Below, in pieces: positions 1 to 64,000 of a stretch of 64,000 nucleotides of DNA. The stretch spans positions 184,785 through 248,784 of the forward strand of contig CAVQBA010000002.1 of NCBI GenBank assembly GCA_963710605.1, read 5' to 3'. The translations under genes and the position numbers were made by a program. This DNA comes from an uncultured cyanobacterium (lineage in GTDB: Bacteria; Cyanobacteriota; Cyanobacteriia; Cyanobacteriales; Cyanobacteriaceae). The notes under the pieces were generated by a model that saw only the letters and a list, made by a program, of their open reading frames with translations, was not told the origin of the DNA and did no database searches. The stretch's first letter is position 1. Every line of letters begins with the position of its first letter.

Positions 1-2368
1 AGAACCAGGTGATTATAAGGTGAAGTTTATCACTCCTAATGGTTTTACCGAAAATAGTCCAGCAGATCAAGGTGGTGACGATGCGATCGATAGTGATGGC
101 ATGATGGTAACAACCAACTTATCAGTAGGTGAAAATGACCTCACATTAGATTCAGGTTTTTATAACTTAGCATCCTTAGGAGACTATGTTTTTATTGATA
201 ACAATGGTGACGGAGTCCAAAATGCAGGAGACAGTGCGATCGGTGGAGTTACTGTAGAATTACTTCAAGATGGTTCAGTAATTGGTACGACTACCACTAA
301 CTCAGATGGTAGTTACTTATTTGATGGTTTAACCCCTGGAGATTACCAAGTAAAATTTACTGCTCCCCAAAATTACAATTTCACAACAGCGAATGTAGGT
401 GATGATAGTTTAGATAGTGATGCGGATGCTACTACAGGTTTGACTTCTGTTGTCACTTTAACTAGTGGTGAATTCAACTCAACATTAGATGCGGGCTTAG
501 TTGAGAATGCACCCGCTCCTATTGAAGAAATTGACATTGAAAAATTTGTCAACGGTATTGATGTCACTAATATTAATAATCTTCCTAGTATAGTTGCAGG
601 TGAAGACGTTACTTTCACTTATACCGTTAAAAATACAGGTAATGTTGATTTTGCTTTTAATGAGGTGATTGTTGTTGATGATAACGGTACACCATTAGAT
701 ACTAGTGATGATTTTACTCCTACTTTGGTTGCTTCTTCTGATGATGGTGCTGATGGTATTCTTAGTGCAGATGAAACTTGGTTATATACTTCTACTACCC
801 AAGCGGCTCAAGATTTAGCTACTACCGTTAGTCAAGATGTTTCATTTACTTTTAATGGTAATAGTTCTTCTGCTAACGTTTTTGGTAACGATCGTACCTT
901 TACAAGTGATGGTGTTACCGTTGATGTTTCAGCTTTTAGTTTTAATAGTAGTAAAGGTTGGCAAAATGCTTTTGTTGGTGATTACAGCGGCGGTTTAGGT
1001 GTTATCAATCGTAATAGCGATTCTGATCATCGTATTGATAATACTGGTAGTCTTGATTTTCTGGTTTTTGAATTTGATAATGATGTCGTAGTCGATAAAG
1101 CATTCCTCAAATATGTCGGAAGTGATAGTGATATCTCTTTCTGGATTGGCGATCGCAATGGTGATATCTCTCACCTTAACAATAATATTCTCAACGGCTT
1201 TACTGAAGGTCAAAATTGGGGTGGAAGTAACGATCGTTGGGCAAACATTAACAATAATGAATTGAGCGGTAACACATTTATCATCTCTGCACATGAGCAT
1301 GGTACTAATGATTCATTCAAACTTAATAAACTCGATATCTCGAAAATAACTACTTCTGGTGATAGTAGTTATGTTAATACTGCTACTGTTGAAGCAGGTT
1401 CAGCAATTGATAGTGATGCAAGTGGTTATATTAACGAAGTTGCTAATCCTGGTATTAATTTAGAAAAATTCACCAATGGTTTTGATGTTACCGACGCTAA
1501 CAATCTTCCTACGATCGCCGTTGGTGCAGATGTAACCTTTACTTATACTGTCGAAAATACAGGTAACGTTAGTTTTGCATTATCTGATGTCGATCTAGTT
1601 GATGATAACGGCACACCAGATAATGCTCACGATGATTTTGCTCCGACTTTAGATGCTTCATCTGATATTAACTCAGATGGTATTCTTAGCCCTGGTGAAA
1701 CATGGACATATTCCTCAGCTACCGAAGCCGCTCAAGAATTAACTGTTACCACTAAAGAAGATGTCTGGTTTACATTTAATGGTCACAGCTCATCATCTTA
1801 TACTTATGGTAACGAGCGTAGCTTTACAAGTGGTGAGGTAAGTGTTGATGTTACAGCTTTTAGTTCTAATAGTCATGGAAATGATTGGAAAACTGCTTAT
1901 GTTGGTGATTATAGTGGTGGTTTAGGTGTTATTAATCGTCACGAAGATAGCTCTCTTCACCGTACAGATAACAGTGGTAGTGTTGATTATCTCTTATTCC
2001 AATTTGATAGTGAAGTTGCTGTAGATAAAGCATTACTCAAATATGTTGGAAGCGATAGCGATATTTCTTACTGGATTGGCGATCGTAATGGTGACATCAC
2101 TAACTTAGATGATAGTATTCTTGATGGCTTTAGTGAAGGTCAAAGCTGGGGTGGAAGTCACGATCGTTGGGCTAATATTAATAATAATGAATTAACTGGT
2201 GATACCTTAGTTATTTCGGCAATGAGAGGCGGTAGCAATGATTCATTCAAACTAAACAAACTTGGTGTTGATGCTTTCACTACTACTAGTACCGATTATG
2301 TCAATATAGCCACTGTTGATACTGGATTAGTTAGCGATACTGATTTTAGTGGTTATATTAATGCTTAA
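1..2368 (+). CDS. Large repetitive surface/adhesin-like protein, 3' part only (SdrD B-like domains plus two DUF11/DUF7507-like repeats)
   Basis: Frame is open from the window start. SdrD-B motifs (SLGDYVFIDNNGDGVQ...GSYLFDGLTPGDYQVKFTAP...DSDAD), then two ~300-aa repeats (EKFxNG...VTFTYTVxNTGNV...DGILSxxETW). Confidence 0.8.
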   Translation, partial: EPGDYKVKFITPNGFTENSPADQGGDDAIDSDGMMVTTNLSVGENDLTLDSGFYNLASLGDYVFIDNNGDGVQNAGDSAIGGVTVELLQDGSVIGTTTTNSDGSYLFDGLTPGDYQVKFTAPQNYNFTTANVGDDSLDSDADATTGLTSVVTLTSGEFNSTLDAGLVENAPAPIEEIDIEKFVNGIDVTNINNLPSIVAGEDVTFTYTVKNTGNVDFAFNEVIVVDDNGTPLDTSDDFTPTLVASSDDGADGILSADETWLYTSTTQAAQDLATTVSQDVSFTFNGNSSSANVFGNDRTFTSDGVTVDVSAFSFNSSKGWQNAFVGDYSGGLGVINRNSDSDHRIDNTGSLDFLVFEFDNDVVVDKAFLKYVGSDSDISFWIGDRNGDISHLNNNILNGFTEGQNWGGSNDRWANINNNELSGNTFIISAHEHGTNDSFKLNKLDISKITTSGDSSYVNTATVEAGSAIDSDASGYINEVANPGINLEKFTNGFDVTDANNLPTIAVGADVTFTYTVENTGNVSFALSDVDLVDDNGTPDNAHDDFAPTLDASSDINSDGILSPGETWTYSSATEAAQELTVTTKEDVWFTFNGHSSSSYTYGNERSFTSGEVSVDVTAFSSNSHGNDWKTAYVGDYSGGLGVINRHEDSSLHRTDNSGSVDYLLFQFDSEVAVDKALLKYVGSDSDISYWIGDRNGDITNLDDSILDGFSEGQSWGGSHDRWANINNNELTGDTLVISAMRGGSNDSFKLNKLGVDAFTTTSTDYVNIATVDTGLVSDTDFSGYINA

Positions 2369-2418
2369 AATAGTTAAAAGTTGAGAGTTAAAAATTAATT
2401 ATTCATTGTATTTTGTGC

Positions 2419-3303
2419 TTAATTTTCTATTGATTCTGGGGGAGTAAATTGTCTTTGCTCTCCTTTGTCATTAAGTTCTACAATTGCTAAAAAGAGAGAT
2501 ACACTAATAATGATGAATATACCTATAGTAAACAAATTGGTTGTTACTTTTTGAGAAATCTGTTTTCTACTTTTTCGCTTTACTCTACTTTTATTTCGAG
2601 AGTTAGAAACAATCTTTTTTTCTTCTAATTCAAATTTAACTTTTATTGGTCGATTGCATACTTTACTAAATGCTTGTTCAAAATCAACTTTTTTTTCATT
2701 CAAACTAGATAAAAGATGATAATTTTTACATTCTAAAACTGCAATATCATCAATTATATGAACTAACTTTAAACCCTGACGAGAATATTGAATTGATACC
2801 AAAGACTCTAAATTATCAATCACTTGTCGTAAAGTATCATTTAAACGATCGGCTTTCAAATCACCAAACATATCAAAATCGCTTTTCGCCCTTAATTCAA
2901 AACCCTGTTTTTCCAACGCTATACCTCGATAAAAATAAGCATTCTCAAAATCATCATCCATTTTAATTGCCTGAGAAAAATGATTAACTGCTTCATGCCA
3001 ATCTTCTTTTTCAGCGGCTTCTACACCTAACTCATAAAAATAAGTAGCATCTATACTATAAGTTGTGTATCCTTCATCTTGCTTTGATATAGGCTGATTG
3101 TCTGGGATACTTTTTAAAAGGGCATGATAGGCATTAGTAATATTAACAAATTTTTGTTGAGCTATTTTTTGCTCTTTTTGATTACCTGTATGATGATCAG
3201 GATGCCATTTTTTAGCTAATTGTCGATATGCTTTTTTAACTTCTTCTTTGGTGGGATTATCATTTAATTCCAGTACTTGATAATATTGCTCTAAGTTTTT
3301 CAT
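2419..3303 (-). CDS. DnaJ-domain/TPR protein with C-terminal transmembrane helix
   Basis: YYQVLEL...KKAYRQLAKKWHPD J-domain, TPR motifs (AVNHFSQAIKMD, AYFYRGIA), hydrophobic C-terminal segment. Confidence 0.85.
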   Translation of the reverse strand: MKNLEQYYQVLELNDNPTKEEVKKAYRQLAKKWHPDHHTGNQKEQKIAQQKFVNITNAYHALLKSIPDNQPISKQDEGYTTYSIDATYFYELGVEAAEKEDWHEAVNHFSQAIKMDDDFENAYFYRGIALEKQGFELRAKSDFDMFGDLKADRLNDTLRQVIDNLESLVSIQYSRQGLKLVHIIDDIAVLECKNYHLLSSLNEKKVDFEQAFSKVCNRPIKVKFELEEKKIVSNSRNKSRVKRKSRKQISQKVTTNLFTIGIFIIISVSLFLAIVELNDKGEQRQFTPPESIEN

Positions 3304-3558
3304 TGGGGGTAAAATAATAGGAAATTAACAAATTTAATCTCGATGAAATATATAACTGATTAAATAGTCCAACAAATTGTAGATTTAATTTTAATTGATA
3401 TTGGTTTATTTGATAGTTTAATATAACAGTTGAATCAATATAAATCATCAAACTAAACTAGATGATGAATAATTATTTACGATCGCTTCAGGAATTGACT
3501 ATTATTGATATTATTAATAAAGATTAATTTGTGCTAGGCACTATAGGAGTAAAATAAC

Positions 3559-4212
3559 TTGCAGATTGAAGATTTAATTGAAATTGGTACGATCGTAGCA
3601 CCTCAAGGATTAAAAGGAGAAGTTAAGGTTAAAACTAGTTCAGATTTTCCTGAACGTTTTGAGCAAGCAGGAATTAGATGGTTACAAACTCAGTCTCATC
3701 AATCACCGATTGAAATTGAATTAATTCGTGGAAAACAAATACCGGGTAAGAATGTTTTTGTGGTTAAATTATCGGGTATAGACGATCGTAATCAATCTGA
3801 AAGTTTAAGGGGTAGTAAGTTATTTATCTCTAAAAACGATCGACCTTATTTAGAAGAAGAAGAATATCATGTCGCTGATTTAATTGGGTTAGAAGTATAT
3901 CATCAACAAACAGAAGAAAACATTGGCTTTATTTGTAATGTATTCACCGCAGGTAACGATATTTTAGAAGTAGAATTACATAAGCAACCTTTACCAGAAG
4001 AAAAGGAAATTGAAGTTGATGTAAGTAAAATAAATAGACTTTCTAAAAGACGTAAAATAATCAGAAAAAACAAACGTAAGAATAAACCCGTTACTGTTTT
4101 AATCCCTTTTGTTAAAGAAATAGTACCTATTGTTGATTTACAGAAAAAAATAATTAAAATAAATCCTCCTTCTGGTTTACTAAACTTAGATTTAGCTGAA
4201 GAATCAAGATGA
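3559..4212 (+). CDS. rimM: 16S rRNA processing protein RimM
   Basis: IGTIVAPQGLKGEVKV, EYHVADLIGLEV, VLIPFVKEIVPIVDL motifs. Confidence 0.95.
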   Translation: MQIEDLIEIGTIVAPQGLKGEVKVKTSSDFPERFEQAGIRWLQTQSHQSPIEIELIRGKQIPGKNVFVVKLSGIDDRNQSESLRGSKLFISKNDRPYLEEEEYHVADLIGLEVYHQQTEENIGFICNVFTAGNDILEVELHKQPLPEEKEIEVDVSKINRLSKRRKIIRKNKRKNKPVTVLIPFVKEIVPIVDLQKKIIKINPPSGLLNLDLAEESR

Positions 4213-4370
4213 TTAGATAATTAAAAATGAAGAGCTATATTTTAAAATCAATCAATCATAAAATTTTGCTTATTTTGTAGATGAATCGATTCAATTGTCG
4301 TTAATCTATTAAATGAATTTAACTTTACACAAATTTTTTTCGATAATATTTGCTTTGCTTACTTTGATAA

Positions 4371-4766
4371 TTAATTTTGTTCTTCTGCGAATAAGTGATT
4401 TAAGATTCGTTTATTTTCAGTTTGTAACCCTTTAATCTCAGACTGCCTATTTTTCATAATTGTAATACTTTGGTTAAACATTTTACTTAAAAAAGTCATT
4501 TGTTTGGTCAATCGATCGATTTTTTGTATATTCTGGTGAATTTACTTTATATTGTTAAGAGTATTTTTAGCACAAGTAAGTAGCCCCAATTAATTAAACG
4601 TCAAAAAGCTTATGTTCGTAGCCGCCATCGCTTAAGCCCTTATCTTAATAGTTTTTTAGACCCCTAAAAGGGTAACTATAAACTTTTTTTTATTTAGGTT
4701 GAGCTACTTATCAAGTAATATTTTAATTTGTTTTAATCTTTCTTCTGAGATGGTTTGGTTATTGTT
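4371..4766 (-). pseudogene. Small cyanobacterial coiled-coil gene remnant (EIxGLQTENxRILxHLF type) interrupted by a MITE
   Basis: Manual translation of 4499-4371 gives MTFLSKMFNQSITIMKNRQSEIKGLQTENKRILNHLFAEEQN*. Removing the 4579-4708 element plus one TA joins SEERLKQIKILLD-TCAKNTLNNIK*IHQNIQKIDRLTKQM in frame. Confidence 0.6.
4577..4710. mobile_element. MITE (IS630-like, TA target duplication)
   Basis: Imperfect terminal inverted repeats TAAGTAGCCCCAATTAATTAA / TTATTTAGGTTGAGCTACTTA. TA at 4577-78 and 4709-10. Non-coding. Confidence 0.7.
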
Positions 4767-4811
4767 TTAAACGATCTTTTTTTCAAAGATATAGAAATAG
4801 TCTAAAATTAC

Positions 4812-5585
4812 TCAAATCTCTATTTGTTCAATATTATCAAAAGAAGTTAAACCTATATTTTGAGGTGACGATTTTTCTTTTTGCTGATTAAAATGATGAC
4901 GATAGTGACATTGCTCACACTTATCATGATGAGGAAAATTAATCTTTTGTAGATAAAAATTAGTAATTAAATCTTCAAATTTATGCAAAATATCAGCTAA
5001 ATCTTGTTTAATTTGTTGATGAAATAAATTACTATACTGTATCGAATATTTTTCAATTTTTTCGGCTGAGGAGATAAACCAGTAATCAAAGAATATTTGC
5101 TCAGGTAAATAATTAAATTTTTCGGCTAATACATATAAATATAACTTCGTTTGCCAGTTACCAAGTATTTTATCTTTTTGTTCGGGTTGACGATAAGTTT
5201 TCCAATCAATAATAGTCGCTTGATTTGGTGATAAAACTAACAAATCATAAATAACAGTAAACATATAATTATTCCAAGTATAATTAACTTGATATTCTGC
5301 TTCTCTAAATTTAATTTCTGATGAAAACCAGATATTTTGAGTTTGATTAATTAATGCTGTTACTTGTTTAATTAGTTCGGGATTATTAGGGGCAAAATTA
5401 TCAATTTCTAAACCTAAATTATACTGTTGCATTAGTAAGTGAAATGATTTACCCCACTGTGTTTTTTCTTGATATTCAAGATTATGAGGCTCAATTACTT
5501 TTTGGAAATAAACTTTTTCAAAATAAGGTGGACATATTTGCAGTAAATTTAAATCACTTTGAGATAAATGATAGTAATTAGTCAT
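4812..5585 (-). CDS. PD-(D/E)XK nuclease family protein (AddB/Cas4-like fold)
   Basis: WGKSFHLLMQ, YDLLV...IIDWKT, WQTKLYLY, C-terminal CxxC. Confidence 0.85.
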   Translation of the reverse strand: MTNYYHLSQSDLNLLQICPPYFEKVYFQKVIEPHNLEYQEKTQWGKSFHLLMQQYNLGLEIDNFAPNNPELIKQVTALINQTQNIWFSSEIKFREAEYQVNYTWNNYMFTVIYDLLVLSPNQATIIDWKTYRQPEQKDKILGNWQTKLYLYVLAEKFNYLPEQIFFDYWFISSAEKIEKYSIQYSNLFHQQIKQDLADILHKFEDLITNFYLQKINFPHHDKCEQCHYRHHFNQQKEKSSPQNIGLTSFDNIEQIEI

Positions 5586-5711
5586 GACACGATTTTAGCT
5601 CAAATTTTTAAGCAATATTTTTAATTATCATCATCTCTAATTTTAAATTACCACCGATTCAGATTAGAATAATAATACTCAATCAATTGTTGAATAAGTA
5701 ATCTTTAACCC

Positions 5712-6407
5712 ATGTCTGAAGTTGAAAAAATATTATTAGTAGATGACGAGCCCGGTATTCGTGAATCTGTGCAAGCATATCTTAGTTGTAATGAAAATTG
5801 GCAAGTAGAAGTAGCTGTTAATGTTGCTCAAGCATGGGAAAAGATACAAAAAGAAATACCTGATTTGATTGTGTCTGATATTATGATGCCTGAGGTTGAT
5901 GGCTTAGAATTTTTGGCTCAACTTAGAGCGGATACTCGTTATCAAAGTTTGCCTGTTGTTTTATTGACTGCTAAAGGGATGACAACCGATCGAATTGAAG
6001 GATATACCGCAGGATGTGATGCTTATTTACCCAAACCATTCGACCCAGACGAGTTAGAAGCGATCGTTAAAAATCTTCTTGACAGACAAAAAACATTACA
6101 AGACAGTCAAGACGGTAATACTCAACTAGACGAATTACTAAAAGATGTTAAAGATATTAAAGACAAATTAGAAAATAATAACACATTCACTAAAAGTCAA
6201 CCGACTGTAAAAATCGATTTGACTCCAAGAGAGCAAAGTGTGTTAGATTTAGTCGCTAAAGGATTAATGAATAAAGAAATCGCTAAGACATTAAATACTA
6301 GTATCCGTAATGTGGAAAAATACGTCAGCCGTCTGTTTAATAAAACAGGTACTAATAGTCGTACTGAGTTAGTCAGATTTGCCCTAAAACAAGGTTTGAC
6401 AGATTAA
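5712..6407 (+). CDS. NarL/LuxR-family response regulator (Ycf29/Rre1-like)
   Basis: Receiver domain (LLVDDEPG, SDIMMP, YLPKPF) plus LuxR HTH (LTPREQSVL...GLMNKEIA...NVEKYVSRLFNKTG). Confidence 0.9.
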   Translation: MSEVEKILLVDDEPGIRESVQAYLSCNENWQVEVAVNVAQAWEKIQKEIPDLIVSDIMMPEVDGLEFLAQLRADTRYQSLPVVLLTAKGMTTDRIEGYTAGCDAYLPKPFDPDELEAIVKNLLDRQKTLQDSQDGNTQLDELLKDVKDIKDKLENNNTFTKSQPTVKIDLTPREQSVLDLVAKGLMNKEIAKTLNTSIRNVEKYVSRLFNKTGTNSRTELVRFALKQGLTD

Positions 6408-6447
6408 AATCTTTAAATACCTATAAATGATACTTAATCGTGATCAA

Positions 6448-6475
6448 TGTTGGGTTTCGTTTTCTTTACCCAACT
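6448..6475. repeat. REP-like hairpin (GTTGGGTTTCG...CCCAAC family)
   Basis: GTTGGGT...ACCCAAC inverted repeat between convergent genes. Same family as 23787-23849. Confidence 0.55.
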
Positions 6476-6625
6476 GACTAGCAATAACAAATTTTTCCTG
6501 AAATCCACACTTTGAGGTAATTATTTTCGGTTTCTTATTTTCGCTTCTGTATAAATTTTCCCCGTTAAACCTTAGGAAGACGAATTAACTCAACAATTTT
6601 GCTGTAATTTCAAGTTGAATTAGAC

Positions 6626-7330
6626 TTATTCATCTACGATTTTACCATCAGAAAACAAAATAATTCGATTAGTTTGATCTCCTACTTCTTGTTCGTGAGT
6701 GACCAAAATAATTGTCATTTTTTCTTCTTGATTAAGTTGCCTAAAGATTGCCATTACCTCGAGAGTCGTTTGGGAATCTAACGCTCCTGTTGGTTCATCA
6801 GCTAATAAAATCAGGGGTTGGTTAACGATCGATCGTGCGATCGCAACCCGTTGTTGTTGTCCACCAGAAAGCTGATTCGGTTTATTACCCAAACGATTAC
6901 CCAAGCCAACTTTAGTCAAGGCAACTTCTGCTTTTTCTTTTCTTTCTCGATCTGATACCCCCGCATAAACCATCGGTAACATCGTGTTTTCTAAAGCTGA
7001 TAGTTGAGGTAAAAGATGAAACTGTTGAAAAACAAAACCAATTTGCCGATTACGAATCGAAGCTAGTTGGTTTGCGGATAAACTAGCAACATTTTTACCA
7101 TCTAAGTAATAACTACCCACAGTAGGACGATCGAGACAACCAAGTATATTCATCATCGTTGATTTTCCTGAGCCAGAAGAACCCATAATGGCACAATACT
7201 CGCCCGTATCGATCGCTAAATTTACTCCCGAAAGAGCATTAACCTGAATATCTCCACTACCATAAGTTTTATAAATATTATCAAGTTTAATCAAAGATTG
7301 TAAAGCTACAACAGAAGCATTCATCATCAA
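6626..7330 (-). CDS. ABC transporter ATP-binding protein (LolD/MacB-like)
   Basis: Walker [45 protein letters not shown]. Confidence 0.95.
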
Positions 7331-7345
7331 AATAAAAATTAAGTA

Positions 7346-7621
7346 TTACGATTCGAGAGTGGTCCATAAACCATACTTACTTTCATAGTAATTCAAAATA
7401 GATTGTACTTTATCTTCTCGATCGTCATCAGGAAGATACTTCAACCATAAACCACCAACTTGACTTTGCAAATAATCAAACTCTTGAGTTGTTTGTTCTA
7501 ACAAATCTACATCCACCCCATCTACTTGCTGAAGATGAGCCTTAATTTCTCGGTAAACAGCTAAAGGCAAACCAGAACAAGTTAATTTTTTTTGCTTACC
7601 TTCGATTAAATTTTCAGACAA
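7346..7621 (-). CDS. Hypothetical protein, probably conserved in cyanobacteria
   Basis: 91-aa ORF co-oriented and closely spaced between the lipoprotein and ABC genes (GLPLAVYREIKAHLQQV). Confidence 0.75.
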   Translation of the reverse strand: MSENLIEGKQKKLTCSGLPLAVYREIKAHLQQVDGVDVDLLEQTTQEFDYLQSQVGGLWLKYLPDDDREDKVQSILNYYESKYGLWTTLES

Positions 7622-7682
7622 AATGACTTAACCTCCTCTAAAACATCAATAAAAAGAATGATTTATACCATCAAAAAATGTT

Positions 7683-8651
7683 TTATGAATCCGTTGAAGC
7701 CTCGTCGCTATTACCAACATTTTCAGTTACTTTACGGGTAACATCTGCTCCATTTTGTTCTAAAATAACTATTCCATCAGCATCATTAATACTACGAAAT
7801 ACTGTTCCACTACTTTCTTCTAGAGCAATATCAGTCGCTGAATCAAAAGAAATTTGCTTAACTTTGACATTAATAGAGCCTGTAGAATCAGAAATAACAT
7901 CTCCGACTCTAACCGATCGAGTTGTACCATCCCAAGGAGTTGTCACTAAAGCAACATTTTGTCCTTGTAAATCCATGATTCCTGATATTTGAATTCCTTG
8001 CGCTTCTTCTGTTCTAGGAAGTTGCGGTAGATTCATTCCTTGACCTAAATCGCCACCTGTTGAAGATGTCGTTCTTGCCGCAATCTGAGTATCACCACCG
8101 CCACCAGTATTTGTTCTATTTTGAGTATTTGTCGGGACTTGACCTGCGGGTGTTCTTCTAACTAAAACTGTACTTGGTGTAGTTTCCACAGGATTTGGTC
8201 TATTGTTACCGCCAGAATTAGGTCTTCCCGCATTATTATTCGGTCTTCCCGCATTATTATTCGGTCTTCGGGCATTATTGTTAGGTTGACCTGTAACAAC
8301 TGGTTCTCTAATCAGAATCGCATTATTTTTAAATCTATCTTGAGCTGTGGGGGACAATCCTTGATTAGAAGCAATTTGCACTACTTGAGGAGGACGAATA
8401 ACACCAAAAGGGTCTCCTTTGCCTTGATTTACTTGTTTTAATCTTACTTGAGGATTAGTTGAAGGAATCAAACCACTAACATTACCTGTATTATCACTAG
8501 GAGTTTCTGGTGTGGTATCAATTTCCACTTCAGGAATTGGTTGAGGAGGAGGAACAGGATTATTATTTGATTGGGTTTGCTCTTCTTCACCACAAGCGAT
8601 TAGAAATAAGCAACTTGAAAGTAAGACAACAGAAAGTTTTAATTTATTCAT
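7683..8651 (-). CDS. Predicted lipoprotein, PilP/GspC-HR-like C-terminal domain
   Basis: Lipobox LFLIAC, Pro-rich linker, GDPF motif, beta-rich ISGIM...VALV...VRVGDVI...VKVKQI. Start taken at MNKLK. Confidence 0.7.
   Translation of the reverse strand: MNKLKLSVVLLSSCLFLIACGEEEQTQSNNNPVPPPQPIPEVEIDTTPETPSDNTGNVSGLIPSTNPQVRLKQVNQGKGDPFGVIRPPQVVQIASNQGLSPTAQDRFKNNAILIREPVVTGQPNNNARRPNNNAGRPNNNAGRPNSGGNNRPNPVETTPSTVLVRRTPAGQVPTNTQNRTNTGGGGDTQIAARTTSSTGGDLGQGMNLPQLPRTEEAQGIQISGIMDLQGQNVALVTTPWDGTTRSVRVGDVISDSTGSINVKVKQISFDSATDIALEESSGTVFRSINDADGIVILEQNGADVTRKVTENVGNSDEASTDS
8221..8285 (-). repeat. In-frame 21-bp tandem repeat (PNNNA[GR]R x3)
   Basis: GGTCTTCCCGCATTATTATTC units within the lipoprotein linker. 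Confidence 0.85.
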
Positions 8652-8723
8652 AATTAGCAAATTGTTAATCAGCGAACATTTATTGTTTTGATTATCATAG
8701 TACTCATTGGAATTTAATTATGA

Positions 8724-9497
8724 TTAAAATTCTTCTGGTTGTACTAATCTTCTCATTGTAGCTATACCTTTCTTCATTCTGCGAGAAACAGTAATTACAC
8801 TTACACCCAAGGCATCAGCAGTTTCTTTTTGGGTTAAATCTTGTAAGAATACAAATTCTAACACTTTACGAGTACCATCTTCTAACTGTTCTAGTGCATT
8901 TTGTAATCTTATTTTGTCTTCTTGCACTAGTTGAAAGCTACGATACTTATTGTCTGGTAAATAATCAGCTAAGCTAGTTTTATTGCCATCATTATTATCG
9001 GTGATATCCAAACTAATTGGTTTTCTGTTTTGATGAGCTAATTTGACTTCTTGCAATTCATCAAGGGAAATATTTAATTCAATTGCTATTTCACGATCGG
9101 TAGGTTGACGATTGAGTTTATTTCTTAATTCTCTGGTAACACGATTAGATTGGTGTTTTAATTCTTGACAACGTCTAGGAATACGTACAGAATCACCTTT
9201 ATCTCTTAAATAATGTTGAATTTCTCCTCTAATATAAGGAGTTGCAAAAGAGCTGAATGCGTAACCTTTTTGAGGGTCAAATCTTTCGATCGCTCTGATT
9301 AATCCTAAAATTCCAACTTGTAACAAATCATCATAATTTTCCTGACAACGATTAAGCCAATGAGATACTTCTTTTTTCGCTAAGCCTAAATTCGATTGGA
9401 TAATTTTATTTCTAACTTCCAGTTTTTTGCTTTCTTGGTAATCTTGAAATAATTTTTGATTAATTGCTCTGTATTCTGAAGTTGTTTTAGTAGTCAT
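8724..9497 (-). CDS. sigF: RNA polymerase sigma factor SigF (group 3, SigB/F-like)
   Basis: DLLQVGILGLIRAIERFDP, FSSFATPYIRGEIQHYLRDK, DLTQKETA...SVITVSRR. Confidence 0.93.
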   Translation of the reverse strand: MTTKTTSEYRAINQKLFQDYQESKKLEVRNKIIQSNLGLAKKEVSHWLNRCQENYDDLLQVGILGLIRAIERFDPQKGYAFSSFATPYIRGEIQHYLRDKGDSVRIPRRCQELKHQSNRVTRELRNKLNRQPTDREIAIELNISLDELQEVKLAHQNRKPISLDITDNNDGNKTSLADYLPDNKYRSFQLVQEDKIRLQNALEQLEDGTRKVLEFVFLQDLTQKETADALGVSVITVSRRMKKGIATMRRLVQPEEF

Positions 9498-10022
9498 AAT
9501 TTTATTTTCTTATCTTATAAATCTGTAATGATTGTGGTGAATTATTATCCTCAAGCAAACTTTTTTTAGAAAGCTATGAAATGTTTGTTATTTGTTTTGG
9601 GTATCCTCATTATATGCTTTGGTTTTACTACAATACAATAGAGTATTTACGGGTTTTTTGATCCTGTCGTTTTAGTTAACTCATAGTTTATACGGATCTT
9701 TGTATCTTCCTTAAGTAGTTATTTCATCAAATCTTTACATTAGATTCTCACTTTGTTTTTTAATACTTAAATACTCTGAAATAATTAGGGCAAAAATAGG
9801 GCGAATTAACTCACTAATGTTATCAAAAACTGACAATAACTACTTCAGATTAAAGATTGATTTAAGAATAGATTTTTGATTTAATTTTTTTTACCGATTG
9901 ATATTTTAAGTACATAAATCTAACCAATAGAATTGATGAGTCTGGTTTAATACTTAATGATGGCAATTATTCGTGGGTTACAGTTACAGTATTATGTAAC
10001 GGATAAATAAATTATCAAGACG

Positions 10023-11171
10023 ATGTTAAATTTAAACGATCGATTTTTATTATTAGCTATCACAGGAAGTAATGCCTACGGATTAGCAGTAGAAGGTGTA
10101 TCCGATGTTGATTATAAGGGAATATTTGTTGCACCTCAAAGTTATTATCTAGGCTTAAAAGAAATAGAGCAATTAGAAGGAAAAGGAAGCGAAGGAGTTT
10201 TTAGTAATAATCAAGATAATAAAGGGTTAAGTAAATGTACATTTACCAATCAACACTCTAGTTTACTAGAAGGAAATGATTTTGTTATTTATGAATTAAA
10301 AAAATATTTAAAACTACTGAGGAATGCTAATCCCAATATTCAAGAATTATTATGGCTAGATGATTATGTTTATCTAAATCCGATCGCTAACATCTTAATC
10401 GAAAATCGAAATAAATTCCTAACTAAAAAAGTCAAATCTAGCTACATCGGTTATGCTAATGCCCAACTAAAGAAAGTTGAAACCCATCGCCGGTGGTTAC
10501 TAAACCCGCCCAAAAAAGAGCCTCAAGCAAAAGATTTTAATTTTACTGATTTATATAAACCTTTATCATTATCTGAAATTAATGCTTTTATGAACTTCTT
10601 ATGGATAGTAGTTCGAGATTGTATTGAATATTTGCAACCAGCCGAAGAATTAAGATTAATATTACAAGAAAAAATTGATTATAAACAAATATTTCTTGAG
10701 CATAAATTTCCAGCCGAAGCTGAGGCACAAATTCAAGAATATACCAATGCTAGTGATGATTTTATGCGGTTAACCTTTGCCTCAAGAGAATACTTATCCG
10801 CTAAAAAAGAATGGAAAAGTTACCAAAGTTGGCAGAAAAATCGTAATAGCAAAAGACACTCCCTCGAAGCTAAATGTGGTTATGACAGTAAACACGCTAG
10901 TCATGCTTTACGTTTACTTTACACAGGTAGAGAAATTATTCAGAAGAAAACTTTGATTGTTAATCGGACGAAAACTGGTGATGCTGAGTATTTATTGCAA
11001 GTAAAATTAGGTAATGTTTCTTATCAAGAAGTAATGAAAGAATGTAATTTAGTTTTTAACGAAATTAAATCGATGAAAGAAAAAGATATTGATTTACCCG
11101 ATGAAGTTGATGATGAATACCTAAATCTATTATGTATGGAAATGGTCGATCGAATCGGCTTTAAGAGCTAA
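10023..11171 (+). CDS. Pol-beta superfamily nucleotidyltransferase (YcgL/RlaP, Nuc-transf type)
   Basis: ITGSNAYGL...SDVDYKGIF motif, ANPNIQELLW, YDSKHASHALRLL. Confidence 0.85.
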   Translation: MLNLNDRFLLLAITGSNAYGLAVEGVSDVDYKGIFVAPQSYYLGLKEIEQLEGKGSEGVFSNNQDNKGLSKCTFTNQHSSLLEGNDFVIYELKKYLKLLRNANPNIQELLWLDDYVYLNPIANILIENRNKFLTKKVKSSYIGYANAQLKKVETHRRWLLNPPKKEPQAKDFNFTDLYKPLSLSEINAFMNFLWIVVRDCIEYLQPAEELRLILQEKIDYKQIFLEHKFPAEAEAQIQEYTNASDDFMRLTFASREYLSAKKEWKSYQSWQKNRNSKRHSLEAKCGYDSKHASHALRLLYTGREIIQKKTLIVNRTKTGDAEYLLQVKLGNVSYQEVMKECNLVFNEIKSMKEKDIDLPDEVDDEYLNLLCMEMVDRIGFKS

Positions 11172-11212
11172 AGATAAAGGGTGAAGGATAAAAGATGAGA
11201 GATGAAGGATGA

Positions 11213-11237
11213 AATTATCAATTATCAATTATCAATT
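11213..11237. repeat. Heptamer short tandem repeat (AATTATC)n
   Basis: Visible directly; typical cyanobacterial STRR. Confidence 0.75.
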
Positions 11238-11489
11238 GTTTACCGAGTTATTACTACCTTGACGAAGACTAGATCTTAGCTAAAATTGTAATTATAGACA
11301 AAAACTCGTACATTTACATTCATCCCTTAATCAACTAGCTTTTAGACTTTAATAAACATTTTTGAGATTATATCTATCGTTGGTGGATGTGTGGGTTTTA
11401 CTCTATCTAAGTAAACTAAAAAATTAATTAAGTATATTTTTAATCTTTGGTTTGTATTGTTGACATTTGTTTAAATATTACGAAAAGTT

Positions 11490-12353
11490 ATGGCTAAAAG
11501 TTATTTTGTTCTTAATAGTAATCAAGATTTACAAAACGTATATCAATCGGTTATGTGGTGGTTTAAAGGCAGACAATACGAAGTTGAAGCCACAACTAAT
11601 CATGATGGGATGTATTTAATTCAAGCTAGAAAAACAGGTAAAATTAGAACTTTGCTAGGTAGTAATCTTGCTTTTCAAGTCAAAATATATGTACCGAGTG
11701 AACAAGTTTTTAGCCTCAGAGAATTTGTGATTGAAACCAGTCGTGGAAAATGGGTTCAAAATATTATGGGTGCAGGTTTTGCGGGTTTGTTTACCGCCGG
11801 TGCTACTATTTGGACGGGTTTGGCTACAGCAGGTTGGGGATTTTTACTCGAAAACGATTTAATTTCTTACCTAGAAAACGAACAAAACTATAATCGTGTT
11901 AAACCAGAAACTCAGTTAACTAAAATAACCAAAAATCAAGATCTCGATCGTATATTTACCAAAATTGATCTTAATAATTCTGAACATAGAGAAACAATTA
12001 TTGAATTAGAAAAAGAGATTGATAAATTAGAAATTGCTTTTACTGATGAAATTTTAACTGAAAAAGAGTTTAGTACTAAAAAAGCTATTTTAGAACAACA
12101 AATTGATGATTATGAAGTAAGTTTTGTAATTGAAGAAAAAATAACGAAGTTACAAGAGGCTTTTTCAACCGGGATTTTAAGTCAGACTGAATACGAAGAT
12201 AAAGTACAAGAAATAGAAGCTAATGTACGTGAACAAATAACTTACGAAAAATATTTACAAAGAAATAAAATTAAAGAAGTTAAGTTAAAAGAAGCTTTAA
12301 AAAATGGTATTTTAACTCAGTCAGAATTTGACTATAAAATAAGTAAGTTATAA
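11490..12353 (+). CDS. Hypothetical protein with glycine-rich hydrophobic segment and SHOCT-like repeats
   Basis: GAGFAGLFTAGATIWTGLATAGWG segment, three (G)ILT/SxxEF/YxxK repeats. Confidence 0.75.
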   Translation: MAKSYFVLNSNQDLQNVYQSVMWWFKGRQYEVEATTNHDGMYLIQARKTGKIRTLLGSNLAFQVKIYVPSEQVFSLREFVIETSRGKWVQNIMGAGFAGLFTAGATIWTGLATAGWGFLLENDLISYLENEQNYNRVKPETQLTKITKNQDLDRIFTKIDLNNSEHRETIIELEKEIDKLEIAFTDEILTEKEFSTKKAILEQQIDDYEVSFVIEEKITKLQEAFSTGILSQTEYEDKVQEIEANVREQITYEKYLQRNKIKEVKLKEALKNGILTQSEFDYKISKL

Positions 12354-12365
12354 CCCTTCAGACTT

Positions 12366-12393
12366 AAGTAATAAGTAATAAGTAATAAGTAAT
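12366..12393. repeat. Heptamer short tandem repeat (TAAGTAA)n
   Basis: Four copies directly after the stop codon. Confidence 0.75.
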
Positions 12394-12546
12394 GAGTTAA
12401 AGTCAATTGTTGGTATAAAGCCTCGCCTTCAGTTCGAGGCGAAAATAAACACTCTCATATTTTCGCATCTTGAATCCTCGAACCCTCACCGCAAAAGGTA
12501 TTACTCATTACTGGTGAATATTATGTGTTAAGATTACGATTTTTAT

Positions 12547-13170
12547 TTAAGTTTGATACCTTCTCAGATTTTGATGAATACGAGCTACGTGCCACATATA
12601 GTCACTAATGTCGTAATTTATTGCTTTATCAATTAAAGATACTGATTGTGTGGGATTTTTTTGCACTTCATAATACAATCCCCCGTAAAAATTAGTATAA
12701 AAAAGATGATAACGATCGCAATGACCATTTACATTAGTTAAAGAATCAATCTGATATTTACCTGCAAAAACAGAGTAAATATGGTACATATAAGGGCGAG
12801 CATCATCTTTAACCTTTAACAGACAATTTTTTTGAGCCGAATCAAAATCTTCTAACTGAGCAATACATAAAAAAAACCAGAGGGTAATTTCTATATCTTG
12901 AGAATGAATACTCAAACTTAACTCAAATTGTCGTGCCGCTTTAGCGTATTTTTTCAAATAATAATAGGTTAAACCTCTTTGCCAAAGATACGGAGTTAAT
13001 TGAGGGTTTAATTGCTCTGCCTTGTTAAAGTCTTTTAAAGACTCGATTAATCTACCTAACTTAAAATAGAGCATTCCCCGACTAATATATAAGCGAGGTT
13101 CAAAAGGAAACGTATTTAATCTTTTATCAAATTTATTTAAGTCTGCTTCAAAAACAGTTGTATCGATCAT
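12547..13170 (-). CDS. TPR protein (NlpI-like)
   Basis: YISRGMLYFKLG, PYLWQRGLTYYY, DYMWHVARIH. Confidence 0.85.
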   Translation of the reverse strand: MIDTTVFEADLNKFDKRLNTFPFEPRLYISRGMLYFKLGRLIESLKDFNKAEQLNPQLTPYLWQRGLTYYYLKKYAKAARQFELSLSIHSQDIEITLWFFLCIAQLEDFDSAQKNCLLKVKDDARPYMYHIYSVFAGKYQIDSLTNVNGHCDRYHLFYTNFYGGLYYEVQKNPTQSVSLIDKAINYDISDYMWHVARIHQNLRRYQT

Positions 13171-13519
13171 GAAATTAAAAGTAGCTGAATATCAAATTTT
13201 AAAAATATGGCTTAATTGATCCCAATATAGTCTAATCTGGTTATTTTAAAGTAAATAAACAAGTTAACTATTTGTTAACCATTATTGTATTTAACGCTAT
13301 ACTATTGTTTGTTTATCTAAATTTTTAGTTATCAACCAGAATAATTACGTTTATTTTATTTGTACTAATTTAAACTTAATTGTTACAGCTAATCTCAAAA
13401 AATAGACAACAAATAAATAATTATCAATTGATGGTAGTATTTACCACAAACAGTATATCATTAAAGCAAAAATAAGTGCGACTATTATAATCAGCAACTA
13501 TGTAGTATTTTTTATTGGT

Positions 13520-14962
13520 GTGAAGAAGCAAAAAATGTCAAAACTCAATCTAAACGGTAAGCCATTTCACTTTATCGGCATCGGTGGTATAGGTATGTCT
13601 GCCCTTGCTTATATTTTAGCTAAAAGGGGATTACCAGTATCAGGCTCAGATATTCGTAGTAGCCATATTACCGATCGTCTTGAAAGTGTGGGTGCTAAAA
13701 TTTTTACAACTCAAACTGCGGATAATATTCTCAATATAAGTGCCAAAAATATGGCATCAGGAGATTACGCACCGCAAATTATTTGCTCTACGGCTATTAA
13801 TGCTCAAAATGCTGAGTATAAAGCGGCGATCGAGAACGGTTATGCTATTTATCATCGTTCTGATTTATTAGCTGCCTTAATTGAAGATTATCAGGCAATT
13901 GCGGTAGCCGGCACACATGGAAAGACAACCACTAGTAGCTTGATTGGTTATTTACTTTTAAAATCAGGATTAAACCCAACGGTGATTATCGGTGGTGAAG
14001 TGAGTGCTTTCTCTGGTAATGCTCGTTTAGGAGATAGCCCTTATTTGGTTGCCGAAGCTGATGAATCTGATGGCTCTTTAGTTAAACATCATCCTTATTT
14101 TGGTATCATTACTAATATCGAATTAGATCATCCTGATCATTACGAATCCTTAGATCAATTAGTCGATATTTTTCAGCAATTTGTTGATCAATCAGAAATT
14201 ATTATTGCCTGTATTGATTGCCCTGTTGTAAAAGAAGCTATTAGTGCCGATATTACCTATAGTTTAAATCCTGACTCTAACGCTAATTATATCGCTACAA
14301 ATGTCGTTCATGGTGCTTATGGTAGTGAAGCCGATATTATTGAAAATGGCGTTAATTTAGGTCATCTTCGTTTACAACTTTCCGGTGATCATAATTTAAG
14401 TAATGCTTTAGCCGCGATCGCTGTCGGTCGTAAATTAGAATTAGAATTTAGCGTGATTGCTGAATCATTAGCTAGTTTTACAGGTACAAAGAGACGGTTT
14501 GAATACAAAGGCGAATACAATGGTGCTACTTTAATTGATGATTATGCCCATCATCCTCGTGAAATAACTTGTACCTTAGAAGCAGGAAAAGCTCGTTTAC
14601 CACAATACGAAGCCAAAAGATTAGTTGCTATTTTTCAACCACATCGTTATAGTCGTACTGCTACTTTTTTAGAAGAATTTGCTCAATGTTTTGAATTAGC
14701 AGATGTGGTAATTGTCACTGATATTTATAGTGCAGGAGAAACTAATAATACTGATATTAATGGTGACATCTTAGTTGAAACTATCAAAAAATATCACGAT
14801 CGAGTATATTATCAGCCAAATTTGTCTAAACTACCAGAATTTTTAGCTAACTTTTTAAAGACTGGAGATTTAACATTATTTTTAGGTGCCGGGAATCTTA
14901 ATCAAACTATTCCGCAACTTTTAACTGATGATGTTCAAAAATTAGTCAACGTAGCTCGATAA
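13520..14962 (+). CDS. murC: UDP-N-acetylmuramate--L-alanine ligase
   Basis: HFIGIGGIGMSALA, AGTHGKTTT, EADESDGS, DDYAHHP, FQPHRYSRT. True start may be the ATG at 13535. Confidence 0.97.
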   Translation: MKKQKMSKLNLNGKPFHFIGIGGIGMSALAYILAKRGLPVSGSDIRSSHITDRLESVGAKIFTTQTADNILNISAKNMASGDYAPQIICSTAINAQNAEYKAAIENGYAIYHRSDLLAALIEDYQAIAVAGTHGKTTTSSLIGYLLLKSGLNPTVIIGGEVSAFSGNARLGDSPYLVAEADESDGSLVKHHPYFGIITNIELDHPDHYESLDQLVDIFQQFVDQSEIIIACIDCPVVKEAISADITYSLNPDSNANYIATNVVHGAYGSEADIIENGVNLGHLRLQLSGDHNLSNALAAIAVGRKLELEFSVIAESLASFTGTKRRFEYKGEYNGATLIDDYAHHPREITCTLEAGKARLPQYEAKRLVAIFQPHRYSRTATFLEEFAQCFELADVVIVTDIYSAGETNNTDINGDILVETIKKYHDRVYYQPNLSKLPEFLANFLKTGDLTLFLGAGNLNQTIPQLLTDDVQKLVNVAR

Positions 14963-15359
14963 ATTTAAATTAAATACTAAAAGAAAAGCTAATCGACTTC
15001 AACTATTTTGTTTATCTCCCTAACGACTGATGACAGCTAAGAATAGATACATTATCATTTATTACACTAGTTATCAAGGAAGTTACAAAAGAGACATATC
15101 TGTTTTGCTCTGAGGTTTTTATTGACATTTTTATTTTAAGAGCTTGACAATATACCAAACTTATAGTATGAACTAAGTCAGACACGATCATTATTTTTGT
15201 TGTGAGACTTTTAACTTGACTACAATCAAGTTGAATAAATGCTACAAAAAAAGTTACTAATTGAAAAAATAGTAATAATGATCTTATTCATTTTCGTCTT
15301 ATATTAATAAACACGATCGCACTTTTTGACGATCGATCTTTGTGAAGGAGTAAAAAACT

Positions 15360-16295
15360 ATGACTATTAACACGATATTAGGTGCTAATTCTAGCCCAAT
15401 TAAACTAAAGGGTACAGAATGCCTAATCCATCGTTGTGAATCATTATCCAAACATACTTCTTACCGAGTAGGAGGTAATGCTCAATTATATGCTGAGCCT
15501 AAATCTTGGGATGATATTACGGCTTTATTTGAATGGATACAAAAACACGATGTGCCTTTTACTTGTTTAGGTGGAGGTTCAAACTTACTAGTAAGCGATC
15601 GAGGTATCGATGGTTTGGTTTTAAATACACGTCATTTCAAACAATACAACGTTGACGAGAACAATAATACGATTACCGTCGGTGCGGGTTATCCATTACC
15701 TAAATTAGCATGGAGAGCCGCTAAAAGAGGATTGCAAGGCTTAGATTGGGCAGTGGGCATACCAGGTACTCTAGGTGGTGCTGTGGTGATGAATGCAGGA
15801 GCTCATAAAGGCTCAATATCTGATATTTTAGTTAATGCAGTGGTAGCGTATAGTGATGGTACAGTAAAAACACTTTCTCGTGAAGAGTTAGGATATGCTT
15901 ATCGTACCTCTAAGTTACAAAACAAAAAAGCATTAGTTTTGAAAGCAACCTTAGCTTTAAATTCAGGACATACTAAAGAAGATATGGTTAATTTAACTCG
16001 TCAAAATTTTTGGATGAGAAAAGAAACTCAACCTTACGACAAACCAAGTTGTGGTAGTGTCTTTCGTAACCCTAAACCTCAAGCCGCTGGTTGGTTAATC
16101 GAACAAATTGGCTTAAAAGGTTATCAAATTGGTGGTGCTCAAGTTGCTCATCGTCATGCGAATTTTATTGTAAACGCAGATAATGCCAAAGCTCAAGATG
16201 TATTTAATTTGATTGAATACGTACAAGAAAAAGTCGAACAACATTGGTCAATTTTACTCCACCCTGAAGTTAAGGTATTAGGCAATTTTAGTTAA
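15360..16295 (+). CDS. murB: UDP-N-acetylenolpyruvoylglucosamine reductase
   Basis: LGGGSNLLV, GIPGTLGGAVVMNAGA, PSCGSVFRNP, HANFIVN. Confidence 0.97.
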   Translation: MTINTILGANSSPIKLKGTECLIHRCESLSKHTSYRVGGNAQLYAEPKSWDDITALFEWIQKHDVPFTCLGGGSNLLVSDRGIDGLVLNTRHFKQYNVDENNNTITVGAGYPLPKLAWRAAKRGLQGLDWAVGIPGTLGGAVVMNAGAHKGSISDILVNAVVAYSDGTVKTLSREELGYAYRTSKLQNKKALVLKATLALNSGHTKEDMVNLTRQNFWMRKETQPYDKPSCGSVFRNPKPQAAGWLIEQIGLKGYQIGGAQVAHRHANFIVNADNAKAQDVFNLIEYVQEKVEQHWSILLHPEVKVLGNFS

Positions 16296-16346
16296 GAGTT
16301 AAGAGTTGAAAGCCAAAAGTTAAAAGCTACGAATATCGACTTAAAA

Positions 16347-17045
16347 ATGGAAATTTTGATTGTTGAAGACGAAAAAGAAATTGCTCAATTGATTAATAGT
16401 TGTTTGAGCAGAGAAGGATGGAAATGTCATGTAGTTCACGATGGTTTATCTGCTTTAAGTACAGCAGAAACGATCGAGCCTGATTTAATCGTACTCGATT
16501 TGATGTTACCCGGTATTGATGGTTTGGAAGTTTGTAGCAGAATCCGTAACTCTGGGATGGTAAAAGATCCTTATATACTAATGTTAACCGCCAAAGGAGA
16601 AGAAATCGATCGAGTGATTGGTTTATCTACTGGTGCGGACGATTATTTAGTCAAACCATTTAGCCCACGAGAATTAGCCGCCAGAGTTAGAGCGTTACTC
16701 AGACGTAGTCTGCGTCACGAACAAACTGCTCAAATACATGAAAGCGAACATTTCTCGGTCAATTTAGACGAGCATACCGCCACTCGTAAGCTAAACAATA
16801 ACGAAACAGAGCAATTAGACTTAACGGCTTTAGAATTTAATCTATTATCTACTTTTGTGAGTTATCCAGGTAAGGTATGGAGTCGTACTCAATTAATCGA
16901 TAGTCTCTGGGGAGCAGATTTTTTTGGCGATGAGAGAGTGGTAGATACTCATATTCGTCGTTTGCGTAAAAAAATAGAACCAAATCCCGCTCAACCTTCT
17001 TTTGTTAAAACCGTGGTAGGAGTTGGTTATAAGTTTGAAGACTGA
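16347..17045 (+). CDS. OmpR-family response regulator
   Basis: ILIVEDE, LDLMLPG, GADDYLVKPFS, VVDTHIRRLRKKIE...VKTVVGVGYKF. Confidence 0.95.
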   Translation: MEILIVEDEKEIAQLINSCLSREGWKCHVVHDGLSALSTAETIEPDLIVLDLMLPGIDGLEVCSRIRNSGMVKDPYILMLTAKGEEIDRVIGLSTGADDYLVKPFSPRELAARVRALLRRSLRHEQTAQIHESEHFSVNLDEHTATRKLNNNETEQLDLTALEFNLLSTFVSYPGKVWSRTQLIDSLWGADFFGDERVVDTHIRRLRKKIEPNPAQPSFVKTVVGVGYKFED

Positions 17046-17095
17046 TCAAATACACAACGAACGATCAATCCCCGCTCATCCCCCTTTGTAAGTGG

Positions 17096-17260
17096 CAGGG
17101 CTGATTCATTCTCGTTAGCCGAAAATAGCTAGAAGCTATTATTACTATACGATCGATCGAGAGTGGTTACATTGTCTTTTTACTATTAGAAAAAAACGGC
17201 TAAATTTACTGGTATTTCTTAGTTGTATAAATCACAAAAATAAGACATGAAACAGCCCTG
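17096..17260. mobile_element. MITE with CAGGGCTG termini and 12-bp target-site duplication (IS4-like)
   Basis: TIRs CAGGGCTGATTCAT / ATGAAACAGCCCTG. CTTTGTAAGTGG flanks both sides (17084-17095, 17261-17272). Confidence 0.85.
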
Positions 17261-17350
17261 CTTTGTAAGTGGGACTTGTAAATATAAACTCTACCTCATA
17301 AATGTGGGAAACGCTATATTTACAGCCGAATAAATTCAGTTGAAACAGTT

Positions 17351-17683
17351 TTAAGAAAACATCCGAACTAAAATATCTGAAACTACTTGTAAATCTTTTG
17401 AGGAGAGAATACCTAATTTTTTTAGTAATCTATATTTGTCAATAGCCCGAATTTGATCTAAGGCAATACTACCTTGTCGTGATTGAAAAAAAATTGAAAC
17501 TCTGGTCGGATAATTTTTAATTCTACTCGTGAGCGGTGCAATAATGACGGTTTTGAGTAAGCGATTAGTTTCATTAGGAGAGACGATAACACAAGGACGA
17601 GTTTTTTTTATTTCTGAACCAATTGTTGGCTCTAAATTAACTAACCATACTTCTCCTGTCTTAGGATAAGCTACCAAACCCAT
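17351..17683 (-). CDS. PemK/MazF-family toxin
   Basis: GEVWLVNLEPTIGSEIKKTRPCVIVS, IIAPLTS, LDQIRAIDK. Confidence 0.93.
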   Translation of the reverse strand: MGLVAYPKTGEVWLVNLEPTIGSEIKKTRPCVIVSPNETNRLLKTVIIAPLTSRIKNYPTRVSIFFQSRQGSIALDQIRAIDKYRLLKKLGILSSKDLQVVSDILVRMFS

Positions 17684-17913
17684 TCCTCCTCATCCCAACT
17701 ATTTTCTACGCAATTTTCTATTAATATTTGCTCATCAACTCCTGCTGTCATAATTGCTTCTGCCCATCCCTGACGAGGATTCTGATTAGAAACCAGCAAA
17801 CAATTGTCTTTAACTTCTAGTTTGACTATTTCCTTGAATTGACATTGTTCGATAATACTTTTAGGAATAATGATTCCTTGAGAATTACCTATTTTGGTTA
17901 TTTTTGTTTCCAT
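17671..17913 (-). CDS. AbrB/MazE-family antitoxin
   Basis: METKITKIGNSQGIIIPK...PRQGW...WDEEEWVW, overlapping the toxin start. Start reassigned to the ATG at 17913. Confidence 0.92.
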   Translation of the reverse strand: METKITKIGNSQGIIIPKSIIEQCQFKEIVKLEVKDNCLLVSNQNPRQGWAEAIMTAGVDEQILIENCVENSWDEEEWVW

Positions 17914-17930
17914 TCTCAACTTACTAGTAA

Positions 17931-17947
17931 ATGTTATAACATTATAA
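17931..17947 (-). promoter_or_regulatory. Putative autoregulatory operator and -10 element of the mazEF-like operon
   Basis: Perfect palindrome ATGTTATAACAT (17931-17942) overlapping a minus-strand TATAAT. Confidence 0.6.
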
Positions 17948-18189
17948 TAACAAGTTTTTTTTAATCGCAGAAAACGATCGGTACTTGCCAGTTTTACACG
18001 ATCGAAATAGTTACTAATATAAAAGCTCAAACTATTGATATATAAGAATTGTAGCTATACAATATGCTTTTTGACGGCTTGTCCTGAATTTCGAGTCGCT
18101 CAATTTCCGCAGTTCGACAATGTCACTGTAACACATTACCGAAGGGTTGCCCTTTTACTTTTGCTATAACTCCCCCTTGTCAAACTAAA

Positions 18190-18351
18190 TATAGTTAATT
18201 AAAATAAGAATGAGACAATCTGATATATTTTCTTTGAGTTTAATTTATTAAACGGTATCTGTTAGCCTTGACAATTCATACCCAAGGCGGGATGAAAACT
18301 TAAGTTTTAGATCTCATTAATCCTGTCTCAATCTTAATTGAAATGACTATA
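18190..18351. mobile_element. MITE (TATAG-ended, IS630-like) carrying an internal REP hairpin
   Basis: TIRs TATAGTTAATTAAAATAAGAATGAGACA / TGTCTCAATCTTAATTGAAATGACTATA. A partial second copy starts at 28951. Confidence 0.7.
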
Positions 18352-18441
18352 AGTGGTGGGGGATGAATCTCTTCAAAAAATAAAAAAAGTAGCCTTTGTA
18401 GCTAGCTACCTTATTTTCAACAAAAATATATATGTATCGAA

Positions 18442-19074
18442 TTATTTAGCTTGAGATTTTTTACGCTTCATTAAGCTACCCAAACCAAAAGCAACAGTTG
18501 TACCCAATATAGTTACAGGCTCGGGTATGGGTTCGGCACTAGAACGTTCCCATTCTCCTATCAATGTTGCCCCTGCCACATCTTCTTGAGAATCTGCGGG
18601 AAAGTATAAGTCTCCGCTGGTGGGGCCAACTAACATATCTGCATAATCATCAGCCGGCATAGTCCAAGTACCTTGCCCTGTAAAAGCTTGTACGCCATCG
18701 GTAAAATCTATCGTACTGTCAGATGAGAAGCTGAAGATATTCAAGCCTAAGTCATTACCCGAGCCCCCTCGAAAGAGAACTGGAGCGTTATCGGGGGGAT
18801 TGAGAAAGTTTGTTAAATCTCCCGATACCAGACTTTCGTTTAAACTACCACCCACAGATGAATAAAAACCATCTAAGTAAACTCCTGTAAAATCACCTCC
18901 ACTTACCGTTGCGGAAGAAGCACCATCGGTTGAAGTAATTGTCACTTGATTGACGACAGAAAGATCGACTTGAAGTAGTGTCGCCGCATTAACTTGAGAC
19001 GAGCAAATCATTCCCCCCCCTACAACGGCAAGGGTAATGGTATTTTTAAATAACAAATTTGTTACTTTATACAT
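18442..19074 (-). CDS. PEP-CTERM sorting domain protein
   Basis: Signal-peptide-like N-terminus; C-terminal IPEP, hydrophobic helix and KRKK tail. Confidence 0.9.
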   Translation of the reverse strand: MYKVTNLLFKNTITLAVVGGGMICSSQVNAATLLQVDLSVVNQVTITSTDGASSATVSGGDFTGVYLDGFYSSVGGSLNESLVSGDLTNFLNPPDNAPVLFRGGSGNDLGLNIFSFSSDSTIDFTDGVQAFTGQGTWTMPADDYADMLVGPTSGDLYFPADSQEDVAGATLIGEWERSSAEPIPEPVTILGTTVAFGLGSLMKRKKSQAK

Positions 19075-19506
19075 AGTTTTTTCCTCTTAATAATTACTAA
19101 TCATTTATACACATCTTATCTTACATATACAAAATATTTAATTAAATTTTAATAAAGTTTCTGTAAAGTATAAATAAAGTTTTTATTAGTAATTATTAAC
19201 TATTTAAAAATAAAAAATACTGCTGATAAGTATGCTAGATAAAGCTTTAATGTATCAAATAATTAGTATTTATTGTTTTATTTAGATGTGTTTTTATTAA
19301 GTAATCATATTATTATTCATTATTTATTAGTACAAAAAGGTACAAATTAGTACAAAAAAGTTATTTTTGAAGTAAATAATTTAAAAGCTCGTTAATTATA
19401 TTTACTATTAAAAAAGCTATCTAATTATTTATTATTTTTATAAATATGTATGAGCTATAGCAAGTAACGGGTGAGGCGTGGACATTTTAGATCCCCCTAA
19501 CCACGG

Positions 19507-19635
19507 CAGGGCTGTTTCATTCTCGTTAGCCGTAAATAGCGATCGTGCTATTACTACAAAACGATCGATCGATTTGGTTACATTGTATTTTTACTATTAG
19601 GAAAAAACAGCTACATTTACTGCTATTTCTTAGTT
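19507..19635. mobile_element. Truncated second copy of the CAGGGCTG MITE
   Basis: Aligns by eye with 17096-17224; no right TIR. Confidence 0.8.
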
Positions 19636-19885
19636 CTAAAAATGACAAAACAGAGCAATTATATTTAACGGCTTTAGAATTTAACCTCTTATTTACCTTT
19701 GTTAGTTATCCAGGTAAGGTATGGAGTCGTACTCAATCGATAGTCTTTGGGAAGCAGATTTTTTTGGCGATGAGAGAGTGGTAGATACTCATATTCGTGG
19801 TTTACGAAAAAAGATTGAACCAAATCCCGCTCAACCTTCTTTTGTTAAAACTGTTGTTGGGGTTGGTTATAAGTTTGAAGACTAA
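19636..19885 (+). pseudogene. Duplicated, decayed 3' fragment of the OmpR response regulator gene
   Basis: Highly similar to 16791-17045 (LTALEFNLL...VGVGYKFED*), with a 4-bp deletion near 19736. Confidence 0.88.
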
Positions 19886-20018
19886 ACCTTTTGTTTAAAT
19901 AGAATAATTTATCTTCATAATTTTGTTTATACTTCACATTTTATTTCACACTAACCACTACAATATAAATATAAATAAACAAATATAAACATCTAAATAC
20001 TTGTAAAGGAAGTGAAAA

Positions 20019-20828
20019 GTGGCTCAAATAAATAATCCACTCATCGACTCATCACCAAAAGAAGTGCCATTAAAAAATGCACCTCTTATTCGTGTGATTG
20101 CCCAGATGCGCTTTCCTACTATTCTTTCCATTGAAAATAAAGGGTTTGTTAGCTCATTCCAAGAGGCAATTAGAGAAGATTACTCAATTTTACAACCAAA
20201 AAAAACTCAGGATTTTATTTTAGGAGAAGAAGGATTGATACTACCATCAGATTCTAAAATTATCTGGCGTTTTATGGACAAAATTGACTCGTGGCATTGG
20301 CGTGTCTCACTTGCATCTAATTTCTTAGCTTTAGAAACGACTAATTATTCTAGTCGTGATGATTTTATTGAACGTTGGCAAAAAGTGATGCAATCTTTGA
20401 AAGATAATATCAAACCAAAAACAATCGAACGTTTTGGACTTCGATATATCGATCGACTGACGGGAAAAGATTGCCAAGATGTTTCTTCTTTAGTTAAACC
20501 AGAAATTGCGGGAATTATTAACACTCAATTACGAGATAACATTCATCAAGTCATCAATCAATCTTTATTTATTATTCCCAAGACGAAAAAGCAAATTACA
20601 GCTAGATGGGGACTTTTATCTGAAGGAAATACTTATGATGCTAATGTTATTCAACCTATTTCTGAGCCGAGCTGGATTTTGGATTTAGATATGTCTGTAT
20701 CTAATCATCAAAATTTTCTTGTTGAGGATGTAGTAAAACAAACGGATGAGTTTTCTCAAAGACTATATACTTTTTTTCGATGGATGGTAGAAGATGAGTT
20801 TTTAATTCGTTTTGGAGGTGAATTATGA
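20019..20828 (+). CDS. TIGR04255-family protein (sporadically distributed)
   Basis: LKNAPLIRVIAQMRFP, LETTNYSSRDDF, RFGLRYIDR, WILDLD, FFRWMV motifs. Confidence 0.85.
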   Translation: MAQINNPLIDSSPKEVPLKNAPLIRVIAQMRFPTILSIENKGFVSSFQEAIREDYSILQPKKTQDFILGEEGLILPSDSKIIWRFMDKIDSWHWRVSLASNFLALETTNYSSRDDFIERWQKVMQSLKDNIKPKTIERFGLRYIDRLTGKDCQDVSSLVKPEIAGIINTQLRDNIHQVINQSLFIIPKTKKQITARWGLLSEGNTYDANVIQPISEPSWILDLDMSVSNHQNFLVEDVVKQTDEFSQRLYTFFRWMVEDEFLIRFGGEL

Positions 20829-21460
20829 ATTTAGTGCTAGAAGAAAGAAAAGACTATTCTGAAAATCAATCGTCTAATTCAAAAATATTTTTATTAAATG
20901 ACATTACTACTGCTTCTAAACAAAATCCTCAATCTAATTTAATCACAGCCTTAGAAACGACTACTAGTGGTGTTATTTTACCATCCACAGAAACTACCAG
21001 AAAGTCAGTTCATGAATTAAGAAAGCTGACAGGTTTAACTTGGGAACAAATTGCCAAACTGTTTAATGTCTCACGCCGAACTATTCATTTTTGGGGTAGT
21101 GGCAAACGACTCAACAGTGCTAATGAAGAACAATTAAATTTACTGTTAGAAACTATAAAATATATAAATAGAGGTAGTGCCAGTCAAAATCGTCATTTAT
21201 TATTACAAGACAGTAATAATGGAAGACGTTATTTAAACTTGTTAATTACAGGTGAATATGACACGGTAAAAAAAGAACTGGGAGAAGGAAAAAACGCACC
21301 CAATAAAGTTAAATCAGGTTCTTTGTCCGAAGAAGCTCGTGCTATGCGTAAACCCCCTAGCCCAGAAACTCTTGTAGATGCTTTACAAGAACCAATTCAT
21401 CATACCAGTGGACGTTCTCGCCCTGCTAAATCTGTAAGGAGTCGTAAACAGAGTAAGTAG
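20825..21460 (+). CDS. XRE-type HTH protein with low-complexity termini
   Basis: ELRKLTGLTWEQIAKLFNVSRRTIHFWGSG. ATGA overlap with the upstream stop. Confidence 0.8.
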   Translation: MNLVLEERKDYSENQSSNSKIFLLNDITTASKQNPQSNLITALETTTSGVILPSTETTRKSVHELRKLTGLTWEQIAKLFNVSRRTIHFWGSGKRLNSANEEQLNLLLETIKYINRGSASQNRHLLLQDSNNGRRYLNLLITGEYDTVKKELGEGKNAPNKVKSGSLSEEARAMRKPPSPETLVDALQEPIHHTSGRSRPAKSVRSRKQSK

Positions 21461-22300
21461 TGGAAAATAAACGTAATATTTTTATTAAAGAAGTAGATCG
21501 AGTTCTCCAAAATTGGACTCAAGGTGATTACGTATTGGGAGAACATTGGTTTGTTTATCGCTACAATATCGATCAACCTTTAACTGAGACTTCAGAAGAT
21601 ACTGCCGAACAAAAGATAGATCTTGCTGAAGAAGAAGTTAAGGGTTTTGTTGTCGTAACGCAAACTTGTGATATTGTTCGATCGTGTAAGTCTCGTCCAT
21701 TTGTCGAAGTTGTTCCTTTAGTTGAGGTTGATGAACAAAAATTATTAGAGATTAAAAAGGCTAGAAGACCCCATTATGCTTATATTCCCAGTACTGAAAA
21801 AGATAGTTTGGTAGCCGATCTGAGATCGTGTTATGACAGTAGAAAAACCAGTTGTGGCTCAATGGAAACGTCAACAAGGCTGTACAAACGATCGAGAAAT
21901 TAGAGCATTCGCACAAGCATTAGCAAGAAAAAAGATGAGGTTTGCTTTTCCTGATGACTTTAATTATTTTGTCAGTAAACTTCAAAAGCGACTAAAAGAA
22001 AAACATGACAAGTTGAGTAATGAAGGTGAGGCTTTACGAGGGTTAGATGAAATTAGAGTCAAAGCTTCACCAGATTGGAATGCCTCTAAAGTAGAACTGA
22101 TGTTTTGGTTTATACGTGATGAAGGGCAATTAGATTTTCAAGGAACGACATGGAATGAATTGTTAGATAAGTGGTTAAGATTAATTCCTGAATCCGATCG
22201 TTTTTATCAAGTTGATGGTGTAGTTATTACCTTAGAAGATATGACAGCAAAAGAATATGTTCAAAGCGATCGTTTAGACTTAGATCATTTATCATCTTAA
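21460..22300 (+). CDS. Hypothetical protein with PemK/MazF-like N-terminal domain, split by a +1 frameshift near 21822
   Basis: 841 nt (3n+1). Removing one base gives ...VADL-DRV-MTVEK..., a single 279-aa protein. Motifs WxQGD, VVVTQTCDI, VEVVPL. Confidence 0.7.
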
Positions 22301-22436
22301 ACACATACTTTTTTCCTTCTTTTCAATCGTTCATCCTTTTATCTCAATTAGACAACCATAACATTACAGATAAAAATCAAAACGATGGGCTTATGAGTAA
22401 CGAAAGTTTACCCATATGCCCCGATCGTTTCATCCA

Positions 22437-22811
22437 TTAAGGATTTTGTCTTAATCCTAAAGAATTACCGTCTAAATCTTTAAAAAAGGCTAGTTTAACC
22501 CCTTCTCCTGCCTCTTGAATTTCGCCTACAGAAACTCCTTTATCGATCAACGCTTGACGAGCAGTTTTGATATCATCAACCACAAAAGTAGTTACCGCAC
22601 CACCAGTGCCGACTCTTTCAGGATTGACGTATAATCCGATCGAAGCATTGTCTATATCTGGAATAGCTAATTGTGCCCAAGTTTTGGTGGGGAATAAATC
22701 TAACTTTTTAAAACCTAATTTCTCTTCATACCAATTGATACTGGCAGTTAAATCAGAAACATCTACTTTTAATGTTAATGCGTATTCGCCAATTATCGAC
22801 TGTAAACTCAT
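22437..22811 (-). CDS. VOC/glyoxalase family protein
   Basis: VSDLTASINWYEEKLGF, FVVDDI, AFFKDLDGNSLGL. Confidence 0.9.
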   Translation of the reverse strand: MSLQSIIGEYALTLKVDVSDLTASINWYEEKLGFKKLDLFPTKTWAQLAIPDIDNASIGLYVNPERVGTGGAVTTFVVDDIKTARQALIDKGVSVGEIQEAGEGVKLAFFKDLDGNSLGLRQNP

Positions 22812-22923
22812 GATTGATTACTTTCCTATTTTTTTATACTTTGAACCAAATATAATCATAATCTTCGATCGATACTCTACACATGATCCTAAAGAGTTAT
22901 TTTTTCCATTATTAATTCTTAAT

Positions 22924-23037
22924 TATAGCTTTTCCCATACTTACGAGGTACAACAAAAAATGGTAAGTCCTCCTTAATAAGGGGGATGGGGCCCGTGGGG
23001 GATCGGTATGTGCTTCATAACACTAAGAATTGCTATA
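22924..23037. mobile_element. TATAGC-ended MITE containing a REP hairpin
   Basis: TATAGCTTTTCC...GAGGTACA and TGTGCTTC...GAATTGCTATA termini. A related right end lies at ~17290-17318. Confidence 0.7.
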
Positions 23038-23100
23038 TCAGTACAATATTTGACAAAGGCTTTTTTCTGTATTGATTGCTAGTGCAATTACGATCGATTT

Positions 23101-23421
23101 TTATTCGTAATGAAAACGACAGGTCAAAAAATCAATTTGATGTTGAGTGACTCGATATATCAAACGATGCTCTAAATCGATTCTTCTTGACCAAATATCA
23201 CTGTCTAAATACTTTAATGGTTCGGGTTTGCCAATACCTTGAAAAGGATTTTTTATCACCTCTGTCACTAAATCAAGTATCTTGGCGGCTTTTTTATCGT
23301 CATATTTGAACCACCATTTTAAGTCTTTTTTAAATTGACTGCTAAAACCCGGTATTTGAGAAAAACTTGGCTGTATTTCTCCTTGCTCGTCAGATTTACG
23401 GGGTTTTTTCTTTTTAGTCAA
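23101..23421 (-). CDS. yoeB: Txe/YoeB-family toxin
   Basis: PFQGIGKPEPLKY...WSRRIDLEHRLIY...CRFHY. Confidence 0.93.
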   Translation of the reverse strand: MTKKKKPRKSDEQGEIQPSFSQIPGFSSQFKKDLKWWFKYDDKKAAKILDLVTEVIKNPFQGIGKPEPLKYLDSDIWSRRIDLEHRLIYRVTQHQIDFLTCRFHYE

Positions 23422-23698
23422 TGCCTAATTCTCCTTTCAAATCCTCTACCGATTGTGGTTGAATTTTTCCTGAAATAGACTCTTCTATTGCCCCAAACAG
23501 ATGACGGGCATTACTAGGCGATCGCAATAAATAGACTGTTTCTACCAAACTGCGTAATTCTGATTCGGCAATTAAAGCTACATTTTCACCATCACGACGA
23601 TTAATAAGGAAGACTTCTTTGTCTTGGGCTACTTTTTCTAGTAATTGAAACAGACTTTTTCTTGCTTCTGTGGGTGATGTTATTTCATAACTAAACAT
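23414..23698 (-). CDS. yefM: Phd/YefM-family antitoxin
   Basis: SPTEARKSLFQLLEKV...ETVYLLRSPSNARHL; overlaps the toxin gene. Confidence 0.92.
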   Translation of the reverse strand: MFSYEITSPTEARKSLFQLLEKVAQDKEVFLINRRDGENVALIAESELRSLVETVYLLRSPSNARHLFGAIEESISGKIQPQSVEDLKGELGID

Positions 23699-23712
23699 AT
23701 CGATCGCCTTTT

Positions 23713-23736
23713 ATGTACAACAAAATGTACATTATA
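23713..23736 (-). promoter_or_regulatory. yefM-yoeB operator and -10 element
   Basis: Two TGTACA palindromes (23714, 23726) 12 bp apart, next to a minus-strand TATAAT (23731-23736). Confidence 0.75.
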
Positions 23737-23786
23737 ACTCAAAGACGATTACATTATTTTAATTAACGCTCGATCGTGCTTGATTG

Positions 23787-23849
23787 TTGGGTTTCGGTTT
23801 TGTTATCTATTCGTTGTCGATCGAAATTTTTAGACTCAACCCAACCTAC
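23787..23849. repeat. REP-like element (GTTGGGTTTCG...CTCAACCCAACCTAC)
   Basis: Inverted arms with a GTAG foot on the minus strand. Confidence 0.65.
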
Positions 23850-24006
23850 TACTAACTATCTCTCTCAATATTTATGTACTATTATACAATTAATAATTAA
23901 TTATTAACAATTACCTCTCTTTGAAAAGAAGAGGATTGACAAAGGGTGCAAAAATGTTTCTTTATTATCCCCAGTTAAGGGCAAGCAGATACTCCAAAAT
24001 TTTTCC

Positions 24007-24179
24007 GTAAAAAGTAATCTAACAATCCCACTAGATATTTACGTACTAGTAAAAAGTAATTTAACTATCTCACCAGATATTTATGTACCAGTAAAAAGTA
24101 ATCTAACTATCTCACTAGATATTTACGTACTAGTAAAAAGTAATCTAACTATCTCACTAGATATTTATGTACTAGTAAA
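24007..24179. repeat. 42-bp tandem repeat, four copies
   Basis: GTAAAAAGTAATCTAACTATCTCACTAGATATTTA[CT]GTACTA units start at 24007, 24049, 24091 and 24133. Confidence 0.95.
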
Positions 24180-24293
24180 GTTGTGTCAATTTAATAACTG
24201 TAACTATTATTGACGACGATCGATTTGAGTTGCTTTAACATTGAATGATAATGACCAATCTCATTAATTAATTACTTTATGAGTTCATCGTAG

Positions 24294-27200
24294 TTGCTTA
24301 TGTCACCATCGCTAAACGATCGTTATTTATCTTTCAAACTTACTTCAAAAGGTTATACTGCTGAACTATTAGCCTCTCTCAATCGCTCTATAGAAAGAGG
24401 ATTAATTGATGAGCAGAGTATTTATGTTTACCTCAATAGTAAAGATGTCTCTTCTGGGCAGACAATTAACTTTTTTAACCTCAACACCAAAGTAACTATT
24501 GAAAAATTGTTAGCAGGTTTAACTCAATGGCAAGAATTAGGTATTTTAGATAACGCTCAAATTAATTTAGAAATACAGACAAAAGCAAATCATCCTTTTT
24601 TATTACAGAGTTTAGACGAATGGCTTCAACTCGGATGTATTGATGAATCTAAAGTTAAGCAACTGTGTCAAAAAAATCTTACCTCTATCCTTCCTAATGT
24701 TAAAGTTTCTCCTTCACCAAAATCTGTAGCTAAACCGAAAAAAGAAGTAACAGCAGTTGCGAAAGTTAAAACTCCTAGCCGATTTCAACAGATATTACAG
24801 TCATTGAAAGCCGAATTGAGCGTGATTTGGTTGTTATCGTTGGGTGTCTTTATGATCGTTATTTCTTCAGGAGTTATCGCCGCTAGTCTTTGGGATGAAT
24901 TTCCAAGGGCTGGACAATATGGGGTGTTATGGCTTTATACTTTACTTTTTTGGGTTAGTAGTTTTTGGCTAGGAAAAAAACCTAATTTACAATTAACAAC
25001 GATCGCATTACAATTAATTACTTTATTATTAGTACCCATGAATTTCCTAGCGATGGATAGTTTGGGTTTAGGGCAAAATCCTCTAGATTGGGCGATCGTA
25101 ATTTTAGCTACTTTATCTTTATCATTTGTCACTGTTAATTTATTTCGCCAAATAGGTATTAGTGAAAAATATCCCAAAATTTATTTAGGATTGAGTTACT
25201 TGCATTGGGGATGGGCAATGAATTGGTATCCTATCTGGGCAATTTATTTAGGAGTTTTAGCTATAGCCATAATCATCATTCCTCCTCCTTTTCTTCAAAA
25301 CAAAATATCTTCAACTAAGATAGACAAAACTAAGACATTATTACCATTTAATCTTCATGGTACGATCGTTACCTATGCTTTAGTAATTTTATTATTTAGG
25401 GCAATATTCATCGCAGGAGTAGAAATAACTCAGTTAGGTTTAGCTATCGGTGTTTGTGGTTGGTTACTTACTCACACCAAAAAAAGTTATTTTCCTTGGT
25501 GGCAATCAGTCGGAGTTGTTTTACTTTTACTTGGTTGGTTAGTCTCAGTTACAACTGTGCCTTGGCAAAGTTTAGGCGTTAGTTGTTTGGGTATGATATA
25601 CCTAAGAAAAAGATTATTACAATCGTGGTCAAAACGCAATCTTTGCTTATTACTAGCGATCGGTTTACAATCATTATGGTTACTATGGCGATTAATTCCT
25701 GAAACTATTAGCCAACAATTAATTGTTTGGGCAACAACCTTAACTGCTTCTGTCGATACACCAGAAGTATTATTAAGTCTGGCACTATTTCCTTATATCC
25801 TTGTTATTCTTTTTACTAGCGAATGGTTAGTTAAAAAAAATCAATCTAAACTAGCTATTTTTAACGATCGAATCGCCTTTTGGTTTGGCATAGTTTTAAC
25901 CTTATTTAGTTTAGCCAATCCTGCTTTAAGAACAATAAATTTAGCTTTATCTACTGTTACCCTCGTTACTGTTATTCAACGAAAACTTACCTCAACTCCT
26001 GAGTCTTTAAAACAATCTCACCCTGCTGTTTCTCAGACTTTAGCTACTATTACTCATATTAGTGGATTGATAACTTTAGTCTTTGCGATTGATTGGATAG
26101 CACCTCAATTAAGTTTTGGTGGTTGGGGAATTGTATTTTTATTTTTAACCATTATTGAATTAATCTTTAGTGTTGTTATCCCCGTTACATCGATTGATTT
26201 ACTGCGTCTGTTAAGTCAAAATGCTTGGTATATAGGATTATTTTTAGCAGGGCTTTCTTTTCTCTTTTTTGAAGTAAACCAACAAGTAGTGTTAGAAACT
26301 CAGACAATTTCGATTGATCGATCTTCAATTAATTTAGAATGGGGATTAATTTGGTGTTTGATACCAATTACTTTTACTACCATTGCTTATAAGTATCCTC
26401 TTCGTCGTTTGATTTCAGCTCAGTTAAGTATCATCACATTACTCTCATGGCAGTTGTTAACCTTAACTGAATTATTCAGTTACTTCCTTGGTAGAGAAAT
26501 TACACTTAATATTGCAGTATATTCGGCTAGTTTAGGTATCGCTACAATAGTTGCTCTAATTAACACTAACAAAATACAAGAATTAGCATTCGCTGTTATT
26601 ACTCTAGGTTTTGGTTTAAGTTGGCTTACGTTACATTTATGGGCAGGAATTTTTGGTTGGGGATTGCAATTTATTGGTAGTTGGTTATTAGCAGGGGCGA
26701 TCGTTTCTACTACTTTCTGGTTATCTCGTCATCGTTTAAAAAAAGTTAATTCTTTATGGGCAGATATTTATAGTCAAGCCTTCAATGGTTGGGCAATATC
26801 TATTGTTTCTATTACTGGTTTAGCAATCTTGTTTTATAGTTTTGTCACCAATTTTGAGCCTCTTGATCTATCAACTTCGATTGCAACGGCTATACTTATC
26901 TTAGCTACAGCTTATAATAGCAGTCAAAAACCTCGCTCTTCTTTTGATATTTGGTTAGGTATTGCTACACTTTTAACCGTTCAAATTCCCTTATTTACCC
27001 TCGCAGGTTATCGCTTAATTAGTTTGGGAGTAGCAACGGCTTTAATGGTTGTTTATGTCAATTATTTACCTCGATTGGCGACAACAGTTATCAATGTGGG
27101 GATAGCGATAATTTTTGTCATGACTTGCCTTGGAGAATTAGAATTATTAGCTAGATTTGATAGTTGGTTATTAGCTTTTGCCTCTATTATTACGATTCTG

Positions 27201-28910
27201 TGGTTATTAAGAAGTTGGTTTAAATCTTTTGATGGTAATAATAAGATTACTAATATTTATAGTAAAGCAACAAATAGATGGGCGATCGTTTTATTTAGTT
27301 TACAACTGTTACTTCTAACTGTTCATTCAATTGCCATTCATTGGGATATAACTTCCGCAACTACTTTATTAATTCTTGCTTCGGTGATAACTTTACTAGC
27401 AATTAGTTATCGTGTCTGGCAAACACCAACTAACAGGGGTATTTATGTTATCGGTTGGTGCTTAGAAATTGTCACTATTGAAGTTTTGGATTTATTTGGT
27501 TACTCAATTATTGCTTTAAGTATTGCTAATATTATTTTAGGATTAATAACTCAAATATTTGGTAACTGGTGGTATAAACGTCATGGTAACTCACAAGTAT
27601 TTGCTAGTTGGAATATTATTCCTTTGTTTTATGCGGCTTTAGGTGGTGTTTTACGCTGGGGAATCTTCAATAATTGGACGGGTTTAACTTCTTTAGGGTT
27701 AGTCTTTATTCTGATTGGTGTTGGTTGTCGCTCACAAAAACTCAAACCTTTACTTTATCTCGGTATTGCTGGTATTAGTTTATCTGCTTACGAATTACTG
27801 TTACCTCGACTGACTGGTTTATCCATCGGCGATCGATTTTTAGCAATATCTGCTTTAACTACTACTTTTGTCTATAGCTATCGTGTCTTGACTCCTTGGT
27901 TAAGTCAATATTGGGGTTTAACTTCCTCCGAATTAAAATTAATCGCTTCTTTACATTGGGGTTTAGCAAGTTGTCTGTTATTACTAGGATTCGTGTTTCC
28001 TGTGGAAGTTAATCAGTTTGTTGGTTTAGGTGCGGGTGTCTTCCTTACTCGTTATGCTATTTATCAGGGGCGTAATAATCCTAACCAAAAAAATGGCGAA
28101 ACATGGGTTTACATGGGGATTTTTCTGGCAATTACGATCGTTTTATACATCACTGACTTAATTGATAGCACTTTCTTTTATCGCTATTTTGCACCTTGGT
28201 GTGGAATTTTAGTATCTTTTGGGGCAGTTGGTTTATATCTTCTTCCTTGGCAGTCATGGGGTTGGCAAAAAAAACCTTGGCAAAGAGTCGCCCTTATTTT
28301 ACCTATAATTGCTGTTGTCGGTTATGGAGAGGTTGTTAACCAAATCAGTTTAATCGCTGTAGCTGTCTTTTATGGTTGGCAGGGATGGATAACTAAACAA
28401 ACTCGCACTTATCTGCTTACTCTTGTCTTGATTGATTGGGTAATTCTTAGTTGGTTAGAAATCTTTGATTTGACCACACCATTTGTTTACAATGCTTTAC
28501 TCGGACTTTCTATTATTGCTTTTTCTTGGATTGAGCCAAATTGTCAAGGGAAAAGTAACAAATCTTTACGTAATTATATTCGTTTATTAGGGATGGGAAT
28601 TATTTGTGGTACATCACTTTTATTTCATTATCAGACAGGAGTTATTCCTGCTGTAGTTGGTTTAGTGGCTATTTTTGCAGGATTAGGATTAAGAGTAAGG
28701 GCTTTTCTTTATATTGGTACGTTAACTTTTGCTTTCAATGCTTTTTATCAATTAGTTATTTTAATCTTCGATTATCCTTTGCTTAAATGGGTGGTAGGTT
28801 TAATTATAGGTTTGACTTTACTTTCGATCGCAGGTAGTTTTGAAACCCGTAAATCTCAATTATCTTCTTTATTCCAAAATTGGTTAGCAAAACTGCAAGA
28901 ATGGGAGTAG
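24294..28910 (+). CDS. Very large polytopic membrane protein (DUF2157-like)
   Basis: 1538 aa, mostly hydrophobic helices. ELSVIWLLSLGVFMIVISSG motif and GLGLRVRAFLYIGT...AGSFETRK C-terminus. Confidence 0.8.
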   Translation: MLMSPSLNDRYLSFKLTSKGYTAELLASLNRSIERGLIDEQSIYVYLNSKDVSSGQTINFFNLNTKVTIEKLLAGLTQWQELGILDNAQINLEIQTKANHPFLLQSLDEWLQLGCIDESKVKQLCQKNLTSILPNVKVSPSPKSVAKPKKEVTAVAKVKTPSRFQQILQSLKAELSVIWLLSLGVFMIVISSGVIAASLWDEFPRAGQYGVLWLYTLLFWVSSFWLGKKPNLQLTTIALQLITLLLVPMNFLAMDSLGLGQNPLDWAIVILATLSLSFVTVNLFRQIGISEKYPKIYLGLSYLHWGWAMNWYPIWAIYLGVLAIAIIIIPPPFLQNKISSTKIDKTKTLLPFNLHGTIVTYALVILLFRAIFIAGVEITQLGLAIGVCGWLLTHTKKSYFPWWQSVGVVLLLLGWLVSVTTVPWQSLGVSCLGMIYLRKRLLQSWSKRNLCLLLAIGLQSLWLLWRLIPETISQQLIVWATTLTASVDTPEVLLSLALFPYILVILFTSEWLVKKNQSKLAIFNDRIAFWFGIVLTLFSLANPALRTINLALSTVTLVTVIQRKLTSTPESLKQSHPAVSQTLATITHISGLITLVFAIDWIAPQLSFGGWGIVFLFLTIIELIFSVVIPVTSIDLLRLLSQNAWYIGLFLAGLSFLFFEVNQQVVLETQTISIDRSSINLEWGLIWCLIPITFTTIAYKYPLRRLISAQLSIITLLSWQLLTLTELFSYFLGREITLNIAVYSASLGIATIVALINTNKIQELAFAVITLGFGLSWLTLHLWAGIFGWGLQFIGSWLLAGAIVSTTFWLSRHRLKKVNSLWADIYSQAFNGWAISIVSITGLAILFYSFVTNFEPLDLSTSIATAILILATAYNSSQKPRSSFDIWLGIATLLTVQIPLFTLAGYRLISLGVATALMVVYVNYLPRLATTVINVGIAIIFVMTCLGELELLARFDSWLLAFASIITILWLLRSWFKSFDGNNKITNIYSKATNRWAIVLFSLQLLLLTVHSIAIHWDITSATTLLILASVITLLAISYRVWQTPTNRGIYVIGWCLEIVTIEVLDLFGYSIIALSIANIILGLITQIFGNWWYKRHGNSQVFASWNIIPLFYAALGGVLRWGIFNNWTGLTSLGLVFILIGVGCRSQKLKPLLYLGIAGISLSAYELLLPRLTGLSIGDRFLAISALTTTFVYSYRVLTPWLSQYWGLTSSELKLIASLHWGLASCLLLLGFVFPVEVNQFVGLGAGVFLTRYAIYQGRNNPNQKNGETWVYMGIFLAITIVLYITDLIDSTFFYRYFAPWCGILVSFGAVGLYLLPWQSWGWQKKPWQRVALILPIIAVVGYGEVVNQISLIAVAVFYGWQGWITKQTRTYLLTLVLIDWVILSWLEIFDLTTPFVYNALLGLSIIAFSWIEPNCQGKSNKSLRNYIRLLGMGIICGTSLLFHYQTGVIPAVVGLVAIFAGLGLRVRAFLYIGTLTFAFNAFYQLVILIFDYPLLKWVVGLIIGLTLLSIAGSFETRKSQLSSLFQNWLAKLQEWE

Positions 28911-28950
28911 TTGTGATCGTGCCAAAAGTGAACTATTAACTTTTAACTCT

Positions 28951-29231
28951 TATCGTTAATTAAAACAAAAAGGAGACAATTTGCGGATTTAAGCATAGAG
29001 TTTAATTTATTAAACGTACTCTGTTAGCCTTGTCAATTGATTGCAAGGCGGGTTTGATACTCTCATTTAAGAAGATGATAATTCTTACCCAGTAATATTG
29101 TTGTACCGAAGAATTAGATCGAGCAATCAGATCTGAATCGATCGCTGTTTAACAATAGCATCTTATCTACGCTTAAGACCCACCTTGAATTCAAATTCAA
29201 GGCTAATAGAAACCGTTTAATAAATTAAACT
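28951..29231. repeat. Partial MITE plus an inverted pair of REP-like units
   Basis: 28951-29053 resembles 18190-18291. 28999-29053 and 29178-29231 are inverted copies. Confidence 0.65.
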
Positions 29232-29457
29232 AACATTCAAAATGTACCCTAATTAACAATCACAAAGTAGTTTCAATTCTTATTCTTAAAGTGGATTTTA
29301 TGTTCTTCTTTTTATTTTTTCCCTTACGTCTTAACTCTTAACTATCTCTTAGCTTTTTGCTATAGCTATCACATTTTGAGATTGAAAAAAAGAGCAAAAA
29401 AATAGACGGTGTAAAAACCGCCATCAAACTTAATTATAAATTAATTGTGTTAGTCGC

Positions 29458-29826
29458 TTATTCAACAACAATAGTACCTGCCATACCAGCACCACGATGA
29501 GGCTCACAGTAATAAGCATATGTACCAGGTTCGTCAAAAGTTTCTTCAAAAGATTCACCAGGAGCGAAAGCTAAACCTTTATGGGTATGTTCGTCTGCAT
29601 CTTTAGCCGATTTATCGAAAACAACATTATGAGGTGCTAATTTGTTGTTTACCCATTTTACGGTATCACCAGCTTTGATAGTTACCTTAGAAGGTTGGAA
29701 AGCTAACATTCCATTGTCTGCACCCATTTTAACTTCTACGGTATCTGCTTGAGCTGAACCAGTAAAGCCGACCATTACCATCACGGCTAAAAGTACTGAA
29801 GATAAAAATAAACCTAATTTCTTCAT
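29458..29826 (-). CDS. petE: Plastocyanin
   Basis: Signal peptide [28 protein letters not shown] copper ligands. Confidence 0.98.
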
Positions 29827-29931
29827 TGTTATTATTTTTTATTTATTAAATTTCTATACTTTATATTTTACTACGAACTTTGACGAGTTGTCATCTTTGT
29901 TAACCAGAAAGATCTTTATTGTTCCAACCAC

Positions 29932-29961
29932 TTGTCATTATTGACTTAAATCATATATAAT
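29932..29961 (+). promoter_or_regulatory. Putative sigma70-type promoter of the SRP RNA
   Basis: TTGTCA-N18-TATAAT ending about 7 nt upstream of the RNA. Confidence 0.5.
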
Positions 29962-29968
29962 AATAATT

Positions 29969-30062
29969 GACTCGAACTTATGCAATTGTGACGCTCAAAC
30001 CTTGTCAGAACCGGAAGGTAGCAGCAATACGGGATGCTTGCGGTGGGCTTAAGATTCGGGTC
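29969..30062 (+). ncRNA. ffs: Signal recognition particle RNA (small bacterial SRP)
   Basis: Domain IV motif TCAGAACCGGAAGGTAGCAGC. Ends GACTCGAACTTA / TAAGATTCGGGTC pair, followed by a T run. Confidence 0.92.
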
Positions 30063-30440
30063 TTTTCGATTGACTTTTTTTATTTAATTAATACAGTCTC
30101 TACATTTTGATTAATAAAAAATAGATCATGCTTTGATATTTGATTTACAAGACTATTTATTTGAGAAGATTTATCTGAATCATTATATAAATCGATCGAT
30201 ATTATCTGCCTTTTCTCAATGCCAAATTATGAATAGAAGAAGAAAACTTATATTTCAAACCAGCAAAAAAAATCAGGAAAATCCTTTCATCCCAAAAATC
30301 CTGATGCTGACAGATGAATTGATTACTTTAGCTATAACAAGAATATCTCTCTATAAATTGTAATACGATTGCATATTTTGTTATAATTATATTTCCTATA
30401 CTTGACTAAAATTTTACCCAAAAACCAGAGAAAATTACGA

Positions 30441-30668
30441 ATGCTCAAAAAAAATAGTTTTGATTCTAGTCAAATTATGTTCCGTAGTGATTCACTGCTC
30501 AATGCCGCCTCTAACCGTTACAAAATTACTGTAGGAGTAGCAAAACGAGCAAAAGAAAGAAGAAAGCAGGATGCAGATAACATCGAAGAGGTAATGAAGC
30601 CTGTACTTAGAGCTATCATTGAAATGTCTGATGAGCTAACTCAACCTGAAATTATTAGCGATGATTAA
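30441..30668 (+). CDS. rpoZ: RNA polymerase omega subunit
   Basis: [16 protein letters not shown]...[21 protein letters not shown]. Start reassigned to the ATG at 30441. Confidence 0.95.
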
Positions 30669-31321
30669 ACCAGCTAAAGTTAGAAGTAAATCAAAAAGAT
30701 TAAAAATATCATCGATCGTTTTGTGTTTACTTTTCATCCCTTTGATCAATATAAGTCAACAGTTGCTAACTAATTTTTGGCAACCAAAACTTTTTGTGAA
30801 TAAAATTAATAACTCTGGTGTAGTTTTCGGCTCAATCTTTACCGCCAGAGTTGGTTTCTGAGCAAATTTATCAGCTACTCCCTCAAATTCCGATCGAAAA
30901 TAATTACATCGGTAAAGAAAGTCAGGATAGAGCAACTCAAAATACATTTATTACTCGTTTAGTACGTTATCATCAATATCAAAAAGCTAGACCAACTGTT
31001 TTTCGTTTAGATTGGAAATTAACTTTAGCTGATTATCTTGGTAAAAATGAAGCTATTAATGAGCAAAGATACCCCGGGTTTTCTACTTTAACCGAAAATC
31101 CGATGGAAAAAGATAAACAAATTATCAAAAATCTCACCAGAAAACAAAGAAACGATTTAGTTAACGCTTTAGTTAGTATCTACAATCCTGACTATAAATT
31201 AGAAGAAAATTCTTCGACTACCAAATCTCCAACTGATGAAGATTCTTCAACAACACAAAACGATTCTCCTGCAAGTTTTGAATTACCAACCCCTGGGAAA
31301 GCAGATTTATTATTACCTTAG
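30661..31321 (+). CDS. Hypothetical exported protein, split by a +1 frameshift near 30829
   Basis: 661 nt (3n+1). Removing one base joins the hydrophobic N-terminus to [15 protein letters not shown]...[13 protein letters not shown]. Confidence 0.7.
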
Positions 31322-31476
31322 TTAACTTTAGTTAACGTCAATGGTGAGCCTTGAATTTAAGTTCAAGGCTCAGATAAAATCGTTCAATATAAAAGTCTCC
31401 TCTTTTCAAGGGGAGATTTAGAGGGGTTGGCGAAAGTATAAGTAATCATCACAAATTCATTCGGCTATATCAACTA

Positions 31477-32760
31477 TTAACAGTCTTTATCAATTGCCAT
31501 AACTACTCCATAAGCATCAATGGGGCAATATCGAATAGCGGCTTGACGAATATCTTCAACTGTCAAACTTCTAATTTGTTCAGCATATTCTAAAGCTGGA
31601 GTTAGTGATTGTAATTGTGAATAATAATAGCCATAAAGATTAGCTTTATCACTAGGTTTTTCGCTTTGAAAAATAAACTGATTAGCTACATTCTGACAAA
31701 CTCTATCTAATTCGGTTTGGGTAACTCCTTGTTGTTGTATCTCTTTAATATGTCCGATAACCGACTCTTGCACTAAAGATATATTATCAGCACTAAGTTG
31801 AGCTGAAACAGAAAATGTACCTTGAAGGTTATAGCTACTATTACTTGCAGAAATGCGATGTACTAAACGACGATTTTCTCTTAAATCACGGAATAGTCTT
31901 GATAGTCTTCCTCTACCCAAAATAACCGCTAAAACATCTAATGCTAATGTTTGCTCAATCTCCATTAATCCCGGCACTCGCCACATCATGATTAAACGAG
32001 ATTGTTGTAGAGATTCATCGTTATATTCATCGGTAACGATATTAGTAAAGGGTAATTCGGGAGTATAATCTAAAGGAGTGGGTTGAGAACGTGATTTTTG
32101 GTCATGAAGATCGATCGTCTCGATTATTTTTTGGGTTAACTCTTCAGTAGGTAAATCACCCACAGCAATAACAGTCATGCCACTAGGCTGATACCAACTA
32201 TCATGAAAAGACTGCATTTGAGTTGCTGTTACTTGTTCGATTATTTCGCTAGTACCTAAAATAGGACGACTATAAGGTAGATTAGGAAACGCCATATTCA
32301 ACGTTTTTTCGGCAACTCTACGCCCTGGATTATCTTTCGCCCTTCTAATTTCTTCTAAAACAACTAATCTTTCTCTTTCAAACTCCTCTGTAGGAATAAG
32401 CGGATTACAAACTAAATCTAATTGTAACGGTAAAATATCGGCAAAATCTTGAGGTGCGCTAGTAAAATAATAATGAGTATATTCTTGACTAGTTGCCGCA
32501 TTAGTAACTGCACCTTTAGCTTCTAATAAACGCTCATATTCTCCCGCCGCTAAATTGGGCGTACCTTTAAAGATCATATGTTCTAAAAAATGAGCCATAC
32601 CATTAATCTCATTAGATTCGATCGCCGAACCCATATTCATCCAGATATTGAGGTTAACAGCCGATACAGGTATTTGTTCTGTGATAATGGTCAAACCATT
32701 GCTTAATTTAGTAATACAAGGAGAATGGGCAGATTGTGGTTTAGTTACAGCAAAGGTCAT
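31477..32760 (-). CDS. M16 (insulinase/pitrilysin) family zinc peptidase
   Basis: GMAHFLEHMIFKGT (HXXEH), NAATSQEYT, ERLVVLEE. Confidence 0.95.
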   Translation of the reverse strand: MTFAVTKPQSAHSPCITKLSNGLTIITEQIPVSAVNLNIWMNMGSAIESNEINGMAHFLEHMIFKGTPNLAAGEYERLLEAKGAVTNAATSQEYTHYYFTSAPQDFADILPLQLDLVCNPLIPTEEFERERLVVLEEIRRAKDNPGRRVAEKTLNMAFPNLPYSRPILGTSEIIEQVTATQMQSFHDSWYQPSGMTVIAVGDLPTEELTQKIIETIDLHDQKSRSQPTPLDYTPELPFTNIVTDEYNDESLQQSRLIMMWRVPGLMEIEQTLALDVLAVILGRGRLSRLFRDLRENRRLVHRISASNSSYNLQGTFSVSAQLSADNISLVQESVIGHIKEIQQQGVTQTELDRVCQNVANQFIFQSEKPSDKANLYGYYYSQLQSLTPALEYAEQIRSLTVEDIRQAAIRYCPIDAYGVVMAIDKDC

Positions 32761-33072
32761 GGAGTGCGGTTATTTGATGAGGTTTATTGGTTGTTTTTAT
32801 CTCTATCGTAACAGGTATCCATTTTTAATGTGTCGATTTGTAACGATCGTACCTTAACAAAGGGAAAAGGTCAAAGGGCAAAGGGCAAAGGGTAAGAGTT
32901 AAATTTATTCATTCTTCTTACTTATTACTCAAAGGCAAAGCTTAAAACCCTCGATATAAGAATCGATCGTTTATCTTGAGTGTCAACATTCACACTTGTT
33001 TAAATGTGTATCTTTTATCCTAGTATTTATATTTGCAAATAAATTATATCTGTAAATTGGTAATCTAAAGAT

Positions 33073-34254
33073 ATGGATAACAATAAAATTCACTGGAATC
33101 AATTGAGTGCTATTACTATTGTGCAGGGTGTAATGACTTTAACATGGTTAGCTTACGTCTTGTATTTACCAAAATTGCTAGTTGAGTTAGGTTATTCGCC
33201 ACAATTAGCCCGAACTTTAATCATTATCGAACATTTGTTGCAAATGGCGATCGAACCTATATTTGGTTTACTATCCGATCGACAAAATTTTGAGTTAGGT
33301 AATCGTTTACCTTATATTACCTTTGGTATCATATTATCATCAAGTTTTTTCCTTATTCTACCTCTTGCCGCTTTAACTATTTCCCCAGATAGTCAATGGC
33401 GATGGTTATTGCCTTTTTTAGCGGTATTATGGGCTTCAACAATGTCAATCTTTCGTAGCCCAGTATTAGCCCTACTCACTAAAATTGCTCCTCAAACTCA
33501 ATTACCTATAGCAGTTAGTGCCTTGACTTTAGTTGAACAATTAACTCGCTCTTTACGTTTTTTTGCTTCTGATTTTATTCTTCAGTTAGGAGCATTATTT
33601 ACCTTTTCGTTGGGTTCATTTTCTTTCTTAGTTTCGATTGTTTTTTTACGTTATATGTTTGGTGTGTCTTCGTTGCCACCAAGACAAAATACTGAGTCTC
33701 AATCTCTTGTCTGTTGGATTCAAGTGATTACTATTTTTATTACAGGAATTTGTTTAGGTTTAGGTTCCAGGTTTTTATTTAGTATTCTTCCTCAAGTATT
33801 CACGATGTATCAAGGGAAAGAATTTGTTAGTCAAGGGATGTTAATCTTTGGTTTGTGCTTAGCTTTTAATGCTTTGCCCACAGGAAAATTAGCCGCTAAA
33901 TACAATCCGAATAAAATATTGATTATAGCTTTATTAACAACAGCGATCGGTTTACTAGTTTTAAGACAATCATTTACTTTAGCTGTGGTTATTTTAATTT
34001 TACTAATCATCAATTTTAGTTTTGCAACTATTTTAAATACGATAATTCCTTTTGTTTTAACAGTGATACCAATCAGCCGAGCAGGTTTAGGGATTGGTCT
34101 CTATTTAGCTGGTTTCGGGGGTGGTTTGAGCTTTTTTGATTTATTTATCAATACTCAAATAAAATTCGATCTGCTTTCATTACAGGGGAATATTTGCTTT
34201 ACTATTGCCAGTATTATTGTTTATTGGGCAACGGTCAAATTAAGTAAGAAGTAA
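33073..34254 (+). CDS. MFS transporter
   Basis: About 12 hydrophobic segments, GLLSDR motif A. Confidence 0.85.
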   Translation: MDNNKIHWNQLSAITIVQGVMTLTWLAYVLYLPKLLVELGYSPQLARTLIIIEHLLQMAIEPIFGLLSDRQNFELGNRLPYITFGIILSSSFFLILPLAALTISPDSQWRWLLPFLAVLWASTMSIFRSPVLALLTKIAPQTQLPIAVSALTLVEQLTRSLRFFASDFILQLGALFTFSLGSFSFLVSIVFLRYMFGVSSLPPRQNTESQSLVCWIQVITIFITGICLGLGSRFLFSILPQVFTMYQGKEFVSQGMLIFGLCLAFNALPTGKLAAKYNPNKILIIALLTTAIGLLVLRQSFTLAVVILILLIINFSFATILNTIIPFVLTVIPISRAGLGIGLYLAGFGGGLSFFDLFINTQIKFDLLSLQGNICFTIASIIVYWATVKLSKK

Positions 34255-34286
34255 GAAGTAAGAAGTAAGAAGTAAGAAGTAAGAAG
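34241..34286. repeat. Heptamer short tandem repeat (AAGTAAG)n
   Basis: About six copies overlapping the MFS stop codon. Confidence 0.85.
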
Positions 34287-34319
34287 ATTGTCTTTGATTC
34301 TCAATTCTCAATTCTTTCC

Positions 34320-34993
34320 CTAGCGTCTTCTTTTGATTTCAAATTCAGCTCGACACCCCTCATCAACCCAGATACCGTCTCGATCGTATCCCCATGTTTC
34401 GTCTTCCCAACAACCATCGTTACTTAATTGACGTTTCATGACTACTCGCTCGTTTCGACGAATATTGGTTGTACAACGAGTATATTTACCATTTTTAGAA
34501 CTACATTTAATGTTGTCATCGTCATAGTTATTATTATTACTACTACTGTTATTGTTACTACTACTGTTACTATCCGAACCAGATACAAGTGCACCGATAA
34601 GCGCACCAACGATTAAACTACCACCAACGATCGCCGCTGTATTGCTATTACTTGTATGATGGTTGTTATTATTATGGTGGTTGTTTTATTGTTGTTATTG
34701 TTGTTATTGTTATTATTATTTCCTCTATTTCTCACAGAAAATTCACCACTACAACCTTGATCAACCCAGACACCGTTTCGATCGTATCCCCAGTTATCTC
34801 CTTCACGACATCTAGTATTACTAATTTGTTTACGTAACTTTACTCTTCCACCTGTTTTGATATTACAATATTGGTATCTGCCCTTACGAGATTCACAGGT
34901 AATTGTTCGCTCGGCTGTTGCAGGTGTTGCTTGAATTAATAATCCGCAGGTGATGACACTAATTAAAGTTAATTTTGGCAAATGTTTGAGCAT
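34320..34993 (-). CDS. DUF3011-like secreted Cys-rich protein, -1 frameshift near 34685 in an Asn repeat
   Basis: 674 nt (3n-1). Two CxS...C...WGYDRxGxWVDxGC domains. 3' half is near-identical to the 35117 paralogue. Confidence 0.8.
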
Positions 34994-35067
34994 GATTAAT
35001 ATTTTTCTTGATTACTTACTTGAATTTAAATAATTGACTATAAAATTTTTGTTAGTACGATCGTGCA

Positions 35068-35100
35068 TTATAGGGTAGGTATATATTATTTACCCTATAA
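35068..35100 (-). terminator. Hairpin between the DUF3011 paralogues
   Basis: TTATAGGGTA...TACCCTATAA inverted repeat just after the 35117 stop. Confidence 0.45.
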
Positions 35101-35116
35101 CTATTAAAAACTAAGT

Positions 35117-35728
35117 TTAGCGTTGTCGTCTCTTAATTTCAAATTCAGCTCGACATCCCTCATCAACCCAGATACCGTCTCTGTCGTATCCCCATGTTTC
35201 GTCTTCCCAACAACCATCGTTACTTAATTGACGTTTCATCACAACTCGTTCATCCCGACGAATATCAGCTTCACAACGAGTATATTTACTATTTGTAGAA
35301 GCACATTTGATATTGTCATCACTACTACTATCATTATCCGAACCTGATGTCAACGCACCAACAAGTGCACCGACGATTAAAGCACCACCAATAGCGGCTA
35401 TTGTATCACCACCACTATCACTTGTATGATGATGATCGTTATGGCTATTTCCTCCTTTACTTTTGATCCTAAATTCACCACTACAACCTTTATCAACCCA
35501 GATACCATGTGTATCAAATCCCCAGTTTTCGTCTTCACGACATCTAGTCTTACTAGTTTGTGAGATTAGTTTTACTTCTCCACTTATTTTATGCTCACAA
35601 TAATGATATCTATTTTTGTTAGATTCACAGGTTACTACTTTTTCTTCTGCTGAGGCAGGTGTTGATTGAATTAGTAATCCACAAGTTATGGCACTAATTA
35701 AGCTTAATTTCCGAAAATGTTTGATCAT
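35117..35728 (-). CDS. DUF3011-like secreted Cys-rich protein
   Basis: Signal peptide, two CxS...WG...IWVDxGC domains separated by a glycine-zipper-like helix. Confidence 0.85.
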   Translation of the reverse strand: MIKHFRKLSLISAITCGLLIQSTPASAEEKVVTCESNKNRYHYCEHKISGEVKLISQTSKTRCREDENWGFDTHGIWVDKGCSGEFRIKSKGGNSHNDHHHTSDSGGDTIAAIGGALIVGALVGALTSGSDNDSSSDDNIKCASTNSKYTRCEADIRRDERVVMKRQLSNDGCWEDETWGYDRDGIWVDEGCRAEFEIKRRQR

Positions 35729-35873
35729 GATTAATATTTTTTTTGATTACTCAAATACAAATTGGTAAATAGATGACAGTGAACAAATGACAGATATAAT
35801 TTTCAAAAATAGTCTCAATTTATGCTGAGCATAATGATCACTGAGCGAGGTAGAAGTGCCGAAGTATTCTCAA

Positions 35874-36851
35874 TTATTTAGAAGCTACACATTGAGAAAC
35901 TTTTTCTAATTTTTGAGATTGAGTATTGTTTAAATCAACATTTTTCCAGACAGAATCACCATTAGTTTTAAACCAAGATAAGTTATCTTTAATTAGATTG
36001 ACAACAGGATCAATTTTTTGACAATCTTGCTCGGCGGTGGTTATCAAATAAGATTGTACGGCTAATGTTTCTAAGGCTTCACTTTGCCAAGTGTAAGTAT
36101 TAGCCTGAAGAGTGATAGGAGTATATAACTGAGAGTAAAATTCATCGTCAGCTTTTGTTTCTAAACTAACAGGTAGCAAATGAAAATTGTCTTCAGGTAA
36201 AATTTGTTCATTCAATACTTTACTCGGCATTCCTGTGACATAAAATACCGCATCAACTTCTTTTTCTCTGAGGGCAAAAAGTGCTCTTTTGATATCATAG
36301 GTAAATAATGCTTCTGGAGCAATTCCCCACTGATAAAGCAATGTTGAGGCTGTTGTGTTAGTACCGCTACCTCGATCGCCTATTGCTACTTTTTTCCCCG
36401 CTAATTCAGTGACTGAGTTAATATCTTTACTGGTGATAATATATACTTCTTCTTGATAAAGAGGCATTAAAGTACGTAAGTTTTCTGCTTGTAAACGTGC
36501 TTGTGTGTCGTCATTAGCAAAAGTATTTAAAAAAGCTAATGTATCTGCTTGAGTGATTCCTAAGGGTACAGTAGAGTAGGCAAAAACATCGTGAATATTT
36601 TGTAATGCACCTCTAGTTGGCATTACATCAATATCCATATTTTTTTCTCGTGCTAGTTTTTCAATATCTTTAGCAACAGCGTAATATTCACCTGACTCCT
36701 CACCTGCTACGATCGTTATTTCTTGATTATTTGAAGAGACTGGGGCGGCAATTATTGTGTTTTTAGACATCACTAAAACAAATAATACTGCAATGACTGC
36801 TAACATTCCACAGGTCAAATAATAATACAATCTGTTTTTGGTCATTATCAT
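35874..36851 (-). CDS. TAXI-family TRAP solute-binding protein
   Basis: GEESGEYY, PTRGALQNI, LGITQAD, LYQEEV, LAGKKVAIGDRGSGT. Confidence 0.88.
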   Translation of the reverse strand: MIMTKNRLYYYLTCGMLAVIAVLFVLVMSKNTIIAAPVSSNNQEITIVAGEESGEYYAVAKDIEKLAREKNMDIDVMPTRGALQNIHDVFAYSTVPLGITQADTLAFLNTFANDDTQARLQAENLRTLMPLYQEEVYIITSKDINSVTELAGKKVAIGDRGSGTNTTASTLLYQWGIAPEALFTYDIKRALFALREKEVDAVFYVTGMPSKVLNEQILPEDNFHLLPVSLETKADDEFYSQLYTPITLQANTYTWQSEALETLAVQSYLITTAEQDCQKIDPVVNLIKDNLSWFKTNGDSVWKNVDLNNTQSQKLEKVSQCVASK

Positions 36852-37166
36852 GTTTAGTTAGGGATAAATAAAATAGTTTGACGATCGATTATTTCTAAGT
36901 TCAGTTCATTTTTAATGATTTAGTGACAATTTAATGATTAAAATAAGTTGTCTAAGACAATTCAAATTAATTCAACAAAAACTAGTCATTTAAACTGGTT
37001 TCTCAGATTTAATCTTTTCCAATTCGATCGTAATTTATTTTATCCTTAAAGAAAAGTTATCGAAAAAGAAATTAACAATAATTTATACGCTTAAACTCAG
37101 GTAAATTAAATTCAATAATTAAACCAACTCAGAGTTTGTAATTGAATCTATCTAACTGTTGAAAAA

Positions 37167-37622
37167 TTAACTGTTTTGTAATTCTGCTGAATTTTGATAA
37201 CCATAAAAATCAATTTTATAGTATGCTACCTTAACACCTGTTTTCGCTTCGATCGTTTCAATTATATCTGAAGGTAACTCAACTTTCACATTAACTATTT
37301 GGTCAGTATCAATAACATTAACATGACTATGCTCTCCGCCATCATTACCATACAATCTGCCATCGTGTCTTTCTAAACACTCAATAATACCATGTTCGGA
37401 TAATGCTTCTAAATTTTGGTAAACAGAATGATAAGGAATATTTTTGCCTTGTTGGCTTAAAAGTTCATAAACTTGTTTAACACAAAGATGTTTTTTTTCT
37501 TGCCATAATAAATCTAGAATAATTCGCCGAGGACGAGAAATTCTCATTCCTAATTTATGACAACGATTGATGGCATCGTTGAGAGATTGGATCGGTTTTT
37601 TTTGGCAACCCTCAGAATTCAT
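37167..37622 (-). CDS. Fur-family regulator (FurC/PerR-like)
   Basis: LGMRISRPRRIILDLLW, SVYQNLEALS, HSHVN. Start taken at MNSEG. Confidence 0.85.
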   Translation of the reverse strand: MNSEGCQKKPIQSLNDAINRCHKLGMRISRPRRIILDLLWQEKKHLCVKQVYELLSQQGKNIPYHSVYQNLEALSEHGIIECLERHDGRLYGNDGGEHSHVNVIDTDQIVNVKVELPSDIIETIEAKTGVKVAYYKIDFYGYQNSAELQNS

Positions 37623-37709
37623 ATTATAATTTTGATTGATTTTTAAATTCACTATTATCTTAATTTTACTCAAGTAAGAAAAAATTAGAAATTCTTTTGT
37701 TAAAAATAC

Positions 37710-38510
37710 ATGATTTGGCTTATTGGTGGTACTTCAGAAAGCGTTATTATAGCTCAATTGATCGTTGAGTGTCGTCTCGGTTTTGTGGTGTCGGTAACTA
37801 CCGCAAATGCCCGTCATCTCTACGATCGTTTTGATAGTAGTGAGTTTTCTTCTATTTTTGTTGGCAAACTGACTGATTTAACTATACCTGTTTTTTTACA
37901 AAAGTATCACATTACTAAGGTGATTGATTGCTCTCATCCGTTTGCTCGTAACATTTCTCAATCTGTGATTGACATTTGTCGCTCTTTGTGCATCAGTTAT
38001 TTAAGATTTGAGCGTAAAACTGTTTCCCCCACAACTAACAGTTTAGTAACTCAGGTGTCATCATTAGAAACTTTAGTAACTGATAATTCTCCTTTAGCCA
38101 ATAAAAGAGTGTTACTCACGATCGGGGCTAAGAATTTGTTTATCTTTAAAGATTATCACGATCGATCTTCTCTTTATGCCCGTATTTTACCTTACCCAGA
38201 ATCATTAGATTTAGCCTATCAAGCAGGTTTTGGCTGTTCACAAATTATTGCCATCCGTCCACCTTTTACGCCCGAATTTGAACAAGCCTTATGGCAATTA
38301 TGGCAGATAGAAGTGGTGGTAACTAAAGCAGGAGGCAAAGCAGGAGGAGAAGACATCAAATATCAAGTAGCCCAACAATTAAATATACCGTTGATTGTGA
38401 TCGATCGTCCCGATATAATTTATCCTCAACTAACTAATTGCTTAAATCAGGTGCAAGAATTTATTTCTAGTTCCCCCTTACAAAGGGGGCTAGGGGGATT
38501 GTACTTATAA
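37710..38510 (+). CDS. cobK: Precorrin-6A/cobalt-precorrin-6A reductase
   Basis: IWLIGGTSES, IDCSHPFA, YLRFER, VVVTKAGG. Confidence 0.93.
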   Translation: MIWLIGGTSESVIIAQLIVECRLGFVVSVTTANARHLYDRFDSSEFSSIFVGKLTDLTIPVFLQKYHITKVIDCSHPFARNISQSVIDICRSLCISYLRFERKTVSPTTNSLVTQVSSLETLVTDNSPLANKRVLLTIGAKNLFIFKDYHDRSSLYARILPYPESLDLAYQAGFGCSQIIAIRPPFTPEFEQALWQLWQIEVVVTKAGGKAGGEDIKYQVAQQLNIPLIVIDRPDIIYPQLTNCLNQVQEFISSSPLQRGLGGLYL

Positions 38511-38702
38511 AGGGAGTTATAAAATAGTATTTAGAGAATGTTCCCTCCTTTGAAGGAGGGGTTAGAGGAGGTCTAAACGTTTTAAATAACTCGCTTTTTG
38601 CTATACCTGATTAGACAAAAATAAAATAATAGCGTTTCCTGTAATTACTCTAAATTAAAGTCCCCCTTTCAAAGGGGGATTTAGGGGGATTATCAAGCTA
38701 TA
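38470..38702. repeat. Cluster of three CCCCCTT-N3-AAGGGGG-type REP hairpins
   Basis: Copies near 38472, 38542 and 38660. The family also occurs near 31396, 44050, 45118 and 63189. Confidence 0.8.
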
Positions 38703-38804
38703 TCAAAAAATATCATAAAAAAATACAATCTTCAAAACCTTATCAGATAATGAATTTACTATTTTTGAGCAATTAACTTAAAAAATTTTTTAAATAAAGT
38801 GATA

Positions 38805-38827
38805 GGTTTTTTATTTGTGCTGGGTAA
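38805..38827 (+). promoter_or_regulatory. Putative SigF-dependent promoter of pilA1
   Basis: GGTTT-N12-GGGTAA about 60 nt upstream of the pilin ATG. GGGTAA is the known cyanobacterial SigF -10/-12 element. Confidence 0.65.
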
Positions 38828-38887
38828 TGTGTTTATAGAGAGAAAAAAAGAATTTTTAAATTAAATAAACCACTGGAGCAAAAACCC

Positions 38888-39394
38888 ATGAAACCTGAAG
38901 TAACTTTAAAATATTTAGCCTACGTCCGTAACAAGAAAAAACAAACAGGCGAAGAAGGTTTTACCTTAATCGAACTATTAGTTGTTGTAATCATTATCGG
39001 TGTACTCGCCGCCGTTGCCTTACCTAACCTCTTAAGCCAAGTAGGTAAAGCTCGTGAAACTGAACTAAAAAACTTTGTCGGTACAACTATTCGCTCAGAA
39101 CAAGCATACCACTTCGAGCGTCAAACCTTTACAACATCTTTAGCAAACTTAGGTGTTACCTACGACAGTCAATACATCACAGGAGAAGGTATAACCGCAT
39201 CTGCAACTGCTGCAACTGTTGCACCGGTAAATGCGAGTGCAATCAATGATGGTACACGTGCTTATAGTGGTGGAATTGAGTTCGCAGCGGGTAACTATTC
39301 TCAGGTAGTTTGTCAAAGTGATGTACCCGCAACTAACTTAGCCGTTCCTACTACTGGTACTACCTGTCCTGCTAATAGTGTTACTGTTGAATAA
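38888..39394 (+). CDS. pilA1: Type IV major pilin
   Basis: Class III signal G|FTLIELLVVVIIIGVLAAVALP, C-terminal Cys pair. Confidence 0.93.
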   Translation: MKPEVTLKYLAYVRNKKKQTGEEGFTLIELLVVVIIIGVLAAVALPNLLSQVGKARETELKNFVGTTIRSEQAYHFERQTFTTSLANLGVTYDSQYITGEGITASATAATVAPVNASAINDGTRAYSGGIEFAAGNYSQVVCQSDVPATNLAVPTTGTTCPANSVTVE

Positions 39395-39457
39395 TTCACG
39401 CTTGATGTATAGTTAATTTATACTATATATGCTTAATTATTAATAATTATATTTTGT

Positions 39458-39489
39458 AAATAGCTGGGTATTTTTTTACCCGGCTATTT
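39458..39489 (+). terminator. Rho-independent terminator-like hairpin after pilA1
   Basis: AAATAGCTGGGTA...TACCCGGCTATTT. Confidence 0.7.
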
Positions 39490-39615
39490 ATTTGAAAATG
39501 ATATTTAGTTAATTATCAAGTAAAAAATGTTTGCCGATTACAGCAAATTAATCATCGTCATTGAAACAAGTAGACAAAGTGAAAATAAAGTAAGTAATTT
39601 TTAGAGAAAACAGTT

Positions 39616-40128
39616 ATGAACAAAAGTAAATTTTATCTCCTCAAACATACTTTACTTCCTAACAGTGATTCATCTGGATTTACCTTAATTGAATTATTAG
39701 TCGTCGTCATTATTTTGGGAATATTAGCGGCGGTAGCTGTGCCTAATTTTCTTAATCAAGTGGGTAAATCTAGAGAAGTAGAAATTCAAAATACTCTAGG
39801 TACAATCAATCGGGCTCAACAAGCTTATCATTTCGAGAGACAAGTTTTTGTTCAAGGTGCTAATGATACCGAATCTTTAGAAAGACTAGGAGTTTCGATA
39901 GATAATATATATATTGATGCTTATAATATAGTGGATAATGGCAATTCGGCGACAACTTCTTTAGTAAATAACCAATTTAGTTTAGATGGTACTCGTGCTT
40001 ATTCTGGAGGGATGTTTTTTAACGCGGGTATATATCAAGGTACAAGTTGTCGCTCAGTAAATGTATTATCCTCAATACCTGCTCCTACCTCAGCTAATGA
40101 TTGCGGTACTCATCTTCTTTTAAATTAG
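39616..40128 (+). CDS. pilA2: Second type IV pilin
   Basis: G|FTLIELLVVVIILGILAAVAVP; paralogue of the upstream pilin. Confidence 0.88.
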   Translation: MNKSKFYLLKHTLLPNSDSSGFTLIELLVVVIILGILAAVAVPNFLNQVGKSREVEIQNTLGTINRAQQAYHFERQVFVQGANDTESLERLGVSIDNIYIDAYNIVDNGNSATTSLVNNQFSLDGTRAYSGGMFFNAGIYQGTSCRSVNVLSSIPAPTSANDCGTHLLLN

Positions 40129-40176
40129 TTATTTTTAGATTAAAATAGTCATCAAAGTGGTTTATTCATAATTGAA

Positions 40177-40956
40177 ATGCTCAAACAAAATAAATACACT
40201 AAATCTGTTTTAAATCTTATTTTATTAGCTTTTTGTTTTTTAGGTATTATTAAATTACAAACACCTTCTTTAAACCAAGAAACTAAAATTGATTTAGATT
40301 ATCTAGAGAGGCAACAAAGAATTAAACAGTCTGAGTTAAATTTATTCGCTCGTACACCTTATTTTGGTTTTAACAATCTAGTCTCTGATTGGTTGTTTTT
40401 AAATTTCATTGGCTATTATGGTGATGCAGAAGCCAGAGAAATTAATGGTTACAATTTATTAGTTGATTATTATGAGTTGATTGTTAAAACTGACCCTCGT
40501 TTTGTTCAAGCATATTTTAATTTAGACCCTGCGACTACCTATTTTGCAGGAAGACCAGACAAAAGTGTGGCATTCATGAATTATGGTTTGCAATACATCG
40601 AACCCAACCAGCTTTTAGCCTACCAGATATGGCTTTTTAAAGCAACAAACGAACTGCTGTTTTTAGGAAATACACCAGAAGCCAAAAAATCTTTTCAAAT
40701 GGCGGCTAAATGGGTAAAGATAGAAAATACAGAAAATAGTGCCTCTTTTTCCCAGATATTTAAGACTACAGCCAAATATTTAGAAGATAATCCTGATAGT
40801 AGAAATGCTCGATTGAGTTCATGGTTAATGGTTTTAGATCGTGCTAGAGACGAAACGGTAAAACAGTTTGCTTTGCAGAAATTAGAAGAGTTGGGTGCAC
40901 AAATCATTGTTGAAGGAAATTCGCTATCAGTAAAGATGCCACCTGAAGATGAATAG
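40177..40956 (+). CDS. Conserved pilin-locus hypothetical protein with N-terminal membrane anchor
   Basis: FGFNNLVSDWLFLNFIGYYGD motif; located between pilA2 and the OGT-like gene. Confidence 0.75.
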   Translation: MLKQNKYTKSVLNLILLAFCFLGIIKLQTPSLNQETKIDLDYLERQQRIKQSELNLFARTPYFGFNNLVSDWLFLNFIGYYGDAEAREINGYNLLVDYYELIVKTDPRFVQAYFNLDPATTYFAGRPDKSVAFMNYGLQYIEPNQLLAYQIWLFKATNELLFLGNTPEAKKSFQMAAKWVKIENTENSASFSQIFKTTAKYLEDNPDSRNARLSSWLMVLDRARDETVKQFALQKLEELGAQIIVEGNSLSVKMPPEDE

Positions 40957-40994
40957 AGATAAACTAAGATAAAGTTTTTTTTCGAGGTTTCTAG

Positions 40995-43190
40995 ATGACT
41001 AATTGGCTACCTTCTGCACAAGAGTATTTAAAGAATAAAGATTACGATAACGTAGTTAGTTTATACGAAAATATAATTGCTAATGAACCAGAAACGATCG
41101 ATCATTATTTTTATCTGGGATTAGCTTATCTACTGCAAAAAGAAGAAGAAGAGGCTCAAAACACTTGGTTTTACGTTTTTTGTCAAGCAGATGAAGAAGA
41201 AACTGTTTTATGGCAAAAAATGTTAATCGATATTTTAGATACAGAAGCAAATTCTCAAGATGATAATCAAACAGCTCAACTAATTCGTTTTCATCTTCAA
41301 CAAATTGCTCCTGATAATTTAAACAATGTACTCTATTTGGTTCAATTACAATTATCAAATAAATCATTTGACTTTAAAAGATTACATGAATGGGATGTTT
41401 TTACCTTATTGTCAGAAACTACTGTAAAAGAATATGATTATGTTCTTTTGATAAATGTATTAATTGAAATTCTACAAATTCCTTATGCTGAGAGTATCGA
41501 TTTTTTACGTTTGAGTTTGAAGATAATATCTCAATCAGAGAATTTATTGAAACAGTCAGTTGCTCAGATAGTTTATGTAGGAAATAAATTAGGATATAAT
41601 CCAAGCAAAATTCTTCACGGGGCTAATATTTTAGAAGAATGTCTGGTATATGAGCCTAATAACATAGATATAGTAAGAGATTTATATTTAATTTACAAAT
41701 GTTGTTGCAAGTGGGAAAAAAGCTTAGAGTATCATTTACTTTTAGATAATCTTTCTTTAACTTTACCTCAGCAATTACACAGTAAGTTCTTGAGATTAAA
41801 TCTTTGTTTAACAATGTCTGATTGGAATAATGTAGGGGTAATATACGATGAATATAAACATTTGTTACTGAAAATGATCGAAGAAAATCCGATCATAGAA
41901 GATGAGTTTGTTAGAGATTGCTTTTTAGTCATAACACAACCGATATTGTATATTCAAGATAATCAATCAGAAAATCGTCATCTAATCAATCATTTTGCCA
42001 AGATTTTTCAATCTCACGCTCAATCGCATATTTGTTGCCCTGTAGATTTTATTCCCTCTCAAAGGCTAACTACTAACAAAAAATTGAAAATAGCTTATTT
42101 AGGGCATACTTTACGCACACATTCTGTCGGTTTATTGAGTCGCTGGTTAATGCAACATCACGATCGAAAGAAGTTTGAAGTTTATACTTATCTATTAAAT
42201 CAAAAAGAAGACGAAATAACTCAAAAGTGGTTCAAAGAAAAAGCAGATGTTTGTCGTCATTTACCACGAAATACGAGATTTTCACTGGCACAAATAAAAG
42301 AAGACGAAATTGATATTCTCATTGATTTAGATAGTTTAACTCATAACTTGACTAATTTAATTATGTCCCTTAAACCCGCTCCAGTACAAATAACTTGGTT
42401 AGGTTTAGACGCTACAGGAATACCAAATATTGATTACTTTGTGGCGGATGATTATGTATTGACAGATGATGCTCAAGAATATTATCAAGAAAAAATATGG
42501 CGTTTACCAAACTGTTATTTAGGAGTTGATGGCTTTGAAGTCGATGTAGCTAATATTTCACGGCAAGAATTAGATGTACCTACTGATGCGGTAGTTTATC
42601 TGAATATGCAAAATTCTTTAAAACGTCATCCTGATATGATTCATCTGCAAATGAAAATTATTAAAGCTGTACCTAATAGTTATTTATTTATCAAAGGTAA
42701 TGGCGATCAAAAAGTGCTTAAAGAATTATTTATTAGTATTGCTCAACAAGAAGCAGTTGAAGAAAACAGATTAAGATTTTTACCTCAAACACCGACAGAA
42801 GCCATTCATCGAGCTAATTTAAAAATAGCTGATGTAGTTTTAGATACCTATCCTTATAATGGAGCAACCACAACACTCGAAACTTTATGGATGGAAGTAC
42901 CTTTAGTAAGCAGAGTAGGAGAACAATTCGCCGCTCGTAATAGTTATACTTTCATGAAAAATGCAGGTATCACCGAAGGAATTGCCTGGAGTGATGAAGA
43001 ATATATTGATTGGGGCATAAAGTTAGGTACGGATGAACAATTGAGAAAAGAAGTGAGTTGGAAACTTAAACAGTCGAAAAAAACATCACCGTTATGGAAT
43101 GGTAAGCAATTTACTAAAGAAATGGAAAAGGCTTATCAACAAATGTGGAAAATTTATGTTGATGAGAAAAAAAAGAAAGATAGTAATTAA
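40995..43190 (+). CDS. O-GlcNAc transferase-like protein, SPINDLY family (GT41)
   Basis: TPR N-terminus, KIAYL...HSVG, KPAPVQITWLG, DVVLDTYPYNGATTTLETLW. Confidence 0.9.
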   Translation: MTNWLPSAQEYLKNKDYDNVVSLYENIIANEPETIDHYFYLGLAYLLQKEEEEAQNTWFYVFCQADEEETVLWQKMLIDILDTEANSQDDNQTAQLIRFHLQQIAPDNLNNVLYLVQLQLSNKSFDFKRLHEWDVFTLLSETTVKEYDYVLLINVLIEILQIPYAESIDFLRLSLKIISQSENLLKQSVAQIVYVGNKLGYNPSKILHGANILEECLVYEPNNIDIVRDLYLIYKCCCKWEKSLEYHLLLDNLSLTLPQQLHSKFLRLNLCLTMSDWNNVGVIYDEYKHLLLKMIEENPIIEDEFVRDCFLVITQPILYIQDNQSENRHLINHFAKIFQSHAQSHICCPVDFIPSQRLTTNKKLKIAYLGHTLRTHSVGLLSRWLMQHHDRKKFEVYTYLLNQKEDEITQKWFKEKADVCRHLPRNTRFSLAQIKEDEIDILIDLDSLTHNLTNLIMSLKPAPVQITWLGLDATGIPNIDYFVADDYVLTDDAQEYYQEKIWRLPNCYLGVDGFEVDVANISRQELDVPTDAVVYLNMQNSLKRHPDMIHLQMKIIKAVPNSYLFIKGNGDQKVLKELFISIAQQEAVEENRLRFLPQTPTEAIHRANLKIADVVLDTYPYNGATTTLETLWMEVPLVSRVGEQFAARNSYTFMKNAGITEGIAWSDEEYIDWGIKLGTDEQLRKEVSWKLKQSKKTSPLWNGKQFTKEMEKAYQQMWKIYVDEKKKKDSN

Positions 43191-43383
43191 CTAATGTTCG
43201 AGTATAAAGGATTCAATTTAAGTTTGTAATCTTCTCAATGTCAGTATCAGGATTTGACAAGATTATAAGATTTACAGGATTTTTTTTCATCAGATATCTT
43301 TTAATAATTGTTATAAATAAGGTTAAAACCCTCATTTCAATTGTCACTATGATAATTTGAAATACTTAAACTAAGGTAAAACG

Positions 43384-43939
43384 ATGGATTTACTCACCAG
43401 AAAGTTTTCAGTAGCAGAATACCATAAGATGGCTCAGGTTGGTATTTTTAGCGAAGACGATCGTCTAGAATTAATCAAAGGGGAAATTATCAAAATGTCG
43501 CCAGTTGGCTTTAAACACGCTTCTACAGTTAAAAAGTTAAATTACTTATTTACTGAAAAATTAGGTAATCAAGCAATTATTGGAGTTCAAGAATCCGATT
43601 AAGTTAAATGATAATTCTGAGCCACAACCTGATTTAGTGATACTAAAGCCTCGTGACGATTTTTATGCAACAGGACATCCGCAACCAGAAGATATATTAT
43701 TGTTAGTTGAAGTAGCCGATAGTACGATTAATTTCGATCGTCAAGTTAAGTTACCTCTTTATGCTCAAAACAAAATAGCTGAAGTCTGGATTGTTGATTT
43801 AAACGATCGATACCTTGAAATATATCAAAATCCTCAAGATAATTATTACCAAAAAATGATTAAAATGTCAAGTAAAGATAATGTTAATCTGCTTGATTTT
43901 TCTTCGGCAAATATTAATATTTCTGATTTATTTATCTAA
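43384..43939 (+). CDS. Uma2-family endonuclease, +1 frameshift near 43592
   Basis: 556 nt (3n+1). FSVAEYHKM...ELIKGEII joins SEPQPD...LVEVADST...KLPLYA. Confidence 0.85.
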
Positions 43940-44084
43940 TAATTAATAAATTAAAACGTTTAACCTCTCCTAGCCCCTCCTAACTAATTCGTCAACTACT
44001 ATACAAGAACATAAGTACTATGTGGCGGAATCAATCCTTTTTAATTGAAGTCCCCCTTACTAAGGGGGATTTAGGGGGATTAGA

Positions 44085-45042
44085 CTATTCAGATAACTTA
44101 CTTTCTAACATCGCCTTAACTAACTCAGGCATAGTATAATTAGCTTGCCAACCTAAAATTGTTTTGGCTTTTTGCGGGTTTCCTTTACTAATAGATAAAT
44201 CAGTCGGGCGTAATAATTGCGAATTTACCGTGACATAATCTTGCCAATCAAGCCCCACGTAATTAAATGCTTCGCTGACAAATTCTTCCAAAGAATAACT
44301 AACCCCCGTCGCCACAACATAATCATCTGGTATATCTTGTTGTAACATGAGATACATCGCTTCTACATATTCAGGTGCCCAACCCCAATCTCTTTTAATT
44401 TTGAGATTACCTAGGTATAATCGATCGGCTTTTTTCTGGTAAATTTGACAAACAGTATCAATTATTTTTTGGGTGACAAATCGTTTTGGTCGTAATGGAC
44501 GATTCATGGTTAAATAGAATACCAGAACAAGCAAAAAGATGATAGGCTTCTCGATAATTTGCTACTTCCCAAAAAGCAGTTGCTTTAGCTACAGCATAAG
44601 GGCTACGAGGACGAAATGGTGTTGTTTCATCGGCTGGTTTGTCTCCGATATCACCAAAACATTCACTTGAACTAGCATTATAAAATTTAATCGGTTTCCC
44701 TGTAAATCTAATCGCTTCTAAAATATTTAATGTGCCTCTAGCGATACTATCTAAAGTTTCCACGGGTTGTGCAAAAGACAAGCCAACAGAAGATTGCCCT
44801 GCTAAATTATAAATTTCATCTGGCTCAAATTTAACAATGACTTGTAAGACGCTACGAAAGTCGTTTAAAGCCATTGATTCAAGTTGGACTTTATCTTTGA
44901 TTTGGAGATAAACTAAATTTTTAAAACTAGATTGCTCAGCGTCTCTTGATGTGCCACAAACAAGATAATTTTTATTTAATAATAGCTTTGCTAAATACGC
45001 TCCATCTTGCCCTGAAATTCCACAAATCAATGCTTTTTTCAT
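44085..45042 (-). CDS. gmd: GDP-mannose 4,6-dehydratase, +1 frameshift near 44500
   Basis: 958 nt (3n+1). GISGQDGAYLA, SPYAVAK, RDWGWA; removing one base restores NHESPLRP. Confidence 0.9.
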
Positions 45043-45204
45043 TTTTTTTATACTTTAAATTGATATTCTAAAAAGGTTTATGTAGCAAATTTTTAGGTTA
45101 ATGTTAGAGGTTTAAACCACCCCTAACCCCTCCTTTTAAAGGAGGGGAATTCTGATGTGAAGCGTTAAACATCTATGTGACGTTTATTCACTGCCATAAA
45201 TCAA

Positions 45205-48200
45205 TTAGTTTTTTTGAGCGATCGAATTAGGTAATATTTCAGGTAAAGATTCACAAGCTAAATCTATTTTTTGCTTGATTAAACCCTCTAAACTTTGCCA
45301 TTGAGAAGAAGTAAAATCAACAAAACTCACATTAATAGTTTCATCTAATTCTATGCCTTCAACTAACATTAAATTCATCGCTACCTCAGCAAAGAATAAA
45401 CCAACTTCTTCACTATCTGCTTGACTGACATCTACTAACAAAGTCGTGTTTTCTTCCTCACCATTAGCTATTATCTGAGTTAGTACATCACTAAGAGCGA
45501 GAAATAACTCTTCTTCAGGTGTTTTCCAATCAGGAAAGATAACGTAGTTATTACCATTGCTATTGATACTAACTATCTCCTCATTAGTATCTAGTTGATT
45601 AATTACTTCTATATTTTCGTTAACTAAATTAATTTTGGCTGTAATTTTAGGTAGTAAATTATTCCATTGTTGCGAATCTAATTCGTCTATAAAAATGACA
45701 TTGAAAATATTCTCAATATCTAATTCTTCTTCTAACATTAAATTCATCGTAATACCCGATAAGATTAAATTAGCATCTTCTTCATCTATACCAGTCGTGT
45801 TAATCAACAAAGTGATTACTTGTTCAGCTTGAGTTTGCTCATCAAATGAGGGAGTAGCTAAATTATAAAGTAAAGTACTTAATTCAATCGATAACTCTTC
45901 TTCATCAGCTTCCCAATTAGGAAAAATCAAATAATTCGTTTGAGTTAATTCAAAATCAGGTTGAATAGTATTTAGTAAACTCTGTTTGACAATTTCTGCC
46001 ATTTTTGACCAAGAAAATTGTTGAGCTTGTTGTAAACCTTTAGTAATTAAACTTCGTCTTAAACGGGGTTTTTGCACTTCACATAAAGCATCAGCCATAG
46101 CCTCAATATCATTATCGTTTACATATATAACAGCTTCTCCTCCAACTTCAGGTAGCGAAGCATTAGGAGTAGTAATTACAGGGCAACCACAAGCCATCGC
46201 CTCGGCTACAGGCATCCCAAAACCTTCATATTTAGAAGGGTAAACTAAAGCAACTGCACCTGCATAAGCGAGTCTTAATTCTTCGTCAGTTAATTGCAAA
46301 CCATGAAAAGTACATCCTTGAGTATATTCTCGCCATTGAGGAGGGAGTTGGCTACCTGCACCTGTCGCTACTATATCAAAAGCTGTTTTATTAATTAATT
46401 GGGAAAAGGCTTGGAAAAAGAGAATTGCATTTTTGTAACCTCCTAAACCACCTAACAAGAAATAAGGTTTGTTAATACCATATCGATGCTTAAAATTATT
46501 AATTTCGTTTGCTTTTACGGGAGAAAAAAGACGATCGACTCCGCAATGGGCTACAGTAATAGAATTTAAAGGTATCTGAGGAAAAAACTGATTAATATCT
46601 TTGGCAGTATTTTTAGAAATAGAAATAAAAGCAGAAGCATAATCGATTGCTTTATGTTTTTCTTGCCACATTGGTTCGCTAAGATCGGCTTTGACAACTT
46701 CTGGTATCATGTCATAAGCCATAAATACAGAGGGTGTATCAATCGGTGTGGTGTAATAAGTTGAAATAAATAATTCTGCTTTTTCCTCGTGGCAAATTTG
46801 TTGTAACAGTTGTCGATCGCGATCGGTGTTATTGTAATCGTAGGGATGAATCGATCGATAACGAATACCATTAATTTTAGGTGCAGTATTTGCTCTATCT
46901 AAAACCAAAATATGATTCGCAAATTCAGTATTAGCCCATTGCTGTAAAAGTGATTTCCAAACTCTAGCTATTCCTGTTTTATAGAGTTGAAAAAATACTC
47001 CGTCAATAAGAATAATCGGTGGTTTTAATTCAGGAGTATCGACTAATTGACTAGTGCTTGATGAACTATCTTTTGAGAGTAATTTATTAACTACTTGAGT
47101 AAAATCAGAGGATAACAGCGATTGTTTATTCGGTGAGGATAATTGACCTGTTTTTATGATGTCAAATAAATTATCGGGTAAGTTTTTGTTAGTACTTAAT
47201 AGATGTAGAGAACTTCCATCTGTATAAAGTTTAAGATTATATTTTACCGCTAATATTTCTAATGATTGTTTAGTATAAATACTAATATGTTGACCTTCGT
47301 GAGGGGTATAGTACCACCATTGATTTGGTTTTGGATTATTTTTTGGTAATAATGATGTACTAAATAATATATTCGGAGCTAGTTTGATTAATTCTTCTAA
47401 TTCTTGTAGAGGATTAGCGAAGTGTTCAAATAGCTCAAAAGTAGTTAATAATAATACCTGAGATTTATCTTTTTCCGTTAATTCAAAACCTGTCGCAAAC
47501 ATATTTTGACAATATTTATCTTGCCAATAAAAATCAAAACCTTGATCTCTCATTAATCTGACAAAAAGACCATAACCACCACCATAATCTAAAAATTTGG
47601 CTTCGTGATCAAAGTAGTTAAATAGTAATTTACTCGTAATATTAGCCATCATATTATTACGATAGACTAAACCTACATCGCTAGTAGCGATCGCCTCTGA
47701 ATAAGCTTCTTCTAACCAATAAGGTTCTTCTGTTTGCACAAAGCCACAATGAGAACATTGAAAATAATTCACATCGTATTTCTGCAACATTTTTGCTTTA
47801 GCAAAATAAACAGAATCCGAAGCACATACTTTACATTTTTGCGTATCTATTTTTGTTGGGGATAATTTTGAAACTGCACAGCTAAACTGTGTTTGCTCAG
47901 TAAAATCATCTGCTTCAATATTTCTAACCACGGAGGGAGGATGTTGAAGGGGAAAATTTAATTCTTGGACAGGGATATTTGCAAGTGGACTATCTTGCAT
48001 AGTTGTATGAGTACCCGAACCAAAGCCAATATTAGAGATAAGATTTACTTCAGGTAAGATACACAATCCTTTATTTGCCCAAAGAGTAAACACCCAAATA
48101 TAAGCCCAACTACTAAAACCGTCATAAACGGATTGAAATATTTTTGACCAATAAGCTGTTGCTTTTTCATTTTCTAATAAATCATAGAGCCAACTACTAT

Positions 48201-51200
48201 CCTTTAATTGCTCCCACTGAGCCATTGAATCATCATTTTTGGTCCAAGCACTTCGCCAAGTTGCCCAACCCCAGACATGAGCATAACGGGAAAAATAATA
48301 GCTATATTCGCTTCTTTTTCTTCCAAATTGAAAATTATCGCCTGAAATCATCATAATTCTTTCTTCATGACGATATTTATCTAATAATTCCTGACAATAA
48401 CGGAAGAAAGTGGGATGAGGTAAACAATCATCTTCTAAAATTATTGCTTCTTCTACTTGCTCAAATATCCAATCTAATCCACTACTAACTCTTCGACGAC
48501 AACCCAAATTAACATCAGAGTAATTTGTTAATACTTCACATTCCCAGTCAACTCGATCGATAACCGCTTTTGTTTGTTCGCACAATTCGGCTTCTCCTTC
48601 TTTCTCTTCTCTTGCACCATCAGCAACTACCAATAGTTTTGGTGGCTTAGCTTGACGAATAGCTTCAAATACTTTTTGAGTAGTATCGGGGCGATTAAAT
48701 ACTAACATAGCAACAGGAGTTGTTAACTGCCAATTATCCTCAACTTCCGCAGATTGAAGCCCTTGTTGATAGTCTTCCACATTGTCTTCTCTAAACAGAG
48801 TTTCACTTGCCCAAGGCTCGAAGGGAATTAGTTTTTTCACTGCTAAATTAGGACGCATAAAAATGTTAGCTTTTTGGTTTAACATCGAAGAAGCGAAAGA
48901 AAAAGAGCTATTAGAAATTGCTAATACATCACATTGACTTAATAAGTAAAAATCGGGGTAAAAATTGGCTTGAGGTAACTCGCAATCTAAATCTTGAACT
49001 GTTACAGGATTATAATCACTAAAATCATCTTTTACTTTATCGATTTCATCACTGGCAATAAACAGAACAGGTTCATCTAAAGTTGACCATATTTCTTTGA
49101 GCCATTTTAAATACCATTGATTAGGGGCTACAAAAAAATGTTTATAGCCATAATCGCCTCTTCTTAGATGTATTCCAACTAATGTTTTACCTCTTTTTTG
49201 TAGATTCTTTAAAGCTGATGTTACTATTTCTTTAGCTTCACCCTTTGGCTCAAATAAAGAACGAAAATAATTTTTATAGGGTTCGTAATATCTGGTGTTG
49301 TACTGAAAATATCCCCAAAAATCTACATTATCAAATATTTTTATCGTGTTAGGGATTATCGCTTCTGTAATATTATGATTTGTTTCATAAAAAACAGGTA
49401 GTTTCTGAGATATTAGTGAGTCGTTATGTCCAAATATAGTTTGACCAATCCAAGTTGGTGTCTCTACTTGTAGATTATTTTCTTTCGCATATATTTTAAG
49501 AAAAGCATATTGAAAAATTTGATTGGCAAATCTACCATTATTTCCCAATGTTGACATTGTTATAACGGGCTTTTTGATATAAAAAGCATCTCCCCAAGAT
49601 GGATGATAAGGTGTAGTAGTTGCTATTCTTTTAAAATTACGATCGTCTAAAAAGTTATCTATCTCATCGATTAAAGCACACCCAGCGTAAAGTTCTTCAT
49701 AGTTAATTTCGGTATTGATTGCTTCTATATATTTGAGTGTATTTTGCGCACCCTCAAATGCTAAAAGTTCTGCGCCTTGAATATCAATGTTAATAAGATT
49801 GAACTGAGCTGGATCGAGCTGAGAATCTTCCAACAAGGTATCGAGTGTTTTGCAAGTGACAGTGATTTGTTGTGTTTCAGTGATTGTTGGGTAAATTTCT
49901 TGGCATACTTTTAATGGTAGAATCGAGCTACTTTGATCCATTGATGTGACGTGGAGAGTTGCTGTACCGTTCTTATTTCCTATAGCACAACAAACTGCTT
50001 TAACATTAGGGTAATTTGCTATCTGTTGCTTTAATCTTTCAAATACAACGGGATTAGCTTCAATAAAGAGAATTTGTTCTACTCCCATTTTTAAATAGGT
50101 TTGTAATTCTTTCCCTTCATGTGCACCAATATGAATTATCCCTTTTGGTTTGATTTTGTTTTCAACACATAATTCATCTAAAGAAAGCATTTGAGGCTTT
50201 TCTCCTAAGAGAATAGATTTAAAGCGTTCATTAACTAATAAAAAATTACTATATTCAAAGTTTTCATACTGCGACAAAAATTCTGGCCAATATACCAAAT
50301 TATTTTCATTTATTTTCCACAGAGAATATCTAAATTTTTGAACATAATCAAATACTTGTTGAAGAGTAATATTAGAGTCTTTAAAAGTACCACCATATTC
50401 AAACTGTACATAGTCAATCTTTCCTTTTTCTAATAATTTTTTAGCTCCGTAAAGTACATTTAATTCTCCTCCTTCTACATCAATTTTTAAAAAGTTTATT
50501 CTTTTAATTTCTGCTTTTTCACAATATGAATCTAGAGTTTGTGTCTTTACTTGTATTTCTACAGGAGGCTTTAAGTTATATTGCTTTTCTACTTCTAAGC
50601 GACGGAAAAAGGTACTCCAAGCAGGACTATCTTCGTAGTAATAAAAAGTTTGTAATTTTTTGCGATTAGAGATGGCAAGTTGTTGACAATAGACATTCTG
50701 TCTATTTGCCATATTACTTGTAAGTTGATTATAATTATCAGGAACAGGTTCAAATAGATGTAATTGTATATCTTGATGTTTATTTAAAACTGCTTGACTC
50801 CAGTTTCCTACGTTAGCACCAACATCAAAAACAACAAATTTATTTTTAATAAATTGATTAATAACGTTAATTTCCCCTCTAGTACATTCTATTTGATTAT
50901 CATTTTTAATTTCTATAGGTTGTTTGGAAACGATAATATTTCCCCACTGAAAATCAGATTTAAACAAGTTATCGAAAGTCTTATCAAGCTGTTCTGAAAA
51001 AGAAAATTTGACGGGATTCTCAACATCTGATTCATCGATAATTATCCCTTGAAGGTAACCACATTCTTTAAGAATAGTCAGACATTCATTAGTTTGAGCG
51101 ACAAATTCAGCCGACCATCCTTTATTGGCACTTTCTTTAGAATCACCACCACCATATTCAAACATAACGACTTCAGGTAAAACTGATGAGGAGATTTGTT

Positions 51201-51648
51201 TTAATTGTCTTAATATGATAACTTCAGCTCCTTCTACATCTATTTTTAAGCAAGTAATTTGCTTAATTTGAACATCAGAAATTAAACTATTAAAACTTAA
51301 GGAAGGAACTGTAACTTTTTGAGAAGATGCACCCCACCAATCAGGAACAAGAGAAGAAAGATTTGTATTTTGATTTCCTTGAAAACTGCCAATATATAAA
51401 GTTTGTTCTCCATCCACATCTGACAAACAACTTTCTAGCAAATCAATCTTATTTTGTTGACAAATATTTCTTAGTTGATCGCCCACTAATGGTTCGATAG
51501 CGATAGTTTGATAACCTAGTTGAGCAAAGAGTACACAATAAAAAGCAAATGTTCCTACACCTACTTCGATACAAACTCCTTGTTTTTCTGTATCTATTTT
51601 TGGTAAATATTCAGCTAAAAATTTTTGGCAGTAATTTTCACACTTCAT
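45205..51648 (-). CDS. Giant multidomain glycan-modifying enzyme: 3x FkbM methyltransferase, GT11, GT-A (GT2-like), class I methyltransferase, GT4, acidic C-terminal repeats
   Basis: KIDVEG x2 and NIDIQGAE; GRFANQIFQYA/HLRRGDY/NSSFS; FNRPD/ILEDDC/WGWATW; CxxC...LDYGGGYG; YEGFGMPVAEAMACG. Confidence 0.9.
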   Translation of the reverse strand: MKCENYCQKFLAEYLPKIDTEKQGVCIEVGVGTFAFYCVLFAQLGYQTIAIEPLVGDQLRNICQQNKIDLLESCLSDVDGEQTLYIGSFQGNQNTNLSSLVPDWWGASSQKVTVPSLSFNSLISDVQIKQITCLKIDVEGAEVIILRQLKQISSSVLPEVVMFEYGGGDSKESANKGWSAEFVAQTNECLTILKECGYLQGIIIDESDVENPVKFSFSEQLDKTFDNLFKSDFQWGNIIVSKQPIEIKNDNQIECTRGEINVINQFIKNKFVVFDVGANVGNWSQAVLNKHQDIQLHLFEPVPDNYNQLTSNMANRQNVYCQQLAISNRKKLQTFYYYEDSPAWSTFFRRLEVEKQYNLKPPVEIQVKTQTLDSYCEKAEIKRINFLKIDVEGGELNVLYGAKKLLEKGKIDYVQFEYGGTFKDSNITLQQVFDYVQKFRYSLWKINENNLVYWPEFLSQYENFEYSNFLLVNERFKSILLGEKPQMLSLDELCVENKIKPKGIIHIGAHEGKELQTYLKMGVEQILFIEANPVVFERLKQQIANYPNVKAVCCAIGNKNGTATLHVTSMDQSSSILPLKVCQEIYPTITETQQITVTCKTLDTLLEDSQLDPAQFNLINIDIQGAELLAFEGAQNTLKYIEAINTEINYEELYAGCALIDEIDNFLDDRNFKRIATTTPYHPSWGDAFYIKKPVITMSTLGNNGRFANQIFQYAFLKIYAKENNLQVETPTWIGQTIFGHNDSLISQKLPVFYETNHNITEAIIPNTIKIFDNVDFWGYFQYNTRYYEPYKNYFRSLFEPKGEAKEIVTSALKNLQKRGKTLVGIHLRRGDYGYKHFFVAPNQWYLKWLKEIWSTLDEPVLFIASDEIDKVKDDFSDYNPVTVQDLDCELPQANFYPDFYLLSQCDVLAISNSSFSFASSMLNQKANIFMRPNLAVKKLIPFEPWASETLFREDNVEDYQQGLQSAEVEDNWQLTTPVAMLVFNRPDTTQKVFEAIRQAKPPKLLVVADGAREEKEGEAELCEQTKAVIDRVDWECEVLTNYSDVNLGCRRRVSSGLDWIFEQVEEAIILEDDCLPHPTFFRYCQELLDKYRHEERIMMISGDNFQFGRKRSEYSYYFSRYAHVWGWATWRSAWTKNDDSMAQWEQLKDSSWLYDLLENEKATAYWSKIFQSVYDGFSSWAYIWVFTLWANKGLCILPEVNLISNIGFGSGTHTTMQDSPLANIPVQELNFPLQHPPSVVRNIEADDFTEQTQFSCAVSKLSPTKIDTQKCKVCASDSVYFAKAKMLQKYDVNYFQCSHCGFVQTEEPYWLEEAYSEAIATSDVGLVYRNNMMANITSKLLFNYFDHEAKFLDYGGGYGLFVRLMRDQGFDFYWQDKYCQNMFATGFELTEKDKSQVLLLTTFELFEHFANPLQELEELIKLAPNILFSTSLLPKNNPKPNQWWYYTPHEGQHISIYTKQSLEILAVKYNLKLYTDGSSLHLLSTNKNLPDNLFDIIKTGQLSSPNKQSLLSSDFTQVVNKLLSKDSSSSTSQLVDTPELKPPIILIDGVFFQLYKTGIARVWKSLLQQWANTEFANHILVLDRANTAPKINGIRYRSIHPYDYNNTDRDRQLLQQICHEEKAELFISTYYTTPIDTPSVFMAYDMIPEVVKADLSEPMWQEKHKAIDYASAFISISKNTAKDINQFFPQIPLNSITVAHCGVDRLFSPVKANEINNFKHRYGINKPYFLLGGLGGYKNAILFFQAFSQLINKTAFDIVATGAGSQLPPQWREYTQGCTFHGLQLTDEELRLAYAGAVALVYPSKYEGFGMPVAEAMACGCPVITTPNASLPEVGGEAVIYVNDNDIEAMADALCEVQKPRLRRSLITKGLQQAQQFSWSKMAEIVKQSLLNTIQPDFELTQTNYLIFPNWEADEEELSIELSTLLYNLATPSFDEQTQAEQVITLLINTTGIDEEDANLILSGITMNLMLEEELDIENIFNVIFIDELDSQQWNNLLPKITAKINLVNENIEVINQLDTNEEIVSINSNGNNYVIFPDWKTPEEELFLALSDVLTQIIANGEEENTTLLVDVSQADSEEVGLFFAEVAMNLMLVEGIELDETINVSFVDFTSSQWQSLEGLIKQKIDLACESLPEILPNSIAQKN

Positions 51649-51860
51649 ACAACTTTCTTCCTCTGATATCGATTATAATTAGCTTTATTTTTAAGTTACC
51701 TCATTTAAGGTAATTGACGATCGCTTTATTTAATTAAGTTTTATTACAATACGTATAAATAATTATATATTTTCTTCTCGAATCGACGATCTATTATTGT
51801 CTTAATGTAGCTGTTTTTTTATCTTTTTTTAGACTTAAAACAATCGATTAATTAAAGGGT

Positions 51861-52666
51861 ATAGTTAAGAAAAATCAACTCTTTTATAAATCTCAGTCAA
51901 AGAAATTTCCCATGATAAAGATTCTAATCCGAGGATTTCTTTTTCTTTTTTGTACTCTGTTAACACCCATTTACCTTCTTGATTTTTCGCAAATTGTTCG
52001 ATCCCATATTCGTATTGATCTATTAATATGTATTCGTGTAGTGAATCTAGAGAACGATAATACTTAAATTTTTGACCACGATCGTAATTTTGAGTTGAAA
52101 GCAAAAGAACTTCGATAATCAAAAGCGGATTGATAATAGTAGTTTTGGTATTACTTTGATAGATAGGCTTATCGGCAACTATCATTACATCAGGATAAGT
52201 ATAGATGTTATATTCAGGTATCCAGACTTTAACATCGCTCATAAATACTTCATAGTTTTTTGTTTCTATCGTTAAAGGAAATTGGCGACAAAAATTTAAG
52301 GCTATTTTATTATGATTGATTGTTCCAACAGCCAGAGCAATTATTTCTCCATTGCGATATTCACTTTTAAATTCTGCTTTTTCTTCTAAGGCTAAATATT
52401 CTTCAGGAGAATAACTTGTTTTATTTTGCTCGGAAGTTGAAACTTGTGGGGTTAAGGTTCTCATTTTTCTTCACTTTAGTCTTGTTTGTTTGATTATAAT
52501 TTTGTTCAATAATTATATTTATTACTTTAATAACTTAATTGTTCCGATTATTTTCGCTTAATAAATTTTTATCTTAACTAACTTATTTTTACTTTATAAT
52601 TTCGCTCGAGTCGTTACGGTAACCAATTCTCATCCAATATTTGTTCAATTGTGGCAAAGGGTTTTT
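51861..52666. repeat. ~806-bp direct repeat, copy 1
   Basis: Near-identical to 54785-55590 (offset 2924). Confidence 0.92.
51865..52464 (-). CDS. Uma2-family endonuclease
   Basis: YSPEEYL...SEYRNGEI, YTYPDVM, IIEVL, EYILIDQ. Confidence 0.9.
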   Translation of the reverse strand: MRTLTPQVSTSEQNKTSYSPEEYLALEEKAEFKSEYRNGEIIALAVGTINHNKIALNFCRQFPLTIETKNYEVFMSDVKVWIPEYNIYTYPDVMIVADKPIYQSNTKTTIINPLLIIEVLLLSTQNYDRGQKFKYYRSLDSLHEYILIDQYEYGIEQFAKNQEGKWVLTEYKKEKEILGLESLSWEISLTEIYKRVDFS

Positions 52667-53075
52667 CGGGAAAAGTACTAAGATCGAGTTGAGAGCGATC
52701 AATCGCTATAGCTCTTCCTTTTCGATGACATTCCTCAAATATTTCTAGAGTATAGGGTTTAAGGCTCGGACTATCTTTAAGTTCATCATTAATTTGCTGA
52801 CGAAAATTACGAATTTCTCCTAGCCAGTGTCCTTTACTATATTTTGATTGAGCAGACCAATACTTTAACTTTAATAAATGCTCAAATAATTTAATTAATA
52901 AACTTTTAATTTTCTTTTTGTCTCGCCGACTCAAGTCTGCTACCTCTTCAATTAAATTTTCTAAGTCAACAGCGTCAAAATCTTTGTTTTGCAGTTGTTT
53001 AACTGTTTTTAATACCCAAAGATTATAATCGGTGTCGTATAAACTCTGATTTTCAGTTTCTAATTGAGTGACCAT
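52614..53075 (-). CDS. DUF29 family protein
   Basis: LYDTDYNLW...ENLIEEV...EHLLKLKYW...DSPSLK...QILDENWLP. Confidence 0.9.
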   Translation of the reverse strand: MVTQLETENQSLYDTDYNLWVLKTVKQLQNKDFDAVDLENLIEEVADLSRRDKKKIKSLLIKLFEHLLKLKYWSAQSKYSKGHWLGEIRNFRQQINDELKDSPSLKPYTLEIFEECHRKGRAIAIDRSQLDLSTFPEKPFATIEQILDENWLP

Positions 53076-53159
53076 ATTTTTGACTCTTTTTCTATGTTTT
53101 CTTTTACCTTTAATTGTAAGTAGGTTTTTGATTAGTTAAAGATGAGATGCAATCGCAAG

Positions 53160-53621
53160 TTACGGCAACCAATTCTCATCTAAGATTTGTTCGAGAGAAG
53201 CGATTGGTTTTTCGGGAAAAGTATTGAGAGGAAGTTGAGATTTTTTGGCAGCAATTTTACGTCCATTTTGATAACATTCTTCAAATATCAATTGTAGATA
53301 ATTGTTTAAACTAGGACTATCCTTTAAAATCATCTTAATTTGTTGGTTGAAATTAGTTATTTCACCTTCCCAATGCCCTCTATTTCTTTCGTTTTCTAAT
53401 TTCCAATAAGTTAACTTCAGTAGATGTTCGATTAACCTAACTAACAAACTGGCAAGTTTTCTTTTATCTCTTTTACTCAAGTCTAAAACCTCTTCAATTA
53501 AATTTTCAAAGTCAAGAGAATTAACATCTTTATTTTCTAATTGTTTAACTGTTTCTAACACCCAAAGATTATAGTCAGTATCGTATAAACTTTGATTTTC
53601 AGTTTCTAATTGAGTGACCAT
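53160..53621 (-). CDS. DUF29 family protein
   Basis: Same motifs, 153 aa. Confidence 0.9.
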   Translation of the reverse strand: MVTQLETENQSLYDTDYNLWVLETVKQLENKDVNSLDFENLIEEVLDLSKRDKRKLASLLVRLIEHLLKLTYWKLENERNRGHWEGEITNFNQQIKMILKDSPSLNNYLQLIFEECYQNGRKIAAKKSQLPLNTFPEKPIASLEQILDENWLP

Positions 53622-53700
53622 ATTTTTACTCTACTTCTATGTTTTGCTTTACCAATAATTATAAGTTTTTAATTAGTGAAAGATAAAAGACAATCGCAAG

Positions 53701-54163
53701 TTAAGGCAACTAATTTTCATCTAATATTTGTTCTAGGGGTGCGATCGATTTTTCGGGAAAAGTACTTAATATCGAGTTGAGAGTGTTTACTAGCCATTTT
53801 TCTGCCATCTTCATAGCATGAATCGAATTGATCTTGAAGATAATTGTTAAGGCTGGGGCTATCTGCTAATAATCTATTTATTTGTAAACGAAAGTTGAAT
53901 ATTTCTCTTTCCCAATGCCCTCTATTTCTTTCTTTCTCTGAATCCCAATAGTGAAGAATTAGTAGGTGTTCGATTAATCTCATCAACAAACTTTCAATTT
54001 TTCTCTTATCACGACGACTTAAGTCTAAAACCTCTTCAATCAAATTTTCCCAATCAAGGTTTTCTAAATCTTTATCTTCTAGTTTTTCGACTGTTTCTAA
54101 TACCCAAAGATTATAATCGGTGTCGTATAAACTTTGATTTTGAGTTTCTAATTGAGTAACCAT
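53701..54163 (-). pseudogene. DUF29 family gene with a +1 frameshift (~53768) and TAG in place of TGG near the end
   Basis: 463 nt from MVTQ to the paralogous stop. TAG at 53710-53712 replaces the Trp of ENWLP. Confidence 0.75.
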
Positions 54164-54243
54164 ATTTTTGACTTTACTTCTATGTTTTCTTTGATCTTCA
54201 ATTATAGATTTTCCCTCGGTGAAAGATAATATACGATCGTTTT

Positions 54244-54705
54244 TTAAAGTAACCAATTCTCATCTAAGATTTGTTCAAGAGATGCGATCGATTTTTCCGG
54301 GAAAGTATTAAGAGGTAATCCAGAACGTTTTGAAGCCAAATCTCGCCCATCTTGATATGATTCTGAGAATATTTCTTCTAAGTAATTTTTCAAACTTGGA
54401 CTTGCTTTTAATTCTTTTCTAATTAACTTGCGAAAATTAGCAATTTCACCTTCCCAATGTCTTTCGTTTCTTTCTTTTTCTAATTTCCAATATTTTAATT
54501 TTAAAAGATGTTCGATTAACCTCATTAATAAGCTTTCCATTTTTATTTTATCTCGACGACTCAAGTCTAAAACTTCCTCAATTAAATTCTCTAAGTCAAG
54601 ATTATCAAAATTACTTTTTTCTAATTTTTTTACGGTATCTAATACCCACAAATTATAGTCAGTATCATACAAACTTTGTGTTTGATTCTTTAATTCAGCC
54701 ACCAT
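54244..54705 (-). CDS. DUF29 family protein
   Basis: Same motifs, 153 aa. Confidence 0.9.
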   Translation of the reverse strand: MVAELKNQTQSLYDTDYNLWVLDTVKKLEKSNFDNLDLENLIEEVLDLSRRDKIKMESLLMRLIEHLLKLKYWKLEKERNERHWEGEIANFRKLIRKELKASPSLKNYLEEIFSESYQDGRDLASKRSGLPLNTFPEKSIASLEQILDENWLL

Positions 54706-54784
54706 TAATCTTTTCTCCTAATTTTTATCGAGTTTAATAAATTAAATTAATTATTTATTTATTTATTGTAGTAATTACCCATTA

Positions 54785-55590
54785 ATAGTTAAGAAAAATC
54801 AACTCTTTTAGAAATCTCGGTCAAAGAAATTTCCCATGATAAAGATTCTAATCCGAGGATTTCTTTTTCTTTTTTGTACTCTGTTAACACCCATTTACCT
54901 TCTTGATTTTTCGCAAATTGTTCGATTCCATATTCGTATTGATCTATTAATATGTATTCGTGTAGTGAATCTAGAGAACGATAATACTTAAATTTTTGAC
55001 CACGATCGTAATTTTGAGTTGAAAGCGAAAGAACTTCGATAATCAAAAGCGGATTGATAATAGTAGTGTTGGTATTACTTTGATAGATAGGCTTATCGGC
55101 AACTATCATTACATCAGGATAAGTATAGATGTTATATTCAGGTATCCAGACTTTAACATCGCTCATAAATACTTCATAGTTTTTTGTTTCTATCGTTAAA
55201 GGAAATTGGCGACAAAAATTTAAGGCTATTTTATTATGATTGATTGTTTTAACAGCCAGAGCAATTATTTCTCCATTGCGATATTCACTTTTAAATTCTG
55301 CTTTTTCTTCTAAGGCTAAATATTCTTCAGGAGAATAACTTGTTTTATTTTGCTCGGAAGTTGAAACTTGTGGGGTTAAGGTTGTCATTTTTCTTCACTT
55401 TAGTCTTGTTTGTTTGATTATAATTTTGTTCAATAATTATATTTATTACTTTAATAACTTAATTGTTCCGATTATTTTCGCTTAATAAATTTTTATCTTA
55501 ACTAACTTATTTTTACTTTATAATTTCGATCGAGTCGTTACGGTAACCAATTCTCATCTAAGATTTGTTCAATTGTCGCAAAGGGTTTTT
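54785..55590. repeat. ~806-bp direct repeat, copy 2
   Basis: Near-identical to 51861-52666. Confidence 0.92.
54789..55388 (-). CDS. Uma2-family endonuclease (duplicate)
   Basis: Differs from 51865-52464 at five amino acids. Confidence 0.9.
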   Translation of the reverse strand: MTTLTPQVSTSEQNKTSYSPEEYLALEEKAEFKSEYRNGEIIALAVKTINHNKIALNFCRQFPLTIETKNYEVFMSDVKVWIPEYNIYTYPDVMIVADKPIYQSNTNTTIINPLLIIEVLSLSTQNYDRGQKFKYYRSLDSLHEYILIDQYEYGIEQFAKNQEGKWVLTEYKKEKEILGLESLSWEISLTEISKRVDFS

Positions 55591-55999
55591 GTGGAAACAT
55601 ATTTAAAGGTAATCCTGATTTTTCAGATGCTATTTTTCGTCCATCTTGATAACATGAATGAAATATTTCTTGTAAATATGACTTTAAACTTGGACTATCT
55701 TCCAACTGATATTTAATTTGTTGACGAAAATTAGTTATTTCCCCACGCCAATGTCTTTTATTTCTTTCTCTTTCAGATTGCCAATATTGTAATTTTAATA
55801 AATGTTCAATTAATCTTTTTAAAAGGTTTTTTAGTTTTCTTTTATCCCTTTTACTCAAGTCTAATACCTCTTCAATTAAATTTTCCCAATCGAGGTTTTC
55901 TAAATCCTTATTTTCTAATTTTTTGACTGTTTCTAATACCCAAAGATTATAATCAGTATTATACAAATCTTGTTTGTTTTCAATTAATTTTACTACCAT
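55538..55999 (-). CDS. DUF29 family protein
   Basis: Same motifs, 153 aa. Confidence 0.9.
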   Translation of the reverse strand: MVVKLIENKQDLYNTDYNLWVLETVKKLENKDLENLDWENLIEEVLDLSKRDKRKLKNLLKRLIEHLLKLQYWQSERERNKRHWRGEITNFRQQIKYQLEDSPSLKSYLQEIFHSCYQDGRKIASEKSGLPLNMFPQKPFATIEQILDENWLP

Positions 56000-56208
56000 G
56001 TTTTTTCACCATTAGTTCGTGTTGAAATCAAAAATTAATTATGGTTTTCTTGTCGAAGATACTATAGCTGTTCGTTAATTTATCAATACATATTTTTAAA
56101 ATAGCTAACAGCTAACAGCTAATAATGAGACAATTAATGCACTTATACCGAACTAAAAGCTAGACAAGACACGATCGCTTTTAATTACTTCATTTTATAA
56201 ATTAATCT

Positions 56209-56853
56209 CTACGATTGATTTTCTTTTACCCACTGACGAAATTGTTTTAATGTAGCGGTTTCGCCGATTTCTAAACTTTGAGCAATCAATTGAGGTACTA
56301 ATTTTAAATCTAACCACGGAAATGTTTTACTTTTATCTAGTTTTTGGTAATTTTTGTTAGCTTTATCTAAACTAAAAACAGTTAAATTTTGACCATCATA
56401 ACGCCATATTTCGGGTACTTGAAGATTAGCGTAAATGGGTAATTTATTAAGTGAACCACTAGTTATATCTATCTCTAAGACTAAATCGGGGGGAGGATTT
56501 ATCGTTAAATCAATTGATTGCTTATTTCTTACTTTTGGCTCATTTTCTAAATAGTAACTCGAATCTGGCTCTACCGCTTGTTGTAATTGATTTGACTTAA
56601 GGGTTAACGAGCCAAATTTTTTGAGACTTAGATCTAACTCATCGGCGATCGCTCTGATAAGATCGTCAATAAAGCGATTACTATTTTCATGCTCTCCTAA
56701 CGGACTCATAATTTCTAAAGTTCCCTCTTTGTAAGCTAAGAGTTGATTTCTTTTATTACCTAATTCACTCAGCAAATTATTAAATGTCTGCCAACTAACA
56801 TTCTCTAATTTAACAATATTTTCAGCTATGGATTTATTTAAAGTTTGAGTCAT
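56209..56853 (-). CDS. Uma2-family endonuclease
   Basis: VSWQTF...GTLEIMSPLGEHE, EPDSSYY, PPPDLVLEIDITS, VPEIWRYDG. Confidence 0.9.
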   Translation of the reverse strand: MTQTLNKSIAENIVKLENVSWQTFNNLLSELGNKRNQLLAYKEGTLEIMSPLGEHENSNRFIDDLIRAIADELDLSLKKFGSLTLKSNQLQQAVEPDSSYYLENEPKVRNKQSIDLTINPPPDLVLEIDITSGSLNKLPIYANLQVPEIWRYDGQNLTVFSLDKANKNYQKLDKSKTFPWLDLKLVPQLIAQSLEIGETATLKQFRQWVKENQS

Positions 56854-56960
56854 GATTATTACCTGTATTCAAAGGAAATTACCAGCAATAAGGAGAGATT
56901 CTATTACTTACTTAGTTGTTAGTTGTCTTTCCTGATAAATTATGTTTTGTTAATTAAAGA

Positions 56961-57650
56961 TTAGATACAAACTTTACTTTCTGTGGTTAATACTTTGACT
57001 TCTTCATACCCCGCATTAGTCATCAAACCAGTCACTAAAGTCACAGCTTTATCATTTGCTTTATCTAAAATATCTTGCTCACAAGCCGTCTTTTTAATTT
57101 GCGTGAGGGTATAACGTTGAGCTTTTGTTTGTAACTCTGGGGCAACATCGGGACCTAAATTGAGGAAACCTCGATCGTAATCATACACCTGAGACTGAGC
57201 CACATCTACTTTAGTATCAAGTATTTCGGGTGCTGGTAATCTCACCATAATAGTATCACCATCAATTAAGATACTGTTAGTTGTCATTTTGCTTAAGTCT
57301 AAACCTGCTTTAACTTCTCCTCTACCCACATAAAGCATTTTAGTTTTGCCTAAAACCAGATTACCTAATTTGCGAGAAGATGAAGTTGGTACGATCGAAT
57401 CCATTACAAAAACACTTGTCGTTAATTCACTGACTGCATTAATTTGTTTAACTATCAAATGAGGATCATTCACCTCAGGTTTGGTAACCTGATAACTAAA
57501 CATATTCGTCATATTTTCGACTAAATTATTGGCAGTTTTAGCTACGGTAAATAAACCGACAACTAAAAGAATACTAATAGCAGTTTTGGAGACAACGCTG
57601 GTACTTTTCCATACCATTGGTAATATATTAGTTAGTTTTGAGGTATTCAT
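56961..57650 (-). CDS. DUF4230-like membrane-anchored protein
   Basis: N-terminal transmembrane segment, SELTT, GEVKAGLDLS, LPAPEILD, VYDYDRGFL. Confidence 0.8.
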   Translation of the reverse strand: MNTSKLTNILPMVWKSTSVVSKTAISILLVVGLFTVAKTANNLVENMTNMFSYQVTKPEVNDPHLIVKQINAVSELTTSVFVMDSIVPTSSSRKLGNLVLGKTKMLYVGRGEVKAGLDLSKMTTNSILIDGDTIMVRLPAPEILDTKVDVAQSQVYDYDRGFLNLGPDVAPELQTKAQRYTLTQIKKTACEQDILDKANDKAVTLVTGLMTNAGYEEVKVLTTESKVCI

Positions 57651-58035
57651 GTTGATAGTTGATAGTTAAGAATAATTAATAATTTTAAAAATATTAGAGA
57701 TGAGACAATTGATAATTATTAAGTCGAAAATTTATATCAATACAGAAGTACGATCGAATCTTAATTTGTTGAGTAGGAGAAAAACGATCGTTTAAGTCAG
57801 TTTCAATTTATTTTTAAATTATGTCCAAATTATAGCAACAATCAATTCTTGTATCAGGTGTATTTACACGTAAATTAATGATTAGCTGTTGAATGTCAAT
57901 TGTTATTAAGTAATTTTCGACTTAATAATTATCGATCGTGTTTCGGCTGTAAAATAAAATCGAGAGTTAAACTTGATCTTGATAAAATAACTTAATTACC
58001 GTTAGTTTCAATGGTAACTAATATATAAAATTTTT

Positions 58036-58896
58036 ATGATAACTGAAAAAATTTTTGGCAAGAAAAATCCCGTCATTGGCGTTGTCCATTTATTACCGCT
58101 ACCCACATCTGCTCGGTGGGGAGGCAATTTAAAAAATGTGATTGCTAGAGCAGAACAAGAAGCCACCGCATTAGCCGCAGGTGGTGTCGATGGTATCATC
58201 ATTGAAAACTTTTTTGATGCACCTTTTACTAAAGATAGAGTCGATCCTGCTGTGGTTAGTGCAATGACAATGGTAGTCGATCGAATTATGAATTTGGTGA
58301 TGTTACCGATCGGTTTAAATGTCCTGCGTAATGATGCTTGTAGTGGCTTAGCGATCGCTTCATGTGTGGGGGCTGATTTTGTGCGAGTAAACGTTTATAC
58401 GGGCGTGATGGCGACAGATCAGGGCTTAATTGAAGGTAATGCTCATCAAGTGCAACGTTACCGTCGTGAATTAGGTAAAGATGTGGCAATTTTTGCTGAT
58501 GTCTTGGTAAAACACGCTCGCCCGTTGGGTACACCTAATTTGACTAGCGTAGTTAAAGATACGATCGAAAGAGGTTTGGCTGATGCGGTTATTTTATCTG
58601 GTTGGGCAACGGGTTTTCCTCCTTCTGTTGAAGACTTAGAACTAGCTCGAACAGTCGCTAATAATACACCTATTTTGATTGGTAGTGGTGCTAATTGGGA
58701 AAACATTGGCGAATTAATCGGTTGTGCTGATGGGGTGATTGTAGCAAGCTCTCTCAAACGTAATGGTGAGCTATCACAAACGATCGACCCCTCTCGTGTC
58801 TCGCAATTTGTAGAAGCGACTCAAGCTAATATCAAGGAAGAAATAGTTTCTTCCAAGAAAAAAAATAAAAAATCAAGCAAAAAGATCAAAAATTAG
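58036..58896 (+). CDS. btpA: Photosystem I biogenesis protein BtpA (BtpA/SgcQ family)
   Basis: IGVVHLLPLP, ENFFDAPF, NVLRND, ADVLVKHA. Confidence 0.93.
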   Translation: MITEKIFGKKNPVIGVVHLLPLPTSARWGGNLKNVIARAEQEATALAAGGVDGIIIENFFDAPFTKDRVDPAVVSAMTMVVDRIMNLVMLPIGLNVLRNDACSGLAIASCVGADFVRVNVYTGVMATDQGLIEGNAHQVQRYRRELGKDVAIFADVLVKHARPLGTPNLTSVVKDTIERGLADAVILSGWATGFPPSVEDLELARTVANNTPILIGSGANWENIGELIGCADGVIVASSLKRNGELSQTIDPSRVSQFVEATQANIKEEIVSSKKKNKKSSKKIKN

Positions 58897-59026
58897 ACAA
58901 TTTGAAATACAATTATTTAATTTTGCTAAAATCGTGAGCATGAATATAAATATAGAGTGACGTAATAATTAATCCTCTAATATTAATTATTCATTATTAA
59001 TTATTCATTATTAATTACTAGTTATT

Positions 59027-60019
59027 ATGGTTCGTCGTCGTAATGTTCCTTGGATTTATCGTAAATCTCGTTTAATTATTGGTGCGATCGCTATTGTCGG
59101 TTTTATCCTGACTGCTTACCTTACAATTAGCAAATTAACAGGGGGAGATGTTGTTTGTAGTGCTGAGGCAGTTGCGGGTGCAGGTTGTGGTGGAGTACTA
59201 GATAGTGCTTATGCTTATCCTTTTAATCCTCAAGCAAAAGCTGGGCCACCATTAAGTTTGTTTGGTTCGTTAGCTTATTTAAGTATGGCAATTTTTGCTT
59301 TCGTACCGTTATTAGTTAATCCTGATAAAAGTAAAAAATCGAGACTAAAATTAGAAAATACAACTTGGTGGTTACTTCTTGCTGGTAGTTTTGCCATGAC
59401 AGTTTTTAGTGGCTATCTAATGTATGTCTTGGCTTTTGAATTACAAACTCTTTGTTATTATTGTATCGGTTCTGCTTTGTTATCCCTAAGTTTATTAGCT
59501 TTAACTATCTTCGGTAAAGATTGGGATGATATTGGACAAATTTTATTTACAGGAATTGCGATCGCTTTAATTGTTTTAGTTAGTTCGGTTGGTGTCTATG
59601 CAAATGTTGGCAACCCAATTACCCCAGATGTCGCCCTAAATGGTCCGATTCCACAACCAACTGGAGCGCCAAAACCACCTTTAGGGTGGGAGATTTCCAC
59701 GGTGTCTGGAACGGCTGAAAACTCTTTGGCAGAGCATCTAACCGAGGTAGGAGCAGTTAAATATGGTGCTTATTGGTGTCCTCATTGTTTTGACCAAAAA
59801 TTATTATTTGGTAAAGAAGCGTTTGACAAAGTCAATTACATAGAATGTGGTGCAGATGGCAAGGATGCTCAGCCTGAGGCTTGTAGTAGTGCAGGAATTC
59901 GCTCTTTTCCGACTTGGATAATTGATGGTAAGGTTTATGAGGGTACACAAACTTTAGATAAATTAGCTGAAATTACTAATTATCAAGGTGAAACCGATTT
60001 CCGTTACACAATGCGGTAA
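59027..60019 (+). CDS. VKOR-thioredoxin fusion (thylakoid disulfide bond formation)
   Basis: VKOR C...CxxVLxS and CYYC; thioredoxin WCPHC and FPTW. Confidence 0.93.
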   Translation: MVRRRNVPWIYRKSRLIIGAIAIVGFILTAYLTISKLTGGDVVCSAEAVAGAGCGGVLDSAYAYPFNPQAKAGPPLSLFGSLAYLSMAIFAFVPLLVNPDKSKKSRLKLENTTWWLLLAGSFAMTVFSGYLMYVLAFELQTLCYYCIGSALLSLSLLALTIFGKDWDDIGQILFTGIAIALIVLVSSVGVYANVGNPITPDVALNGPIPQPTGAPKPPLGWEISTVSGTAENSLAEHLTEVGAVKYGAYWCPHCFDQKLLFGKEAFDKVNYIECGADGKDAQPEACSSAGIRSFPTWIIDGKVYEGTQTLDKLAEITNYQGETDFRYTMR

Positions 60020-60049
60020 AAGTTAAGAGTTAAAAGTTAAGAGTTAAGA

Positions 60050-60072
60050 GTAGGGTGGGCAATGCCCACCTT
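60050..60072. repeat. REP hairpin GTAGGGTGGGCAATGCCCACC flanked by (AGTTAAG)n
   Basis: Perfect stem between convergent genes. Confidence 0.75.
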
Positions 60073-60177
60073 CGTATTTAAGGGTTAAGAGTTAAAAATT
60101 AAATGTTTGACAACCTAAAATCATGAATTTTTATTTAGGGATATTATTTGCTCGCTGATAACATTTTGAACTAATAA

Positions 60178-61626
60178 TTACTCTGCTAAAGCCCAATCCT
60201 TTGCCCAATTGAGATTTGCTTGAACTGCTTTTAAATCACTTCCTTCAGAATATAAACGTAATAAAGGTTCAGTACCACTAAAACGAATTAGTAACCAGCT
60301 ATCGTCTTCTAAACGGTATTTATAACCATCGATACTCAAACAGTTAGTCACTTTTTTCTCGGCAATTTCAGTTAAAGGTGTTTCGGCTAAACGGGTTTGT
60401 AGTTGATTTTTTTGTTCAATATTTTTTAACGGTAAGTCAATTCGATCGTATGCGGAGGTAAAATTAACTTGCTCTTGTAAATTGCTAAATAACTCGCTAA
60501 TATCTTTGCCTGACTCTACTACTGCTTCTAATACATACAAAGCGGACAATAAAGCATCTCTTTCAGGTATATGATTTGTATAGCCAACGCCACCAGATTC
60601 TTCTCCACCAATTAAAACATCGTTTTCTAACATTCTTTCAGCGATATATTTATAACCAATAGCGGTTTCAGAAAGAGGTATTTCAAATAAATCGGCTATT
60701 TTCGGGATTAAATCCGAACCAGATACGGTTTTAACAATCTCTCCTGTTAATTTTTTTCTGACTGCTAAATGTTCAATCAAAATCGGAATCAAAGTTTGGG
60801 TGCTACAAAAATTACCATCACCATCAACCGCCGCAATTCGATCGCAATCACCATCAAAGACTAATCCGACTCTTAAACTATCAGGATCGTTTTTAGCTGA
60901 TTCTTTTATTTGACGGAACAATTCAGGGATATATTTAGCTAAAGGTTCGGGGGGGTTACCACCAAATAAAGTATCCCGATTAGCGTTAATTTCGGGTATC
61001 TGATAACCTAATAAACGGGTAATACCAGTAGATGCCGCACCGTGCATTACATCAACAAATAAATGTAGTTTTTCATTAACGATCGCATCTTTAATTAAAT
61101 CAATATTAACTTGAGAACGTAACTGCTTAGTATAACTCTCCCAAGGATCAAATAGGTCTAATGTACCCTGACTATTTTCTTTGACGCTACTAGTCGGAGT
61201 AAAATCTTTTTCGGTTAAAAATTCAATCTTGCGAGTAACAGTTTCTGTCACCGAGCCACCAAAACCACCTTTCACCTTCAAACCCAAATAGGTAGCGGGA
61301 TTATGACTAGCAGTTAAAACTAAAGCCCCTAAAGCATTTTTGTCTTTTGCCGCCCAACTAAAAGCAGGTGTCGGGGCATAACTACTCGCAAGTAACACAT
61401 CAAAACCAGCTTCAATTAAAGATTCAGCGGTAATTTTAGCAAAATCTTCGGCGAGAAAACGTCGATCGTAACCGACAATAACTAAATTAGAATCAGGATT
61501 CTCATCTTGTAATACCCGTGCTGATAAAGGAGCTAGTTTAGCGACACGCTCAAAAGTAAAATCTGCCGCAATCACCCCACGCCAACCATCTGTACCAAAT
61601 TTAATTGCATTAGCTTGAAACGCCAT
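60178..61626 (-). CDS. Phosphoglucomutase/phosphomannomutase
   Basis: FGTDGWRG, TASHNP, FDGDCDR, GGEESGG, RFSGTEP. Confidence 0.95.
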   Translation of the reverse strand: MAFQANAIKFGTDGWRGVIAADFTFERVAKLAPLSARVLQDENPDSNLVIVGYDRRFLAEDFAKITAESLIEAGFDVLLASSYAPTPAFSWAAKDKNALGALVLTASHNPATYLGLKVKGGFGGSVTETVTRKIEFLTEKDFTPTSSVKENSQGTLDLFDPWESYTKQLRSQVNIDLIKDAIVNEKLHLFVDVMHGAASTGITRLLGYQIPEINANRDTLFGGNPPEPLAKYIPELFRQIKESAKNDPDSLRVGLVFDGDCDRIAAVDGDGNFCSTQTLIPILIEHLAVRKKLTGEIVKTVSGSDLIPKIADLFEIPLSETAIGYKYIAERMLENDVLIGGEESGGVGYTNHIPERDALLSALYVLEAVVESGKDISELFSNLQEQVNFTSAYDRIDLPLKNIEQKNQLQTRLAETPLTEIAEKKVTNCLSIDGYKYRLEDDSWLLIRFSGTEPLLRLYSEGSDLKAVQANLNWAKDWALAE

Positions 61627-61731
61627 AAGTCAGTATTTTTATTTTATAAGTGAATTCGTTTTGTGCTTATTTCTTTATATACATAATCTTACTAGTTAAC
61701 AGATAACGATCGAACAATGAACAGATAACAT

Positions 61732-62917
61732 TTAATAACGAATACCTGCTTTTTCCCATTTATTTAAGGCTTCGGCTAGACGATCGCATTCGGCAATCAA
61801 ACTAATTCTGACATAACCTTCACCACCTTCTCCAAAAGCATTTCCGGGAGTAACTACCACTCCTGTTTTTTGTAATAAATCCAAAGCAAAATCAGTTGAA
61901 TTAGAATTACGAGGAATCGGTACCCATAAATACATTGTCGCTTTTGAAGGTTTAATACTCCATCCTAATTTACTCAAGCCATCAATTAAAAAATCACGAC
62001 GTTTTTGATAACGTTGTTGTACTTCATGGATATAGCTATCGGGTAACTGTAAAGCCGTCTGAGCCGCTTCTTGAATCACACTAAAGATACCATAGTCAAG
62101 ATTAGTTTTCAGAGTTCTCAGCCCTTGAATAATGTCGCTATTACCCACGACAAAACCCACACGCCAACCTGCCATATTATAAGTTTTAGACAGAGTATGA
62201 AATTCTACACCGATATCTTTAGCACCGGGAATTTGTAATAAACTCGTTGGTTCATATCCTTCAAATGCTAATTCTGCATATGCCAAATCATGAACTAACA
62301 TAATATTGTAATGTTTTGCCCAAGCAACTATTTCTTCAAAAAAAGCACGAGGTGCTGTGGCTGTAGTTGGATTATTAGGATAGTTGAAGTAGAGAATTTT
62401 TGCCCTTTGAGCAATATCTTCAGGTATTTTTTGTAAATCTATTAACCAGTCGTTTTCGGCACTTAAAATCAAAGGATAGATTTCCCCACCTGCAATCGCA
62501 GGCCCGTCGATAATGAGCAGGATAAGAAGGGCTAGGAACAATCACCAAGTCACCGGGATTGATATAAGCTAGGGCTAAATGGGATAAACCTTCTTTTGAA
62601 CCTAGTAATGGTAAAACTTCACTATTAGGATTTAAATCGACTTGGTAACGTCTTTGATACCAATTAGTAATCGCTTGACGAAAATTACTCGTACCTTCAA
62701 AAGGCGGATAACCATGATATTTTGTTACATGAAGTGCTTTTTGTGCCGCTTCTATTATTGGTTGGGGGGTAGCACCATCAGGGTTACCCATTCCTAAGTC
62801 AATTAAATCTATACCTTGCTGTGTGGCGGTTGCTTTTAATTCATCTAAACGGGCGAAAACATAAGGAGGCAAGGCACTTAAACGATCGGCACGATAATTA
62901 GTCCAACTAGTTGTCAT
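61732..62917 (-). CDS. Class I/II PLP aminotransferase (aspartate/LL-DAP aminotransferase-like), +1 frameshift near 62506
   Basis: 1186 nt (3n+1). Removing one base restores YPAHYRGPAIAGG. NYPNNPT and SKTYNMAGWRVG motifs. Confidence 0.9.
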
Positions 62918-63341
62918 GAGTTTATGTGAGTGTTCGGCAGATAAAATACTGATCTTAATTTCTTTTAATGATTGCAAAAATTATCAATAAGAAGAAAACA
63001 ATAAGACCATCATGGGCAATTTAGGAATATAGCCTTATATTATGACACTAATGTGAACGACTCGACGGCAAATAATTAATCGTATTAATAAAAAATTAAT
63101 CCCTATCCTAAAATAGAGATTTGAAATAAAAAGATCACAGAATCTAATTGAAATCACTAAAAGCTCAATAAATTTTTTTGATCATAACTCCCCTCTTTTC
63201 TGAGGAGAGGGGCTGGGGGTGAGGTAAGTTTAAGAATGGAGAATGGAGAATTAAGGGAGAGGTAAATCAGTGAATAATGAACAGTGCCAAGAGTGAACAG
63301 TAGTAATTATTAATTATTAATTATTAATTATTAATTCTTAT

Positions 63342-64000
63342 TCATACTTCACAGTTAGTTTTAGTATCTACCGTTGGAATAGTTTCTAATGTCTTACCTA
63401 ATTTTAACCTTGCCATTTGCCATGCGTGTAAAGATTCACGAAATTGCTCATCTTCATAACGGGGCATTTTTTCAAACATTGCCTGAAAATAACCAACGAC
63501 GATCAAAATTCCACCAATAATATAAGGTTTTTCAAACATACGATACAAACCAATAGCGAAAATATAGAGGATATGTGTTCCCATAAAATATTGACCTCGT
63601 CCCCATCTTAGTCTGCCTGTGGTTATTCCTTTCTCTGATGAGCCCATTAATCTTTGATGAATAAAAACCAAATTTGGTTCATCAATACTACGTGTTCTCC
63701 ATCCTTTCATTCTGGCACGATGATAAGCGATTCCGTCCCAATGTACTTGTCTAACCAAACCACCTATCTCATCAAAACACTGACGACGATAAAAATTGAT
63801 TTGTCCTGCTACCATTTCGTCTGACATTCTTTCGATGCTTAGTTTGCCATCTTCTAATAAGTAAGGTTTGCCACTAGCTGAACCTAAATAAGGATCGTTC
63901 TCGAAGTATTCTAATAAGGTTGAGAAGTATTCTGGCTCAAATTCTAAATCGCCGTCTAATTTACCAATAAAATCATAGTCTTTGGTATTTAATCTTTCGT
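63342..64000 (-). CDS. GT2-family glycosyltransferase, 5' end outside the window
   Basis: Frame open to the window edge. GKLDGDLEF DxD motif, YRRQCFDEIGG, WDGI. Confidence 0.8.
   Translation of the reverse strand, partial: ERLNTKDYDFIGKLDGDLEFEPEYFSTLLEYFENDPYLGSASGKPYLLEDGKLSIERMSDEMVAGQINFYRRQCFDEIGGLVRQVHWDGIAYHRARMKGWRTRSIDEPNLVFIHQRLMGSSEKGITTGRLRWGRGQYFMGTHILYIFAIGLYRMFEKPYIIGGILIVVGYFQAMFEKMPRYEDEQFRESLHAWQMARLKLGKTLETIPTVDTKTNCEV

Follow-up and report, generated by a model that had tools for sequence, protein, structure and literature searches.

Introduction

Three-component toxin-antitoxin (TA) systems with a separate regulator include omega-epsilon-zeta and PaaR2-PaaA2-ParE2, and toxin-antitoxin-chaperone (TAC) systems, such as HigB1-HigA1-SecB(TA) of M. 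tuberculosis and CmdTAC, are known to sense phage infection. The TA pair of TAC systems is HigBA, HicAB or MqsRA (PMC5105189), and CmdTAC has been reported as an anti-phage TAC system (PMC11618068). In Panacea, a single antitoxin domain neutralises many unrelated toxins (PMC8832971). The passages of Makarova et al. 2009 on 'three-component' systems (PMC2701414) predict TA systems of another kind, COG2856-Xre-toxin, and not the cassette described below.

The window analysed here is a stretch of 64,000 nucleotides from the genome of an uncultured cyanobacterium (contig CAVQBA010000002.1). Three co-oriented genes, designated gene 1, gene 2 and gene 3, are encoded on its forward strand (Table 1), the first of which encodes a protein of the TIGR04255 family. 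Like the TAC systems, the locus is a three-gene operon whose accessory family is joined to diverse TA pairs. It differs from them in that the accessory protein is TIGR04255, which is predicted to fold differently and matches no SecB family, in that this protein is encoded first whereas the TAC chaperone is encoded last, and in that the linked toxin types are MazF-fold, PemK, PIN and HEPN, with no ChAD-like element identified. The locus also resembles MazEF, PemIK, Kid-Kis and CcdAB, as the N-terminal domain of gene 3 shares their predicted fold, the overlapping upstream gene is placed like an antitoxin gene and a sister TIGR04255 cassette (L128) has a true PF02452 toxin in third position. Unlike those systems, gene 3 has no PF02452 sequence match, has invariant residues of its own (QGD, TQxCD, K129 and R160) and bears an additional C-terminal domain of ~115 amino acids; the putative antitoxin is a 211-amino acid helix-turn-helix (HTH) protein rather than AbrB/MazE, and a third gene is obligatory. 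We consider it fairly probable that a tripartite toxin-antitoxin-accessory cassette, with a layout like that of the SecB-type TAC systems and an accessory protein of another fold, has spread horizontally and is present here in a decaying copy.

Table 1. Features of the three-gene locus and of the TA pairs on either side of it (window positions)
Feature	Position	Strand	Basis
Gene 1, TIGR04255 family protein, 269 aa, GTG start	20019..20828	+	ORF and NCBIfam
Gene 2, HTH protein, putative antitoxin/repressor, 211 aa	20825..21460	+	ORF, HTH matches, alignment
Gene 3, pseudogene of a 279-aa protein, putative toxin, GTG start	21460..22300	+	ORF pieces, homologues
Gene 3 ORF pieces	21460-21903 and 21833-22300	+	ORF list
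Gene 3 N-terminal domain, residues 1-~165, predicted MazF/CcdB/Kid fold	21460..21955	+	AF2, Foldseek, VIA
Frameshift site, one base too many in CTGAGAT	21820..21826	+	alignment with intact homologues
Gene 3 C-terminal alpha/beta domain, residues ~162/166-279	21956..22297	+	predicted secondary structure
PemK_toxin (E 4.4e-29) and MazE_antitoxin (23.4 bits, just below the 24.7-bit cut-off)	17351-17913	-	
YoeB_toxin (E 3.9e-29) and PhdYeFM	23101-23698	-	

Organisation and conservation of the three genes

The ORFs of the three genes, which together span 20019-22300, were recovered where the initial annotation had placed them, and the overlapping stop and start codons that it had described were present in the raw sequence. 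At an ATGA (20825-20828) the start of gene 2 overlaps the stop codon of gene 1, gene 2 beginning 4 nt before the end of gene 1, and a TAGTG at 21458-21462 allows the TAG stop codon of gene 2 to share bases with the GTG start codon of gene 3. A scan of 19700-22500 for promoters and terminators gave 10 promoter-like sites and 1 terminator-like site, with no excess over shuffled sequences.

A survey of genome contigs for the trio yielded 302 pattern matches, of which 248 were confirmed and 80 were kept. The order gene 1, gene 2, gene 3 was retained in 72 of these 80 related loci, so the arrangement is far beyond chance and the co-occurrence of the three genes, a point that the initial annotation had left for checking, is nearly constant. 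Genes 1 and 2 overlapped by 4 nt in 69 of the 72 trio loci, and the distance between genes 2 and 3 was between -35 and +6 nt in 71 of them, which shows the three genes to be a conserved, translationally coupled unit. The loci, at 50-65% identity, belong to Cyanobacteria and, going by record titles, to Deinococcota, Myxococcota, Anaerolinea, Planctomycetota, Acidobacteriota, Actinomycetota and several proteobacterial groups. The trio is widely transferred across bacteria, and it is rare among close kin: gene 3 was present in 1 of 40 related genomes. TIGR04255 itself was sporadic, occurring in 36 genomes of a sample of 301 and in 32 of a second sample of 401. The flanks of the trio differed from locus to locus, and no fourth conserved gene was seen.

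All three proteins are 50-70% identical between phyla, which is unusually high conservation for a TA system and counts against a TA reading. It would suit an alternative that we regard as unlikely, in which the trio is a regulatory or nucleic-acid-processing module rather than a TA system, gene 3 encoding a non-toxic MazF/CcdB-fold protein, gene 2 a regulator and TIGR04255 a nucleic-acid or ligand binder. The sporadic distribution, the variable insertion sites and the occurrence of broken copies speak against such a module. The broken copies include, in addition to that in the window, locus L001, which has a stop at codon 206 of gene 3.

Frameshift and sequence family of gene 3

Reading through the break in gene 3 with an X gave a protein of 279 residues. 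In an alignment, all 14 of the intact homologues read LVADL|DRVMTVEK without interruption at this point, and the window therefore carries one extra base in CTGAGAT, near 21822/23. As these homologues are whole 279-amino acid proteins, the repair of gene 3 to 279 amino acids that had been proposed from the sequence was right. The frame-1 reading terminates at a stop codon at 21901-21903, and the frameshift is carried by the sole copy of gene 3 in the genome. Since the putative toxin gene is broken by this +1 frameshift, the cassette in the window is probably no longer toxic; genes 1 and 2 are intact. The frameshift and the stop codon of L001 are decay typical of toxin genes, and the copy in the window is a decaying, pseudogenised remnant within a TA-rich patch.

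A homology search with gene 3 returned 1338 homologues at E ≤ 0.001, of which the 120 listed were 60-72% identical and 264-311 amino acids long; at 50% identity the family comprised 1246 representatives (E ≤ 0.001). By sequence, gene 3 stood apart from described families. In Pfam, no family was matched by either of the two pieces (E up to 1) or by the read-through (E up to 10), NCBIfam gave no match, and the best hit of the gene 3 profile to PDB sequences had an E value of 0.72, which is chance level. A PHROGs search with genes 1 and 3 returned nothing meaningful. Membership of PF02452 (PemK_toxin) was likewise absent by sequence, both in Pfam and in an hhalign comparison with the MazF encoded in the window (probability 0.3%).

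The initial annotation had pointed to four motifs, WxQGD, VVVTQTCDI, VEVVPL and VADLDRVMTVEK, as counterparts, in the same order, of the motifs of the MazF in the window. The four motifs are present and conserved, most of their residues being invariant in 14 close homologues, and W-x-Q-G-D and T-Q-T-C-D-I are motifs of the N-terminal domain family. The proposed match to the window MazF did not hold by sequence, and as no similarity between the two proteins was detectable at that level, any motif-by-motif equivalence rests on the fold. Across 67 sequences, Q21, D23, G62, C70, K129 and R160 were invariant. In MazF, the catalytic residues are an Arg of the beta1-beta2 region and a Thr/Ser that follows a conserved Pro. 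The family's own invariant residues Q21, D23, C70, K129 and R160 differ from this set and may point to another chemistry or to a binding site.

Predicted structure of gene 3

A homologue of gene 3 (P0002) was modelled with AF2 (pLDDT 95.7). All of the top Foldseek rows for this model were MazF proteins, the best being 4mzt_A (E 5.2e-4, TMt 0.61). VIA gave MazF, CcdB or Kid in its nine best rows (Z 10.3-7.8), with near-whole target chains covered; 8zws_A aligned to the N-terminal domain over 102 of 105 residues with Z 10.3 and rmsd 2.8, and the other matches included 4mzm_A (Z 9.5), CcdB 1vub_A (Z 8.6) and Kid 1m1f_A (Z 7.9). In the model, the N-terminal domain of gene 3 thus has the CcdB/MazF/Kid fold, at the level of the superfamily, which bears out the PemK/MazF-type fold that had been suggested from the motifs.

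The extra C-terminal domain that had been noted was also present in the model, as an alpha/beta domain of ~115 amino acids (residues ~162-279). Its fold matches were middling (8hhj_A, Z 7.3 by VIA). A likeness to HEPN-MNT systems might be seen in its matches to minimal nucleotidyltransferases (8xeh_E, Z 6.4; 2rff_A and 1no5_B, both Z 6.0), but these scores lie in an uninformative range, no NTP_transf_2/Polbeta family was matched in Pfam and no nucleotidyltransferase motif was seen in the gene 3 alignment. The domain is missing from shorter relatives of gene 3 that are encoded behind other TIGR04255 genes, where the hhalign match stops at approximately residue 190. The extra domain and the family-specific invariant residues, together with the lack of a PemK sequence match, speak in favour of the non-toxic module considered above.

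Gene 2 encodes a weakly matching HTH protein

Gene 2 had been annotated as an HTH protein. The HTH is real, and its scores fell below the Pfam cut-offs: HTH_3 scored 20.6 bits (cut-off 23) and HTH_23 20.5 bits (cut-off 24.6), both with E ~4e-4, and Xre-like-HTH scored 16.2 bits (cut-off 25.8). In the homologous middle genes of loci L130 and L144, HTH_3 was above its cut-off (24.2 and 23.6 bits, respectively). The N-terminus of the protein is variable; the HTH (approximately residues 57-100) is followed by a helical middle, and the C-terminal tail is conserved. An alignment of 28 homologues revealed conserved N- and C-terminal extensions and nine invariant residues (W73, Q75, R84, R85, H88, W90, G93, P180 and R199). 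The 'TSAxGAM' motif of the gene 2 family was absent from the gene 2 of the window.

Gene 1 belongs to the TIGR04255 family

Gene 1 matched TIGR04255 (NCBIfam) over its full length and above the curated cut-off (E 2e-44; 152.3 bits, with the cut-off at 30; positions 2-252 of a 252-position profile covered), which assigns it to this family by sequence. Its AF2 model (pLDDT 91.8) showed a pseudo-duplicated alpha/beta fold with a TBP-like topology, and Foldseek ranked TBP-like proteins first. The best whole-protein fold match was the McsB kinase domain 8wtc_C with Z 7.8 over 182 aligned residues, although Z values of up to 7.8 are in the range typical of models without a true match. An ESM Atlas search returned only clusters that were unnamed or named 'TIGR04255'.

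The initial annotation had offered a SecB-like chaperone as one identity for gene 1. This was not borne out: no Pfam family, and hence no SecB family, was matched at E up to 1, so the operon differs from TAC systems in this respect, and the best folds were TBP-like or phosphagen-kinase-like. Neither a SecB fold nor another chaperone fold was among the fold matches listed, an absence that is no proof.

The kinase matches raise the alternative that TIGR04255 is an enzyme which modifies the antitoxin or the toxin as a switch, for example an ATP-dependent modifier of the phosphagen-kinase/McsB type. Besides 8wtc_C, arginine and taurocyamine kinases gave Z 6.2-6.9, McsB 6fh1_B had the highest TMq in the Foldseek list (0.35), and invariant Arg residues are numerous in the family, which also has a D-x-D (D222 and D224). 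We nevertheless hold such an enzyme to be very improbable, given the range in which these Z values lie, the precedence of TBP-like proteins in Foldseek and the outcome of the sequence searches, in which neither a nucleotide-binding motif nor a nucleotide-binding family was found (Pfam, NCBIfam) and the family profile had 0 hits among PDB chains. The TBP-like topology and the invariant arginines would also be compatible with the nucleic-acid binder of the non-TA module.

Partners encoded behind TIGR04255

The genes behind TIGR04255 were surveyed in 60 sampled loci from two phyla. Under an automatic rule, two tightly spaced co-directional ORFs lay downstream of TIGR04255 in 41 of the 60 loci; in five more, a third gene of the gene 3 type extended past the 1.5-kb flank. 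Gene 2 and gene 3 were present in only 6 of 30 cyanobacterial TIGR04255 loci, and most second and third genes matched no family. Where the third gene could be assigned, it was a canonical PemK_toxin in L128 (PF02452, E 1.1e-18, 67.9 bits, cut-off 23.1), PIN/VapC in L112 (PIN, 43.3 bits, cut-off 23.6) and HEPN in L107 (33.6 bits, cut-off 22); a HEPN assignment in L113 was under the cut-off (17.1 bits against 22). In 16 loci the third gene encoded a family of 174-232 amino acids with the same QGD...QxCD motifs. An hhalign profile built from the 10 cyanobacterial members of this family revealed it to be homologous to the N-terminal domain of gene 3 (probability 96.9%, E 1.5e-10, 167 columns).

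The middle genes were small, lying between the accessory gene and the toxin-type gene, and several had acidic tails. Those of L128, L112 and L089 encoded small proteins with no HTH match and with acidic C-termini like those of classical antitoxins. When 41 middle genes were inspected over their first 60 residues, no convincing motif emerged that was common to different middle proteins and might be recognised by TIGR04255, and no ChAD-like element common to the middle-gene families was identified.

These loci show TIGR04255 to be the constant head of a cassette whose second and third genes are exchangeable across genomes. The idea of a tripartite TA system, as put forward in the initial annotation, is strengthened by them, since elsewhere a small gene comes next after TIGR04255 and a canonical PemK, PIN/VapC or HEPN gene comes third. 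Bona fide toxin genes of these three kinds in third position also argue against the non-toxic regulatory module.

Predicted complex and proposed roles of the three proteins

A three-chain prediction containing the products of genes 3, 2 and 1, with gene 1 scored, gave 0.49, compared with 0.17 for the best control, in which gene 3 was replaced by an unrelated protein. In the calibration, 116 of 157 solved complexes attained the mark, as did 2 of 215 mismatched pairs; the range at or below 0.60 held 18 of the 157 solved complexes and both of the passing mismatches. At least 53% of contacts were common to the runs, and the pLDDT of the partner was 85 or higher. The prediction lends weak support to an association of gene 1 with genes 3 and 2.

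The fall of the gene 1 score on exchange of gene 3 hints that gene 1 leans on gene 3. This would fit a separate-regulator three-component TA system in which TIGR04255 itself neutralises the toxin and gene 2 is a transcriptional regulator alone. The Panacea antitoxin domain (PanA), described as neutralising many unrelated toxins (PMC8832971), offers a precedent, as TIGR04255 is similarly one constant family paired with many unrelated toxin families; unlike PanA, to which it has no sequence or family relation, TIGR04255 comes on top of a variable antitoxin-like middle gene. We think direct neutralisation by TIGR04255 improbable: its constancy while the toxin folds are unrelated (PIN, HEPN and MazF) would be hard for a direct inhibitor, the middle proteins of L128, L112 and L089 resemble classical antitoxins, and the complex score gives weak support.

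Under the tripartite toxin-antitoxin-accessory reading, gene 3 would be the toxin, most likely an endoribonuclease, with a CcdB-like non-enzymatic mode as the alternative. Gene 2 would be both antitoxin and operon repressor, its HTH binding DNA and its conserved C-terminal tail binding the toxin. TIGR04255 would be a generic third component that controls the TA pair, perhaps by stabilising it or by sensing when the antitoxin should be released, a role analogous in logic to that of the SecB-like chaperone of TAC systems despite the unrelated fold. The 4-nt overlaps may hold the three proteins in fixed proportion.

More tentatively, and with somewhat less than even confidence, TIGR04255 may mark a large undescribed class of three-component TA or abortive-infection systems, in which a generic sensor or controller of new fold has become combined with at least four toxin superfamilies and which has spread horizontally through many bacterial phyla. 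These superfamilies would be canonical PemK, a new QGD/QxCD clade with the MazF fold, PIN/VapC and HEPN, in addition to several unassigned toxin and antitoxin families. If the TA reading is right, TIGR04255, which is annotated in thousands of genomes by name alone, would gain a role as a constant third TA component, a MazF-fold clade invisible to sequence models would join the toxin repertoire, and there would be a second, independent accessory-dependent TA design besides the SecB-type TAC. As TAC systems sense phage infection, the TIGR04255 cassette would then be a concrete candidate for a new sensing principle.

Genomic neighbourhood and defence context

The operon matched no described system in the database and literature searches. 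In PADLOC-DB v2.0.0, no family was matched at E up to 1 by gene 1 or by either piece of gene 3, the sole match of gene 2 was to mad1 (E 0.011, 17 residues), and no PADLOC model was matched, a result that gives a role in phage defence no direct support. The literature searched, on tripartite and three-gene TA systems, MazF-like proteins, HEPN and PIN, did not mention TIGR04255 or describe the cassette. GajC of 'type II Gabija', a MazF-like defence protein, was considered and belongs to a different system (PMC13069673).

By raw count, 11 of 25 loci had a gene of the TA, restriction, recombinase or conjugation type no more than two genes away. In the window, the two TA pairs that had been reported on either side of the operon were confirmed as MazEF and YoeB/YefM (Table 1). 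Where the initial annotation had reported several MITEs, only a duplicated element of ~150 nt (17094-17239 and 19505-19650) and a response-regulator gene whose 3′ end is duplicated were seen.

Organisation of the cassette and the frameshift in gene 3

Both junctions claimed for the cassette in the initial annotation, ATGA between genes 1 and 2 (20825-28) and TAGTG between genes 2 and 3 (21458-62), were present in the window sequence. The repair of gene 3 to 279 aa that it had proposed was also borne out, as read-through with an X across the break gave 279 residues. In an alignment, LVADL-DRVMTVEK ran uninterrupted across the break position in 14 of 14 intact gene 3 homologues, which points to one surplus base in CTGAGAT (21820-21826). 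Cassette gene 3 is single copy in the genome of the window. The frameshift could be an assembly error, and the window copy of the cassette is a degraded example. Gene 3 was also broken at locus L001 of Calothrix sp. HK-06 (6001-6837), where a stop at codon 206 replaced a tryptophan that is invariant among close homologues, and at locus L073 gene 1 was broken by a stop at codon 190.

Features of the cassette and its neighbourhood in the window
Feature	Position (bp)	Strand	Description
OmpR-type response-regulator gene	16347-17045		last ~250 nt duplicated
Response-regulator 3′-end, two copies	16794-17043 and 19638-19883		90-93% identity
Element of ~150 nt, two copies	17094-17239 and 19505-19650		first copy 3′ of the response-regulator gene
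PemK_toxin/MazE_antitoxin pair	17351-17913	-	canonical type II toxin-antitoxin (TA), one side of cassette
Secreted-looking protein	18442-19074	-	210 aa
Trans_reg_C fragment ORF	19721-19885		54 aa, left by the response-regulator duplication
Gene 1 (TIGR04255)	20019-20828	+	ORF, 269 aa, GTG start
Gene 2	20825-21460	+	ORF, 211 aa
Gene 3	21460-21903 and 21833-22300	+	two overlapping ORF pieces
YoeB_toxin/PhdYeFM (YoeB/YefM) pair	23101-23698	-	canonical type II TA, other side of cassette
42-nt unit	23852-24216		four to five tandem copies
Membrane protein ORF	24294-28910		1538 aa, multi-pass

Gene 3 family and predicted fold

Gene 3 had no match in Pfam, NCBIfam, PADLOC or PHROGs. Of 2290 candidate homologues, 1338 reached E ≤ 0.001; in the 120 listed of these, identity was 60-72% and length 264-311 aa, and all named ones were 'hypothetical protein'. 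Among cluster representatives, 1246 were found at E ≤ 0.001, 360 of them at E ≤ 1e-30. An intact homologue, P0002, was folded with an alignment of 67 near-full-length members chosen from 270 listed proteins (pLDDT 95.7, pTM 0.87). With the N-terminal domain, all top Foldseek rows against the PDB were MazF (best 4mzt_A, E 5.2e-4, TMt 0.61), with only 2 matches at E ≤ 0.001. The nine best rows of VIA, a Foldseek-independent fold search, were all MazF, CcdB or Kid, with model residues ~15-162 aligned to nearly the whole target chain; these included 8zws_A (Z 10.3, rmsd 2.8, 102/105 residues), 4mzm_A (Z 9.5), CcdB 1vub_A (Z 8.6) and Kid 1m1f_A (Z 7.9). No link between gene 3 and MazF was found by sequence. 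The PemK-like assignment made initially thus holds for the predicted fold and not for membership of PF02452, and on the model the family would add a new MazF-fold clade. The extra C-terminal domain noted at the outset was present in the model (residues ~162-279) and gave middling VIA matches, to 8hhj_A (Z 7.3) and to minimal nucleotidyltransferase (MNT)-type proteins (Z 6.0-6.4).

Products of genes 1 and 2

The gene 1 product matched TIGR04255 over its full length (152.3 bits, cut-off 30) and no Pfam family. Its model (pLDDT 91.8, alignment of 29 sequences) had a predicted pseudo-duplicated architecture of beta-sheet plus long helix. Foldseek ranked TATA-binding proteins (TBP) top with poor TM-scores, and in a viral structure library a 202-aa viral protein came first (E 1.1e-7), followed by TATA-binding proteins. 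In VIA the McsB kinase domain led (Z 7.8), with phosphagen kinases, AdoMetDC and TBP following at Z 6-7; by the tool's own account such values are typical of models with no true match. SecB-like proteins, whose fold had been named as one possibility to check for gene 1, were absent among the Foldseek and VIA matches, and the modelled fold gives no readable function.

Among 28 homologues, the gene 2 protein had a variable N-terminus, a strongly conserved HTH-like core (consensus ELRRLSGLTWEQLAxLFxVSRRSLHFWASGKPL), a helical middle part and a conserved C-terminal tail (consensus PxxPExLVDALQDRIH...R). Its matches to HTH families were all sub-threshold.

Conservation and transfer of the trio

One genome per species was scanned, which gave 302 pattern matches and 248 confirmed relatives of gene 3; the best 80 of these were kept with their flanks. 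The three genes co-occurred, as the initial annotation had asked to be checked, in the order 1-2-3 at 72 of these 80 loci. Six others were cut by a contig end within the operon (L054, L056, L062, L064, L074, L079), L034 had no gene 1, and L042 had neither gene 1 nor gene 2. Gene 2 started 4 nt before the gene 1 stop in 69/72 loci and the gap between genes 2 and 3 was -35 to +6 nt in 71/72, so translational coupling is a conserved feature rather than an accident of the window.

Gene 3 loci, at 50-65% identity, fell by record title into Cyanobacteria, Deinococcota, Myxococcota, Anaerolinea, Planctomycetota, Acidobacteriota, Actinomycetota and various proteobacteria. Among 40 related genomes, however, just 1 carried the gene, and the two findings together indicate that the trio has spread horizontally. 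At 25 of the 80 loci the flanks were surveyed through the two nearest ORFs per side (98 of 162 flanking ORFs). They varied by locus, no fourth conserved gene was seen beside the trio, and 11 of the 25 had a TA, restriction-modification, recombinase or conjugation gene, as a raw count.

TIGR04255 with other partner genes

Of the genomes sampled from the window's phylum, 36 of 301 carried TIGR04255, as did 32 of 401 from the phylum of Thiocapsa imhoffii, the source of locus L069. Genes 2 and 3 followed it at only 6 of 30 cyanobacterial loci, the window's own included; the others had two tightly packed, co-directional downstream genes of different families. By an automatic chaining rule such a pair was found at 41 of 60 TIGR04255 loci, and 5 further gene 3-type loci fell outside the 41 with the third gene beyond the 1.5-kb flank. 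The third gene encoded a canonical PemK_toxin at L128 (E 1.1e-18, 67.9 bits against a cut-off of 23.1), a PIN/VapC protein at L112 (PIN 43.3 bits against 23.6), HEPN at L107 (33.6 bits against 22) and, sub-threshold, at L113 (17.1 bits), and a gene 3-type protein at L130 and L140. At 16 loci it encoded a protein of 174-232 aa from a family marked by RQGD and (T/S)Q/NxCD motifs; a profile of the 10 cyanobacterial members of this family was homologous to the N-terminal domain of gene 3 (hhalign probability 96.9%, E 1.5e-10, 167 columns); this family had no counterpart of the gene 3 C-terminal domain. Several more second- and third-gene families had no annotation. The middle genes were mutually unrelated and often small, several with acidic tail ends, and no shared motif was found among their proteins.

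An unannotated third-gene family of 7 members (93-166 aa; L103, L121, L134, L137, L138, L148, L149) showed an early L-x-R, a mid S-V/L-x-R and a late N-x-x-H-A-x-I, and was paired with a 9-member middle-gene family. The third genes of the cyanobacterial loci L084 and L104 formed a 2-member family, possibly related to the 7-member one. These are candidates for new toxin and antitoxin families. Another recurrent pair (L094, L097, L099, L110, L125) had a middle protein of ~180 aa and a third of ~170 aa, neither with a family match above cut-off. At L088, L091, L098 and L102 a MazF-like gene with QGD/QxCD lay 300-420 nt downstream of TIGR04255; no ORF of ≥ 40 aa was called in the gap on that strand. 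The gap could hold an RNA, or else a middle gene of very small size or non-canonical form.

A putative tripartite toxin-antitoxin system

As the first gene is constant, the middle one small and exchangeable, and the last exchangeable and repeatedly a classical toxin domain, the TIGR04255 cassettes bear in their gene content the signature of a modular TA system with an accessory component. Gene 3 would be the toxin, gene 2 the antitoxin and repressor, and gene 1 a controller, either stabiliser or sensor. Conservation unusually strong for a TA system, the missing sequence tie of gene 3 to MazF and the defence-database result count against a TA reading; regarding the anti-phage role initially proposed, the cassette matched no PADLOC model.

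The three proteins of locus L007 were also predicted as a complex from 26-row alignments, with gene 1 as the scored chain. Gene 1 scored 0.49 against 0.17 for the best control, in which gene 3 was replaced; contact agreement between runs was at least 53% and partner pLDDT at least 85. On calibration, 116 of 157 solved complexes attained the mark, as did 2 of 215 mismatched pairs; 18 of the 157 and both passing mismatches did so at scores ≤ 0.60. The model is weakly compatible with gene 1 touching the toxin, and the fall in score once gene 3 was replaced lends slight weight to gene 1, rather than gene 2, being the neutraliser, an alternative that we keep alive beside the assignment of gene 2 as antitoxin.

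The closest described logic, by analogy, is that of toxin-antitoxin-chaperone (TAC) systems, described as HigBA, HicAB or MqsRA pairs with an attached SecB-like chaperone that binds a chaperone-addiction (ChAD) extension of the antitoxin (PMC5105189); some, such as CmdTAC, are described in phage defence (PMC11618068). In contrast to these, the accessory protein here is TIGR04255, with a predicted fold different from the SecB-like chaperone, its gene comes first, and the putative toxins are MazF-fold, PemK, PIN and HEPN. No mention of 'TIGR04255', and by keyword no description of such a cassette, was found in the literature searched, the main texts of openly accessible papers. The cassette would be a tripartite TA system with a non-SecB accessory protein, the roles of its parts being predicted.

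Neighbourhood of the cassette in the window

The canonical pairs on either side make this stretch a small cluster of TA genes. The second copy of the response-regulator 3′-end lies just upstream of the cassette and is abutted by the second copy of the ~150-nt element. The MazEF pair and the 210-aa protein lie between the duplicated copies, which looks like an insertion or rearrangement. The 210-aa protein had no Pfam match at E ≤ 0.001; it ends in a hydrophobic segment followed by basic residues, a C-terminus that we take to resemble a PEP-CTERM sorting signal. The 42-nt repeats are directly upstream of the membrane protein ORF.
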